A stretch of 63,533 nt of DNA, the filler included, from Octopus bimaculoides (Eukaryota): NCBI RefSeq assembly GCF_001194135.2. It is 6 parts of 6 records of this genome, joined end to end, with 100 filler letters (N's around TTAATTAATTAA, not from the genome) between each part and the next. Parts side by side here need not be neighbours in the genome. Positions count along the whole stretch, not along the records: positions 1 to 15,812 come from NW_026398593.1; 5 more parts are not named here. One strand, written 5' to 3'. This document shows positions 1 through 63,533 of the stretch, piece after piece; position 1 is the first letter of the stretch, and each line of letters opens with the position of its first letter. The translations under genes and the position numbers were made by a program. The notes beneath the pieces are model-generated. The model made no database searches and was not told the origin of the DNA. It was given only the letters and a program-made list of their open reading frames with translations.

Positions 1-290
1 GTGAGTAGATTTGGTAGACGGAAACTAAAAGAAGCCCGTCGTATATATGTATATATATATATGTGTGTGTGTGTTTGTGTGTCTGTGTTTGTCCCCTCCA
101 ACATCGCTTGACAACCGATGCTGGTGTGTTTACTTCCCCGTAACTTAGCGGTTCGGCAAAAGAGACCGATAGAATAAGTACTAGGCTTACAAAAGAATAA
201 GTCCTGGGGGTCGATTTGCTCGAATAAAGGCGGTGCTCCATCATGGCCGCAATCAAATGACTGAAACAAGTAAAAGAGTAAAAGAGTAAT
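1..290 (+). mobile_element. 3' part of tRNA-derived SINE (family A, carries an internal TA/TG microsatellite)
   Basis: Same sequence (gtagacggaaact...gtccccc..catcgcttgacaaccgatgctggtg...ggcggtgctccagcatggcc..gactgaaacaagtaaaaga) recurs at 17670-18490 (-), 58060-58275 (+) and partly at 41150-41280, 56710-56770 and 62393-62970. Confidence 0.85.
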
Positions 291-627
291 TACATGGAAA
301 GGAAAGCAGAAATCGCTGCGATCGTATCTTCATCTGAATACTGGGAAATATTACATAACAAGACCTCGTCTGACTACAATTGGTGAATATGTTTATATAA
401 CAGATATAGATAACAATATTTACCAAATACCTGGAAATATTAAAGAGCTAACATCTGAAGATACTGAAATCCTGAGATGTGAAGATTATCCAAAATATTT
501 AATCCTCAGGAACTATGAAAATGAAGTCTACCAACTTCTTGGTTTTGATGTTTCAGAAAATTCTTACATGATTTTTGGAATTATTCCAGGACGTCAATCG
601 GTTGCTTTCTTTCATTATGACAAATAA
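289..627 (+). pseudogene. Stop-free coding-like frame (3' end of a gene, 5' side interrupted by a SINE); weak resemblance to NHL/beta-propeller blades
   Basis: Hand translation: ITWKGKQKSLRSYLHLNTGKYYITRPRLTTIGEYVYITDIDNNIYQIPGNIKELTSEDTEILRCEDYPKYLILRNYENEVYQLLGFDVSENSYMIFGIIPGRQSVAFFHYDK*, TAA at 625-627 overlapping AATAAA. Non-repetitive, AT-rich and open for >110 codons. Absent from the ORF track because there is no early start codon. Confidence 0.45.
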
Positions 628-653
628 ATATTTTCATAAATATTCAAATTTGA

Positions 654-753
654 TCTTCTTCTTCTTCTTCTTCTTCTTCTTCTTCTTCTTCTTCTTCTTC
701 CTTTCATTCTTCTTCTTCTTCTTCTTCTTCTTCTTCTTCTTCTTCTTCTTCTT

Positions 754-843
<90 letters not shown>
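654..843. repeat. Compound (TTC)n(TTA)n microsatellite
   Basis: Directly visible. Confidence 0.98.
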
Positions 844-844
<1 letters not shown>

Positions 845-1460
845 TGGAGTATGTTAGTGAGTTTGTCTATCTTGGAAACAAGATCAGCAAATCAGGTGGA
901 TCAGACGAGGACGTCACTGCAAGAAGCAAGAAGGCTTGGCAAGCCTTCGCTATTCTTCGGCCAGTATGGAAGTCCACTGCCATCTCAACTCGAACTAAAC
1001 TCCGCTTATTTAGTTCAAACGTAAAATCTGTGCTTTTGTATGGCTCTGAAACATGGGGAGCCCCCTGCAGCAACTACAAGAAGATCCAGACCTTCATCAA
1101 CAAATGTCTCCGGCAGATCCCCTATCTGAAGTGGTTCGACAGAGTGCCAAACACCGACCTGCGGGAAAGGGCCAACCAGGAGCCCATACATGTTCAGATT
1201 AGACGAAAGAAATGGAGATGGATCGGACACACACTGCGGAAAGAACCCTCAAACGTGACACGACAATCACTTGACTGGAACCCGCAGGAGAAAAGGAAGC
1301 GAGGACGCCCGAAGCAGACATGGAAGCGGAGCATTTTGGACGAGCTCAGGACCACCGGCCTGACATTTGATGCAGCCAAGAAATACGCCAATGACCGCAA
1401 GAAGTGGAAAATAACTGTTGAGGCCCTATGCTCCAGAAGGGGCAGAAAGGATTAAAAAGA
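844..1460 (+). mobile_element. 5'-truncated RTE-clade LINE (RT thumb/C-terminus)
   Basis: ORF 844-1455 has FVYLG, LLYGSETW, RRKKWRWIGHTLRK and WNPQEKRKRGRPKQTW, typical of RTE ORF C-termini. Frame uninterrupted. Confidence 0.9.
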
Positions 1461-1464
1461 AGTT

Positions 1465-3035
1465 CTTTACTGCTACTTATTGAAACCAATGTGGGCGCTT
1501 CTCGGTAGCCTTAGTCTTCTGTCATAATTCCATTCACATAGAGGATGTTTTATAGGAATACTAGCAAATGCACCCGTCCTCTGGACGGTGTAATTATTGA
1601 AATGGTGCACTCCCGTGGGCGGTTTAAGTTGAATTAGCCCGCAGTTAGAAACCGCTTCAAGTTGATAAGCGTCAAATGTGTAATTACCATTTCCATTGCG
1701 ACTGTCATCTTCCAAGCTAAACTCTGCAAATTTAAATTTTACAAACCACTTTTGAATAGTTGATTCACCTACAGCGTCATCACTATAAACTTCACAAATG
1801 TTTTTGCAAGTTTTTGCAGCATTTTCTTCTTTTTCGAAAAAAAAAAAAAAAAAAGAGAGAGAAGCATTACAATGCGAATAATAAATTTTTAGTTATCCAT
1901 TTCAAATGTCAATAAGGGGCAATCGAGATGCATGATAAGTCTATTTTTAGTCAGGAACAAAAAAAAAAAAAGGCGATCTTTCGATACTAGTCCACCACAA
2001 CTTCCGGTCATTGCGCGCACGCATACTGATTACATGATCGTATAGTGAGTTTATGTGTTTAAAGTTTCAGTTCGGATGGCACCTTACTCNNNNNNNNNNN
2101 NNNNNNNNNNNNNNNNNNNNNNNNNNNNNNNNNNNNNNNNNNNNNNNNNNNNNNNNNNNNNNNNNNNNNNNNNNNNNNNNNNNNNNNNNNNNNNNNNNNN
2201 NNNNNNNNNNNNNNNNNNNNNNNNNNNNNNNNNNNNNNNNNNNNNNNNNNNNNNNNNNNNNNNNNNNNNNNNNNNNNNNNNNNNNNNNNNNNNNNNNNNN
2301 NNNNNNNNNNNNNNNNNNNNNNNNNNNNNNNNNNNNNNNNNNNNNNNNNNNNNNNNNNNNNNNNNNNNNNNNNNNNNNNNNNNNNNNNNNNNNNNNNNNN
2401 NNNNNNNNNNNNNNNNNNNNNNNNNNNNNNNNNNNNNNNNNNNNNNNNNNNNNNNNNNNNNNNNNNNNNNNNNNNNNNNNNAAAAAAAAAAAAAAAAACA
2501 ACCCAGAATGCACTGCAACTTCAAGCAATGCCAAAATTTTAACTGTGTCACATTTCAGGTGTGTTCAATGAAGCGTTTAAAGATTTAGCTTAAAAACGCT
2601 CAAAACTTCCTGAACAACCTAATACATCCAGAATGTTTTATAGGAATATGAAATCAAAAGCCACTACTTAACTGCTGCTTATATAAACCAATGAGGGAGC
2701 CTCTAGGTAGTATTAGTCTTCTATTACAATTCTATTCAAATCTAGGATGTTTTATAGGAGTACTAAATAAACCCCAGTAAATAGCTGCTACTTATACAAA
2801 CTAATGTGAGGGAGTCTAGGTACACTTAGTCCTCTATTATAATTCTACTGACATCTACGATGTTTCAATGGAATATTAAATCAAGGCCAGTACTTAACTG
2901 CTATTTATATACATCAATGAAGGAGCCTCCGGGTATTCTTAGTCTTCAATTATAATTCCTTTCACAGCCAGGATGTTTTATAGGAATATTAAATCAACGC
3001 CAGGTCTTTACAATTACTTATACAAACCAATGTAG
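1465..3035. repeat. Degenerate ~113-114 bp tandem repeat, interrupted by an insertion and a gap
   Basis: Motif gatgttttataggaat recurs near 1543, 2633, 2747, 2860 and 2973; spacing 114/113/113 bp in the right-hand block. Confidence 0.8.
1561..1590 (-). mobile_element. Helitron-like 3' terminus
   Basis: Minus strand reads cacCGTCCagaGGACGggtg-catttg-CTAG|T: a GC-rich hairpin a few nt upstream of CTAG followed by T, the canonical Helitron 3' end. The 5' end is not found (may lie in the 2090-2481 gap). Confidence 0.55.
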
Positions 3036-3227
3036 GTGTTTCCTGACACCCAGATCATGCTTAGGGACATTTGCAATTCTCGTTTTTGGTGAAACATTGC
3101 AAACTAGTGTTTATATTAATTTTAAATATACACATTATCAAAACACTAAATCATCCAATTATTTGCATGGCGAAAACAAAAATACTAATGGCGAAGCGAG
3201 TCCTGAAAGAGCCGAACATTCGAGCCG

Positions 3228-3280
3228 TCTTAACTGATGAGGCAACGAAAATTGCCGAAACCGATGCGTCAGTATTAAGA
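3228..3280 (+). ncRNA. Type I hammerhead-ribozyme-like motif (minimal, Penelope/retrozyme type)
   Basis: tcttaa-CTGATGA(3234-3240)-GGCAA cgaaaa TTGCC-GAAA-C cgatgc G-TC|agta-ttaaga. Intact core, 5-bp stem II, 2-bp stem III, GUC site; stem I pairs only with a 4-nt bulge. Confidence 0.65.
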
Positions 3281-3755
3281 ATCCTCGATCGATACTTTTC
3301 GGGTGGTTATTATCCCTGTTAATGTATATGCTTTTTTATTTATGTGCGTTAACGGCAGCATTGACGGTCACACTGAGAATTTGCGGACATTTACGTATGT
3401 AAATGGTAACAATGAAACTATGGTATGTGGCTGATCATTATATTTTGTATCTTTTCATTTGTCTTGCTCGCTTTACGTTCTGGCGTTTTGCTGAATTTTC
3501 TTGAGAACAATTTTTCTTAGTGGTCAGACCATATGGGGTCTACATTTAGCATATCAGGAGTCCACCTAGTGGTAATTCCTCTTATATATATGTGATATAA
3601 GTTCCTGAATCTTCAGATTTTTTCAATATGTTAGGCCACTGGTTTTAATTTTTACCCTTATTATTTAAATTTATATATACATATATACATATACAAATAT
3701 ATTTCATACATATATATGTATATATATATTAATACATACATGTATATATATTCTA

Positions 3756-3802
<47 letters not shown>

Positions 3803-4312
3803 AATATATATATATATACGTATATACATATATATATATGCATACATATATATGCGTATATNNNNNNNNNNNNNNNNNNNNNNNNNNNNNNNNNNNNNNN
3901 NNNNNNNNNNNNNNNNNNNNNNNNNNNNNNNNNNNNNNNNNNNNNNNNNNNNNNNNNNNNNNNNNNNNNNNNNNNNNNNNNNNNNNNNNNNNNNNNNNNN
4001 NNNNNNNNNNNNNNNNNNNNNNNNNNNNNNNNNNNNNNNNNNNNNNNNNNNNNNNNNNNNNNNNNNNNNNNNNNNNNNNNNNNNNNNNNNNNNNNNNNNN
4101 NNNNNNNNNNNNNNNNNNNNNNNNNNNNNNNNNNNNNNNNNNNNNNNNNNNNNNNNNNNNNNNNNNNNNNNNNNNNNNNNNNNNNNNNNNNNNNNNNNNN
4201 NNNNNNNNNNNNNNNNNNNNNNNNNNNNNNNNNNNNNNNNNNNNNNNNNNNNNNNNNNNNNNNNNNNNNNNNNNNNNNNNNNNNNNNNNNNNNNNNNNNN
4301 NNNNNNNNNNNN

Positions 4313-6162
4313 NCACTTTTCTTGAAACGTTACTTTTAAAGTTACATCCTTAATAAAACACTCGACCTTTGATTTTAATATTACGTAATAACTACCTTTC
4401 TCTGGACTTTCCATCAAAATTTTCTGGTTTGTCCCGGGCTTGTTTGATCGCCATTTTGTCAAATGCTCACTGCAGCCGAGTTTCTTGTAGCAAACAAAGA
4501 GATCCGCTTCTCCCATGCCATCAAAAGTAACAATTTTCACATTCTTCAATTGTGACTTTATCTTCAGTTTAAACATGATTTCTTCTTCAGGGACCGCACT
4601 TAATCCCTCGATTTTCGAGTTCTGGTGTACTGTTCGGATGTATGAAGACAGATGACATACTTTTATACCAACCTTTCTAAAAACTCTCTCTACAGGTTTA
4701 GTGTCATAGCCAAAGTCATAAGCGGACTTCATGAAGTCACAAGCGGCCTCAACGAAAGTAGTTGACGGATGCCAGTAGAAACGATTGGAATGAGCTGCAG
4801 TCTTCAAAACCTTTTTCGTACCCCATCCTTTCCGTCTGCTTAATAGACAGTAAAACCTGTTGAATACCCCACTGAGGTAGTGGACGTCCATACCATCATT
4901 GTAGTCGCCAGCATGTATGATCGACATCCCGTCAGTTGATTGGTTACACACGTTGCGAATTGGATTCGTAGCAACGTCCTCTCCAATTTCCCACTCGTTA
5001 GTCCCTTCTCTACCTAAGAACTTTTCGGCTGCCTCTCCAGCCAAGTCACTGAACGATTCATCGATACCACCCGACTGCCCCTCGTATATCAAGCCCGAAT
5101 GTTCCTCGGTGAAGCAATGGCTTATTTCGTGTGCAATGATATCAAGACTTACTAGCGGCCGATACTCGCTGTTGCCGTCACCAAACGTGAAGTTTTTTCC
5201 ATTGTAAAAAGCATTCACTACGTTTTGGCCATAGTGTACACGGAGAACGATTGGCAGCTCTTTCACCGGAGATACTTTCACCCATTCTCTGTACATATTG
5301 TAGACGATGTTGCCATAGAAAACAGCATCGTTTATCGGAGAATAAGCTCCGTTCACTTCGTCCTTCACACCAGTGTTGCATTTGACATTATAGACATTTC
5401 CTGCCTCATTAGGCAGAAACTCTTCCCCATTCAGATTCACCACTGTGACGATGTCGTTCCCGAAATAACAATCATCGCCTTCACGTGTCACTTCCAAATA
5501 TGGTAGTACTTCTCCGTATCTCAATTTACCTATCAATTTGTTACCTCCGATACCTTTCATTTTGTATTTGTTTCTTGTAGTTTCTAGTGTGTTCCATTTT
5601 TTAACAAGCGTTTCATTATTCGCATCGATTATCATGCAAAATCGATAATTTTTTCCATCAGATACGGCATAATATTGAATTCGATAAACCAGGATTCCTA
5701 CGTCGTCCTTCACGAAGATCATCAATTGAGGTTTATTGTAGTCTATGCGGGCCCCTTCCATAGAAAAGTGGCCGTAATCGACAGCTAATTGCATCGCCTG
5801 CTGCTCGTTCAAATTTGGTATTGTAGAGTTGATGTCATCATCAAGGTTCTGAACCAGTTTACCAGTCACCTGACCAGTGTACACATCGGTTTTGGCGTCT
5901 GTCTCCACAGTGAGGCTGGCATCAAACACCGGAAGTCCTCCATAAGTCTCGCTGTATTTTTTGATGTTGGTTCCTTGCTCACTCGGTGCTGAGTCCACTA
6001 GCTTGATGTCCTCGTCCTTGGTCAGACCGAACAGGTCACGTGTGGTGATCATGTGACTTGGTTGTCGCTTCATTGTCTCGCTCAGGTTATCCACATTCGA
6101 CAGGAACACATCCCTGGCCTGTCGCCATTTTGCTGACGTCACAACGTGGCTCCCCAGGAACG
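4313..6162 (-). CDS. Exon 2 of secreted M4-family zinc metalloprotease (vibriolysin/LasB-like): propeptide, catalytic domain, PPC-like C-terminal domain
   Basis: Motifs GIGGNKLIGKLRYG, NGAYSPINDAVFYG, VHYGQNVVNAFYNG..TFGDG, AHEISH (HExxH at 5131-5117), GGIDESFSDLAGEAAE (third Zn ligand E), DVHYLSGVFNR (catalytic His) and GEADLFV..GSYYVILKS..VTLKVTF (PPC-like). Acceptor TTTCTAG|CG at 6163/6162. The last codon before the N-gap is TGN (4315-4313), probably TGA. Confidence 0.95.
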
Positions 6163-6731
6163 CTAGAAAGATAATAATAATAATGTTAACAACAGCAACA
6201 AACAACAACAACAACAATAATAATAATAATAGATATAAAAGATGGCCTACAGCAAATATTCTGCTCAATACCACAGATTTGCTTGTCAGTTGTTTGACCT
6301 TAACCAGTTGAGCATGTCCCTTAGTGGCTGACGATATGTGCATCTCTGATCATGAGCAGAAGTAGTGGGGGAGCATCATAGCCATGTGCTGAGAGGTAGT
6401 CTTTGGGGTTTGAATAATTCGCCTTTGGAAATATGGGTGTTTTGCTCAACATCCTTATACAAACCTTATTCAGGGACCTTTTGAGCGGGATGGGCTACTT
6501 GACCTGAAGAAAATTCTAACTGGGCCTCACTTGCAAAGGTCATGCGCTGTTTATCTTGATAGGAGATCACCATGTCGCGCACATGTAGTTGTGATGCATG
6601 TGCCTGATGTACCCTTATCAGACGGGTAGTCATGATGGGTATAATGGGCTTCGTACATTTTACCCTAGTGTCACTTTGATGGCAAGCACTGCTCTCTCAC
6701 TCAATAATAATAATAATAACAATAATGATAA

Positions 6732-7080
6732 TGTAGTAACGCCGTGCTCATGCGTAGTCTCACGCATGCGTGGAATTCAACAACCAAGCTTTCCCGCTTC
6801 TATTCTGTCTCTTTCTTGCTGGCCAGCGATTGAGCATGGACGTGTTTAGCTGTCTCTCTCCATCTTTCGAACTTACGCTCGACAGCTCGCTTACGTCCCA
6901 ACAACTATGCTCACACACACAGAAGCTGTAACAACAAACAAGAGCTAAAGATGTATATATTTACCACCTGAATAAATGTTGTATAAGTTGATAGTCTGGA
7001 GTTCAGCGTTCCGTTAATTTTTAATTTTATATAGGAAAGTCAGGTATACATCTAATGATGTATAACCCACTTTCCTATAA
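6732..7080 (+). mobile_element. Unclassified ~350-bp LTR-like repeat, copy 1
   Basis: Starts TGTAGTAAC, contains AATAAA, ends in a ~50-nt hairpin (TATAGGAAAGT...ACTTTCCTATA). Homologous inverted copy at 7601-7956. Confidence 0.75.
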
Positions 7081-7094
7081 TAATATCAATAATG

Positions 7095-7133
<39 letters not shown>

Positions 7134-7134
7134 G

Positions 7135-7260
7135 GTGTATATGAAAAGAAAGAATGGTGGCACAGGACTGAGAACATTGTTTAATGAGTGAAAGGAGAAC
7201 GCTTGTTGAGTATTTGATCAATAGTGACGAAGATCAGCTGTAATATACCGGGGTCATATT
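7135..7260 (+). mobile_element. Short fragment of an R4-like LINE RT-thumb region
   Basis: aaaagaaagaatggtggcacaggact matches aggaaagaaagaatggtggcagaggact near 10371-10398 (RKxGGRGL motif). Confidence 0.55.
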
Positions 7261-7600
7261 ATTATTGATGATTTTAAATACTACAGGAAGAACGATTGGG
7301 ATAAGGGTAATCACTGTGGTTATGGAGGCGAACACAATGCAAGCGCGTTATTTATATACATGTGTATGCACATACTATCGTGCGTGTATATACAAATAAA
7401 GAGAGGAAGAGAGAGATGGGATCTCATAACAACTCTCGTGAGAAGTGAACGAACGACTCATGAAATCACGATGCAATGCAGCAAGGAAAGTATTAACGGC
7501 GAGAATGGAGCTGTAGGAATGTTGGTTATCGGTTATATAGAAATAGTTGTTATTGTAGCTCAGCGGGCTGCGTGTTTGAATCACGTCGGAGGGTCACCGG

Positions 7601-7956
7601 TTATAGGAAAGTGGGTTATACATCATTAGATGTACACCTGCTTTCCTATATTAAATTAAGATATGAACGGTACGCAGAACTCCAAACTATCAACTCAACA
7701 ATATTTATTCAAGGTGGAATATATACAGCTTTACTCTTGGTTGTTGAGACGTCTTCTGTTTGTGAGAACATGGTTGCTGAGACATCGGTATGTTGATGTG
7801 AGCTGTCTGGCGTGAGATCGAAAGATGAGAGAGACAGCTTGACACGTCCATGCTCAATCGCTGGCCAGCAAGAAAGAGACAGAATAAAGAGGGGAAACGC
7901 TTGGATGTTGAATTCCACGCATGCGTGAGACTACGCATGCGCACGGCGTTACTACA
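7601..7956 (-). mobile_element. Unclassified ~350-bp LTR-like repeat, copy 2 (inverted relative to copy 1)
   Basis: Its reverse complement begins tgtagtaacgccgtgc.catgcgtagtctcacgcatgcgtggaattcaac and ends ctttcctataa, as in copy 1. Confidence 0.75.
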
Positions 7957-7959
7957 GAG

Positions 7960-10700
7960 CTATAGCCGGTCATGGTGAATGTTTCCCGCCCGGCACGTCC
8001 GAAACCGCCCGCACCAGGGGCAGTGATCTGGCCTCGGACGGTCGTTATGTCGCAACAGATCACATACACGGTGTGCGCAAAAACAGCCATAAGTGGACGA
8101 AGGAAGAGTATGATACGCTTATTGAATGTCATGGAAGAGCGAAGTTGGAAAGAAGCCGCGGATTAGGCCGACGTACCTTGAAATTTTGGATGGAAAAGGA
8201 CACGTGTCCGATGTCAGAAAACAAACTAATGAACCAAGTGAGAGTGGTTAGGAGGAAGGGTTACTTAACTGGAGTAGAAGTATCTCGGATTCGTGAGAGT
8301 CTGAGAGACCCTCAAACGATGGTCGGAGTTGAAAACAGAGAGGTAGGAGTTGAAAGCAGGGAGAAGAGTAGGCAGAAGGAAGAGGAGAATGAAGATGGGG
8401 CTGTTAATGATGGGGAACAGGAATGTTATACAGTGAACCCTGATACTGTGGTGGGTGGACATGCAGGGGAAACGAACCAACTGGATAATGAATTGTTTGA
8501 AATTCAAAGACGACTCACCGAGTTGATGAAGAAAAAATCCCCCTGAATATGAAAAGGGTAGACAAGAGCGTGATAAATAAAGTAACACAAAAGATAAATG
8601 CTGTCATACCATACATCCAGACGGAGGACATCACACAAACATGGAATCTTCTCCGAGCCATTGCGCTGCTTGTTGAGGAGAAATTACAGCTTAAGGGAAC
8701 AAAAAATGGTGGAGCAAAAGAACCATGGTGGAAACGACGCATTGAAAGGGACATGATGCGGGAAAGGCAAGATCTAGGAAAAATTGAGAAATGGTTAAGA
8801 GGAAACTGGAAAAATGGGGAAAAGACCGACTGAGAAAAATTAGAGAAGAAATATAAAATACGAAAGAACGGGTTTGATGAAGTAATAGAGCAGTTAAAAC
8901 AGAGGATCATGGCAAAAAGCCAGAAGATCAGAAGATTTGTGAACAGAAAGAAGCAGTTCGAGGAGAACAGTTTGTTCAAAACTAACCCGAAGCAATTCTT
9001 ACGAACGTTAGAAGGAGACAATGGGGAAAATGTTGCTCCTGATGCAAATCAAGCCAAGGAGTTCTGGAGCGGATAATGGGGAAACAATGTGGTGCATAAA
9101 AGGGATGCAATGTGGATAGGAACTATCAAGACAGAATTACAAGGAGGAAACAAGCAAAGGAATATTGTCATAGGCACGGGTGATGTGAAAGAACAAGTGG
9201 GTAAAGTGCCTAAATGGAAAGCCCCCGGACCAGATGGGATTCATGGCTTCTGGCTGAAGAGATGCCATGCGGTGAATGGAAGACTAGCAGCCCAATTGAA
9301 TGAGCGTGTCCAGAAAGGTACAGTCCCTGCGTAGATGGTGACTGGGAGGACAACACTTGTAATGAAAGATAGAAGAAAGGGGAATATTGTGGCAAACTAC
9401 CGTCCCATAGTATGCCTAAACATAATCTGGAAGATGTCACTGGAATATGTGCGGAAAAGACATATACATTCCTGGTACAGGAAGAAATACTACCAAGGGA
9501 ACAAAAAGGATGTAGGAAGAGTTCTCAGGGTACCAAAGATTACCTGGTCATCGATAAAACAGTTTTCAGGTATTGTAAAAAAACATCTATGGCTTGGATT
9601 GACTTTAAGAAGGCATATGTTATGATGCCTCATTCTTGGATCGTTGAATGCCTGCAGATGTTTGGCGTTGCTGACAACACCACAAATTTTCTGATGCATA
9701 GCATGAAAGAGTGGAAAACCAAATTGTAAAGTAATGTATTCCTGGGAGAAGTTAATATTAAAAGGGGAATCTTCCAAGGTGACTTGTTTTTTTCCCTTAC
9801 TATATGTAATTGCACTAATACCCATAACAATGACCCTTAGGAAAGTTAAGATGGGTTACCGATGTGAGAAGAAAAGCCCATCATTGAACCATCTTCTGTT
9901 TAGGGATCACCTGAAATTGTTTGGGAAATCTGAAAAACAGATAGATTCCTTAACCGAAACAGTCCAGAAGTGTGGTAGGGACATCGGTATGGAATTTGGG
10001 ATGACCAAATGCTCAGTGCTTAATATGGAAAGAGGGAAGGAAGCAGCCTGCAGGGGATTTCGGTTACCACCAGAAGTGACCATGGGTGAATCGGACGGTA
10101 ATATTTAGGGATTTTGGAGCTGGATGACATTCTACACGGAGAAATGAAAGTCAAGGTCAGCGAGGCGCATCAAAAACGGGTGAAGATGGTGTTGAAATCC
10201 GACCTGAATGCCAAAAATTTGACTACCACAATGATTATCTGGGCAGTTGCAGTGGTCAGATATAGAGCGTCCATCCTCAAATGGACTAAGGAGGAAATAT
10301 CAACACTGGACAGAAGGACGAGAAAATTGATGACACTGCATGGGTTGCTAACCCGAAAGCAAACTTAAACAGGAAAGAAAGAATGGTGGCAGAGGACTAA
10401 TTAGTGGATGTGAGAGCCTTGCACAAAGCGCCGCCACGATAAAGTGTATGTATCTTCATTGGCTCTTATGCCGTAAATACCAATATGAAGTAGCAGAGAA
10501 CTGGTATGAGTATGTACCAAGTAAAGTTATGCAGGAGGATGGAAAAGTACTGTCAGATCATTGATGTAGCCACACCAAATGACATGAATGTTGTGAGTAA
10601 AGGGGTTGAAAAAAAATCGCCAAGGACTCCGAATTGAAAGTGGAAATGGTAAGACTGTATGGAGGGTCAAAGTTGGGAACAAAACAGGAGAGTTGAGACT
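7960..10700 (+). mobile_element. Decayed near-full-length R4/Dong-like non-LTR retrotransposon (RT plus restriction-like endonuclease), antisense within the protease intron
   Basis: Broken frames give HKWTKEE (N-terminal Myb-like), EPWWKRRIE, KWKAPGPDGIHGFWLK, NYRPIVCL, EQKGCRK, AWIDFKKAY, LNHLLFRDHLKLF, and a REL tail RRHDKV...IIDVATPNDMNV. Multiple stops and frameshifts. Confidence 0.85.
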
Positions 10701-10870
10701 TACAAGGAAACCGAACGAAAACAGACATGGAGAACGACGGGAAAATAGTGAACGCTGCGAGAAATAGTTTCTTGGAAAAGGGAAAAGATAGAAGAGGAGA
10801 AGAGAGAAGACGTCCAGTCCTTAGAACGTTCGAATAGGAAAAGAAAGATAGACGATGGTCATGTGTGAGC

Positions 10871-10920
<50 letters not shown>

Positions 10921-11765
10921 AGAAAGCGGGAGAGAGANNNNNNNNNNNNNNNNNNNNNNNNNNNNNNNNNNNNNNNNNNNNNNNNNNNNNNNNNNNNNNN
11001 NNNNNNNNNNNNNNNNNNNNNNNNNNNNNNNNNNNNNNNNNNNNNNNNNNNNNNNNNNNNNNNNNNNNNNNNNNNNNNNNNNNNNNNNNNNNNNNNNNNN
11101 NNNNNNNNNNNNNNNNNNNNNNNNNNNNNNNNNNNNNNNNNNNNNNNNNNNNNNNNNNNNNNNNNNNNNNNNNNNNNNNNNNNNNNNNNNNNNNNNNNNN
11201 NNNNNNNNNNNNNNNNNNNNNNNNNNNNNNNNNNNNNNNNNNNNNNNNNNNNNNNNNNNNNNNNNNNNNNNNNNNNNNNNNNNNNNNNNNNNNNNNNNNN
11301 NNNNNNNNNNNNNNNNNNNNNNNNNNNNNNNNNNNNNNNNNNNNNNNNNNNNNNNNNNNNNNNNNNNNNNNNNNNNNNNNNNNNNNNNNNNNNNNNNNNN
11401 NNNNNNNNNNNNNNNNNNNNNNNNNNNNNNNNNNNNNNNNNNNNNNNNNNNNNNNNNNNNNNNNNNNNNNNNNNNNNNNNNNNNNNNNNNNNNNNNNNNN
11501 NNNNNNNNNNNNNNNNNNNNNNNNNNNNNNNNNNNNNNNNNNNNNNNNNNNNNNNNNNNNNNNNNNNNNNNNNNNNNNNNNNNNNNNNNNNNNNNNNNNN
11601 NNNNNNNNNNNNNNNNNNNNNNNNNNNNNNNNNNNNNNNNNNNNNNNNNNNNNNNNNNNNNNNNNNNNNNNNNNNNNNNNNNNNNNNNNNNNNNNNNNNN
11701 NNNNNNNNNNNNNNNNNNNNNNNNNNNNNNNNNNNNNNNNNNNNNNNNNNNNNNNNNNNNNNNNN

Positions 11766-11833
<68 letters not shown>

Positions 11834-11838
11834 ATCCA

Positions 11839-11869
<31 letters not shown>

Positions 11870-11872
11870 CTA

Positions 11873-11947
<75 letters not shown>

Positions 11948-12079
11948 ATCTATCTATTTGCAAATATAGACACATACATAAATTCATATGCAATTACATA
12001 CAAACCTATGCACAAATTTCTGCATACACACACTCATATACAAACAGATACAAACTTAGAAAATATAGGTTTAACTCAC

Positions 12080-12128
12080 CGAATAATATAACAAAAAGGA
12101 AGCGAATCCCAACGCTACGGGCAGCCAT
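12080..12128 (-). CDS. Exon 1 (signal peptide) of the M4 protease
   Basis: Minus strand gataATGGCTGCCCGTAGCGTTGGGATTCGCTTCCTTTTTGTTATATTATTCG|GTGAGT = MAARSVGIRFLFVILF + G. Good Kozak context (A at -3, G at +4), consensus donor, and phase 1 matching the exon 2 acceptor. Confidence 0.8.
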
Positions 12129-12293
12129 TATCTTTCTCTCCCTCTGTCACACTGGTCGGTCGAAAGTGGAAAACAGCAGCAAGTGGTCAAGTACAGCCAC
12201 TACAGAGACGAAATAGTGGACTTTCACACAGGAAACAGCTATAATAGTAACCAGAGACAAACATCCGAGGCAGCCGAATTTTTAGGTGGTGGA

Positions 12294-12550
12294 CCTTATA
12301 TGTAGTTGAGGGCTGGGCCACACTGTGAGGTCTTTCAGTCTGTCAGGGAGAGAAAGAGCCAGAGAGGACGCCCTTGCTGTGAAAGAGTGTAACCTCACAC
12401 TCGAGTTATGAGACTTTTGATCTAAGTGTTTGCTTTTATATGAGTGGAGAAGCGAATGGAGAGGTTTGCAGATGGACGAAAACAGACAACAATGTCGCTC
12501 TCTGCCTGTCCCAACTCGCGTTCTCTCCCTCATACTCCCCCCCCGCCTCC
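12294..12550 (-). promoter_or_regulatory. Candidate promoter of the M4 gene
   Basis: ATATAAGG (TATA-like) at 12301-12294 on the minus strand, about 170 nt upstream of the ATG; GC-box-like ccccgcctcc at 12541-12550; non-repetitive sequence. Motif-only inference. Confidence 0.3.
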
Positions 12551-12787
12551 CTACTTCCATCGACGCTGTCTGTCGTCGCGTAATCATCTTGTTTCGCCTC
12601 GTTAATCAAGTATTATTCAAAATTAAACAAATATTTTCTTCACAAACAAACTATTCATCCCATGTTCTAGAACAAACTCACAGACACACAACCCCCCCAC
12701 ACACAAACATACACACACACGCACACAAACATGCACACACACATGCACATATGTATATAATCATACATGCTGCATATATTAATTAAT

Positions 12788-12834
<47 letters not shown>

Positions 12835-13397
12835 NNNNNNNNNNNNNNNNNNNNNNNNNNNNNNNNNNNNNNNNNNNNNNNNNNNNNNNNNNNNNNNNNN
12901 NNNNNNNNNNNNNNNNNNNNNNNNNNNNNNNNNNNNNNNNNNNNNNNNNNNNNNNNNNNNNNNNNNNNNNNNNNNNNNNNNNNNNNNNNNNNNNNNNNNN
13001 NNNNNNNNNNNNNNNNNNNNNNNNNNNNNNNNNNNNNNNNNNNNNNNNNNNNNNNNNNNNNNNNNNNNNNNNNNNNNNNNNNNNNNNNNNNNNNNNNNNN
13101 NNNNNNNNNNNNNNNNNNNNNNNNNNNNNNNNNNNNNNNNNNNNNNNNNNNNNNNNNNNNNNNNNNNNNNNNNNNNNNNNNNNNNNNNNNNNNNNNNNNN
13201 NNNNNNNNNNNNNNNNNNNNNNNNNNNNNNNNNNNNNNNNNNNNNNNNNNNNNNNNNNNNNNNNNNNNNNNNNNNNNNNNNNNNNNNNNNNNNNNNNNNN
13301 NNNNNNNNNNNNNNNNNNNNNNNNNNNNNNNNNNNNNNNNNNNNNNNNNNNNNNNNNNNNNNNNNNNNNNNNNNNNNNNNNNNNNNNNNNNNNNNNN

Positions 13398-14086
13398 TAC
13401 AGGCACAACAGAAACAGGAAGTAAGAGCGAGAGAAAGTTGTGGCGAAAGAGTACAGCAGGGTTCGCCACCATCCCCTGCCGGGGGCCTCGTGGGGCTTTT
13501 AAGGCGGCGAGCTGGCCGAGACCTTAGCACACCGGGCGAAATGCTTAGCGATATTCGTCTGTCTTTACGTTCTGAGTTCAAATTTCTCCGAGGTCGACTT
13601 TACCTTTCATCCTTTTGGGAGCGATAAATCAAGTACCAGTTGCGTACTGGGGTCGATCTAATCGACTGGCCCCTCCTCCCCAAAAATTTCGGGCCTTGAG
13701 CCTAGAGTACAAAAGAATAAACCATATATTTGACTCGACCGGAAAGTTATCAAGCATTTCTCCTGGACAATTAACATTTTATTAAATGTTAACAAATTCC
13801 AAAGTATAGCTTGTTATGTATATTGGGAAACACTAATTACCAGTAATTTTATAATTTGTTTTACTTCATCACAGTTATAGATAAATCTGTGTCCATCTTT
13901 TCCTTCGATTTCTTTCAATTAGTTCACGGCCATTTGGCTACCATTGGTTAACCATCCTCTGGCGGACCCTCACGGAGCTTTAGGTGTTTTCGCTCAATAT
14001 AAACACTCACAACGCCCGGTCTGGGAATCGAAACCGCGATCCTATGACCGCGAGTCCGCTTCCCTAACCACTGGGCCATTGCGCCT

Positions 14087-14090
<4 letters not shown>
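13398..14090 (-). mobile_element. tRNA-derived SINE (family C) split by an inserted family B SINE and ~230 bp of other sequence
   Basis: Head on the minus strand GTGGAGGCGCAATGGCCCAGTGG...GGTTTCGATTCCC (A/B boxes) at 14090-14020; body at 13398-13500 matches the copy at 22519-22850. Confidence 0.8.
13503..13720 (+). mobile_element. tRNA-derived SINE family B
   Basis: ggcggcgagctggc...gagttcaaatt...ggtcgactttacctttcatcc...aagtaccagttgcgtactggggtcgat; roughly ten related copies in the window. Confidence 0.9.
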
Positions 14091-14143
<53 letters not shown>

Positions 14144-14165
14144 CACATACATACGCACATATATA

Positions 14166-14470
14166 CAGGGTGTCCCAAAAAGATGTACTCACTCTTTGAC
14201 TTCCCAGCACTCATGCATTTTGTGTTCAAGTAGATGTTTATATTGATATACATACAATACTAAAAAGTTAAATTAAATTCAGGAAAATAAATTGTTGTAG
14301 AAACGATTATTTATTGTCATTTAGAATTATTTAACGTTCTCTCTCATTCCTGCGTGTTCACAAATGTTCAAACTGCCTTTCTTTCATTTTCCAAACAAAG
14401 CTGATAACGTCCAACAATGGATTCGACAACATTGCCAAACATTTCATTTGGAATTGCAAGACATTGTATA
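14166..14470 (-). mobile_element. Tc1/mariner terminus with transposase C-terminal remnant
   Basis: TA|CAGGGTGTCCCAAAA terminal motif; minus-strand frames end ...ERQFEHL*, typical of Tc1/mariner C-termini. Confidence 0.6.
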
Positions 14471-14477
14471 TATAGAG

Positions 14478-15190
14478 GATATATAGAAACGTGGAGACGT
14501 TGTGCATCTGCAACACGAGTTGAATGCAATATATAGGTGGACTGAGGAAAATAACCAGCACTTAAATGCTGGAAAATTGCAAGTTCGGTGCTACCAACAC
14601 AGGGATCTTAATGAAGTGCAGATTGGATACAGTGGCCCAAGTGGGTTTCCAAACCGCCAATCAAAACCAGTGTGTGACCTGGGAATCAACATGAGTAATG
14701 ATGTATCCTCTCGGGTGCACATTACCAAGTTGGCAATAAAATGCGGACGTCTGGTTGGGTGGATCCATCGAGCTTTCAAAACAAGAGAAACGGAACCATG
14801 ATGATACTCTGGAGGACTTACATTGGCAGCCGTCTGGATTCCTGCTACCAATTGTGGCCACCAAACAGTGTAAAATTAACGACGGAACTCGAGGTAATCC
14901 AGTGAAGCTACATAAAGAAGATCGACGCAATGCGACATGTCAGCTATTGGGAGAGACTGAAAGAGTTAAGATCAACTCCCTGACGCGATGGCGGGAGAGA
15001 CATGCCGTAATATACACCTGGAAAATCGTAGAAAATCCTGTTCCAATCTTTGGCATTGTCACTTAGACAAACAGCAGGACGGGACGCTAGTATATGGTAC
15101 CAAAATTCCAACATTGCCATCTCCAAAGCAGTTAACAAAATATCTAAAAACAAAAATTCTCTACATCCAAGTTAACAAAGAAGTTACTAG
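14478..15190 (+). mobile_element. CR1-clade LINE 3' fragment (decayed)
   Basis: HLQHELNAIYRWTEENN, CDLGINMSND, RLVGWIHRAFKTRE, YWERLKEL and IYTWKIVE across shifted frames. Confidence 0.8.
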
Positions 15191-15812
15191 ATCTTTGAGC
15201 TAAAATTTATGTCAGTAAAAAATAAAAATAATAATAATAAATTAAACTGATTAGAACTACCTGTGAAGTACAACTGCACCAAGGATCTCACACATTTTCC
15301 AACACATCTTTTATTCAGACAGAGTGAATTAGTAACCATAGTTGTTGTTTAGCCCCAGGTCAGTCTTGATCCAGACAGGCCTAGGATCAAAGATGTTCCA
15401 TTTGTGACCATCGCCTCTTTTATTCAGGCACTGTGTATCTAGGACTACATTATATAATGTATCGCATAGGAGTCGGTCGCCATCTTGCCGCTATTAACTC
15501 GTTATACATTAATCTTTCATAAATATTTTCTGTCGTTAATTAGTTTGAAACTATGTCATTAAATTCCCACCAATTTGGGGTTTGTATTTTATTGACGAAG
15601 TTAGTGTGAATTGGGTCAAAAGGTTTCATCTTGCTTTTGCTGTTGGTGGCGGCGCTGGTGGAAGCAGCAGTCGCAGCGGTGATGGCGATGGCAGAGGCGG
15701 CGGTGGTGGTGCACACCGTTTTGTGTGTGTATACATGGGTCTCTATGTGTGGCTGCACAAGCGTTGCTGGGGGCACAAACACAGACACAAACACACACAC
15801 ACACACACAGAT

Positions 15813-15912
15813 NNNNNNNNNNNNNNNNNNNNNNNNNNNNNNNNNNNNNNNNNNNNTTAATTAATTAANNNNNNNNNNNNNNNNNNNNNNNNNNNNNNNN
15901 NNNNNNNNNNNN
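15813..15912. other. Assembly placeholder N44-TTAATTAATTAA-N44 (also centred at 28963, 57117, 59171, 61791)
   Basis: Identical 12-mer giving stops in all six frames, centred in 100-bp N blocks five times. Confidence 0.95.
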
Positions 15913-16158
15913 GTATGTGTGTGTATGTATGTGTGTATGTATGCATGTATGTATCTATGCATGTGTGTGTTTGTATGTATGTATACACAACCATTCACAT
16001 ATGCAACCTTTCCCACAGACGTATTTGTACGTAAGATTGCTGGTGTGTTTCTCTCTCCCCTCTCTCTCTCTTTTTCTATATACATATATGTGTGTGTGTG
16101 TGTATGTGTTTGTGTGTGTGTGTGTATGTTTGCATACACGTTTATATATATACGCATG

Positions 16159-16207
<49 letters not shown>

Positions 16208-17669
16208 TCACACACGCATATATATATGCCTACTTATGTATGCGCGTGATGCAAAGGTGCACCTGCATATGTTGTTGACTTCTGATTTCAATTGTTTTTT
16301 TAATTCTTCCTGTAAAGAAACTTGATCCGAGCTGCGCACAAAGCTCTATCGCTTGGATTTAGATCACAATCCAAACATATTCATTCGCTATTGTTCTACA
16401 GTTTCTCTGCTTGTTTCAATGACAAATTGTATTTGCAAAGTGCGTGGAAACTGGTCAGCGACCCCCGTTCCCCACATTTCTGTTCTTTGTTGTTTCGACT
16501 GAAAACCTCCAGCGTTTTCAGATTGTCATCTCGACGTATTTTAACAAGGGTACCAGTGATCATTGCTTTGCTTTGGGCCCACAAATCTTTGATGGGCTCA
16601 TAGGGGCGCCACTGTTACACAGAGCATGTCTCTGGCATTTTTTACACCTAACGTAGTACATAGCCCTGCAAATTTGAACATGGTTGATTTCTTCTAGAGA
16701 AGAGAAAACCAGACAGAAATACATAGAAAAGACCACAGTATAAGTACTTTATTTATCGATCCCGTTTAGATGTAAGGCAAGGCTGACCTTGACGGTATTT
16801 GAACTCAGGACAAAGAGAACTGGAACGATTATTGCAAATCGATCCATCCGCCATTCTGACGACTCTGCCTATAAAATACCTGGTGATATCCTATTGGCCG
16901 GATAATTACTGCTATTAACTGGAATTTACAATCATGTTAGAGAAGTTACTAGGTTGTGTCACACTGACTCAGCCTGAAGACAATATTAAGGGTAGACGTG
17001 TCTGTGGAATACTCAGTCACTTGTTCGGCCTATCAGGAGCAGGCTTGTGCAATTAAGTGAACAAGTAAATCTTTATCGTCCATCGATAGATCCACCACCA
17101 CCACCACCACCACCACCACAACCGCCACCACCGCCAACAACAGCAGCAACAATAACAACACAACCACCACCACCACCACCACCATAACGTGACAGTCTCT
17201 CCAGTCCGAGAAAGACGATTTTGCAGTTTGTTGCTGAACAATCTGCACAAATAAATCGCTTATAGTGATCAAATGTTTGTGTGGCACATACACTTACTCG
17301 CTCCCCTCCCCCTCTATCAACTCTACATTAGCAGAACAGAGACTGCTGTCTTACGGCATGGGATACATTGAGCTGTTGCTCGGGGGTCTCACGAGTCTAG
17401 AGTCACAATTCTGAACCATGAATATTTTTTGTCATTTTTTATTTGTTTTTTTTTTGCTGCCAATGCTACAGGGACCAATGAATTTATTTGCCCAAGGCCC
17501 TATAATACTGCTAAGACGGCTCTGAGCACAGGTGCACAATGTGTCACACAGCAGATGTTAAAGTGATTGCACAGCAACGCGAAATGAAGTGTTTTGTTCA
17601 AGAACACGACGCCCCGCCCTCTCCGGGAATCGAAACCACAACCTCGCGATCATCATATATTCTTTTATT

Positions 17670-18312
17670 TTTTTACTTGTTTCAGTCATTTGACTACGTC
17701 CAAGCTGAGGCACCGCCTTTAGTCGGGCAAATCAACCACAGGACTCATTCTTTGCAAGCCTAGTACTTATTCTATCGGGCTCTTTTGCCGAACCGGTAAA
17801 TCACGAGGACGTAAACACACCAGCGTCGGTTGTCAAGTGATGTTGGGGTGGGGAGCAAACACAGACGCAAAGATATACACATGGAACAGGGATAACTGAA
17901 GAAGGGTTATACTCTTTATGTTGCATGTCTCGTTTCTCTGTTTTTTTTTTCGTTGTTCGCAAAAAGTTCGTTTTCTGTTTTCGTTTTTCATTGTGTTTAA
18001 CGTTTTTTTGTGATGTCCTGTACCCATATATGCATGTATGTATACATATAGATGTAGGTATGTACATATATACATGGATATATGCATATAATTACATATT
18101 ATTTATGCTATTATATATATATATNNNNNNNNNNNNNNNNNNNNNNNNNNNNNNNNNNNNNNNNNNNNNNNNNNNNNNNNNNNNNNNNNNNNNNNNNNNN
18201 NNNNNNNNNNNNNNNNNNNNNNNNNNNATATACATATTGATAGAAATGCCACCCCGGCATCCGAAACTCGGAGTTTTAACATGGCTACCGAATAAGTGTC
18301 ACATATTTTTAC

Positions 18313-18346
<34 letters not shown>

Positions 18347-18490
18347 GACAGGCTTCTTTCAGTTTCCGTCTATTAAATCCACTCACAAGACTTTGGTCGG
18401 CCCGAGGCTATAGTAGAAGACAATTGCTGAAGGTCCCACGCAGTGGGACTGAACCCGGAACCATATGGTTGTTAAGCAAGTTACTTGCCA
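17670..18490 (-). mobile_element. Family A SINE with greatly expanded internal low-complexity region
   Basis: 3' body at 17670-17870 and tRNA-like head plus core at 18340-18490, separated by ~470 bp of TA-rich repeat and a gap. Confidence 0.75.
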
Positions 18491-18955
18491 CACAGCAACA
18501 TATATTTACTTACGCAATGCTTGTGTTTCCGTCCCTGTGTGCCCGTGGCTGCGTGCGTATGCATAGAGAAATATGTGTCAATGTCCTCTATCGACCACAA
18601 AACATTTGTTAAAAAACTGGAATAGATTAACTAATGCGATGTTTACTATGCAAAAAAGCTGAACAACTGCGCAATAAGAGTGCAACGATCTGATGTAAAT
18701 TCTAACGTTACCCTTGATGCATATGTTGTTGCACTGCAGGCCGTTGATATTGCAGATACGACTGCATCTAATCATGATGTTGCTGTTTCTATTGTTGTTT
18801 TTGTTTTTTTGTTGTTGTTGTTCTTCTTCTTCTTATTCGTCTTCTTCGTTTTCTTCTTCTTCCTTCTTCTTTTTATTATTATTATTATTTATTATTACTA
18901 CTACTACTGCTACTACTACTACTACTACTACTACTATTATTATTATTATTATTAT

Positions 18956-18996
<41 letters not shown>

Positions 18997-18997
18997 A

Positions 18998-19365
18998 GGC
19001 TGCGAGCTGGCAGAATCGTTAGCGCGCTGGGCGAGATGCTTAGCGGTATTTCGTCTGTCTTTACGTTCTGAGTTCAAATTCCGCTGAGGTCTTCTTTGCC
19101 TTACATCCTTTCTGAGTCGATAAATTAAGTACCAGTTGCGTACTGGGGCCGATCTAATTCCCCAAAATTTCGAACCTTGTACCTAGAGTAGACAAGATTA
19201 TTATTATTAATTTATTTTTTTTTAAGGCATCGAAATGGCAGAGTGGTAAGCACGTCGGGGAAAATGTTTAGTGACAATTCGCCCGTCGCTATATTCTGGG
19301 TTCAAATTCCTTTGCCTTGCATCCTTTCGGGGTCGATAAATTAAGTACCAGTTGAGTACTGGGTC
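18998..19365 (+). mobile_element. Two tandem family B SINEs (18998-19195, 19226-19365)
   Basis: Both match the 13503-13720 copy. Confidence 0.85.
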
Positions 19366-19968
19366 TGAAAACCCACGAGTGTTCAAGTCGCACAAAATCC
19401 TGATGGAGAAGCTGCANNNNNNNNNNNNNNNNNNNNNNNNNNNNNNNNNNNNNNNNNNNNNNNNNNNNNNNNNNNNNNNNNNNNNNNNNNNNNNNNNNNN
19501 NNNNNNGGAAAACGTTAAAGCCTGGGTCACCGGGAAATTCTTCTCCGAGTGGGTCAACCTTGTCTTCGGACCATCAGTGAAGAAATATCTTCTGGAGAAC
19601 AATCTTCCTCTCAAGGCCCTCCTCATCTTCGACAATGCTACCACATTGTAAACTGTCTGAAAAATTATCGATATGGTCGCGGAGGACAGTGTAGAGGAGA
19701 ACGCTACCATTGCGGGTAACATAAAGGCGGTGTTGACAAAGTGGCTGCGTGTTTCTGAAACTGTAGAAAAAAAAATCATCCTGAGAAAGTATCTACAGGG
19801 CGTGCAACTGCTCTATTTAATGACACTGCTCTTGCATATTTCCGTAACATTTTGAAAGGCAGGAAAAAACAGATTTCTCTTGATATGTTTCAAATGCAAC
19901 GACCTGCAAGTGTAAAAGAAAATGTATCCAAAAAGCCTAAACTAAGCGAAGAGAGAGGGAGGGAGAGG

Positions 19969-20025
<57 letters not shown>

Positions 20026-20410
20026 NNNNNNNNNNNNNNNNNNNNNNNNNNNNNNNNNNNNNNNNNNNNNNNNNNNNNNNNNNNNNNNNNNNNNNNNNNC
20101 TCGCCCCATCGTCTTCTTCTCGCGCAAATCGTCCCATCTTTAAAGTAATTCAGTTAATAAAACCAGTTTACATATTTCTTATACTTTCTCTTTTATTATG
20201 TTTTTATAATTATCATTTTCCTTGTAACTACACCTTTTCTGTTTTAAAACTCATGAAAAATTATTTTGGGGTGGTTCTGGGGGTGGGGGCTGGAACGGAT
20301 TAATTATATTTTAATTAATTTCAACGGGGAAAATTGATTCGTAAAACGAGTAAATCGTAAAACGAGCACGGTCACGGAACGAATTCCACCCATACTGCGA
20401 GATATCACTG
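19364..20410 (+). mobile_element. pogo/Tigger-like DNA transposon, 3' portion with internal deletion
   Basis: SENPRVFKSHKILMEKL, KAWVTGKFFSEWVNLVFGPSVKKYLLENNLPLKALLIFDNA (DDE_1-type) and LKGRKKQISLD; ends ...gagatatcactg like a Tigger TIR. Confidence 0.8.
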
Positions 20411-21325
20411 TCTCATTATTAGCCGTATGCTTTGATATTTGCGTGTGAGCTGTGTTTTTAATACGAAGTATGGGTCATCATGTGAATAGTAACTATACAT
20501 ACATGCCCAGACCTATTCATATACACACACACACACACATGTTGATAAATGGATAGTTAATAGGTTAATACAGAGATACATAGATAGTAGGCAGATGCAT
20601 ATACACACACGCACACTTATGCATATGTGCGTTTCCTGGGTGTTTTTCATTCACATGCAGTTTTTCTGCTGTTTATGCAACCTATAAATTATGTATTGGT
20701 GAGTAAACATCCGAGATAATACACACACACACCACCCACATACACGTACATACTTACAAATTGCGTCTCAAATACAAATGTGTTTAATCTATCTATCTAT
20801 CAATCTATCTTTCTCTATATAGTTGTGTGTATATATGTGTGTGTGTGGATATGTATATAAATACACACACANNNNNNNNNNNNNNNNNNNNNNNNNNNNN
20901 NNNNNNNNNNNNNNNNNNNNNNNNNNNNNNNNNNNNNNNNNNNNNNNNNNNNNNNNNNNNNNNNNNNNNNNNNNNNNNNNNNNNNNNNNNNNNNNNNNNN
21001 NNNNNNNNNNNNNNNNNNNNNNNNNNNNNNNNNNNNNNNNNNNNNNNNNNNNNNNNNNNNNNNNNNNNNNNNNNNNNNNNNNNNNNNNNNNNNNNNNNNN
21101 NNNNNNNNNNNNNNNNNNNNNNNNNNNNNNNNNNNNNNNNNNNNNNNNNNNNNNNNNNNNNNNNNNNNNNNNNNNNNNNNNNNNNNNNNNNNNNNNNNNN
21201 NNNNNNNNNNNNNNNNNNNNNNNNNNNNNNNNNNNNNNNNNNNNNNNNNNNNNNNNNNNNNNNNNNNNNNNNNNNNNNNNNNNNNNNNNNNNNNNNNNNN
21301 NNNNNNNNNNNNNNNNNNNNNNNNN

Positions 21326-21356
<31 letters not shown>

Positions 21357-21701
21357 TATGTATATATGTATATGTGTGTCTGTGTATGTGTGCGTGTGTG
21401 TGTGTGTACATTTGTGTTTCCAGATTTTAAAGCGGTATCCAATTACGTTACTTACTATCAAAATGTAATTTAGATATCTGAGATAATCCTAGATCGACTG
21501 TTATTGCTACAGGACCAGAATGCGAGGGATTGTAAGTTGTGCTACGTTTGCAAAATAAGAAATACAAGGAATAAAATACTCACATGAATTGTGACGGGAG
21601 AAAGAGCAAGCTAACGTTTCGGATATTTGTCCTTCAACAGCAGAATAGGAAGGGAGAAAAAGTCAATATGAACTTTTACATCAGGACGCGAGGAATGCAC
21701 G

Positions 21702-21755
<54 letters not shown>

Positions 21756-21909
21756 TATATATATGCGTATGCAAGCATGTATGTACATATGAGTCTATGT
21801 ATGTGTGTGTATAATATACTTATATACATTCCTACATTCATTCATATATACATGCATGCGAGCATACATACACACACACATACATACATACATACATACA
21901 TACATACAC

Positions 21910-22510
21910 GATGGCTGCCATATTATTGACGAGTTTACATCACTGACAAAGCAACGCCCGTGCAAAAAATTTGGTCGAATAAAACTTGCAACGCACCTCA
22001 TAGACCCTCTTCTCCCAACTGATATGATCCAGAGAGAAATCGTATCAGGATATCTAGTTCCAATATGGTTCGCAAGTTGAGGAATATGGGAACGCCATGA
22101 CCTCAATCGCAAGCAAAATATTCTCAAAATGCCTGGTGCCATTCCTTATTTAAGTTGTTTTATATCAGAGTGACTTCCCAGAGACATGTATTCGTAAATT
22201 ACGAGGAACGCCTCACTCTAGTGATCTTCCAACACACAGAACACCGTCCCAGAATTTCTGGGTCCCCAGAAAACAAAAGTCATGCACCGTTATAGAGGTC
22301 AGCTGCCCAGCGGATGTGAATGTACAATACAAGCAAAAGAGAACATTTATGGCGAATGAATGCGGAACTTATAGCACTTGTACTCTGACTTTTGAACGCT
22401 CAAGTGTATCTCTCATCATAGGTGGATTAGGTTATGTACCAATAAATCTGCGCAAATGCCTAGAAATACAAGGTTTCACGGAGAAAGCGCAAAACAAACT
22501 GACGCACATA
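21910..22510 (+). mobile_element. Decayed REL-endonuclease tail of an R2/R4/NeSL-type LINE
   Basis: Shifted frames give HRP...KSCTVIEVSCPADVNV and IIGGLGYVPINLRKCL, matching the PD..D/E REL motif region. Confidence 0.55.
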
Positions 22511-22518
22511 TGTATACA

Positions 22519-22850
22519 TACGTTGTGGCACTCCGTCGGTTTCGACGACGAGGGCTCCGATTGATCCGATCAACGGAACAGCCTGCTCGTAAAATTAACG
22601 TGCAAGTGGCTGAGTACTTCACAGACACGTGTACCCTTAACGTAGTTGTCGGGGAGATTCAGTGTGACACAGAGTGTGACAAGGCTGACCCCTTTGAAAT
22701 ACAGGTTCAACAGAAACAGGAAAAAAGAGTGAGAGAAAGTTGTGGTGAAAGAGTACAGCAGGATTCGCCACTACCCTCAGCCGGAACCTCGTGGAGCTTT
22801 AGTGTTTTCGCTCAATAAACACTCACAACGCCCGGTCTGGGAATCGAACC
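22519..22850 (-). mobile_element. Family C SINE (head truncated)
   Basis: Matches 13398-13500 and 13960-14035. Confidence 0.85.
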
Positions 22851-25361
22851 TCCAATGAGAAAAAAAAAAGAGAGAGAAGTTAAAATAAAAGATATTCTTG
22901 TAATGCCCCCTTTATCCACGTCCCTGTGGATAATAAAAGGAGTCATCATTATCGAATCCCCGGACGAAATGCCGCTAAACATTCTATCCTTTCTTAATTT
23001 ATGAGTNNNNNNNNNNNNNNNNNNNNNNNNNNNNNNNNNNNNNNNNNNNNNNNNNNNNNNNNNNNNNNNNNNNNNNNNNNNNNNNNNNNNNNNNNNNNNN
23101 NNNNNNNNNNNNNNNNNNNNNNNNNNNNNNNNNNNNNNNNNNNNNNNNNNNNNNNNNNNNNNNNNNNNNNNNNNNNNNNNNNNNNNNNNNNNNNNNNNNN
23201 NNNNNNNNNNNNNNNNNNNNNNNNNNNNNNNNNNNNNNNNNNNNNNNNNNNNNNNNNNNNNNNNNNNNNNNNNNNNNNNNNNNNNNNNNNNNNNNNNNNN
23301 NNNNNNNNNNNNNNNNNNNNNNNNNNNNNNNNNNNNNNNNNNNNNNNNNNNNNNNNNNNNNNNNNNNNNNNNNNNNNNNNNNNNNNNNNNNNNNNNNNNN
23401 NNNNNNNNNNNNNNNNNNNNNNNNNNNNNNNNNNNNNNNNNNNNNNNNNNNNNNNNNNNNNNNNNNNNNNNNNNNNNNNNNNNNNNNNNNNNNNNNNNNN
23501 NNNNNNNNNNNNNNNNNNNNNNNNNNNNNNNNNNNNNNNNNNNNNNNNNNNNNNNNNNNNNNNNNNNNNNNNNNNNNNNNNNNNNNNNNNNNNNNNNNNT
23601 ATAAGGAAGGGTTGCCGGTGGTGGTGGTGGTGGCGGTGGTGGTGGCGGCGGCGAGTATTGGCGTGAGTGACGGAGTGGCGAAGGATTGGCAGCGATGTGG
23701 GTAGGAGAATGTAGGACACTGAAACTTGATATGAAGCACAATGTTCTCATAAACTCTAAAATATCACGAAGCATATGGATAGTGCACATACACACACCCA
23801 CACACCCACACATACACATACATGGACACAGGCGCATACACACGCGCGCAACATACACATGCAGGCACACACACACACACACACACACATGACATACAGT
23901 CACCCACGCTCCAACTAGTCACATACACACTTATGAAGGCTCTATCAGTGATGTAAATAATGTAGATATGCACACAGATCACAAATACGTACACACACAC
24001 ACACACACACACACACGCGCGCACGCATAGACACACACACACATACGTACACAGACACACACACATTCCTTGCTCCAGATTCGTAGCAGAGTTATGCAGA
24101 TTGACCCGGAAGTCGGCATCCTCCTATAATTTGTTTAGCCTGCTGTTATAGATTGCTATCTCATCAGTATGTTGTTATCGCGACACGGCCCTGTGCAGAA
24201 GATGGAGAAGAAGATACCTCGGCGTCTCGGCGCCCTTCCGCGTTGGCCGCTGGCGGTGGGAGCACTGAGAGGGCTGCGATTCTGTTAGTCTGAGCATCAT
24301 CGAAGCCCCACTCGGCATAATCGTGGAAACAGCAACAACCATGGTCGTGCACCTCGACCATCTCAGAAGCTGTTTATCGCTATTCCTTCCTCTGTTTTTC
24401 TCGTCTTCTTCGTCTGAGCAGGAGACCCTAAAAAATGGGGNNNNNNNNNNNNNNNNNNNNNNNNNNNNNNNNNNNNNNNNNNNNNNNNNNNNNNNNNNNN
24501 NNNNNNNNNNNNNNNNNNNNNNNNNNNNNNNNNNNNNNNNNNNNNNNNNNNNNNNNNNNNNNNNNNNNNNNNNNNNNNNNNNNNNNNNNNNNNNNNNNNN
24601 NNNNNNNNNNNNNNNNNNNNNNNNNNNNNNNNNNNNNNNNNNNNNNNNNNNNNNNNNNNNNNNNNNNNNNNNNNNNNNNNNNNNNNNNNNNNNNNNNNNN
24701 NNNNNNNNNNNNNNNNNNNNNNNNNNNNNNNNNNNNNNNNNNNNNNNNNNNNNNNNNNNNNNNNNNNNNNNNNNNNNNNNNNNNNNNNNNNNNNNNNNNN
24801 NNNNNNNNNNNNNNNNNNNNNNNNNNNNNNNNNNNNNNNNNNNNNNNNNNNNNNNNNNNNNNNNNNNNNNNNNNNNNNNNNNNNNNNNNNNNNNNNNNNN
24901 NNNNNNNNNNNNNNNNNNNNNNNNNNNNNNNNNNNNNNNNNNNNNNNNNNNNNNNNNNNNNNNNNNNNNNNNNNNNNNNNNNNNNNNNNNNNNNNNNNNN
25001 NNNNNNNNNNNNNNNNNNNNNNNNNNNNNNNNNNNNNNNNNNNNNNNNNNNNNNNNNNNNNNNNNNNNNNNNNNNNNNNNNNNNNNNNNNNNNNNNNNNN
25101 NNNNNNNNNNNNNNNNNNNNNNNNNNNNNNNNNNNNNNNNNNNNNNNNNNNNNNNNNNNNNNNNNNNNNNNNNNNNNNNNNNNNNNNNNNNNNNNNNNNN
25201 NNNNNNNNNNNNNNNNNNNNNNNNNNNNNNNNNNNNNNNNNNNNNNNNNNNAACATTCATGAAAGCTGTATCCATGACAAAAAGTGGATATCATTCGCAA
25301 AAGGCTTTCCATACATGGGTGAGGATTACTTCGAGATACATGTATCTAAAATAAAACTCGG

Positions 25362-25685
25362 GTACCCCTTCAGTTTCCCTTGTGTACTCCTCCAATTTCT
25401 CTTGCGTACCCCTCCAATTTCTCTTGCGTACCCCTTCAATTTCTCTTGCGTACCCCTTCAATTTCTCTTGCGTACCCCTTCAATTTCTCTTGTGTACCAC
25501 TCCAATTTCTCTTGCGTACCCCTTCAATTTCTTTTGCGTACCACTCCAATTTCTCTTGCGTACCCCTTCAATTTCTCTTGCGTACCACTCCAATTTCTCT
25601 TGCGTACCCCTTCAATTTCTCTTCAATGTCCCTTGCGTACCCCTTCAATATCTCTTGCGTACCCCTTCGCTTCCCCTTGCGTACT
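25362..25685. repeat. 21-22 bp minisatellite (about 15 units of ccccttcaatttctcttgcgta)
   Basis: Directly visible head-to-tail units with a ccactcc/cccttc variant pattern and no unique spacers. Confidence 0.95.
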
Positions 25686-26411
25686 TCGGTTCAAGAATCT
25701 GCTCCGGAGTTATCTATAATTCGAACGCCAACTCCCCGGTTACCATCGATGAGGTTGTCAGTTAGGTAGCACATCCAATAGAAACAACAACAACGATAGC
25801 AACAGGTGTAGCAACAAACTGCATCAGTATCGATAGCAACAGAATCCTTAACAACAACAATTCTATCAGATGTAGCAATTTAAGTGAAACAACAACAACA
25901 GCAGCAACAACAACAGCAACAACAACAACGACGACTGCAAGAAGTAAAAAGTGAACGATAAACCTTTAATACCGAAAATTATGGCGATTAGCTGAGAGAA
26001 TCGTTAACACGCCGGACAAAATGCTTAGCGGCGTTTCGTCCGTCTTTACGTTCTGACTTCAAATGCTGTAGAGTTTGACTTGGCCTTTCATGTTTTGAGG
26101 ATCGATAAAATAAGGACTGGGTATGAAGAGGGCTCGATGGAATCGTTTAACTCCCCCTCTCTCTCTCTCTATCTCTCTCTCTCTATCTATCTCTCTCTCT
26201 CTCTCTCCTCACATTTTCAGGGCTTAGAGTTGAATGGATTGTTAATGTCAAAAACGGTATCGTCTTATAACGGTAATCATCATCATCGTCGCGATCAAGA
26301 TATGTATATCTCTTTCTTGCTTTCTGTCTCTCTTTCTGTATGTATGTATGTATGTATGTATTATGCATGTGTATATGCATGTATATGTGNNNNNNNNNNC
26401 ATGTGTATGTA

Positions 26412-26457
<46 letters not shown>

Positions 26458-26571
26458 TACACGCACACAGAGATGCAGACAAAGTTTCAGAAAAAGCGAG
26501 AGAGAAGGAACAGATATATAGGTATGTATGTACGTCTGTATATATTTAAGTATTTGTGAGTGTGCGTGTAT

Positions 26572-26606
<35 letters not shown>

Positions 26607-26742
26607 AACGTACACACACACCCTCATAAAGAGACAAACATACAAACAGAAGAAAGAAAAAGCCAACGTCCTTATTCAATGCCACAGATTATTAACGTTG
26701 CGCATCCCACAAGTACTTCCCACAACACCTACAACTACATTT

Positions 26743-26779
<37 letters not shown>

Positions 26780-27436
26780 TGATTCTATTCCAAACCCACG
26801 TCTCCTAAAACTCCTCCTCCTCCTCCTACTCTCGTAAACTGGGCAACGGATTCAGTGTGTCACCCAAAATAGGCCTCGGCGATATTTTCGTCCCGTCCAG
26901 CTGGGGGAAACACATACGCCATAGAAACCGAGAAACCGGGCCCATGAGCCTGGCTAGGCTTTAAAAAGGGCGCATAAATAAATAATAACTAACAATAAGC
27001 CACAGAGGGATTAGAACTCACAACACAAAGAACTAGAAGAACCACTAAACATGGTTCAGTTTGATAATTCCGCCGGCCAGCCACATCGACACCTGAAGAA
27101 TGAAAAACAAAGTTGAGCTCAGCAAGATTTGAACTCAGAACATCCTGAGCAAATACCTATAAATATTCTGTCTGATGCTCTCACAATTTCGCCAGTCAAC
27201 TGCTCTCGGTTGGTACTTTATTTATCGACTCCAGAAGGATAGAAAGCAAAGATGACCTCGGCGGGATTTGAACTCGGACTGCGAAGCACTTAATTGAAAA
27301 AATTGCAAGGCGTTTGGTCGTCTTTGAAACATCCATGAACATCATAGATTCACATCTCTCTAAATATTCGTATGTCGGATGAATGCAGCTGTGCATAGCT
27401 ATGTGTAGATGTGTGTGTGTGTGTGTGTGTGTGTGA

Positions 27437-27474
<38 letters not shown>

Positions 27475-27509
27475 ATGTATGTATCTGTGTNNNNNNNNNN
27501 TGTGTGTGA

Positions 27510-27547
<38 letters not shown>

Positions 27548-27710
27548 ATGTATGTATCTGTGTGTCGCCGTGTGCAGATGTATGTAGTTGTATGAATGCG
27601 TAGTTATGTATGTGTGTTCGTGTGTGTGTGCGTGTGTGTGTGTGATATGTGTGTCTGAGTTTGTGTAAATGTGTAGATATTCGTCCGTTCGATGTGTACA
27701 CATTTCTCCT

Positions 27711-27746
<36 letters not shown>

Positions 27747-28300
27747 ATGTGTGTGTGCATGTGTGTGTGTTCTTCAACAGCGCTTCCTTCTGCTGTTGCT
27801 CCACCTCTTCCCATCCCCTTCCGCCTCCTCCTCTCCCTCCACTTCATCCTCTTTCTCCTCCTCCTCCTCCTCTTCCTCCACCGCCACTCATCTCATACAA
27901 GGAAAATGGAGAAGAATAAAAAAACAAAAAAACAAAAAAGAACAGAAAAACGAACGAAAGAGCAGGGTTATAAAATTCATAAGAAAGACAACAATAAACA
28001 CAACAAGAACAACAACAACAACACCAGTAAGAACAACAAACATCACAACAGCAACAAAAATAACAACAAAAACAATGAAAGGCAGAAACCTAACAACGGC
28101 AAGAGAGACAGCCAAGTACAATGCGAGGAACCAGCATGAGAGTGAGGTCATTGAGTGCATTAAGGAAGCGCGAGGGGAAGGGAGAGGAGGAGGTGTGACA
28201 CTAAATGGTGCGCGCGTGCGTGTGTGTGTGTGTGAGCGTGTGTCTCTCATTTACGTGCACTTCTGTATTGTATGAGTATGTATCTGTACGTATGTATGTG

Positions 28301-28331
<31 letters not shown>

Positions 28332-29020
28332 TTGTATGTATGTATGTGTGTATGTACGTATGTATGTATGTATGCATGTATGTATGTATATACGTATGTG
28401 TGTATGTATGTATGTATGTATGTATGTAAGTACTGTATGTCTGTATAAATATGTGTGTATAAATAACCGAGAATACAATCATAACACATATTATATACAC
28501 ACGCGAAAATATACATATGGATACATACATGCACACACACACACATAGATATATATACATATATACATACACACATACATACATACATATATATATATAT
28601 ACATATACATATGTATATATATATATATATATAGTGCATGCTTACATAGATGCATACAAATACACACACATAGGTACATGCATGTATGCATATATATATA
28701 TACTTCTATTCATACATGCATATATATACATACATATACACACATAGGTGTGTGTATTTAAGTGTAAACAAGAGGAAGAAAAGTATGTACTCAATATTGA
28801 AATACGAGTGATATCATTTATGGCAAACTGAATATTCATCTGTGTATACAGATATTAGCATATACGTCCATGTATATGTATATGTATGTATATACATATA
28901 TATATATATATATATATANNNNNNNNNNNNNNNNNNNNNNNNNNNNNNNNNNNNNNNNNNNNTTAATTAATTAANNNNNNNNNNNNNNNNNNNNNNNNNN
29001 NNNNNNNNNNNNNNNNNNTA

Positions 29021-29051
<31 letters not shown>

Positions 29052-29068
29052 TATTATTATTATTATTA

Positions 29069-29166
<98 letters not shown>

Positions 29167-29229
29167 GCCTTTGCACAGGTTCTAACGCTGGAGATGTATT
29201 ACAGAGTCAGCTGTTCACTATCAGTGAAC

Positions 29230-29730
29230 TAAGGTAACGCCTCTCATTTTTTTAGCACCTTCCGGAGTATTCAAGCGGTTCCAAGAGCCTTTCTTAGTTT
29301 TCGCAAGTGTGGATTTTGTGAGATTATTAGCGACTAGGAGAGCATTGTTGAGGTAGACACAGCCATGGATTGTTGAAGAGAATAAGCGAAATTGTTGAAG
29401 GAGCTATAGACCAAACAGGTCTGTAAGCTGGGCCAAGTCAGAGGAGACCCTCGTTATGTCAAAAAAGTCATTGTTAGATGTCCAAGATCAGAGCTTGTCG
29501 TTGAAGCTGAGTCTTTCAAGCGGTTAGTGTAATACTAACTTCTAAGAGGGTAATACCAGCAAGTTTTCTAGCGAGGATGATGGCCTTGTTAAGTAAGATA
29601 GAAGAGATAGAAACATAGTAGTTATTAATGTCAAATTGGAGGAATGAGGAGATGCTTTTATTTTTGAGAAGATGAAACTTCATTTGTGCCTGACCAATGG
29701 TCAAGTTGGTCAATCATTATTAGCTTGACA
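29230..29730 (-). mobile_element. Penelope-like element reverse-transcriptase remnant
   Basis: SFLQFDINNYYVSISSILLNKAI (RT motif 3 region) followed in shifted frames by NNDFFDIT..SSD.AQ.TDL.GL, resembling the FDVTMGSxDGAExCELVG motif of one PLE subgroup. Confidence 0.65.
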
Positions 29731-31629
29731 AATAACATACGCCATTTCACCTTTCCTATTTCTGAACCATTCCTTGTCACACCATTGTCTTAATATGTAT
29801 ATTCAAGGGCTACATTAGTAAGGCGCTCGCTACTACAAGTTTAACAAAAAAACATGTTTTCCTCTTCTTTGAACCCCTTCCTCTTCCACTTTTTTTAGTA
29901 TGTATATATCAGGGCTACCGTTGTTAAGATATACAAGCGCGCGCGCGCGTGTATGAACACACACATCGTCCCGTCTCTATTGATTAATATACATCTGATC
30001 TTACTCTGGTTCTGCTTAGACTTTTCTTCGCATTGCAATATGTTTCTTCACTCGACATGCGTTCTTCTCGGTCTTTATCTCACGTTGGAATATATTTCTC
30101 AACCTAAACTTGTTTTCCGATCTTAGGAATGGATTTGTTAACATATACACTTATACTATTGATCAGCCTTAATTTTTCACCTGCTGAACTAAAACACTTG
30201 CGTACAGGTCTATTAATGAACTTATAAGACTTCATTCACTTCTTTAATTCTGTAATCATGGAATTACATAATACAGTTACCTCTCATTAGCACTGATAAC
30301 TATGTATATCCTTAATTAAGTATCTGTCTTTCTGCATCGCTTCACCTCTCTGCTGACGACATACTTGGATCACGTGAATTCGTTACGCGTTAACATGACC
30401 CACTTGCTCAGGTATTCCATAAACAGCTGTAAGAGGCTCTGCTTATTGACCATAACTGTTCTATACTTTGTATTTTTGTAATTTATTATGAAGTAAGTAT
30501 CCTTGAATAACACCAGATGTTTTGCTTGTCCGTCTTTCATTTTTGATCTATATACATACATGCATACAAACACACATAAGTGTGGGGATGGAATGTTGAT
30601 ATGTTCTAATTTTTCAGAAAATGTAAACGCATTTAAAGGGATGGAAAATTCTAACTTTGTGAATTATCTCATTATTCGCCTGTTCGTCAGAAATATATGA
30701 AAATTCATACAATATTTCTGTTGACATATTGAAACATTGAACACTCTTAATGTACTGAAGAAGTGAAATGTCTCTTGTACAACACCAACTTTCTCACTAA
30801 GTAATTCTTTCCCGATCTCTGGCGCGCTTCACTTGCCTTGTTGATTATCTGTAAAATAATATGAAGTAAGTGATTGTAACAAGATGCACGGTAAAAGCCT
30901 TATGTTAAATGTCAATATAATAGCACTAGAATTCTATAGCCGAGTGGTTGGAGGTTAATAGCATCTCTCTATCCACTACTGAAAAATCTAGAAAATATAT
31001 GAATTGACAATAAGATCTTCGGACTCTAAAATCATGACATTGTTTCTGAGTTGTAAGAAAAATACAATGACGAAGCAGACCATTCGTTTCAAAATGAAAA
31101 TAAAACATTTTAAGAGCGTGATGGAAGAAAGATGCGTACCGCGCAAAACAGGAAATCGTGGTGGGAAAAGAACAGAGAATGAATGACAGATTCGAAGAAA
31201 TATCTTTCTGAGCGAATTCCAATATAACCAGTAATACCAATATAATCGATTGGAATTATTGATACGAACTACTTTAAAATGTTTCTCATTCTTTACAAAT
31301 AACGAACGAGTCATACGAATGATATGTACCCGAGACTTCTATGTAGCCTGTCATTCATTTCTTATCAGGTGAATGATTGTACTTGACTGCACCGAATAGT
31401 CTCCCTTTTAATTTCATGATCTCTTTCCAGAAAGTCGATGTTGTGATTCAGTTTAACTGCTGTTTAAAACAACTGCAGCTTTCCTGTCGATTTAAATTTA
31501 ATTTCACTATTTGGGTTGATATATTTTGACACTGAGTTACATGGGAAATATTTGTAGGCACACACACACAAACACACACACACACACACACGTAGGTGTA
31601 TGAGTGTGTTTATATATANNNNNNNNNNT

Positions 31630-32180
31630 TAGCTGCGGAACTCGAAGCGACCCAATGAAGCTACACAGAAAATTGTCTCAGTGCAACATAACAGCTACCG
31701 AGAAAGGCTCAAAGAGTTAAACCTCTTCTCCCGAGAACGAACGCAGGAAAGATATGCAGCGATATACATCTGGAAAATCCTGGAAGGCCTCGTACTAAAC
31801 TTTGGCATCGTAAGTTACGCAAACAGCAGAACGAGGCGCTACAGTATAGTGCCAAAGATCGCAGCGTCGCCATCAAAATACAGGATCAGATACTGCAACA
31901 GCTTCAGTTTCAAGGGCCCACAACTCTTCAATATCTTTTCAAAATGCCTGAGAGACCTGCATAGCGTGGATGTATGTCTATTCAAATCAAAACCAGATCG
32001 CCTCCTGTCAAGGCTTCCAGATGAGCAGAAAACACAGATGAGGGTAGCAGCCACAATCTCCCACATTCGCCAAATGCCGCATATCAGAGGAGGTTCCAAA
32101 TAATGGTGTAGCGCAGCCGACGGTGGTGCCCCAGCATGACCTTCCTGTTGAGGATTGACGCAAGAGAAGATGAATTGGAT
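31630..32180 (+). mobile_element. CR1-clade LINE 3' end with 3' UTR
   Basis: ORF 31681-32103: SYRERLKELNLFSRERTQERYAAIYIWKILEGL..CNSFSFKGPQLFN..LPDE; homologous to 14900-15150. Confidence 0.85.
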
Positions 32181-32453
32181 TTCCGATACCACTCATACGT
32201 GATAGATTATCTGACTATCTTAGCTATATTTTGGTGAGTATGGCTTCAATACTTGATATGAATTTTGTTAGCGCGTCACTGTTACTTATATGGTCACTCA
32301 GAGATATTACTTGCATAAATATACATGTATGTGTGCGTGTGTGCATACACATATGTACATTGATTAACTTCTAGATCCAAATGCATGGAAATACAAACTC
32401 ATAACTAATACATGTTCGTTTGTGTGTACATATGTGAGTAAATGCATGCCTAT

Positions 32454-32525
<72 letters not shown>

Positions 32526-33558
32526 TTACATATATATCTGCGCATATACATATATATGTACACATATGCATCGCCCTCTCTATATAAGAACACATTATAT
32601 ATATATATATGTGTGTATGTATGTGTGTAATATGCATGCATACAAACATTCATATGCACACATATACCTATGCAAGTGCACTTGGTAATCCACATGGAAG
32701 CACAGGTATACTCACACATACGCATGCGCACATACACCCCTATATGTGTAAACTTGATAGAAATTCACGGGTAATTTATTACAGTTAAAAAGAAACGAGA
32801 GAAAATATCTTTTTTTTAAATTAATTTTTGACATTAACCATCGGTTGCTTCCTCGCTAATGTCTCCTTTTGTGCCTTATGTTAATCTCTAAAAATCATTA
32901 CTTCAGTTCTGCCGCCTATATTACCTCTGTTCTCTGAGAACGAGTTATGTATTTTGTCCATCTTCACACTTTACACACAACATTTGCATTCTGTTCCTCC
33001 TATATAGCTTTTCACCCCTGATTTTGTTCTTTGGTTTTAGCCTTATACATTTTCCTAAGGATCTATTAAATTTAATAGGTTTTCGCGGTTCATTTGCAAT
33101 CTTCCTTTGTCACTGGTGGCATGGAATTGGGATTCTTTGTGATATACTCAAGAAAGACGCAAATATATTGAATACAGTAGAATAATAGAAACCTACAGGA
33201 TTTCATTCCTTCTTATATTTTTCATCTGTAATCCATTTTCCCCTTTATAGATTTTAAAACAGTCTTATGGTCGGCTAGTGGAAGTATTCCACAGAGACTA
33301 AGTTCCGTCGACAGATTGTCGAAAAAATAAAAAAAAGTTTCCAATGACGAAGGTATTGTAAAACACCTTCTTCGTTGTCTTATTGAATAGGAAACACAAA
33401 CAAGTTTCTAAAATGTCGCCTTTTGGGTGACATTTTCAGAGCCAAGATAAGCTTAGAATATATTCTTTTTAAATACTTTTCTAACTCTACACTTAAGGAA
33501 GCACGCTCGCAGATATATACATGTGTGTATGTGTGGACGAGGGTGCTTGTACTGAGTC

Positions 33559-33592
<34 letters not shown>

Positions 33593-34817
33593 NNNNNNNN
33601 NNNNNNNNNNNNNNNNNNNNNNNNNNNNNNNNNNNNNNNNNNNNNNNNNNNNNNNNNNNNNNNNNNNNNNNNNNNNNNNNNNNNNNNNNNNNNNNNNNNN
33701 NNNNNNNNNNNNNNNNNNNNNNNNNNNNNNNNNNNNNNNNNNNNNNNNNNNNNNNNNNNNNNNNNNNNNNNNNNNNNNNNNNNNNNNNNNNNNNNNNNNN
33801 NNNNNAGGGGATAAAACATATCTGGCTACGAATTCTAGTTACTATATCTTTCATCATTGTTTCATATAAATATTGATTTATTTAAAGGACATGAAAAGAT
33901 AGGCGAAATGAAAGCAAAATGTCCCTCTTCCTACAAATTATGCAATTTCCATGGCTCGGTTTTTTCTTTATTATCCCTAACACATATCACCGATACCTTA
34001 ACATAAGCTATCAAACACTTTAATGTTCATTTCACTTGTTTTACGCGTAATGGTAACTCATTATACACGTTAAATAAATTCTTGTTTTCTGGTCGCAAAT
34101 ATTTTACTGTTGACTTTCTACAGACGATCGTCTTCTCTGAATATATATATTTCCCTTGATAGTAGTTTCATGTATATATGAATCTTTACTTCTAAGGTAC
34201 GCATAAAGAAATTTCAAATAAATAATCTAAACTCTTGCAATTCAAGTAAAGTTTATAGAAAGTATATAAAATACTTGTAAATCCAAAATGGTCTGAGACC
34301 GTCTTAAATATGGCAACTTTATGTCTGGTACTAAACCTATTGTGTAAAGAATTGTTTGATGATAATATTCAGAAATATGATAAATATATTCAGAATTGAT
34401 TTGTCTTTTATATTTCAGGTTTATTTATGCTTTATTTACATATTTTCTTAAAAGTCAATAAAACTTTACTGAAATTGAATATAAATTCATGTGTACAGAA
34501 TGACGCCATTTCTAAATAAACATCTTTTAAACAATATATTTTTTTTATGAAGTTGAACGTGTTTTTAATATAACATATTTTGTCATCTTCCTAACTTTGA
34601 TTATATTATAATTTTAGTTGGTAATAACGAAAACAACTTAAGTACTTCTTTTATAATTTCAGTTTTCTTTTATTATTTCCAGTTATCCCTGTGAACATAG
34701 TTGCAAGTGAAGCTAGGTACCAGTTTCTTGCGCTAAACCACTGCTGATTATTCCTGGTAACATTTAAGGTGAGGTATGTTGTGTAACAGAAAATAGAGTT
34801 ATATATATCGCCGCGAA

Positions 34818-35045
34818 GACGGCGAGCTGGCAGAATCGTCAGCGCGCCGGACGACATGCTGAGCGGTGTTTCGTCTGTCTTTACTTTCTTGTTTCAAATT
34901 CCGCCGAGGTTGACTTTGCCTTTCATCCTTTCGGGGTCGATAAATTAAGTACCATTTACGCTCTGGGGTCGATGTAATCGACTTAATCCCTTTGTCTGTC
35001 CTTGTTTGTCCCCTCTATGTTTAGTCCCTTGTGGGTAATAAAGAA
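34818..35045 (+). mobile_element. Family B SINE
   Basis: Matches other family B copies. Confidence 0.85.
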
Positions 35046-35599
35046 ATAAGAAAATATAGTTATACCAGTAAGGAAAATAGAAAATTGCTTTCTTTTTGTA
35101 ACTGTTGAAGTAGCATTACACAAGTAATTCTCTTTTCCTTGACAAAAGAATCTCTGTTCAAATATGTTATTTAGTCCAAACTTCTTCTTGATGGCCATCT
35201 GTGAGACTCATATACGTAAGGAATATTTTGTTCTTTCTCTTACAGAATATTTGTTCCATTTAAAAAGAACCAATCGAAAAATGCAAGATTAGGAAGATTA
35301 GTTTGTTAATTGTTCATCGAATTCATTAATATCGAGCAGGTTATGCCCAAAGTTGGTCTTCAGAGATTACAGTGAGGGAACATTTCCGAAACAAAATTGT
35401 CTTGCTTTTTAGTCTTGCCTAGTGAGTTCAGAAATATCCTCAGAAATTTTCTATCACGTCAAATATTTTGTTTCAAAGGAATTCACTATTTACCACAAAA
35501 TGTCACGTTTGTCATTAAATGCAACACTGAAAGAAGAAACTAACACAAATCAAATAGTATTTTTATTGTTTAACAAATATATGACACAAAATGATTTAT

Positions 35600-37260
35600 T
35601 ACACAACTTAGATATTTCTGTCAAACTGGAGTTTCAGCTACGCAAACGTTTTCTTTCTTGTTGTGCGTGAATAATTTGCACTACGACACTTTCTTTGCAG
35701 AGAGCAGCAGTTGTAACCCATCATGTTTGTGTTCTGCCTGCGTTGATACCTAGTTTCCAAGGTTTTGATATCTTGATGAAACCCTTCCTGATGCTTATCG
35801 CTCAATGCTCCAAGATTTTCAGAAATATAGTCCAGATGACAGCGCAGAACATTCACTTTTATACACATGATGCAACCCAATGCTCGAAATTGCTGACTCT
35901 GTAAAATTCTTCGTAATCTGACGACTTCTTGTTTCCCAGGAAATCAGNNNNNNNNNNGTAATCTGACGACTTCTTGTTTCCCAGGAAATCAGACACAACG
36001 GTAGCAGAAGCACTCCATGTTTCTTCTTCAACTCGAGATATGGTCTCCAAGATCTGCAACAACAGCCTAACCTGTGGCCCGTCAAACACACCAACCTTAA
36101 TTTTCTTACATGGCAAAGGCCGGAAACTGTCTGCTAAGGAATTTAAAGCAGTCACCATCCTAGTCCAAGACTGATATGCAATGGGGGAAGCAAAACCTTC
36201 CTGGGATCAACCAGCTTCCTGTTTAACACATTTTCTCTGCAGTTTCGAATCCCCTTCTGTCTAGCCATATTTTTTTTCTTATCCCTGTGTCACTTCTTCT
36301 TCGACTGACCCAATGACACAGAAACCAATGACTCGTAGTAAAACCATATTGTAAACTAAGAAGCAATCCAATGATTTTCAAGTCTCCACATATCGTCCAT
36401 TTCTGCATCTCATACCGCATCGTTTCAAGCACTATTTTCATGCAACATACGTTTTCTTTTAGTATTACAGAACATCCTATCAGTAAGGAAGCAAACACAT
36501 TGCCGTTAAGTAGCTTTTGAACTATCTATGAAAAGCCTCCAGTCTTTTGGATAGTATTCACACTCCATGGCAGCCACCAGTTCAATCCTTTAACATCATC
36601 ATTGCAATAAACAAATTCATCATTTATGCTGAAGAACAGAAGCAAATCATTATTGTGATGCCTATAAAAGTTGAACTTGTTTCCCGGTGTAAGTAGGTTC
36701 TTTTCTTTTTAATCGTGATCCAATCTTGATCACGGACCAAATCATTTAACTCTGCCTGTGTAGAAACGTTTTGGCAGGGCCTCCTGTCCCGCAGTTCCAG
36801 GTTACCATATTCCATCTCTTCATTTTCATTATTTCTATCATCAAAAAACGACATAGGGTATGGTAGCGTCAAATCATTCGAGTGTGGCACAAGTTGAATA
36901 GTGGATGCCAGATTTTAATAAACGATGTTGTACTTAGAAGCAGTTATCATGATAATTTTGTGGGTCTCCCTACACCATGAGAATGCTAAAGATTAGGTGA
37001 TTTCCAATGGCACTTTGTGCGCTGCCTCAGCGTTTCAATACATGTTTTTCATACTATATGGGGTGCCTAGGATTTGTCTTAATCACTCTGTTTCTTGCCA
37101 AAGGTAAGCTTTCTTCGTAAAATCTGTGATTTTGTTTCCCTGCCTATTTGAAGTGAAACTTTCACAAATATGTGAGAAAACAACCGGGCCGTTTTGCATA
37201 TTCTTTAAAACTGGCCATATTTCTGAAGTGCAAAATATATATTCAAGCCAGTTGAAATCT
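35600..37260 (-). mobile_element. Chapaev3 (CMC superfamily)-like transposase pseudogene
   Basis: Fragments ITDFTKKAYL, TQAELNDLVRD, WTICGDLKIIGLLLSLQ, KIKVGVFDGPQVR and CHLDYISENLGALSD..GFHQDIKTLETRYQ, in order, match Chapaev3 transposase motifs; many stops and frameshifts. Confidence 0.8.
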
Positions 37261-39944
37261 AAGTAGAGCATTCTCGGATCTGTCAACAGTTACAAAGTAA
37301 ATAAATACAGGTTTGTGGTGGCAAAAATCCATAAAGCGCATATATAACATGAAGTTCTTTCTACAGTTCTTTGACCTTGCTTAACAAAAAAGACCTCAAC
37401 TGATTTAAGCTCAGATTCGCAACATTAAGAGTACATTCAAAATACCAGTTTTCATATGAAATAGTTAAAGGTTCAAAAAACAGGTTTCATCTGATTTGTA
37501 ATGATAGTTATACTAAATCAAGCACTGTATGTGCCTATCTGGGAATAAATACAGCAAATTCCACAAATATAAGACATGCATGATGTCAAGGACTACAAAA
37601 AACGTGCTGTTTATTGATATCTAATTGTATAAAGGGTATTTCTGTCACCATTATGACTGACATTTAAATCTGGTTAGATTGAAAATAGTGAAAGTTGCTC
37701 AAGTTTGATACGTTTGATTTACTAAAGATTCTTAACTCATGACGTTTGCCTTCACTTCTCTCGTTGCATTTACTTGAATAACTATGTTTTCAAAGGTATG
37801 TTAAGCTCCATACATAGATCTGCATTTGATGAAACCAAAATCTAGTCTTTGAAATGGTAACTACCAGAAATGTTGTGAAATGGACATTTGAGTTTGTGAC
37901 GTGATAGAACAAATTGAATTTCATTTTTGAAACCATCACCCCCACATTACTAGGAAACATGTCTCCAACACCAAAAGGCAAAACCCACGTTTCCCAGTGT
38001 TATTTGAACAGAAATTCCCAAAATAATTGTCAACATTACAACAGAGATATCTCTATTTCGTAAATAAACTGTTGCTGGAATTCCTGTTTGACGAATTAGT
38101 TATTTCATGCTCAATCAGAGAATCTCTATTTTGTAGAACTATCTTAATTAGTTTGCTTGGGCTTAACTAGGCGCTAACCACAGAATCAAACCAAATTGAT
38201 CCCAACAGGAATTCTAAATTTCCTCTAGTTAGCAATATGAGAAACCGTGAAAGTACTAAGCGAAATCGAAACTAGTTCAGGTACTAGATTCACGGTCATA
38301 TGTCTTGTCAGTTCGATTCCTGACAAGTTCGATTCAGACTGGGCGGCGCGTTGTGTTGTTGAAAAACTCCTTCGTTTCACGTGTCTTTAGTTAAAAATGA
38401 ATTCAAGCTTAATTGCTTGTGCATGTATATTTCCCTTCAGCTATCACTTTCGGCGGTTCCGTTGAGTCAAAACGTGGAGGGTTGATTGAATGCATCAATA
38501 ACTGTTCGTGGCTACATGGCGCCGGAAATAATTTGCAAAAGAATGATGCATACTGTAATACCATTATTGCTTGAGCACCACTGCTATGCTTTGTTTATTT
38601 TTGTTTTCTTCTTTTTATATCAGCCATAAGTACACTTCAGTCCGTATCAATGGCTAAGTTAAATTAGCTCTGAATAACGACCATAAGGTATTATGGTCCA
38701 CAGCACTAAGCGGAAGCTATACTGAAATGTCACGAGTCTTTCGTTATGTTGTAAAGCTAAGTTAAACTTGCTTGTGTGAAACATTGCCTTTTTTAGTTGT
38801 TGGATCTGAAATCAACTCGTCTTTACAGTATGGCAGATATGAATGACATTAAAACTTGTGTTTATGTCACATACACAAGAATATCTTTGGAAGTTTGGAG
38901 TTAAATTATAAATAATGTTTTCTAATAAAACGTTTTTATAATAGAGTTTCTAATTATGAGAAATTTACTGTTAGACACTTCTCTAATTAATCATGAAATA
39001 AAAATTTCATGAGGATATGGTAGCCAAATCGAAATACAAGTTTTTACACTTGAAAGAGTTTCATTTGGAAATAACCATTAAGTTCACGTAATCAAGAAAA
39101 TAATAATTGTGTGGAATGTCCATTAAAACTTGCTGATATTTCCTGATGTCGAGTATATGATACATGTTATACGCTATAAAAATATGTCAAAACATTAGTA
39201 AATCAATGATGAAAATGATGCAATAGAATATGTTGATGTTTTCTAAAACTATAATGAATAGGATAACAGAATGATGACCGTCATGAAAGTCCCAAGGAAC
39301 TCTTCTGCTTAACACTCATATTATTGTAAGCATTTCAGATGTATACCATTCCTTGTAAGTAACAGGTTTATACAGCAGCGATTGAACCACTTTGTGATCA
39401 TTAGATTTGCTGGAAATAACAGACAAATCACCATCAAATCACATCCCAATAGAAAGATCGGCAGATAATATGATACACAATATCTGAAAATATACAGGAT
39501 AGTCACGTTTGGAATGTCTTTGATTATAGTGCAGGTATGGTTGTGTGGTCACGAAGTCGCGTTGCAACCACTTGGTTTCGTTTTAAATTCCCCTAGGCAG
39601 TCACACAGCATATACAAATCACACAAACACACTCACACACACGCATACACACACCGACACACACACATAAACAGACAAACGCACACACGCATGCGTGCAA
39701 ACAGAAGAAATCACTCATAGAAATATATCAAGCGAGTAAAGAACAAGCGGAAGAAGGCAACAGTCAGCAGATTAAGGTTGATGATCGAAGTATTGAATAC
39801 AGGATTAACTCAACTGCCTGACGGCGTAAAACGCATCCGAATAATCGAATGTAAAAACTCGGATTCCGTTCATCTGAAACTATTAGTACGTTCTTCGCCC
39901 GCGAGACTTTCGGTAAAATGATGTTGTTTCAATCTTTACTTATT

Positions 39945-40420
39945 ATTATTATTATTATTACTACATAATACAGTTCTATATTTAAGAGATGAGGAATTAT
40001 TTACATTATTTACATTTGACGGATATTTGTCCTCATCTTGTTTGTTGTTAACACAACGTTTCGGCTGATATACCCTCCAGCCTTCGTCAGGTGTCTTGGG
40101 GAAATTTCGAACCTGGGTTTTCATTCCTAACGATGTTACTATTATTATATTATTATTATTATTACTATTATTAATCAGGTCGCTGCCGTGAATCGAACTC
40201 GGAACCTTGGGGTTAGTAGCCCGCGCTCTTAACCACTACGCCATATGCCCGTGGGCAATTATGGAGTGAATTTTAGGGCTTATAAATCTATTATTTTTCT
40301 ATCCTTCTTCAATACCGGTTCCCATATGCTATTCATATTTGCACTCGGTCTGCTTAGGAGGTTGTTGTGTCCTAGTGTATGTGCTGCTTCTTTTAGTTTT
40401 CGTATTTTCCAGTGTTGTTA
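39945..40420 (-). mobile_element. Penelope-like 3' end: GIY-YIG tail, tRNA-like module, (AAT)n, hammerhead, (AAT)n
   Basis: Minus frame QHWKIRKLKEAAHTLGHNNLLSRPSANMNSIWEPVLKKDRKIIDL* (about 40420-40281) resembles the Penelope endonuclease C-terminus; A box TGGCGTAGTGG (40243-40233) and B box GAGTTCGATTC (40200-40190). Confidence 0.65.
40050..40095 (-). ncRNA. Minimal type I hammerhead ribozyme
   Basis: GACAC-CUGACGA-A-GGCUG[GAGGGUAUAU]CAGCC-GAAACGUU|GUGUU. 5-bp stem I, 5-bp stem II, palindromic AACGUU in place of stem III, GUU cleavage triplet. Confidence 0.75.
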
Positions 40421-42046
40421 AAATAATAGACAGGGAACAACATCTTCAAAATGACTTTCTAAAATGAAATTCCATTATGCAGCTGAGGAGTACATTTTCA
40501 TTGTAAATTCTCTGTGGTGTTCTCACTACGTGAATAAATGGAGCTTGTACGAAATGTACGTACTGCTATAACCTATTGAATTTTTGTTGCTTATCTTCAA
40601 ATTTTATTCACCAAATCTCTTGATTTTGTTTTTGGTTTTTACCCTACCAAAAGAAGGAAAGCTGGCCATGAGTCACGTGTCAGCAGCAGCCAGAGGAGAA
40701 AGAGGGAGAGAGTAACAGAGAGAAAATAAAGGGAGAAATGAAGAGGAAAGGGGAAGGAGAAAGGATACAAATACAAGTGAGGGGCGAGAGAGAGAGAGAG
40801 AAAGGGAAAGTTGACAGGTTAGAAATAGAAGTAAGTGGTTGAGAGAGAAAAGGATAAAAAGTGAAGGCAGAGTAGAGTCACACAGAATATAAACTTATGC
40901 GACTTTCGCAGGCACCGCCAATATGGGAAATTCTCAGTCTTATCCTTAAAGATACGTAACTGAGTGTTTACCATTTTGGTTGATAACTGATGAACAATTA
41001 GGGACCCTCTGTGTCTGTCTCTCGTCCGGTTGTACCCTCAATATACGTATACGTTTTATTTCTCGTTGTTCATTCAGAATGCATTTTTCATTTATTAAGT
41101 AACGGTACGCACGCACACACGACTCTTCCAACAGTAATTTTGGCAAAAGAATCTGACTGGATAAGTACCGGATTTTAAAGATAAAGGTAGTGGGGCCAGT
41201 TCGTTCGAGTAAAACCCTTCAAGGCAGTTGCCCCAGCATAGTCGCAGTCTAATGACTGGAACAAGTAAAAGATAAATACTATATTAAGACAGAGGGGAAC
41301 GAGTAAATCATGGCAAATTAACTTAGAAGCACCGTCGCAAATTTTGGACTAGAAAGTTTACCAAAAAAAAAAAAGAAAAAAGAAAAAATCCAAGTAATTC
41401 ATTTCATTAAAGTAGCTTTATATTTGGAGTTATGCAATAGCTCGCTGATACCTGGTATCCTACAAGTCTTTATTGTAGCAAAGAAATGATTGGTGCAATT
41501 GACACGGCGTAATATACTAGTATCATTAGTGCTATTCATCCGATTTCCCCGTGTTTAGATCATGAATACTATTAATGGCATTTCTAACATTATAATTACT
41601 ATTAATCATGCACTTGGTTATAGAAAAAGCCACGTGTTCAAGATTAGAACTGAGGTAGTTAGTGAAGCATCCCAGTGTTCAAATTATTATTAGTATAATG
41701 CTGTAGCTGTATATGCACACATCGATGTGTATCAATATGAGAATGTATATCTAAGGGTATATGTTTGAGTGAAGAAACTGACGGAAAATACTCTGGTGGC
41801 TATGAACGAATTTCCCTGTGATATTTGATTTGTACTAAATTATAAACATTCCTTTGATAGTCTCACCGTTGGAAGTACAATGACAGATTGATAGGTCTGT
41901 TGGGGAATTGCAACGTATTCAGCAATTGCAAGTCAGTTGCGATAGAAAATAATTTACAACAACTGTAATAAATTTAAACATTGTTTAAATAATGTGATTC
42001 TTCGCAGGTTTGCCACGAGGCATATTTGCTTAACAGAACTTCTATA

Positions 42047-42577
42047 TGAGATCTGATCAAAAAATATCAGGACTGGTGCTGTAAAAAGAAAACTACAACA
42101 TAACAATTTGGCATTGAATCTCTTTCGAAGTAATCTCCTTCTGAAGTCTCACACTTTATGCAGCATCGCTTCCATTGAGAGAAGCTTTCCCGGAATTCCT
42201 TTTCTTTGGGATGGCCAGCAGCTGCCTCATCGCATTACCTTGGATTTTCCTGACGTCTTGAAATCTTGTTCCTTTCAAGAAGGTTTCCTTTCAGGTCTTT
42301 GTTTCGGGGTCATAGATGCAGACCTACGATTCATCCCTTGTTATGACCATTTTCAAACAGATGTCATCTTCCTCAGCACAATCAAGGAGATCCTGCGCAG
42401 CTGAAATTCGATCTCCTTTTTAAGACGATCACACTCTACACACTTTATTTCCAAGTGAGCGTGTTATAGTTTATTGTGCGATAGAGTTGAAGGTCAATAT
42501 GTGACAAATGGTTTCAGTCTGCGTACTTTAGCTCTGTCAGCATAGCAACTGTCCTGACACTTTTTGATCAAACCTAG
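42047..42577 (-). mobile_element. Internally deleted mariner element with both TIRs and TA TSD
   Basis: TA|TGAGATCTGATCAAAAAATATCAGGAC on the left and GTCCTGACACTTTTTGATCAAACCTAG|TA on the right; minus frames give VITRDES.VCIYDPETK and FSQWKRCCIKCETSEGDYFE. Confidence 0.85.
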
Positions 42578-44569
42578 TACATCCCAAGTTCATAATGTAA
42601 ATGTGTACCAATCAAATTTTGAATTCATCGATACGGTTGGTCATTCTTCTTGCCAAATTAATGGAACAATTCTTCGCCCCCGCCACCAATATAATTCTTT
42701 CCAGGAGACTTTATGACGATCTAATCACTACCGCTAGCAAACAATTCTAATACACGCTTCACATGTACGCTTTTTTATGTATACGCATTTATATACATAT
42801 ATGGATGCATGTGTTAATATACATGTGTAAATACATACATGTTCATATTGGTTTAATATTTTCTATGCAATGCGTGTGTAGACGATAAAACACTGCGATG
42901 GTGTAAATCTATTTACAATAGTTCATAAGTGAGAGGAAGTAATAATAGTGTGTACCTTATTAGTAAACACAGCTTGAAAGTTAAGTCTCGAATCTATGTA
43001 TTAGATACCGGAGAGTTGCATACAATCTACAAGTAAAATCAAGTTGAGATTGAAAACTTTGCGGAGCCATAGCTAAAATAATTGTGAGTCAGCGTTAAAA
43101 TGATATGGAAGAATAACTTCGTATAGATAACATCTGTACAGACAGAATTGATGTTAAAATGGTATTAGGTGTGTCTGGCTAAAAGACAAACTGAAGAATA
43201 TATTACAATTCTGTTTTGCATGGCTGATCAATGTTCCTTTAACACGCAGTTAAAATGTTGCCCGTGTGAAACAATGAACGGAGTTAGTCAAGACTTGCGG
43301 CGCTAAATGTAAATTTATAATTCTGGGTCAAGTGAATAATTCTGATTGAGAATAATTCTGACTGAGAATAATTCTGATTGGGGTTAATGATTGGTTATGA
43401 CGAAAACTTTAGTTTTCGCATTAACATCATACATTTTAAACAAATCATTTGGATGGAAAATAAAAAAAGAAACAATAACTGAATGTATATATGATTCAAG
43501 TTGTTGGCCACAGGTGATAAACACCTGCGCTTTTACACGAAATCACATCTTTATGAAGAGAAGACCATATCAAAGCGAGGTTATTCCTGCAGTTCAGTGT
43601 CTTTATTTTGTTCTCGAATTTTATAAATCTATGAATTTTATAAAACTGCCAGGAACTGAAAGAGATATTGGAAACGTGGGTTTCAAATTTTGGCACAAGG
43701 CCAGCAATTTCAGGGGGCGGGAGTAAGTCGATTATACTGACCCCAGTACTCAACTGGTACCAATCGACTGCGAAAGGATGAAAGGCAAAGTATGAAATCA
43801 GAACGCGAAGACGGATGGAATATAGCTGAGTATTTTGCCCTGCGTACTAAACATTTATTCATCTCATCGCCTTAAAATACTGGTTATATCGGATTCAAGC
43901 GTTTGCCACGAGGCCAGCAGTTTTGTGTGGAGGGGCTGAATCGATTGCATCGATCCCAGTGCCCCACTGGAACTTATTTTATCGCTCTCGAAGGGATGAA
44001 AAGCAAAGTTGGCCTCGGTGGAATTTGAACCCAGAACATATAGACGGACGAAATGTTGCTAAGCATTTTCCCGGCGTACTAACCGCTCTGCCAGCTCACC
44101 TCCTTAAGATACTGGAAATATTAGAAGTATTAATTGAGAAAGTAATCGGAAAAGAGAAAATGGCGTGTTTTCCAGAAAAAAATTGTAAAATTGTGTTTTA
44201 AGGCTATTAATCTTATATTCTTATTCTTTTATCCTTTTAATGGTTCGAGTGGTAGGATTGCGACGATGCTGGTTCACTACCTTAATTCCTTTTTTTCAGT
44301 TTTGCTGTCGTTTTATGGGTGGAGGTTGATCTATGTGTTTGTAGAGGCTGACCTTCCCTAGAGTGTATCTATCAATGGTTGCTTAGTCCGGTATCATCAT
44401 TAGGAGTTTATCCAATGTTCATTTTTAATGTTTCAGAAAAGGTGCCTTTTATATTTCTGATTTCTTTAGGTAGGCAGCAGTTGAACTGTTGAAGATATCT
44501 AAATAAAATACTGGTACAATAGAGTATTTTTGCTCGTAATTTCGAAGGTGACCGATCAATTTCTCGATG

Positions 44570-45830
44570 ACAGTTTGTTGTCGTTTAATTTGTCCCCAGT
44601 CAATTCGTCGTTGGTCAATTTGCCCCCAGGTCAATTCGTCCCCGGGTCAATTCGTCGGGACCATAGGCAAAATAGAAGAACGAATATCTGAATCTAAAAA
44701 ATCGTTTATTTTAAGGTTTGCTGTATTACATATTTATTTTTGCTTAAAATTTAAGATTGTGTGCGATCGCTTTTAGAAAAATAATTTTTTGGCTTCGATC
44801 ATATTTTTCCATGGCAGTTTTTTATACGCAGGTTCATATCTTTGTAGTTTTTCTTTTGGTTTGGTTCTTCTCCTTGCATAAATTTCCGCAATTTGGTACT
44901 GGAAAACCTTTCCTCACATTTAATCACATCAATAACTTTCCAAATATATGGATTACTCATATTCACTGTGTTTTTTTAGCGCGTTATGGTAGGCTTCTAA
45001 ACTATTTTTAGTATGAGCAATCCCCATCATATATCGATCCTAAACATTCCATATAGGTAATGGAAATAGAGGTTCAAGGCGTCGCCTCCTTTGTCCTCTT
45101 CCTCTAGGGAGTCCTATATGATTATTTTCAAAATAGGATACAATTGACTGTGGAATATCATCATCATATACAAGTTGTTCATATCCATCTACAACATCAT
45201 CAACCGGCAAAAAAGCAAGGGCAACAAAATACCGCATTTTTAGACTAAAACTATAATCTTTATGATATCTCAATTTTAGTCCTTCTTGCACAGCATGTTT
45301 GTACACATTTTGTCCAAAATGAAACAAGCAGCATGCCAAATTTGACCTAGGAAACAATTCCAGAGATCTGTTAAGGGCTGCTTTTTCAAAATCCATAATT
45401 ATATTATCAAGTCCCTCATTCTGCAGTAATTCATTTATTTTGGCAAAAAGTTTACTATATGTATCTTGACTTTTGTCAGGGAGCAATGCGAACAATCGTG
45501 AGGCATTAAAATTATCAATTTGAATATGAAGTATATACAGCGGAAAAGATATACTAGAGCAGCACTTAAATGCTCCATCTGCCACCCAGTTCTTGTGTTG
45601 TTTTAACTGTTGAAGTGCTTCGTCACTTGCAAATGTTAGTATTCGTTTTGAATCATCTGTCCCGCTGTCATACTGTAGAAACGTTTCATCATTGTCAAGG
45701 TAGGAGTATTCACTTGGAATGGAAATCCCAACAGTTGTAAGTTGGGTGGTAGGACAGTTGGAATCAGCTTGCCTCCAACGTCTAATAATCCTATTAAGCT
45801 GTGCAAACGGAGGTATTTGCGACAATGTAC
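44570..45830 (-). mobile_element. MULE (Mutator-like, Phantom-like) transposase pseudogene with subterminal tandem repeats
   Basis: WVADGAFK (D1), IMDFEKAA (D2), CCLFH (CxxH); after an in-frame TAG at 45040, TKNSLEAYHN (E). gtcaattcgtc/aatttg.ccc units repeated about 5 times at 44585-44660. Confidence 0.85.
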
Positions 45831-46089
45831 AGTCGTTTAAATTCTGAACTTCACTAGCGATTAACTGAGCTAGTGAAGCTCAATCACTTTCTTATCTTCC
45901 ATTTTAAAGGGTTACAGAATTAACACAGGTTATAGGAACATAAACCTTCTTCCACGAAAAGATAGCTTAAACTGTGCTCTAAATGGAGATGTAGTAGTCA
46001 AATCCTATTTTATGGACACAAACATGTTCTAAAATAAGTCGAAAGGTAAGCTACTATAAATCGGCTGATAAAGGTAAGCCGATTTGTAG

Positions 46090-46440
46090 TAGCGTGATTT
46101 GTAGGGCGGCATGCCGTGCTTGAGGAGACCTATTGAGTCAAGTAAATCATGACCAAAATCAAATTGAAATTGTAGTTGTGATCCCCGTGCTGGTGGCACG
46201 TAAAAAGCACCAACCGATCGTGGTCACCATCCCCCTGCGGCCCCTGTGCAGGTGGCACGTAAAAAGCACCCATTGCACTCTCGGAGTGGTTGGTATTAGG
46301 AAGGGCATCCACCCGTAGAAATATTTCCAGATCGGACTGGAGCCTGGTGCAGCCTCCTGGCTTCCCAGACCCCAGTCGAACCGTCCAACCCATGCCAGCA
46401 AGGAAAACGGACGTTAAACGATGATGATGATGATGATGAT
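46090..46440 (+). mobile_element. Non-autonomous retroposon 3' part with (GAT)n tail
   Basis: Internal duplicated ggtggcacgtaaaaagcacc; ends ccaacccatgccagcaaggaaaacggacgttaaac(gat)n. No second copy in the window; call rests on its retroposon-like architecture. Confidence 0.55.
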
Positions 46441-46699
46441 CAAAGAGAGATATTCGAGCAGAAAAAACAAACAAACAAACAAACGAAGTTTTGCATTTGT
46501 GAATAGAATATTTCTGGATCATTTTCAAGAATATGAGGTTTCATACAAGTATCGATGCAAAAAGATCACTCGAACAACTCGTAAAACGAGAAGAGAATTA
46601 AATTGTTCTGAGGGATCTACTAACACTTTTCATGTGAATTTTTAACCATTCATTTTTTTATTTTTTGTCACGTGCAAGCGCTGGTCTGCTCTTACAGAA

Positions 46700-47130
46700 T
46701 TCCTACACACCCATGTAGCGGAGCCTAAACACTATTAATACCATGTCTCGTTTAGCTGCAAACACTTCTGTAGACTGCATTCTGAAGCGATTATTACTTG
46801 TGGTTATATAAGACTTTAACAAGATCAGAAAAGATCGTTCGGTGTGCTGGTCTGCATCCTATGATGGAAATTCTCATTGATAGAAATTTACATTGGCTGG
46901 AACACAGAATGGACGACAGCAGACTTTCCAGACAACTCCTTTACTCCCAACTAGGCAAGGGGGAAAAGAAACCATGGAAGACCTAGGCTGAGACTCAAAA
47001 CATGCTGCAAAAAAGAACAAGAAGTGGACAAGCATTTTGTATGGCGAACCCAAGTCAAAAACCGATCTGTATGGAGAAAGTTTATCAAGTCATGCCAAAG
47101 CCATCAACGACCATAGTCGCGACGATTGAC
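46700..47130 (+). mobile_element. RTE-clade LINE 3' fragment
   Basis: RNLHWLEHRMDDSRLSRQLLYSQL, followed by a GRPRLR-like segment in a shifted frame. Confidence 0.7.
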
Positions 47131-47689
47131 TGCAAATAATAGGAGTAGCAGGTAAAATCACGAGACAGTCGGAAAGTTCAAAGCTTGTGATGTGAGTTTT
47201 GAGTTTAAACCCGGTCAAAGTCAACTTTCCTTTACATCCTTTCGGAAGCCAATGAAATAAAAAGTCGATCATTTACTATGGTCATTGGTATTTTTTCATT
47301 CTCGTTCTTCCTATCTTTTCTGATTTTCTGCCTAAATCAAAAACAGTTATTAGTAGTAGACATCCGAGCACAATTGCTTTCTCTGGGTTGGATCGGTAAA
47401 GCTTTAGGGATGCTACTGCATCATGTGCAATCGCTCAACGCATGTAAAACGCCATTTTGTGCTTTCGCAGTTTGTTGGTGAGGGACTGATAATCTATATT
47501 GTACAACCCATAATGAGACGAAAGCATTGTTTTTACACCATTGTCGTGTGCTTGTTTCGGTCAAATGAGGAACCTGAGATCACTTTGCGTGAACTTGAAC
47601 GTCGTTTCTCTGTTAATAAAAAAAGGTGGAGAAGTTATACGGAACTAATATCTGTGTTCTGTATGTATAGAATGTTGGTGTTTATATTA

Positions 47690-48060
47690 GAGAATCTCTG
47701 AGGTTCTGGAAAAAAGGGGACAGAAGATTTAGGTTAAATTTGTTGTTTTGGAGCCTGGTTTCTAGGGTCTCATTTAGTGAGGCTATCTGTATATAGGGGT
47801 ACATGCATGTTTTAAGTAGGTGTAGGGAGATCATAGCGTGGCTAAGGAGTGAGCTGGGTACCTTAATTGTTGTCTTATATAAGCTTGGCTGACCATACAC
47901 ACGCACACACTTTGGTAAACAGAGATATGTATTTTTACTTAAAGGGGTGTTGTGTATATGGTGTATAAATAGAGAGTAGGAAATTATAGCGAAAGATTTT
48001 CTGACATCCATCATAGTATGAATGGTGCATGTTTGTGCGTATGTACCAGGGAAAATTAAG
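47690..48060 (-). mobile_element. Possible old LINE RT fragment
   Basis: SYSLFIHHIHNTPLSKNTYL..YKTTI loosely resembles RT motifs 4-5; degenerate. Confidence 0.25.
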
Positions 48061-48118
48061 TTCACTGTTGATGAATAATGTAATGGTTAAATGGTATGAA
48101 TAAGAATTGGGTTTTGGA

Positions 48119-48149
<31 letters not shown>

Positions 48150-48239
48150 NNNNNNNNNNNNNNNNNNNNNNNNNNNNNNNNNNNNNNNNNNNNNNNNNNN
48201 NNNNNNATATATATACATATATGGTGGTTGTCTACTCCT

Positions 48240-50310
48240 ATGCAGAGTTTGACCACCTCTTGTACCTACACCTTAGCACCATCATGGCATCTGATGTGGC
48301 TTTTTAAACTAGACAATGTTCTGAAAAAACACCCACACTGATTGCACATCCGATTTGGACCACCAAGAGCTGCAGATAAGTTCTGATCTTTGTGGATCTT
48401 AAAATGTCTTTTGGGGCCTCCATTAGATTTGCAAACCTTCTGGCATACACTGCATTGAAAGGTGTGCACAGACATATAGACGGAATAGTTGGTGGAGGTT
48501 CGTTTTCCTTGGGTTTGCAGATTCCATTTGAGGCCAGCAAAAGACAGGCATGGTCTGTCGCAGACTGTGCACGCAAAAAGGTCATTGTCATTCACCTTCT
48601 CGATCGTGACATTCTTCCTTAGATCACTTTTGAGTCTTACTTGTGTTATCGTGGTCTTTTCAAATGCTTTCATTCCCCACCCCCACACTTTTGTTTCCCA
48701 TCCAACTCGATCCAAAGCAAGGGTCTTCTGGATTCATTCTAAGTGAATTCATAGCAGTCCTTATGCCTTCGTTAAACCTTTGTTTTAGGTTTACGCCGAT
48801 AAAGTTTCTCCTCTGTAAGCTCATCATAAAGCAGCTGTTTCGGCACGCGTTCATCTGCCAGTCGAACAATATGGCCACACCATCTCATTTAGTTCCTCAA
48901 AATCATAGCTTTAATCGAGGTGATACCTGCAGATGCAAAGACATCTATGTTTGGAGTAAAAAAACATTTTAAATGCGATGAAGGCATTTTTGGTGGAATT
49001 GTTCTAACAGTTAAAAATGCCTTTCATAACAAGTCCATGTTTCACATGAATACAACAGCTTTGCATTCTTATTTATATGTCGCTGACACCAAATGCGTGA
49101 CTGCAAGCCACCAAATGCTTTCGCTGCCCTTTGAATTCGCAGCTGCATTTCTGTATCAAGATTTCCATAATTTGGAACAGAGCTTCCAAAGTAGATAAAC
49201 GAATCGAAAACCTCAAGGAACCTTCCCCTAACAAAACGTTTAGCGGGGTTGCAAACAACACCACACGTAGATTGATGCATTACAGCTGTTTTTTTTTCAA
49301 GTTGATGGTCAAGCCAAAATCATCACAAGCTGAGTCAAATGCAGACACAAGAGATTGCAGACCTGTTTCAGAATGACTGACAAGATCGCAATCGTCAGCG
49401 TACAAAAGTTCCCTAAGGAGCGAAGTAAAAACCTTCGTTTTGAATTTCAGTTTGATCAGATTAAAAACATTCCCTGTTGCTCGATATTTGATGTAAATAG
49501 CCTCCTCGGAGTTTTGAAATGCATGTGACAACACAACAGCAAAGTCTATTGTGGGTACATCAAGGTCTCCTTGCTTTACTCCATTTTCCACGGCAAAAGA
49601 TTCTGAGAGCCTATCACCTAAGTTAACTCTAGCTTTCATATCTTGATGCAAAGCCCTGACCATGTTTACAAATTTTTCTGGGCAACCTAATTTCCTTAGA
49701 ATTAGCCACAGAGCATTTCGATTAACAGCATTGAATGCTTTGCTCAAATCAACAAAGCAATGGTATAGAGCAAGATTCTGTTCAATGCACTTCTCCTGTA
49801 ATTGTCTGATTGTAAAGATACAATCAGCTGTGCCCCTGGAGGAACGAAAACCACACTGAGACTCAGACACTATATTTGGATCTACGAAGGTATTTAAACG
49901 TTCTGACAAAATGCGGGCAAGTACCTTTCCAATAAATGCGAAATCCCACAGAAATTACTACACAGATCATTTGGCCCCGATTAACACAAGGAGACTAAAA
50001 TGGCATTAATCCAGACTTGAGGCACTTCCTCAGTTCTCCAGCAGTGACAAATTAATATATTTAAGAGTTTAAACATTTTGTAACCCAATATTTCAAGATT
50101 TCTGCATAAATTCCATGAGATCCTGGAGACTTATTGTTATTGAAGGAAATAATCCATCTTGTCATTGACAAATAACACAATATACTGTTACCACGAGCCA
50201 CTAGTAGTTTCATGCACTGGTGATGTGGTTTTGGTAAGTTCCAGTAACACACATCTTATGTCTCCAAGGAATGAGCTTGAAGATCGCTTGGAGATACAAG
50301 GAGTGTTATT
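48240..50310 (-). mobile_element. Decayed RTE-clade LINE with C-terminal C2H2 zinc fingers
   Basis: KSPGSHGIYAEILK, SESQCGFRSSRGTADCIF, FVDLSKAF, GVKQGD, LLYADD and LLYSCETW; tail has CTVC (degenerate), CSVC..KRHFKIH and CNQC..KSHIRCH. Confidence 0.9.
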
Positions 50311-50365
50311 AAAGCTTCCCTAGACTTCATCTGTACATAAAACTATTAGTAGTTCGTAAATGTAT

Positions 50366-50426
<61 letters not shown>

Positions 50427-51084
50427 GTATGTATGTATGTACGCAAACACACAAATACACACACATACATGCATGAATAAAAACACACGTCTCCTGTGTT
50501 GTGTGTATATATGCGCGCGCGTATAGAGAGTTCGTCAGCCAATACGAACAGGGTCCCGTTATTAAATTCCTATGGAAGAATTGTTTGTATGTCTATATTA
50601 CCTGAGTTAAAATAGCAATGTTGTTTGATTGGGTATGTCAGAACTGTTCCTCCATTGACCCCCAACACCTTCATTACATACCCCAGTTGTGTCTCTTGTT
50701 GAACACCCCTTCTCCGACCGTTAATTAAATCCGTCAAGTGAAAATAAAATCTCTCAATTTCTTTAACTAAAACGTTATTTAATTCAATTTATAAATGTGA
50801 AAGGTTTCCTCGATATCAATTTAAATTGCAAAATCCTATATTGATATTTTAGCAGAACATTAAGTGAATCGAGAGATTGATTCATTGTGAAGAGAGAAGC
50901 TGAAAGTTTTGATGGAAGAGATGCCAAGGGGAAAACGAGCGAGAAATTTAATTAGCTAAAGAAATTGCATTAAAACTTTTACATATTTATTGAATCGTAT
51001 TATATCAACGAGAGCGTAACAAGCAACTGTCGGCGGCGCACTCGTTGTTACTGTTATTGTGTTGTTGTTCTTATCATCAACCCG

Positions 51085-51224
51085 CCCCCATCATCATCAC
51101 CCTCATCATCATCACCATCATCATCACCATCATCATCATCATCACCCTCATCATCATCACCCTCATCATCATCATCATCACCATCATCATCACCATCATC
51201 ACCATCATCATCATCACCCTCATC

Positions 51225-51291
<67 letters not shown>

Positions 51292-51294
51292 CCC

Positions 51295-51336
<42 letters not shown>

Positions 51337-51352
51337 CCATCATCATCATTCA
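51085..51352. repeat. (CAT)n/(CAC) trinucleotide array
   Basis: Directly visible. Confidence 0.97.
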
Positions 51353-51559
51353 CTAGTCTTACTTTTTGCGAGTCTTCTCGGCACAGCTAAGCGCATCTCT
51401 GTATATTTTGAGTGTCGTCAATACTATTTTCTCTCAGTCAAATCCGTGTGTATATTTTGTTCTTTACTTTCTGTATTTCTATTCTTGTGTCACAACATTC
51501 TCAAAGTACAATTACAATAGAAATTTTTGTTTCTGTTTTCATTTCCCTTAGTCTGGTTA

Positions 51560-53560
51560 TCCCTATTTTTTTCACCGTCTGTTATAATAGGATTTTTTCA
51601 TTTCTTTTAGAGGTTCCTTATCATTTTTGGAACTATATCAATGAGGAGACATTTCTTTTCTTGGTTGTCCTTGATAAGAATTATCTGATTGGTTCGTCTT
51701 CTTCTCCCTGACAGTATCTATTGACATATCCTACAGTATGTTTGTTTTGCCGCTCTCGTATATCTTTCCCGGTGTGTCTCTACAATCTCTTCACTGTGGT
51801 TATTTCATAGCGTTGGTTCAACTTGTGAATGTAATTTCGAACTGTATCATGTCTGTGGATGTATTCTTTCTTTGCTAAAGTTGAGAAACTAGAGGCAATG
51901 TGATCTACTGTTTTTGCCTCATTTATATGTATCATTCTGTAGTTACTATATACTGGTAGGGAGGATTTAGTCCTATGCGGCAATCAGCAAAAATTCAGTC
52001 TGTATTGAGTCCTACACCACTCAGCTAGTGTTGAAGATTTTTCCAAATCTAATACCATTGTGTTCGGCTGTTCCCATTATATGCCAGGCAGGGGCTTTTC
52101 TGGTCGTTGTTTTAAGACGCTCTGTCGTCGAAATTTGAATTTGCATTTCATCTGTTTCATAAACTCAATATAGCTTGTTTATACTTATTGGCTTATTTGA
52201 AAACAGAAATTAGATTGTTTTTGTTTTGTTCATCTTTCGTAGCTATTTCTGTTGATTTCACTATGATTCTGTATTGGATATCTTTGTCATCCTACTCTGG
52301 TTATTTTGTAATACATTTTTTTTAATTGTATAAACCTCGTTGTTCTTCGTACGGCAGGAAACGCTGACCCCTTATCTTATAGAAGTTCTCAATTTCATGC
52401 GGTGTTTCTCTGGCAATAACATCAATGTAGTTGAGTGGTCTTCGTACTAGATTAAGCTACAGAAATCGCTAAAATATGACATCAGTTATGGTGTATCCTA
52501 CAGCATGATAGCAGTGGCAAACAAATCCTATTGAACAATGAGTAGCAATTATAAGGATGGATTGTTATATCCATAACCCATCTCTTGCGTTGTGCTCATG
52601 TCATGAGGTGTTTTGTGCTTTCATGAGAAGCCTGGTTTGTGTACCCTGAAAGCGAACTTGCAGCTTCTTGTTAGTTCAAGTTGCGGATCCACAGAGAAGC
52701 ATGCTCTCTACATATACTTTAAAATAGACCAGCTTCGTTGACTTTTCGATTGATCGTTAGATATTTTAGATGTTGTTACAAGTACCCCAAACTTGTCCCT
52801 TGCATGCCAAAAAGTCTTTCTAAATGTTAAAAATGTGGGGCACAAAGTGCTTGAATCCACTGACTTCTTTTTTAGTTGGAACATATTGCGAGGTGACTTT
52901 CATCTCGTTGATGGTTATATAGTTAGCTTTCCTTACATTCAGAGAGAGACCGATTGTGGCCACAGCATTCACAAGATATATTAGCAAGTCTTGAACATCA
53001 CAGTTGATGAGCTATGAGGGTAAAACCATAAGTCTAGTCAAGGTCAGGGATATCCAGGTTCTGTCGATATCTTCACTGTTTTCGCCTGATTATGAGACGG
53101 CTTTTCTTTCACTATGAGAAAGAAGAAAAGGCTGACTTCTTGAAGGATACCTGTTGTTATTGGACCATCTGTGCTTTTCACAACATTTGATGCGTTTTCG
53201 TACATAGTGGTCATGTCATTGATGTCCTCACTTTGGATACCATGGTTTAACAGGATATATAACGTGTCCTTCTCTCCAAATAGATTGGAGAAAGCATAAT
53301 TACAATTTGGAGCTTCTGAGATCTATGATTCATCAAACGGCAATGAACTTTCATAATGTCGATTTACCTTTGCAGGAGCAATTTTGGATCCGTTGCAGGA
53401 TGGGATCAAAGTGAAAAGTTGTACTAAGGGCCATAGAGTTATAGATTGTTGCAGGCTAAAGATGAGCGTGCAATTCGCCTGTAATTCTGACAAATGAAGA
53501 TCACGTTTCTGGAAGATTAACGATAACCACAAAATACGCACATTTATGGCTAAACAAAGT
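51560..53560 (-). mobile_element. Heavily decayed R4-like LINE (RT to REL tail)
   Basis: KTVDHIASSFSTLAKKEYIHRHDTVRNYIH (remnant of CCHC plus RHD), then a WDMxI-like segment. Upstream frames are very broken, so the right boundary is approximate. Confidence 0.6.
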
Positions 53561-55921
53561 TGAGCCATAAATAAAAAGTCAACCCTTGTATCGATAAGGC
53601 AGCTTCCAATCAGAAAGATCTAAACATGAATTATCTGGTAAAGGATATGTCTTCCTAACAAATATAGGTGCCTATGGTAAGTGCACACATATATCAGTCA
53701 GTTATGGAAAAGCATGGGGCAACCTGTACCTCAAAAGACACTTTTCTCAAGCACTTTAAAGAGAAATTACAAGCACCCTTGATCTATGTCTGGAACAATA
53801 TTTCATTGCTGGTTACAACAAAGAGTACAAAGCCTTAAACATTGAACAATGATGAATAAATAAAAAAAAACATCCGGTTGACTTCATGTGTTACACTTCT
53901 GCTCTCGGAGGCTCGTCGCACAATACTTGCTGCTGCCTACCACGAGGGTTACGGTAAAGTACCTTAGCGACGATGTTGTCAACATTTTTATGGTATAGTG
54001 GTATAGTGGTATAGTAAGAGCAATTGGCAGACATTGAGAAGACATATGGGATCAGATGTGTTATACCATAACAATTGAGCTACACGATAACACCATACAG
54101 GATCCTCCATACGATAACTGAACTTGCTACGAGATGCAAGCAACTGTCTCTCAAATAGTACCCTGTTGTTTTAAAAGTGGAAGGATACCAGTGGATAATG
54201 CAGACCACGATTCACTGTATGGTGTCGTAGAAGTACCAGAATTGGTAACCGTGCGATATGAAGGTGAATGGGCTGATAGTCTCTAAGAAAAACCCTATAT
54301 ATCCAAACGCAGAGGGTCCTGAATGCTGGCTTTGCTGGGTAGAGGTGCTTATCTCGACTTTGAAAACATAAGGACACAGGAAATGTGTCAAGTCCAATAG
54401 GAAACGGTGTTTCCTAGGGCTAAATAACAGTAGCATTCTTCCCTTTTATGAGACTGTCACATTAAATTGACCATGCTGCTACTGCATAAATCTCTCTGAG
54501 AGATTTAGAGATATATTATTTCAACGTGGTTGCTATAATGAAACATCCAACTAAGGACCTGATCGTTTCGTTGCTTCAGGTGTGATATAGATATCTGGGG
54601 GCTAACGGAAAGCACAAAACAGAAATATCGGAGTGGAAGCCTGCGCATGGTTTCTTGTTAGACAATACTAAGTATCAACTCTTCCATCCAGTCTGATCAC
54701 CAGTCATCTTAATCCTGTCTTATCACTTGTCCTAGGTGACTTGGAATATGACAGACGGAGAATAGAGTGCATGATCCAGTATTGCTAATACTGTCTTTCA
54801 CTGGTGGGGTTTAAAAAAGGAGAAACTCGTTCGGATTTGCCTATGAATCACCAAAATTCAAGCATTCAGACTCTCTAACCTCTTCATGCTTATATTTTAT
54901 TTTCAATAATTCATATTTTGTTGTTGTTTTCTTCCTATTTCTTAACCAGAATTTTTAATTAAGCTGATGATTTTCTCCTCCGTAAAGGCGTAATTATAAT
55001 TATTATAATTAAAGTTCACTAAGATATCTCATCCGAAGCTTCAGTATATCTTTTCCTGCATAGCATGACGCTGGGTATGGCATTCATTCAGTCAAATATA
55101 ATATAGTTCTATAGAGATAACCTAATGTTGAGAAATGTAACAAAGGAGATATCTGGTGGAGCAAAGATATCTGCAGTTACGAATGATTGGTCACAGAGAA
55201 ATATAACAAAAAATAGCAACAGAAATAGCAACAATAACGAGGGCGGCGGCGGCGGGGGAGGAGGAGGAGGAGCTGACAACAACAACAACAACAAAAGTAT
55301 CAATCTAGTTGAGCATAACTTTTGAAATATTATTGATGAAAACCAATAAAAGCTATAAAAATATTAGAAATATATAAGGAATCAATCTGGCTGAAAGTCT
55401 GGGAATTAATTGACATTTTTAGAAATCGAAAGATGTGAAATATAGAATTGGTTCTGCAAGATTGGAATTTAATTTCTACATGATGAATGTTGATAAAGTA
55501 AATCGTTAAACAGATTATCTGGAACAGAATAAAAGAGACCTGGTTTTCCGATTTCCGTTCGTAGCAATTCTTTTACCAGTATTTGGTACCGATGAGGAGA
55601 CAACTACTCTAAAATACATGCATTCACCAGTCTGGATAGAAGGGGTTTCGAGATGCTTTGCTGTTTTTACATAGATTTGACTACGGGGAGAATTACAGTG
55701 GATGTCTTTCTTCCGGGTTGGAATATGCCAGAAGCATGTTTGAAGTAGTAAAATCTTATTATTGTAAATAGATTTGCATGAATTTCTGATGATATCAGAC
55801 TAGCACATACACTCACACACACACAGAGGCACACACACAGGCACGCACACGAATACATACACACATACAAGCGCACAGACACACACACACATATATATAT
55901 ATTCACATACATACACACACA

Positions 55922-55970
<49 letters not shown>

Positions 55971-56767
55971 TTATATGTATATGCATAATCATGTATGATT
56001 GTCATTCAGTTTTATTTCAAGATTTCTTGCCAATAAAGAACCGTTTCCTAACCTAGTGCCAAGGCTCCTTCGTTGCAATTTCAACACAAACAACAGGGTA
56101 TTTTCGTTTGTATGTATATGTGTATGTATGTATGTATGTATGTATGTATGTATGGATGGATGGATGGATGTATGGATGGATGGATGGATGCATGGATGCA
56201 TGGATGCATGTATGTGTGTATGCATGTATATGTGCAGATTTGTATCTTTTGCTTTATGTATGTATTCTCATTCATATATTTGCTTATCTAGACATGCTCA
56301 TATATATTTAAATGATAAACTGGGAAGTTTTACAGATTTTTACATTTCCAGGGATGGATTGGATCTGTAGTCTTCGAATTAGATTTCTCCTTTCTGGTTT
56401 TGAGAAGCCTAATTTCTCAAAATTGGTTTTTAGGCACCAATAATTACAGGTATAAACCTGAACTTCTAATCTGGATAGAGAACGTATGTATGTATGCATG
56501 TATGTATGTATGTATGTATGTATGTATGTATGTATGTATGTATGTATATATGTATGTATATATGTATACATACGGCTTTGTATATTTTGTTTTATGTATG
56601 TATTTTCATGCATATGGTTGCATATCTGGACATGTGCATATATATATATTTAAGTGATAAACTCCAGGAAAGTTTTACAGATTTTTACAACTCCAGTGAT
56701 GGCTTGTGAGTGGACCAAAGCCTTGTAAGTGGATGTAGTAGACGGAAACCAAGAGAAGAACGTCGTG

Positions 56768-56800
<33 letters not shown>

Positions 56801-57973
56801 ATAAGAGTGAAAAAACTACAAAAGGCTTGTGTTACATGGTTAAAGTATATATTTAAATTATGTCAGAAAAATGTTATAAAATCTTTTTGGTATATAAACA
56901 TAGTATTTTGAGAAATAACCGGTTTCGTGTTGTCTTTTCAAATTTCTCTACTTCATTGTAACGTGTTTGCTCCAGTCTGAGAAAGAAGAGTTCTAGATAG
57001 GGGGAGGTAATTAGGGATTTCTTCTGGTATAGGGGAGATAATCGAAATCTAGGATGTGGTAGAATTTGATTANNNNNNNNNNNNNNNNNNNNNNNNNNNN
57101 NNNNNNNNNNNNNNNNTTAATTAATTAANNNNNNNNNNNNNNNNNNNNNNNNNNNNNNNNNNNNNNNNNNNNTATATATATATATATACATATGTATGTA
57201 TATACATATATATATATATATATATATAATATATATATATATCAAAATAAGCAACAGCATATCAAGAAGTGATATATGTGTGTGTGTATGGGGGGGGTGT
57301 ATGTATCTGTATATACATATGTACTAACATATTTATAGAGTGAGAGAGATATACATATACTAATATATAAATATACATGCACACATACACACACACACAC
57401 ACATGCATGCAGACATACATGCACAAACCACATTTTAATCCATCTAATCAGTATATTCTAATCACTGACAGTGTTCCTCAACTAATTAGAAACTTACATT
57501 GCATACGGATTAAAATATGTGTACGCAGCTAATAGTTAAGTCGACAATGTTTTATCAAAGTAAATTGACAAGATTATACATCTTTGGTATTTTCTGCTCA
57601 TCAGGATTTAAAAAATTGATGCCACGATTTCTAAAGACACCTTAATAGCTGCCATTTTGAAACTTAAAATTAGCTGCCGTTAAAAGCATAATTTGCACTG
57701 TCTTGGCCTCTAGTCAATCTATAAACATAATTAAGTAGGTTAATCCTATGTTTTTTGGGGTCAAGAAAACTACTGTTAGCAGCTTTGGGCTTCTAATCCT
57801 AACACATTTTGTTTCCCCAGAGCTCTGTGGTGCTAGAGGCTTATGTATGCCACAGAACCGTGCAGAAATATTCCTTTCACATCTTCTAACCAAGTGGTTC
57901 TTAAATGGAGTCTTTTTTTTTTAATACAATTCATATTTATATTTGATTATAACAATAGTCTTTTATTCGTTTC

Positions 57974-58015
57974 CTTGTTTCAGTCATTTGGCTGCGGCCA
58001 TGCTGGAGCACTGCC

Positions 58016-58068
<53 letters not shown>

Positions 58069-58275
58069 TTGTGTGTCTGTGTTTGTCCCCCCCACCAACA
58101 TCGCTTGACAACCGATGCTGGTGTGTTTATGTCCCCGTTACTTAGTGGTTTGGCAAAAGAAACTGATAGAATAAGTACTAGGTTTACAAAGAATAAGTCG
58201 ATTTGCTCGACTAAAGGCGGTGCTCCAGCATGGCCACAGTCAAATGACTGAAACAAGTAAAAGAGAGTAAAGAGA
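57974..58275 (+). mobile_element. Family A SINE 3' half preceded by an inverted copy of its own tail
   Basis: 57974-58018 is the near-perfect reverse complement of 58213-58257. Confidence 0.8.
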
Positions 58276-58397
58276 AAGAGACATACTGTTGAAGTAAGTT
58301 TTAATTACACTATTAATATGAAGAAGAATATTATATGTGTTAAATCTACCAAATTTATTAAGGTTGACTACTCATGTAATAGATTTAGCAGATTTAA

Positions 58398-58614
58398 CCC
58401 TTTAGGATTTAAACCAGCTATATCTGGCCCAGGCATTCTAGCTGTTTCATATTCAGGCTGACCAGATCTAGCCTTTCACACTTAATCTACAATGTTATAC
58501 TAAAAATATACAATCACATCATTTAAATCTCAAAGCTACAAGATAATGAAGTAATTCAAAACAATGTGAATAAATAAGCATTATATTTCACAGAGTAATC
58601 TGAATGCTAAAGGG
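58398..58614. mobile_element. piggyBac-like MITE
   Basis: TTAA|CCCTTTAG ... CTAAAGGG|TTAA: TIRs with a TTAA target duplication. Confidence 0.85.
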
Positions 58615-60689
58615 TTAAATTCCTTAGGAATTGTATACCAAGAAGAACGCTGATGACAAAGGATGAAGACCAAAATATATGAAACAGCTCAGCTTGCAAG
58701 AAATGTTTTCAAAAATAGCCAAAATACATTTAGTGACTTCGGCATTTGCTTGTCTAGATTTAGTTCCTGATATCTTCGAATCCTTCCAAAATAAGAATCC
58801 TGACGTCCTTTCACCCACAAAAAAAGCCAATCCTGACAGCACTTCACCTCAAGACATATAAATGTGTTTAGTTGCAGCTAGTTTTACTCTTTACAAAAGA
58901 CAGAGATTAACTGTTTTGTGTAAGTCATTGCAATTTCACTGAATTTTCATTCAGTGTTTCTTGTTACTTTATCAAGCAACAAGCATTGGTTTATGGGAAA
59001 TATTTTAAACATAGGATGAGGTGGTTTGCCATTTGGGTTTAAGTGTATTATAAATTAGCCACATTGTACTTTGGCAAAATCACTAATCTGCCACCCGTCA
59101 GTCCCAATGATGCCAGACTAACATATNNNNNNNNNNNNNNNNNNNNNNNNNNNNNNNNNNNNNNNNNNNNTTAATTAATTAANNNNNNNNNNNNNNNNNN
59201 NNNNNNNNNNNNNNNNNNNNNNNNNNTGTGTCTGTTTATCTGTCTGTCTGTCGGTGCATAAATCTTCTTAGTAAACACGGTCACACATCCATATATAGGG
59301 GCATTTAAAACTTTATATCCATTACTCGTAGATAAATAAAAATACACTTATATGTACATTACTCTGAAAGCTTGTTTCTATTTTCTTTTTTATGACTTTT
59401 TTTTTTGCCTCTATATTTCTGTCTCTGTCTCTTTCTCACGCCGTCTCCCTCTCACTATTTCTTCATCTGACTATCTAATTACCTATATCAATATGTCTCT
59501 TATTCGCTCCGTTTCCACGCCTCTTAAACATCATGTGTATATTTTAACATGAAACTGTCTCAAGCTAGTCGCGAATATATCTAACAATGAACACAGGAAA
59601 TTCACAGTTAGATTTCCAGAGAAATATCTATTTGATCGTATCAAAGAAATCCGTTTATCAAAAGAATATTCGGATACATAAATATGCTACACATAAATAC
59701 ATGCATTAACACACACACACACACATACGCACACACACACATACACACAGACACACACATATATGTTTATATATATAAACATATATATATATAGGTATAT
59801 ACATACATGCAGATATGTGTGTATATATATATATATAATATGTATATATATATTTACATATATATAGATACATATAATTTCTTATATATACTATATATAT
59901 TATATATGCGTGTCCATGTATGCCTACATGTGTATATGTATGTACGTATGTATGTATGCATGTATGAATGTATATATATGTACGGAGGCCTACTGCGTTT
60001 AATGTTTTTCTCAACTCAAGTCACGATCCTGGGGCCATCTCCCTCCTCTTCAACGTCATCTTGCACGCTGTTGGATGGAGAGAGCAATTTTAGAAAAATA
60101 TATATTCATAGAAGTCATTGAATAAGTTGGGTGAATCGGTTTATTGATAAATAAATTACTTACATTTTTTTTCTAAATTAAATAATAAAACGAACAGGAT
60201 ATTTCCTTGTCGTTGCAGCAAACAGTTTGAATTGATGGAACGAAAATTACGAAATTTAACCAGAAATACAAAACCGTATCAATCTTTTTAATATTTTTAA
60301 ATCGGAACTTTGAGCAATGATTATNNNNNNNNNNNNNNNNNNNNNNNNNNNNNNNNNNNNNNNNNNNNNNNNNNNNNNNNNNNNNNNNNNNNNNNNNNNN
60401 NNNNNNNNNNNNNNNNNNNNNNNNNNNNNNNNNNNNNNNNNNNNNNNNNNNNNNNNNNNNNNNNTATATATATATATATATATATATATTTCAAGGTTAT
60501 GAAGGGTATTGGAGTCAACCAAACCCTAAGGATACAGGTAATACCGAGTAAGTGCTGTATACCGACTAGTTTTACCCCTGTCGTGGTTGCAACATGAGTG
60601 GGTAATATAACATGGGTCGTGTATATATATATAGAAAGAATAAGATAAAGAGACCAATGGCAAATTTAGAATTATATTTTACGTATAAA

Positions 60690-60738
60690 GTCTTACAGCT
60701 GTTTCAGAGAAAATTAAATGCATCCCTTCATCGGAGAC
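60690..60738 (-). ncRNA. Hammerhead-like motif with CCGAUGA core variant
   Basis: GUCU-CCGAUGA-AGGG...CUCU-GAAA-CAGCUG-UA|AGAC. 4-bp stem I, palindromic CAGCUG stem III, GUA triplet; U4 replaced by C and stem II weak. Confidence 0.5.
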
Positions 60739-60899
60739 GGTAAAAGTAGAAGAATGGATTATTACATCTATAAGAGGAGATTTGTAGTAAGAAGCGAGAG
60801 TGATGCGTAGAAGAAGGAACAAAGAAGAAAATGTACTTGGAGTATAGTTCCATTCCAACAGTAGACATCTCTACTAAGCAATCATTATTATTGTTGTTG

Positions 60900-60985
<86 letters not shown>

Positions 60986-61038
60986 TAGTAGTCTCATTTT
61001 TATCACCTGCTTCCTCTGCACGACCTACTTATTATTAA

Positions 61039-61235
61039 GGCGGCGAACTGGCAGAATCGTTAGCTTAGCAGTATTTTGTCGGCCGATACATTCTGAGTTC
61101 AAATTCCGCCGAGGTCACCTTCGCCTTTCACCTTTTCGGGAGCGATGAATTAAGTACCACCTATGAACTGGGGTCGATGTAATCGACTTAATCCGTTCCC
61201 CCAAATTTGAAGCCTTGTGCATCCAGTAAAAAGGA
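61039..61235 (+). mobile_element. Family B SINE
   Basis: Matches other family B copies. Confidence 0.85.
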
Positions 61236-61271
61236 TTATTATTATTATTATTATCATTATTGTTGTTGTTA

Positions 61272-61332
<61 letters not shown>

Positions 61333-62502
61333 ATAAAATGATATCTCAAAATATGTCTACGGTATGGTCATTGATATTCTATTTCCGTATTGAAATGATA
61401 TACAAAAATAGACACAAGTAGAGGATATCATTTACCTGTTATCAGATGTAAAACCTTGATATCGAATGCTATAACATTATCACGAAGTGATGATAAAATA
61501 TGTATAAAAAAGAAAAAACAAAAGTGATATCTTTATATGAGCGTGAGCATGCGTATGGATGTGTCTATGTGAATGTATTAATGGCTACAGTGACGAGGGA
61601 ACGATATAATAGCTTATGTCCCGCAAAAGACCCGAGATCCAATTACGTCATGAACAAATTGACTCAAGTCAACAATATATATAAATATATATATTCATAT
61701 ATAAGTGTGCGTGTAAGCATATATATATATATATATATATATATATNNNNNNNNNNNNNNNNNNNNNNNNNNNNNNNNNNNNNNNNNNNNTTAATTAATT
61801 AANNNNNNNNNNNNNNNNNNNNNNNNNNNNNNNNNNNNNNNNNNNNCAGACAGACAGACAGACACACAAACCTAAGCTTTCTTTGTCAGTCATAATGCTT
61901 ATGTCGAGTGTGATATTTGAGGCCCACCAACGATTTGCAAATGTTGCAAGTATGAGAATTATGGGTCAGTGTAGGCGGTATATTTGCAGCCACTTTTCTC
62001 CTTTATTTGGCACCCTTTAGCCTGTTATTTCTAGTTTAAAGAAGGTCTCTCTTACCATTTTGACACGATGATCTCCATTTTGAACGTGGTGTGTGTGTGT
62101 GTGTGTGTGAATATACATACACACCGATACCCAGTAATATGCATTTATCTTGTAAATCTACTGACTCGGAGAATAAAGCCAACGACCGTATAAATCTCTT
62201 CCAATTGTACAGAGACATTTCTCTAACAAAGGTTATGTCATTATGTGCTACCATAGATCAATTATATTTAAAAGTCACAGAGGTACGCAGAGGTGGCGGG
62301 GAGACCACAAGAAAGGTCAGCGTGTCTCTTTTTTCAAACAAGCTGTCATTGTGGCTTTTCAGCAGCAGATGGGAAGAGTTGTTGCATATATTGGTGCAGG
62401 CATGGCTGTATGGTTAAGTAGCTTTCTATGCAGTCATATAGTTTTGGCTTCAATCCCATTGCGCGGCATCTCGGGCAAGTTATTTCTACGATAGCTCCAG
62501 AC

Positions 62503-62906
62503 CATTCACGTACCGTCAGTAATTACTCAGGGTAGGCAGTTGGTGATCTTTATGCAGTAAGACACAAAAAATAAGCGAAACACAGGCGCTCGACTGAGTT
62601 GAAGGCAGATTTACTTCTGCCTTTATAGTACGTAAATAAAACGTTGTTGTAGGAATGTACGCAGCACGTGTAGTACAGCAGTACTATACATAGCTTTCAT
62701 ACTGAGATTGAAAAGCAGGGTGAATTATGCCTTCCTAAACTAGAAATAAATAAAATATTTTGCATTTTATGCATAGTAATCAGAGTAACCTTCATAATTG
62801 TATTGCATTAGGTGTTTATTTTGCCATAAAAGGAAAATGTTGCTATCGATCTATTTTTTTCAAGGTAGGCGGTGCCTACCTTGCTTATCTAGGCGGCACG
62901 TCCCTG
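62503..62906. mobile_element. hAT-like MITE nested in a family A SINE (62393-62970)
   Basis: Ends cattcacgt / acgtccctg (imperfect TIR) flanked by an imperfect 8-bp duplication ctccagac / tcccagac; SINE sequence resumes at tggtagacggaaact. Confidence 0.5.
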
Positions 62907-62972
62907 TCCCAGACCTAACAATGATGCCCTATGAATGAATATGGTAGACGGAAACTGTGGAAGCCTGTCACA

Positions 62973-63005
<33 letters not shown>

Positions 63006-63334
63006 TGGTGCAAACAGAAAAAAAACTAGAACTCAAATTCTGAGTATATGTATATTTTTATTAGTATATAGCAGAAGTAGCAGAGTGACTCAAGATCCGA
63101 GAGTTTCGTGAGTTGACACTTCAGTTTGATAAGCCCCACGGTACGAAATACTGGGAGCCACTCTGTTGCTTCTGCCTAATATTAATACAAATATTTATGT
63201 GTGTGTATACACACACACACATACACATAATATATATGTGTGTGTGTGTATACACACACACACACATATGGTTGTGAGGCGTAGAAGTGGTTGTGTGGTA
63301 AGAAGCTTGCTTCCCAACGACATACCCCGGGCAC

Positions 63335-63491
63335 AGTGACGCCACAACTCATTTCTACAGCTGAGTGAAGTGGAGCAACGTGAAATAAAGTGTCTTGCTC
63401 AAGAACACAACACACAGCCTGGTGTGGGATTCGAACTTGCAACTACATGATTATAAACCCGACACTCTAACCCCTGAGCCACGCACCTCAC
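63335..63491 (-). mobile_element. tRNA-derived SINE head and core
   Basis: Minus strand gtgaggtgcgtggctcaggggttagagtgtcggg...gttcgaatccc (A/B boxes); related piece at 17560-17650. Confidence 0.7.
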
Positions 63492-63502
63492 TCACTCATC
63501 TA

Positions 63503-63533
<31 letters not shown>

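Follow-up and report, generated by a model that had tools for sequence, protein, structure and literature searches.

The locus on the minus strand at 12128-4316 raises the question of how a secreted M4 metalloprotease of a bacterial kind came to be a spliced gene in Octopus bimaculoides, and when. The initial annotation of the window (the whole analysed stretch of 63,533 nucleotides, filler included) read the gene as acquired from a marine gammaproteobacterium, and left open whether the family had been described in cephalopods or other molluscs. We arrive with good confidence at a different account: the gene is the published ZnMP7, it encodes a secreted pre-pro zinc endopeptidase of MEROPS family M4, pseudolysin/vibriolysin branch, it has several paralogues, and the family probably stems from a bacterial transfer that predates the mollusc radiation.

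By sequence identity, the gene is ZnMP7 (XP_014783435.1, named 'elastase' by NCBI), published as a horizontally transferred gene by Liu et al. 2018 (PMC6011040; Gene doi 10.1016/j.gene.2018.05.013), who list seven octopus 'Zn-metalloproteinases' (ZnMP1-7) as bacterial transfers after a screen against bacteria, fungi, plants, protozoa and vertebrates. Positions 4842-4583 (minus strand) agree with the ZnMP7 RT-PCR product of these authors in 257 of 260 bases, and the window also contains their reverse primer. Their translated ZnMP1 product closely matches a paralogue (P0003) with 75% amino acid identity to the window gene. The family is here seen to span all major mollusc classes, beyond cephalopods.

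The gene has the following parts, with positions counted along the window:

12128-4316, minus strand: whole gene, two exons, product of 632 codons
12129..12460, minus strand: 5′ UTR and putative promoter, conserved among octopod paralogues and orthologues
12440-12433, minus strand: TATAAAAG, within the putative promoter
12300-12294, minus strand: TATA-like TATAAGG, within the putative promoter
12080..12128, minus strand: exon 1, 49 nt (ATG GCT GCC ... TTA TTC G), from the NCBI model and homology to ZnMP1 exon 1
6163..12079, minus strand: single phase 1 intron, 5,917 nt as assembled, splitting the signal peptide
10938..11765, no strand: assembly gap of 828 N, wholly intronic
4316..6162, minus strand: exon 2, 1,847 nt, residues 17-632, without intron
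5891..6010, minus strand: FTP (fungalysin/thermolysin propeptide) motif, residues 68-107, by Pfam FTP, inside the N-terminal propeptide
4664..5530, minus strand: M4 catalytic domain (Peptidase_M4 and Peptidase_M4_C), residues 228-516, by Pfam, phmmer and Foldseek
5131-5117, minus strand: HEISH, catalytic domain
5092-5066, minus strand: LIYEGQSGG with Tyr376, catalytic domain
5059-5045, minus strand: ESFSD with the third zinc ligand, catalytic domain
4888-4856, minus strand: DVHYLSGVFNR with His444, catalytic domain
4316..4627, minus strand: diverged PPC (pre-peptidase C-terminal) beta-sandwich, about residues 529-632, by hhalign and Foldseek
4513-4493, minus strand: GMGEADLFV motif of the PPC-like domain
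4313..4315, minus strand: probable stop, TG+N (TGA?), at the edge of the 3862-4313 gap

Exon 1 holds the start codon and first 16 signal-peptide codons plus 1 nt (MAARSVGIRFLFVILF+G) and ends at the donor G/GTGAGT (GTGAGT at 12079-12074, minus strand); exon 2 follows the acceptor ...tatctttctAG/CG and encodes all the rest: the last signal-peptide residues, then propeptide, catalytic domain and PPC-like domain. The two exons join in phase 1 with the frame kept, G+CG forming Ala17, and together give exactly 632 codons, all of them 100% identical at the amino acid level to NCBI model P0001, 'elastase [O. bimaculoides]'. The 632-codon product, its three signature motifs and the intron-free 1,847-nt proenzyme exon are thus as initially annotated. 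Upstream, 12129..12460 has a mean column identity of 75% in a three-way alignment with the ZnMP1 and O. sinensis loci.

Could the spliced gene be an annotation artefact on a chimeric assembly, with bacterial contamination supplying its coding part? The big exon is free of introns, and it lies on a short scaffold (LGKD02103728.1, 88 kb) that is unplaced in a chromosome-level assembly and broken by four N gaps within 15.8 kb, of which one separates the two exons. Several lines of evidence nevertheless give this explanation a negligible probability. First, the intron has canonical GT-AG signals with a polypyrimidine tract, and the GC content of the gene is 43% (GC3, 48%). Second, the exon directly adjoins animal repeats and a LINE, the same scaffold carries an EGF_CA gene, and the intron contains an inverted repeat pair besides the gap, microsatellites and a degenerate LINE; of the animal-repeat setting first proposed, the microsatellites and degenerate LINE reverse-transcriptase fragments are confirmed, and the search for SINEs gave no tRNA or Rfam match. 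Third, the identical two-exon structure occurs in ZnMP1 (O. bimaculoides CM046607.1), O. sinensis and Argonauta hians, the latter two with no N, and homologues and paralogues with this exon structure sit on animal contigs of chromosome scale (15-110 Mb) that have no gaps, as expected from the initial view of a spliced gene in animal DNA. Fourth, the upstream region is kept among octopod loci. The gene is animal and intact, and contamination is rejected.

The gap between the exons is bordered by (GA)n at 10874-10937 and (CTAT)n at 11766-11957, and because it lies wholly inside the intron, no reading frame crosses it. The scaffold alone is no proof that exons 1 and 2 are physically continuous, but homology strongly supports it: exon 1, its 5′ flank and the start of the intron align with the paralogue ZnMP1 at 86% identity, and at the ZnMP1, O. 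sinensis and Argonauta loci the same signal exon precedes the big exon by 2.5-6.2 kb of N-free sequence. At the other end, the open reading frame closes with '...CAA GAA AAG TG' and runs into the N of the 3862-4313 gap. Since the TAA of ZnMP1 aligns exactly with this 'TG' and the first N, a TGA stop and a product of 632 amino acids are probable; other family members have 631-633, and an O. vulgaris relative with 84% identity has 633, ending ...EEKR.

That sequence is incomplete at the stop codon and 3′ end, that the NCBI model needs an improbable extra exon and that multiple paralogues exist would also fit a decaying, non-functional copy of the octopod family. We regard this as very unlikely, because the 632-codon frame is uninterrupted with all catalytic residues intact, splice sites and upstream region are conserved, and PMC6011040 describes an almost identical cDNA fragment. 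Exon 2 also has a dN/dS of 0.20 against ZnMP1 at a dS of 0.72, and the same ratio is obtained against the O. sinensis gene.

The intact product has the pre-pro M4 layout: about 26 amino acids of signal peptide are followed by an FTP/PepSY-type propeptide (about 190), the catalytic domain (about 300) and a diverged PPC domain (about 100). Pfam scores the catalytic domain well over the gathering cut-offs (Peptidase_M4, 83.5 bits; Peptidase_M4_C, 89.2 bits), and FTP at 19.4 bits, under its cut-off of 21. The active site is complete: zinc ligands His361, His365 and Glu385, general base Glu362, Tyr376 and His444. All of 13 divergent family members share the catalytic residues, and cysteines 248, 278, 491 and 519 of the catalytic domain are invariant across the family. 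For PPC, Pfam gives weak matches (E 0.003-0.2 in five of six family members), and hhalign against bacterial PPC regions gives a probability of 98.4% (E 8.7e-15, 99 columns). In an AF2 model with a mean pLDDT of 82.6, Foldseek pairs the catalytic domain with mature vibriolysin MCP-02 (TMt 0.96, rmsd 1.4 Å, 40% identity), the propeptide with the MCP-02 propeptide chain 3nqz_A (TMt 0.71) and the PPC domain with 5sv5, the PPC of B. anthracis collagenase (TMt 0.73), as well as ColG/ColH collagen-binding domains. By phmmer, residues 37-502 align with residues 42-494 of pro-elastase 8cr4, the closest solved relative over propeptide and catalytic domain (E 9e-84), whereas thermolysin reaches just E 1e-25. 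The propeptide-catalytic-PPC layout of pseudolysin/vibriolysin type, first recognized from motifs, is therefore borne out by Pfam, phmmer, hhalign and Foldseek.

This layout, its motifs and top bacterial matches in the Gammaproteobacteria would suit a recent acquisition confined to cephalopods, with a marine gammaproteobacterium of Vibrio, Pseudomonas or Aeromonas type, the source originally suggested, as donor. The affinity to bacteria does stand: all close non-animal relatives are bacterial M4 proteins, mostly gammaproteobacterial with FTP-M4-PPC architecture. Recency is highly improbable, for several reasons. First, the best bacterial sequences are about equally distant from the octopus protein, at 31-39% identity, which is about what bivalve proteins reach (35-38%), and neither identities nor the tree resolve a specific donor. 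Second, the octopod genes group with those of other mollusc classes (scallop, pearl and flat oyster, abalone, limpet, apple snail and chiton) and with no bacterium, in a clade with a neighbour-joining bootstrap of 80/100; named members are Sepia, Ylistrum, Pinctada (two genes), Ostrea, Pomacea, Haliotis (two genes), Patella and the chiton Liolophura. Third, this clade divides into subfamilies A (bootstrap 99) and B (bootstrap 98), with cephalopods and bivalves in both; gastropod and chiton genes fall in B, outside the subfamily of the octopus gene. Fourth, synonymous sites are saturated already between Octopus and Argonauta. Fifth, eight loci, including cuttlefish-like and more distant eukaryotic contigs, have an AG acceptor at one and the same site and phase, 12 codons ahead of a conserved Trp/Arg. 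A mechanical scan for signal exons picks up all three of the known octopod ones and, in addition, upstream candidates in loci L001 and L012; at subfamily-B locus L014, which is full of gaps, no homologous acceptor turned up. The pan-mollusc clade, its two old subfamilies and the common acceptor position and phase together imply that a transfer, if any, predates the mollusc radiation.

An old lineage could also have been inherited vertically, as an M4 family of eukaryotes or metazoans lost in most animals, with no transfer at all. In the tree, which was built by neighbour joining with a simple distance correction and rooted at its midpoint rather than by a thermolysin-type M4 outgroup, the eukaryotic sequences make up a long-branched clade separate from all sampled bacteria, with the root falling beside it; nesting inside bacterial diversity was not recovered in this tree. 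The mean distance within the animal clade (1.22) is as large as that to bacteria (1.31), and a sister group of further eukaryotic sequences has the N-terminal motif and intron position in common. Against this, three database searches and two cluster look-ups gave no named animal match other than molluscs, the 9,654 library matches appear to be mostly prokaryotic, and the FTP-M4-PPC architecture is kept, with PPC-bearing matches in the searches being bacterial. Moreover, matches to the pseudolysin/vibriolysin branch (E about 1e-84) are much closer than those to thermolysin-type M4 (E 1e-25), which places the protein inside bacterial M4 diversity and not beside it. A broad, vertically inherited animal clade, named at the outset as evidence against transfer, is seen in part: the clade is limited to molluscs and some further eukaryotic sequences, and it still lies within the pseudolysin/vibriolysin branch. 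We consider purely vertical descent unlikely.

Under ancient transfer, a single vibriolysin-type gene would have passed from a bacterium to an animal before the mollusc radiation, possibly earlier in lophotrochozoans. A signal-peptide intron would then have been gained, followed by an ancient duplication into the two subfamilies and by lineage-specific tandem expansion, such as that of the octopod paralogues. The gain of a host signal exon had been proposed; insertion of an intron into the original signal sequence is equally possible. By analogy with characterized bacterial relatives, the enzyme may be secreted as a zymogen whose propeptide would act as intramolecular chaperone and inhibitor until removed autocatalytically; the mature enzyme would cleave before hydrophobic residues, and the PPC domain may aid binding of insoluble protein substrates or be clipped off. 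The sole expression report is RT-PCR on hepatopancreas cDNA from market-bought animals (PMC6011040). With this organ the source of the only reported transcript, extracellular digestion in the digestive gland is, by analogy, the most likely role; the salivary or venom function suggested earlier finds no support here.

Among known systems, the top sequence match with a solved structure is pseudolysin (LasB)/pro-elastase of Pseudomonas aeruginosa (PDB 1ezm, 8cr4), with about 39-40% identity, a Foldseek TMt of 0.93-0.95, identical HExxH, ExxxD, Tyr and His catalytic residues and cysteines aligning with three of the four invariant ones of the octopus family. Unlike pseudolysin, the octopus protein has an extra C-terminal PPC-like domain, a Cys in place of the Gly that follows HExxH, three more cysteines and a eukaryotic signal peptide, and its gene is a spliced animal gene. 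The full FTP/PepSY-M4-PPC architecture, at about 600-630 amino acids as in the octopus, is that of vibriolysin-type proteins with PPC: MCP-02 of Pseudoalteromonas (PDB 3nqx/3nqz), the best structural match, propeptide chain included, HapA, and Vibrio, Dyella and Luteibacter proteins of about 610 amino acids. These have 31-40% identity to the octopus protein, whose PPC is too diverged for the Pfam threshold, and no bacterial lineage among them is clearly nearest. The mollusc homologues are of the same clade and architecture, at 35-50% identity: 'hap' of Sepia pharaonis (CAE1299313), 'elastase-like' proteins of Haliotis spp., Ylistrum balloti and Patella vulgata, 'virulence metalloprotease-like' of Ostrea edulis, 'neutral protease-like' of Liolophura sinensis and 'metalloprotease' of Haliotis discus hannai (AJF36072). 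A search for functional literature on these annotated homologues found none, and they are apparently uncharacterized; Sepia-like contigs have the acceptor in the same position as the octopus gene. Finally, the ZnMP1-7 report of Liu et al. 2018 concerns the same gene and reaches the same verdict of bacterial origin; PMC6011040 is silent on the spread across mollusc classes, the two subfamilies and the conserved signal-peptide intron, some of which the Gene article may cover.

The minus strand of the window carries its longest open reading frame, which ends in an N gap (3862–4313) and is directly preceded on its 5′ side by a pyrimidine tract and AG acceptor (…tatctttctAG/CG). Approximately 5.9 kb upstream on the same strand lie an ATG, 16 hydrophobic codons, an extra G and a consensus donor (G/GTGAGT). 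Splicing 12128–12080 to 6162–4316 yields 1,896 nt, or 632 codons in frame, with a split codon (G+CG) encoding Ala17. Translation of these two segments reproduces exactly the model of the initial annotation, an exon of 49 nt joined to one of 1,847 nt, and the motifs that it quoted are located at 5131–5117 (HEISH), 5059–5045 (ESFSD) and 4888–4856 (DVHYLSGVFNR).

A second gap (10938–11765) is wholly intronic, lying between (GA)n and (CTAT)n microsatellites, and no reading frame crosses it. The two exons almost certainly belong to one locus despite this gap, because the exon 1 region matches a paralogue, the upstream sequence is conserved and the NCBI model of the locus uses the same junction (12080/6162). 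The paralogue ZnMP1 on chromosome CM046607.1 aligns at 86% across exon 1, around 130 nt of 5′ untranslated region and the beginning of the intron, and its own signal exon lies 2.46 kb upstream of its big exon with no N in between. Around 330 nt 5′ of the ATG, including two TATA-like elements, are conserved among the window gene, this paralogue and the O. sinensis gene. Microsatellites ((TA)n, (GA)n or (CTAT)n) stand at the start or end of three of the four assembly gaps (3862–4313, 10938–11765 and 12835–13397), which probably explains the fragmentation of the 88-kb scaffold (LGKD02103728.1) and its lack of a place in the chromosome-level assembly. Its true position is probably close to other M4 paralogues.

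The gene is part of the animal genome, with a spliceosomal intron, animal repeats and homologues in large contigs. First, three other loci share the two-exon structure and an identical codon and phase of the intron: ZnMP1, an O. sinensis gene in an N-free locus of a 15-Mb chromosome sequence and an Argonauta hians gene in an N-free locus of a 29-Mb contig. Homologues lie in contigs of 15–110 Mb, two of them without N in the examined locus. Second, the neighbours at homologous loci and on the window scaffold are ordinary animal genes (Galactosyl_T, 2OG-Fe(II) oxygenase and EGF_CA). Third, the composition is octopus-like (GC 43%, GC3 48%). The dN/dS is 0.20 in both comparisons, with the paralogue (dS 0.72) and with the O. 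sinensis gene; expression is taken solely from published RT-PCR on hepatopancreas cDNA (PMC6011040). We therefore set aside bacterial contamination and a pseudogene as explanations.

The initial annotation had placed the gene among SINEs; Rfam and tRNA scans of the window gave no hit. The following repeats and other elements were located.

Repeats and other elements around the M4 gene (window coordinates)
8073–10368, plus strand: degenerate non-LTR retrotransposon (LINE) with frame-shifted ORFs and weak RVT_1 matches; intronic, antisense to the gene
6732–7080 and 7601–7956, inverted: pair of an approximately 350-nt element, arms 76–93% complementary; intronic, about 570 nt upstream of the exon 2 acceptor
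844–1452, plus strand: 203-aa ORF matching DUF6451 (5e-18), of the '...KKWRWIGHTLRK...' type LINE C-terminal region; follows (TCT)n and (TTA)n runs
2624–3033: tandem repeat, 113-bp unit × 3.6, 74% matches; downstream of the gene

The inverted intronic pair may represent SINE-like repeats that could fold the pre-mRNA into a long hairpin, and the ORF at 844–1452 looks like the tail of another retrotransposon. At the Argonauta locus (L009), two extra copies of the signal exon (23539–23592 and 24043–24096; 83–89% amino acid identity to exon 1) sit 7–8 kb downstream of the gene, which suggests either that M4 paralogues are arrayed in tandem there or that first exons were duplicated and left as orphans.

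O. bimaculoides is a Californian species. Twelve horizontally transferred genes have been described in it by Liu et al. 2018 (PMC6011040; companion to Gene doi 10.1016/j.gene.2018.05.013), from animals bought at a market in Shenzhen. Seven of the 12 are 'Zn-metalloproteinases' (ZnMP1–7), nested among bacterial homologues, for which RT-PCR products from hepatopancreas cDNA were given. The product for XP_014783435.1 (ZnMP7) matches window 4842–4583 (minus strand) at 257 of 260 positions, and the published ZnMP1 is the paralogue compared above (protein P0003). The headline of the initial annotation, a bacterial-type M4 protease residing as a spliced animal gene and a candidate horizontal transfer, is therefore right, and as a candidate discovery it had been anticipated: the gene and its proposed bacterial ancestry were reported in 2018, and NCBI names the product 'elastase'. 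Beyond PMC6011040, a search for literature on M4 or thermolysin-type proteases in cephalopods, molluscs and abalone found nothing relevant; a 2026 cephalopod venom preprint mentions horizontal transfer solely for an unrelated toxin family, and the main text of a 2026 compendium of metazoan transfers does not mention octopus. In Table 2 of PMC6011040, the forward primer for XP_014783435.1 is identical to the reverse primer for XP_014782361.1, and both XP_014767445.1 primers have the same sequence; these duplications are likely to be typographical errors.

The C terminus of the public gene model differs from ours. The sequence before the gap at 3862–4313 ends in '…GAA AAG TG', and the TAA stop of the paralogue aligns precisely to this TG and the first N. 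Given this alignment at the gap edge and the length of the relatives (631–633 aa), the product is most likely a 632-aa protein with a predicted TGA stop. NCBI's 712-aa protein (P0001) is spliced differently, from …FQE across the gap to 1715–1473 on the minus strand. This gives it 80 additional C-terminal residues that match nothing in Pfam and are missing from every relative; they are probably a prediction artefact, arising because the gap edge conceals the stop codon. The present analysis thus corrects the C terminus of the public model.

The encoded protein has the propeptide, catalytic and pre-peptidase C-terminal (PPC) layout that the initial annotation had recognized, as supported by Pfam, PDB sequence and Foldseek matches and by profile alignment of the C termini to bacterial PPC regions. 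In the catalytic region, Pfam detects Peptidase_M4 (83.5 bits; cut-off 22.4) and Peptidase_M4_C (89.2 bits; cut-off 24.4). HEISH (residues 361–365) and ESFSD (385–389) are invariant in 13 divergent family members, as are Tyr376 (LIYEGQSGG) and His444 (DVHYLSG), which align to LVYRGQSGG and DVHHSSG of Pseudomonas pro-elastase and which we take to be equivalent to the transition-state residues Tyr157 and His231 of thermolysin. Among all PDB sequences searched, the best match is this pro-elastase (8cr4, E = 9e-84), running from the propeptide to the end of the catalytic domain, followed by vibriolysin MCP-02, LasB and Legionella ProA; thermolysin and bacillolysin match at E = 1e-25 or weaker. An AlphaFold2 model (mean pLDDT 82.6) adopts the two-lobe thermolysin fold in prediction, and Foldseek aligns it to mature MCP-02 (TMt 0.96, r.m.s.d. 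1.4 Å), LasB (TMt 0.93–0.95) and thermolysin (TMt about 0.80).

Pseudolysin typically has two disulfides, Cys30–Cys58 and Cys270–Cys297 (mature enzyme numbering). In the octopus protein, Cys248, Cys278 and Cys491 align to pro-elastase cysteines and Cys519 lies just beyond the aligned region; all four, together with all catalytic residues, are invariant in the 13 divergent relatives.

The flanking domains were recovered at lower Pfam scores. The FTP propeptide scores 19.4 bits, just under the cut-off of 21; the phmmer alignment to pro-elastase nonetheless extends through the propeptide (query 37–502, chain 42–494), and the propeptide chain of MCP-02 (3nqz_A) is matched structurally by the model (TMt 0.71), so that together these assign an FTP/PepSY propeptide. 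The PPC domain (PF04151) is sub-threshold for the window protein (E = 0.2) and in five of six relatives (E = 0.003–0.2). Profile–profile alignment by hhalign of mollusc C termini (the last ~100 residues) to bacterial PPC regions gives a probability of 98.4% (E = 8.7e-15), and Foldseek matches the model to a PPC structure (5sv5, TMt 0.73) and also to structures of collagen-binding domains. GMGEADLFV in the window protein corresponds to the expected PPC motif G-x-G-D-x-D-L-[YF]-V, and we assign the C-terminal domain as PPC-type.

To place the gene, we searched 1.8 billion cluster representatives exhaustively with HMMER, adding cluster look-ups, and list the top matches. Among the matches listed, the nearest relatives after octopods are molluscs, not bacteria, and every named animal match is a mollusc. 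They comprise a cephalopod (the cuttlefish Sepia pharaonis, annotated 'hap'), bivalves (Ylistrum balloti, two genes of Pinctada imbricata, Ostrea edulis), gastropods (two genes of Haliotis spp., Patella vulgata, Pomacea canaliculata) and a chiton (Liolophura sinensis). A neighbour-joining tree of 233 sequences at less than 80% identity (446 columns covering the propeptide core and catalytic domain; midpoint-rooted, without outgroup) gathers every named animal sequence into one 24-taxon clade (bootstrap 80 of 100). This clade divides into subfamily A (99 of 100), with the window gene, other cephalopod genes and bivalve genes, and subfamily B (98 of 100), with gastropod genes, the second Pinctada gene, the chiton gene and octopod 'neutral protease' genes. 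Cephalopods and bivalves occur in both subfamilies, and a chiton in B, which places the gene and its duplication before the split of the major mollusc classes; the timing of acquisition in the initial annotation is accordingly not supported.

Three further cysteines were observed. Cys366 (5116–5114) replaces the usual Gly after HExxH (HEISHC) in cephalopod genes and in some subfamily-A genes, and Cys422 (4948–4946) and Cys455 (4849–4847) are conserved in subfamily A (R-x-x-C-[NDK]-[QP] and FYCLL) and absent from bacterial enzymes. These residues may form an extra disulfide or leave a free thiol beside the zinc site. Separately, the subfamily-B 'neutral protease' model of O. bimaculoides (L014, CM046611.1; protein P0059) has an internally duplicated propeptide segment and spans several N runs, and is probably mis-assembled or mis-predicted.

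The signal-peptide intron can serve as a marker of common descent. A pyrimidine tract and AG occur at the identical site, in phase 1, in eight of the eight loci with DNA compared. The site precedes the conserved Trp/Arg of the A-[KR]-[WR] motif by 12 codons, and the loci are the four from octopods, one contig of cuttlefish type (L004), two eukaryotic contigs of subfamily A (L001 and L003) and one gene of contig L012. The subfamily-B locus L014 has no AG at the homologous site, but is too broken by N runs and internal duplication to be informative. A scan for short, ATG-initiated, hydrophobic, phase-1 mini-exons recovered the true signal exon in all three octopod controls, and proposed upstream candidates for the signal exon in L001 (at 3.8 kb) and L012 (at 1.8 kb).

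In the neighbour-joining tree, the sister group of the mollusc clade consists of nine sequences, L012 among them, drawn from gene-sparse megabase-scale ENA contigs and several Siedleckia nematoides transcripts; the matches listed in a profile search with these nine were ENA contigs, Siedleckia transcripts and bacteria. The contig genes (L012 8001–10196 and 14890–17253, L011 8001–10082; ENA ERZ25069853 and ERZ25767047) include a tandem pair and carry a C-terminal extension that is longer and built of two modules, and one L012 gene has its acceptor at the mollusc position. The S. nematoides transcriptome (EukProt) holds at least five animal-type M4 paralogues (P0233, P0416–P0418 and P0421). Siedleckia is a blastogregarine parasite of the polychaete gut. 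Its M4 transcripts could be annelid host contamination or a separate acquisition by the parasite, and the sister-group sequences as a whole could come from another phylum; annelids are perhaps the source, as one member is from the transcriptome of a polychaete gut parasite. Should the ENA contigs derive from organisms other than molluscs, the family would reach beyond Mollusca.

The initial annotation had named a marine gamma-proteobacterium as donor. The best bacterial matches are spread over Rhodanobacteraceae (Dyella, Luteibacter), Vibrio, Pleionea, Shewanella and Aeromonas at 31–39% identity, the animal clade is nearly equidistant from all bacterial groups (mean distance to each bacterial sequence 1.20–1.46), and no bacterial lineage stands out, so that this donor is not supported. 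The animal clade is monophyletic in the neighbour-joining tree without a resolved bacterial sister, and the midpoint root of this outgroup-free tree falls beside the long animal branch. Descent by vertical inheritance from an older eukaryotic gene, followed by massive loss, is in our judgement a minority alternative. A bacterial source is favoured because similarity to pseudolysin and vibriolysin far exceeds that to thermolysin-type enzymes, because the FTP–M4–PPC architecture is kept and the PPC-bearing matches in these searches are bacterial, and because named homologues are absent from other animals among the matches listed.

Taking a bacterial source as preferred, we tentatively propose, at somewhat less than an even chance, that the octopus gene is one tip of a hitherto unrecognized, phylum-wide, possibly lophotrochozoan-wide, family descended from one vibriolysin-type gene of bacterial origin that was domesticated before the Cambrian radiation of molluscs. 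That gene would have gained and kept one phase-1 signal-peptide intron, split early into two subfamilies and preserved its active site intact in cephalopods, bivalves, gastropods and chitons, with a sister group sharing the intron position in other eukaryotes, perhaps annelids.

Purifying selection acts on all parts of the protein: the hydrophobic, intron-split N-terminal signal sequence, the propeptide, the complete active site and the PPC-like domain. M4 enzymes are zinc-dependent endopeptidases inhibited by phosphoramidon, EDTA or 1,10-phenanthroline, and their FTP/PepSY propeptide acts as an intramolecular chaperone and inhibitor. By analogy with characterized bacterial homologues, the octopus enzyme would be secreted as a zymogen whose propeptide assists folding and inhibits activity; it would mature autocatalytically near the KMKGIGGN segment, which aligns to the mature LasB N terminus, and would then cleave in a zinc-dependent manner with a preference for hydrophobic P1′ residues. 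The PPC domain might help to bind insoluble substrates, or be removed later. The reported transcript in hepatopancreas cDNA (PMC6011040) points to a digestive role; our results speak neither for nor against functions in saliva, venom or immunity.

Overall, the initial observation is confirmed, and its interpretation is partly supported and already published. For the window locus alone, our analysis adds little to the 2018 publication and the NCBI 'elastase' annotation; what it adds is the spread over the classes of molluscs, the division into two ancient subfamilies, the conservation of the signal-peptide intron and the corrected C terminus. For animal horizontal transfer, the family is a case in which the whole cassette of a secreted bacterial protease (propeptide, catalytic domain and PPC) has apparently been maintained by purifying selection in the different mollusc classes for over half a billion years; in octopods it has expanded into multigene families and may aid extracellular digestion. 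Readings of such genes as recent acquisitions from a marine Vibrio donor can err by hundreds of millions of years. If there was indeed a single domestication before the Cambrian radiation of molluscs, this transfer would rank among the oldest and most widely retained of bacterial proteases in animals.

What the first reader, a model, noticed from the sequence alone, without database searches (positions are those of the whole stretch)
12080..12128. Hidden signal-peptide exon 5.9 kb upstream completes the protease
Seen: ATG in Kozak context, 16 codons ending in a hydrophobic run, then G|GTGAGT. It is in the phase needed by the TTTCTAG|CG acceptor at 6162, giving MAARSVGIRFLFVILF-A-FLGSHVVTSA/KWRQ. 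The ORF track instead runs 60 codons into intronic microsatellite. A single phase-1 intron within the signal peptide is a common arrangement in animal secreted proteins (established). Here it suggests the export signal was recruited from host sequence after the gene arrived (inference). It is the best in-window evidence against contamination.
Basis: partly seen in the sequence, partly recalled or inferred. Interest (0 to 1): 0.75.

Follow-up and report, generated by a model that had tools for sequence, protein, structure and literature searches.

The report
Annotated first exon of octopus protease
The short upstream piece is very probably the first coding exon of a bacterial-type secreted protease gene of Octopus bimaculoides, but it is already in the public gene model and the gene's bacterial origin is already published, so the finding is correct and ordinary.

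Summary
On the minus strand, an ATG at 12128 with A at -3 and G at +4 opens 16 codons plus one base. A G|GTGAGT donor follows, and a CTTTCTAG|CG acceptor at 6163/6162 restores the frame. The joined N-terminus is MAARSVGIRFLFVILF-A-FLGSHVVTSA|KWRQ.

The exon is not hidden. The window is Octopus bimaculoides scaffold LGKD02103728.1, and the NCBI protein XP_014783435.1 starts at exactly this ATG. Liu et al. 2018 list this protein as ZnMP7, one of 12 bacterial-origin genes.

The same tiny exon and phase-1 intron occur in:
- the O. bimaculoides paralogue;
- two O. sinensis genes;
- Argonauta hians;
- Haliotis asinina, with a two-codon offset.

Between octopus species the promoter and exon 1 are conserved, and the similarity stops just past the donor.

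The claim that the export signal was recruited from host sequence is not shown. Eleven of the 27 signal-peptide residues, including the cleavage site, lie in exon 2. Bacterial homologues carry their own signal peptide at the same place. Intron gain within a pre-existing signal therefore fits equally well. No spliced RNA could be examined here.

In passing: the last 80 residues of XP_014783435.1 are probably an artefact of an assembly gap.

The parts
12037..12749 (-). Conserved block holding the putative promoter, the 5' leader, exon 1 and the first ~40 nt of the intron. TATAAGG lies at 12300-12294, 172 nt upstream of the ATG.
   Evidence: blastn of the window against the O. sinensis orthologue locus L016 gives 82.8% identity over 751 aligned columns. 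A four-way alignment shows TATAAGG kept in window and O. sinensis paralogue, but altered in O. bimaculoides paralogue, with similarity ending just after GGTGAGTTAAAC. The promoter role is inferred; no transcription start site data were available.
12080..12128 (-). Coding part of exon 1: ATG plus 16 codons (MAARSVGIRFLFVILF) plus the first base of Ala17. It encodes the n-region and most of the h-region of the signal peptide.
   Evidence: Read directly. It matches the N-terminus of XP_014783435.1, whose gene span of 10,656 bp equals window 12128..1473. The three other Octopus genes examined keep the 49-nt length and phase 1; Argonauta has 55 nt.
12074..12079 (-). 5' splice donor GTGAGT, in phase 1.
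   Evidence: GTGAGT is kept in all six annotated loci examined (window, L002, L014, L016, L003, L015).
6163..12079 (-). Phase-1 intron, 5,917 nt as assembled. The true length is unknown because it contains an 828-N gap at 10938-11765.
   Evidence: Orthologous introns measure about 2.5 kb (L002), 4.7 kb (L003), 6.2 kb (L014), 8.6 kb (L015) and 11.3 kb (L016). No similarity to the orthologous intron apart from dispersed repeats.
6163..6189 (-). 3' splice region: the branch-point-like TTAAC (6189-6185), a pyrimidine/ATT tract and CTTTCTAG (6170-6163).
   Evidence: A pyrimidine tract plus AG sits at the homologous place in L002, L003, L013, L014 and L016; L015 has one two codons further from the conserved Lys. 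The branch point is inferred from the yUnAy consensus only.
6131..6162 (-). Start of exon 2: the last two bases of Ala17 plus FLGSHVVTSA. This is the end of the h-region and the c-region of the signal peptide. Predicted cleavage lies between Ala27 (6133-6131) and Lys28 (6130-6128).
   Evidence: Small residues at -3 and -1 (T, A) are kept in relatives as VTSA|K, VMSA|K and VMTA|Q. Cleavage is inferred from the -3/-1 rule and was not measured.
4313..6130 (-). Rest of exon 2: the propeptide, the M4 catalytic domains (HEISH 5131-5117; GGIDESFSD 5071-5045; DVHYLSG 4888-4868), a degenerate PPC-like C-terminal domain, and a stop codon TG[N] at 4315-4313 that is cut by the assembly gap.
   Evidence: Pfam PF01447 (83 bits) and PF02868 (89 bits), both above their cut-offs. 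The O. sinensis orthologue ends ...GAAGAAAAGTGA where the window reads ...CAAGAAAAGTGNNN. The published ZnMP7 cDNA fragment maps to 4842..4583 at 257/260. PPC scores only E = 0.16.

Best explanation
Window 12128-12080 (minus strand) is the first coding exon of the Octopus bimaculoides gene for XP_014783435.1. This protein is called 'elastase-like' by NCBI and ZnMP7 by Liu et al. 2018. It is a thermolysin/pseudolysin-type (family M4) zinc metalloprotease of bacterial ancestry.

Proposed mechanism:
1. Transcription starts a little upstream of the exon, from a promoter region conserved between octopus species.
2. The spliceosome removes a phase-1 GT-AG intron of about 5.9 kb, joining G(12080) to CG(6162-6161).
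3. Translation from the ATG at 12128 gives a 27-residue signal peptide. Its n-region and most of its h-region come from exon 1. The end of the h-region, the c-region and the cleavage site (VTSA|K) come from exon 2.
4. The signal directs the pre-pro-enzyme into the ER. There it is cleaved, and the protein is secreted as a pro-protease.

Shown: the sequence features, the identity with the public gene model, and conservation of exon, phase and position in five other mollusc genes. Inferred: actual splicing in vivo, the transcription start site, and the signal-peptide cleavage and secretion.

The evolutionary origin of exon 1 is not resolved. It could be a captured host exon or the product of an intron gained inside the inherited bacterial signal. 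Either way the architecture is probably old, apparently predating the gastropod-cephalopod split.
For: - The sequence features are at the stated coordinates.
- XP_014783435.1 (P0001) is 100% identical over all 632 joined residues including the N-terminus. Its gene span on LGKD02103728.1 equals window 12128..1473.
- Homologous N-termini occur in the O. vulgaris, O. sinensis, O. bimaculoides paralogue and Argonauta proteins.
- Genomic loci share the structure:
  - L002 (O. bimaculoides paralogue): 49-nt exon, GTGAGT, TCTAG|CT.
  - L014 and L016 (O. sinensis): 49 nt, GTGAGT, TCTAG|CG.
  - L003 (Argonauta): 55 nt, GTGAGT, TTTAG|TT, same position.
  - L015 (Haliotis asinina): 28 nt, GTGAGT, TCCAG|TT, phase 1 inside the signal peptide.

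- Promoter plus exon 1 is 83% conserved against O. sinensis. The intron is not conserved, apart from its first ~40 nt and dispersed repeats.
- In L002, L003, L013, L014 and L015 there is no in-frame ATG between the acceptor and the nearest upstream stop, so those genes cannot start without the upstream exon.
- The chance expectation for such an exon candidate is about 1%.
- The protein is a complete M4 pre-pro-enzyme with HExxH and the third zinc ligand. Bacterial relatives are secreted enzymes with a signal peptide at the same place.
- Expression of the gene was shown by cDNA PCR, exon 2 only (PMC6011040; mapped).
Against: - No spliced RNA was seen here. The public model is a computational prediction whose RNA support I could not inspect, and the published cDNA fragment does not cross the junction.
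- The Logan contigs that looked like full-length mRNAs (P0008) are more probably genomic.
- SignalP was not available, so the signal-peptide call rests on anatomy.
- The intron contains an 828-N gap, so an additional small exon or an assembly error inside it cannot be excluded.
- The scaffold is unplaced in the chromosome-level assembly.
Confidence: 0.9

Rival explanations
1. No splicing. Translation starts at the in-frame ATG at 6343, and the microsatellite-encoded stretch (LLLLLLLLLFVAVVNIIIIIFLAFLG) serves as a long signal or anchor.
For: The frame is open for 62 codons upstream of the acceptor and has an ATG at codon -60. The translated (ATT)n/(GTT)n is hydrophobic. The O. sinensis orthologue also has in-frame ATGs in its microsatellite.
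Against: Five related loci (L002, L003, L013, L014, L015) have no in-frame ATG before the first upstream stop. The microsatellite differs in length and content between loci. A strong acceptor sits exactly at the conserved position. The public model uses the upstream exon.
Confidence: 0.03
2. A different first exon is used, either always or as an alternative. Candidates are the phase-1 segment starting at 6767 (MRETTHEHGVTTLSLLLLLLLL, GTGAG donor) or an exon hidden in the 828-N gap or beyond the window.
For: The 6767 candidate is in phase and hydrophobic. The gap at 10938-11765 is unread.
Against: The 6767 ATG lies just outside a dispersed repeat (6732-6171 matches several places in L016), and its hydrophobic run is microsatellite. 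It is not at a conserved position. No orthologous gene model has an extra exon; all have two coding exons.
Confidence: 0.05
3. Origin, reader's version. Exon 1, with its promoter and start codon, was captured from host sequence. The N-terminal half of the original bacterial signal was discarded into the intron.
For: Exon 1 carries the promoter-proximal leader and the start codon, which a bacterial insert lacks in eukaryotic form. Exon 1 shows no similarity to bacterial signal peptides.
Against: The lack of similarity is uninformative, because shuffled controls score as high or higher. The signal keeps the bacterial length and position, and half of it lies in exon 2. No donor host gene for the exon was identified. 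The event is too old for a 16-codon exon to be traced, since abalone shares the structure.
Confidence: 0.45
4. Origin, alternative. The bacterial gene arrived with its own signal peptide, which works in eukaryotes. A spliceosomal intron was later inserted into the signal-coding region, and the present exon 1 is the diverged 5' end of the transferred ORF.
For: Pre-pro architecture and signal length are unchanged relative to bacterial homologues. Phase-1 introns are over-represented near signal-peptide cleavage sites in eukaryotic genes generally (PMC1626468). Intron gain after bacterial-to-eukaryote transfer is documented elsewhere (PMC3584928, title and abstract).
Against: There is no detectable sequence similarity between the signals. 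The exon junction (TCG|CG) is not a classic AG|G proto-splice site. No intronless animal copy was confirmed: the apparently contiguous ORFs P0008, P0011 and P0012 have a pyrimidine tract plus AG at the homologous spot and are probably intron read-through.
Confidence: 0.45

Closest known systems
NCBI gene model XP_014783435.1 ('elastase-like', Octopus bimaculoides), which is ZnMP7 of Liu et al. 2018 (PMC6011040)
   Same: It is the same locus. The annotated coding sequence starts at the same ATG (12128) and uses the same donor and acceptor. The protein is 100% identical over residues 1-631 of the 632 joined residues. The gene is already reported as acquired from bacteria and as expressed.
   Different: The public model continues from ...TFQE across two assembly gaps into a third exon (window 1716-1473) that adds 80 residues with no counterpart in any orthologue. 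Here the protein is read as 632 residues ending TFQEK, with the stop codon cut by the gap. The 2018 paper does not mention introns.
Bacterial pre-pro M4 metalloproteases of the pseudolysin (LasB) / vibriolysin type, e.g. the Dyella, Luteibacter, Rhodanobacter and Vibrio proteins P0013-P0088
   Same: 31-39% identity over 70-100% of the length. Both have a signal peptide, an FTP-type propeptide, the catalytic domains Peptidase_M4 and Peptidase_M4_C, HExxH plus the Glu ligand, and a C-terminal beta domain.
   Different: The bacterial genes are uninterrupted, and their signal peptide is read by the Sec machinery. The octopus gene has a spliceosomal intron inside the signal, an added conserved K/Q-W-R-Q-A-R-D motif after the cleavage site, and only a degenerate PPC domain (E = 0.16).
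Other mollusc M4 genes: O. bimaculoides XP_014767445.1 (ZnMP1), O. sinensis XP_029652155.1 and XP_029653636.1, Argonauta hians LOC115226755-like, and Haliotis asinina XP_067681597.1
   Same: All have two coding exons, a tiny first exon (28-55 nt of coding sequence), a GTGAGT donor and a phase-1 intron inside the signal peptide. All animal sequences form one clade in a quick NJ tree (96% of 200 bootstraps).
   Different: Intron lengths range from 2.5 to 11.3 kb. The Haliotis intron lies 12 rather than 10 residues before the conserved Lys. The exon 1 sequences are barely alignable beyond the genus Octopus.
Horizontally acquired secreted proteins of other animals that now have introns, e.g. the centipede venom families (PMC7864903)
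   Same: These are bacterial secreted proteins now encoded by intron-bearing animal genes. In that work too, introns are used as the argument against contamination, and the origin of the signal peptide is left open.
   Different: They are different protein families and lineages. No venom or other role has been shown for the octopus enzyme.

Membership tests
U2-type GT-AG spliceosomal intron | A 5' GT with consensus GTRAGT, and a 3' pyrimidine tract followed by AG | tested here: met
   GTGAGT at 12079-12074 and CTTTCTAG at 6170-6163.
U2-type GT-AG spliceosomal intron | Removal restores one continuous reading frame that matches homologous proteins | tested here: met
   The joined frame is open for 632 codons and equals XP_014783435.1. 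Its N-terminus aligns with orthologues.
U2-type GT-AG spliceosomal intron | Position and phase conserved in orthologues and paralogues | tested here: met
   Phase 1 at the same residue in L002, L014, L016 and L003, and two codons away in Haliotis L015.
U2-type GT-AG spliceosomal intron | Spliced RNA observed across the junction | not testable with these tools
   No RNA-seq mapping was available. An N-terminal protein search found no transcript-derived hits. The published cDNA fragment lies wholly in exon 2.
Eukaryotic secretory (Sec61/SRP) signal peptide | Basic n-region, hydrophobic h-region of about 7-15 residues, and a c-region with small uncharged residues at -3 and -1 | tested here: met
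   R4 and R9; F10-L19 with a Kyte-Doolittle 10-residue mean of 3.3; T25 and A27 before K28. The pattern is kept in relatives.
Eukaryotic secretory (Sec61/SRP) signal peptide | Predicted by a trained classifier (SignalP), or shown to be cleaved and to direct export | not testable with these tools
   No such predictor or experiment was available.
Peptidase family M4 (thermolysin/pseudolysin) | Pfam Peptidase_M4 and Peptidase_M4_C above their gathering scores | tested here: met
   83.4 bits against a cut-off of 22.4, and 89.1 bits against 24.4.
Peptidase family M4 (thermolysin/pseudolysin) | HExxH zinc site, a third Glu ligand about 20 residues downstream, and the catalytic His | tested here: met
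   HEISH 361-365, GGIDESFSD 381-389 and DVHYLSG 442-448. The assignment to the thermolysin residues is from my own knowledge of the family.
Peptidase family M4 (thermolysin/pseudolysin) | FTP/PepSY propeptide | tested here: inconclusive
   FTP scores 19.4 bits, below the cut-off of 21. The region does align with bacterial propeptides.
Gene acquired by an animal from bacteria (HGT) and integrated, not contamination | Nearest relatives outside the animal clade are bacterial; the animal copies sit in animal chromosomes with introns and host repeats | tested here: met
   All non-mollusc named hits are bacterial. The NJ tree places one animal clade among bacterial sequences (sampling was small). 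Loci lie on chromosome-scale records of four species. There is a retrotransposon remnant in the intron. The transfer is published in PMC6011040.

The most novel reading that the evidence does not exclude
The architecture may be shared by the whole mollusc M4 clade, from abalone to octopus, and by unidentified eukaryotes in ENA assemblies. It consists of a tiny first exon, a phase-1 intron inside the signal peptide, and a single large exon for the rest. If so, a bacterial secreted protease was made into a eukaryote-style secreted gene once, soon after a single transfer that predates the gastropod-cephalopod split. The structure would then have stayed frozen through all later duplications. That would make the family a dated, multi-copy case for studying how transferred genes obtain promoters, start codons and export signals. 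This point is absent from the 2018 data paper; its companion paper was not available.
Probability: 0.5. Interest if true: 0.35.

Novelty: already known. Interest (0 to 1): 0.15.

Why it matters
For this window it matters mostly as quality control. The intron confirms that this bacterial-type protease is a true octopus gene.

Three small corrections follow.
1. The exon is not unannotated.
2. The 'host-recruited export signal' is not demonstrated.
3. The public protein probably carries a false 80-residue tail caused by an assembly gap.

There is also a caution for protein catalogues. Prokaryote-style ORF calling on eukaryotic DNA turns the pyrimidine tract upstream of this acceptor into plausible-looking but probably false signal peptides (P0008, P0011, P0012, P0123).

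The wider biological point is that the intron architecture is shared from abalone to octopus. This is modestly interesting for the study of gene domestication after horizontal transfer.

Tried and rejected
- Transcript search by protein. A search with only the first 129 residues, meant to pull transcript-derived partial proteins, scored 7 candidates and returned one exon-2-only O. vulgaris fragment. It gave nothing useful.
- Exact look-up. The O. vulgaris orthologue P0002 is not on record.
- False mRNA evidence. I first took the 2.3-2.5 kb Logan contigs encoding P0008 as spliced mRNAs, because they hold a complete ORF with leader. I rejected this. All of them end in (CA)n at the 3' end and the longest (L004) also at the 5' end, and TTGTTATTTTCAG|TG sits exactly at the homologous phase-1 position. 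They are probably genomic, and the N-terminus MNEPHLLLFS is probably intron read-through. The same reading applies to P0011, P0012 and P0123.
- Signal-peptide homology. I tested whether the octopus signal peptide, whole or the exon 1 part alone, resembles the signal peptides of 107 bacterial homologues more than shuffled versions do. It does not (p = 0.31 for the best-ranked bacterial signal (P0045); p = 0.95-1.0 for the maximum over all). The origin question stays open.
- Tree. The first tree attempt timed out. It was redone with my own distance and NJ code.
- Literature. Searches for 'octopus' with thermolysin, pseudolysin or peptidase M4 found nothing relevant. [quoted passage not shown]
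- Unknown hosts. The host organisms of the ENA contigs L010-L012 and of the Logan runs could not be identified.
- Paralogue. XP_052827948.1 (L017) was fetched to look for an unannotated signal exon. Its model spans several gaps and nothing clear was found.

Full report
**1. What is in the sequence**

All features of this gene lie on the minus strand.
- An ATG at 12128-12126 sits in the context gatAATGG, with A at -3 and G at +4.
- It opens 16 codons, MAARSVGIRFLFVILF, followed by one extra base (G at 12080).
- The next six bases are GTGAGT (12079-12074).
- At 6170-6163 the sequence CTTTCTAG ends a tract rich in T and ATT repeats. A TTAAC motif lies 24 nt upstream of the exon boundary.
- Exon sequence resumes with CG at 6162.
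- Joining G to CG gives Ala17, and the frame then reads FLGSHVVTSAKWRQ... It stays open for 632 codons, until the assembly gap that begins at 4313.

**2. Is it more than chance?**

I counted stop-free, ATG-initiated, phase-1 segments in the 9.65 kb upstream of the acceptor. Four end at GTRAGT and eleven end at GTRAG.

Only the one at 12128 combines a GTRAGT donor with a hydrophobic core. Two others score as hydrophobic but are translated microsatellite with only a GTRAG donor. One starts at 6767. The other starts at 14148 and, at 58 codons, exceeds the 35-codon limit of the shuffle test.

In 300 dinucleotide-preserving shuffles of the upstream sequence, 1% contained at least one candidate with a GTRAGT donor, a length of at most 35 codons and a hydrophobic core. 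The pattern alone is suggestive. The comparative evidence below is what is decisive.

**3. What the locus is**

The joined protein is a family M4 (thermolysin-type) zinc metalloprotease.
- Pfam Peptidase_M4 scores 83 bits and Peptidase_M4_C scores 89 bits, both far above their cut-offs. An FTP propeptide match falls just below its threshold.
- HEISH (residues 361-365), the downstream Glu ligand in GGIDESFSD (381-389) and the DVHYLSG histidine motif are all present.

The best database hit is 'elastase [Octopus bimaculoides]', 712 residues. It is 100% identical over the best alignment, which covers the whole 632-residue query, N-terminus included. Residue 632 (K in the query) is N in XP. It is XP_014783435.1.

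Its gene lies on LGKD02103728.1, an 88-kb unplaced scaffold of assembly GCA_001194135.2. The gene spans 10,656 bp, which is exactly window 12128..1473.

Liu et al. 2018 (PMC6011040) list XP_014783435.1 as ZnMP7. It is one of seven Zn-metalloproteinases among twelve O. bimaculoides genes that they conclude came from bacteria. They amplified and sequenced a cDNA fragment of it. That fragment maps to window 4842-4583 at 257 of 260 positions, wholly inside exon 2. The paper never mentions introns.

**4. Conservation of the exon and the intron**

| Locus | Coding part of exon 1 | Donor | Acceptor | Intron |
|---|---|---|---|---|
| O. bimaculoides paralogue XP_014767445.1 (ZnMP1, chromosome CM046607.1) | 49 nt | ...TTATTCG\|GTGAGTTT | ...CCCGTCTAG\|CT | about 2.5 kb |
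| O. sinensis orthologue XP_029652155.1 | 49 nt | ...TTACTCG\|GTGAGTAAAAC | ...ATCTTTCTAG\|CG | 11.3 kb |
| O. sinensis paralogue XP_029653636.1 | 49 nt | ...ATACTTG\|GTGAGTTAAAC | ...CTCTCTAG\|CG | about 6.2 kb |
| Argonauta hians | 55 nt | GTGAGT | TTTAG\|TT | about 4.7 kb |
| Haliotis asinina XP_067681597.1 | 28 nt | A\|GTGAGT | TTCCAG\|TT | 8.6 kb |

- In Argonauta the split codon is, as in Octopus, ten residues before the conserved [KQ]WRQ motif.
- The abalone gene also has exactly two coding exons. Its intron is in phase 1 inside the signal peptide, twelve residues before the Lys that aligns with the octopus Lys28.
- A genomic contig of another Octopus species (L013) shows the same acceptor, with an in-frame stop eleven codons upstream.
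- Between O. bimaculoides and the O. sinensis orthologue, a 713-nt block (window 12749-12037) is 83% identical. It covers the region upstream of the ATG, exon 1 and about 40 nt of intron.
- After that block nothing aligns except dispersed repeats, until the last ~70 nt of the intron and exon 2 (89.5%).
- The four-way alignment shows a TATAAGG element (12300-12294) and several leader motifs conserved. Similarity ends right after GGTGAGTTAAAC.
- In five loci (L002, L003, L013, L014, L015) there is no in-frame ATG between the acceptor and the nearest upstream stop. Those genes cannot start without the upstream exon.

**5. How it most likely works**

The joined N-terminus has a basic n-region (R4, R9), a hydrophobic core (F10-L19) and a c-region with Thr at -3 and Ala at -1 before Lys28. 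The relatives keep the same pattern. This is the anatomy of a secretory signal peptide.

Bacterial M4 relatives carry their own signal peptide of 22-26 residues at the same place, directly before the homologous propeptide.

The most likely mechanism is as follows.
1. Transcription starts from the conserved upstream region.
2. The phase-1 intron is removed.
3. Translation begins at 12128.
4. The protein is targeted to the ER co-translationally and cleaved after VTSA.
5. A pro-M4 protease is secreted.

The sequence features and their conservation are shown. Splicing in vivo, the transcription start site, cleavage and secretion are inferred.

I could not inspect RNA.

**6.

This is not established, for four reasons.
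- Only 16 of the 27 signal residues are in exon 1. The rest, with the cleavage site, are contiguous with the protease in exon 2.
- The alternative fits the unchanged pre-pro architecture equally well: an intron may have been inserted into an inherited bacterial signal. An excess of phase-1 introns near signal-peptide cleavage sites is a documented general feature (PMC1626468).
- I tested for residual similarity between the octopus signal and those of 107 bacterial homologues. It is not above shuffled controls, either for the whole signal or for the exon 1 part. That is uninformative either way.
- Apparently intronless homologues (P0008, P0011, P0012, P0123) are probably not intronless. Each has a pyrimidine tract plus AG at exactly the homologous phase-1 position, and their 'signal peptides' are probably translated intron.

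What can be said is that the architecture is old. A quick neighbour-joining tree (43 sequences, 542 columns) puts all animal sequences in one clade (96% of 200 bootstraps). It has two subclades, and the intron is present in both. The tree uses few bacterial sequences and a simple method, so a single ancient transfer is probable but not proven.

**7. Against contamination**

The intron is spliceosomal. It holds microsatellites and frame-shifted reverse-transcriptase fragments on the opposite strand. Related genes sit on chromosome-scale records of O. bimaculoides, O. sinensis, Argonauta hians and Haliotis asinina. Liu et al. reached the same conclusion by PCR.

**8. Comparison with what is known, and verdict**

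The feature is the already-annotated first coding exon of a gene already published as horizontally acquired. Novelty is therefore 'already known', and interest is low.

The additions from this work are minor:
- the intron architecture is shared from abalone to octopus;
- the origin of the signal exon is undecidable with present data;
- the public protein's C-terminus is probably wrong.

On the last point, the window reads ...CAAGAAAAGTG followed by N, where the O. sinensis orthologue reads ...GAAGAAAAGTGA, a stop. The public model uses a GT at the gap edge and splices to window 1716. This adds 80 residues that no orthologue has and that match no Pfam family.

Noticed in passing
window 4313-4318 and 1473-1716 (minus strand): The public protein XP_014783435.1 (712 aa) probably has a false C-terminus. 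Exon 2 reads ...TTTCAAGAAAAGTG and then runs into the N gap, where the O. sinensis orthologue has ...GAAGAAAAGTGA (stop). The model instead splices from AA|GTGNNN at the gap edge to an acceptor at 1716. This adds 80 residues absent from all orthologues and without any Pfam match. The true product is probably 632 aa ending TFQEK.
   Followed up: partly
window 8073-10368 (+ strand), inside the intron: A run of short ORFs in different frames, antisense to the protease gene. Weak RVT_1 matches (E = 3-5e-4) cover successive parts of the reverse-transcriptase profile at 9412-9729 and 9734-10108. This looks like a decayed non-LTR retrotransposon inside the intron.
   Followed up: partly
window 844-1455 (+ strand): A 203-aa ORF downstream of the gene matches Pfam DUF6451 (E = 5e-18). 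It follows a long poly-T/poly-CTT tract. It is probably the tail of another mobile-element ORF.
   Followed up: no
window 1-290, 13398-13667 and 13951-14089: These segments match many places in the O. sinensis locus L016 at 84-92% identity. Window 158-289 matches four consecutive tandem copies of about 130 nt at L016 3113-3623. They are dispersed or tandem octopus repeats flanking the gene.
   Followed up: no
L004 (P0008), L010 (P0012), L011 (P0011); also P0123: Prokaryote-style gene calls on eukaryotic contigs give these M4 homologues plausible-looking N-terminal 'signal peptides', e.g. MLVSVQHIPFLFSFCLSVIA. These are probably the translated pyrimidine tract of the conserved phase-1 intron, because each has Py-tract plus AG exactly 10 codons plus a split codon before the conserved [KRH]W. 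This is a trap for protein catalogues built from metagenome assemblies.
   Followed up: partly
L002 1558-1910: About 8 kb upstream of the paralogue ZnMP1 there is a near-identical second copy of its promoter/leader and the first 13 nt of exon 1 (ATGGCTACGTGTAG). It breaks off into (GA)n and simple repeats and a 4.8-kb N gap (2064-6908) begins about 150 nt further on. This is either an assembly duplication or a truncated duplicate.
   Followed up: no
L017 (O. bimaculoides XP_052827948.1, 'neutral protease'): This more distant M4 paralogue groups with the abalone gene. It is modelled without any signal peptide, with a duplicated propeptide segment, and across several N gaps. It is probably mis-modelled and may lack the same small 5' exon.
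   Followed up: partly
window 12264-12187 (minus strand): An upstream ATG in the putative 5' leader opens a 25-codon ORF that ends 58 nt before the main ATG. It is absent from the paralogue and from the O. sinensis paralogue L014 leader in the alignment, so it is probably without significance.
   Followed up: no
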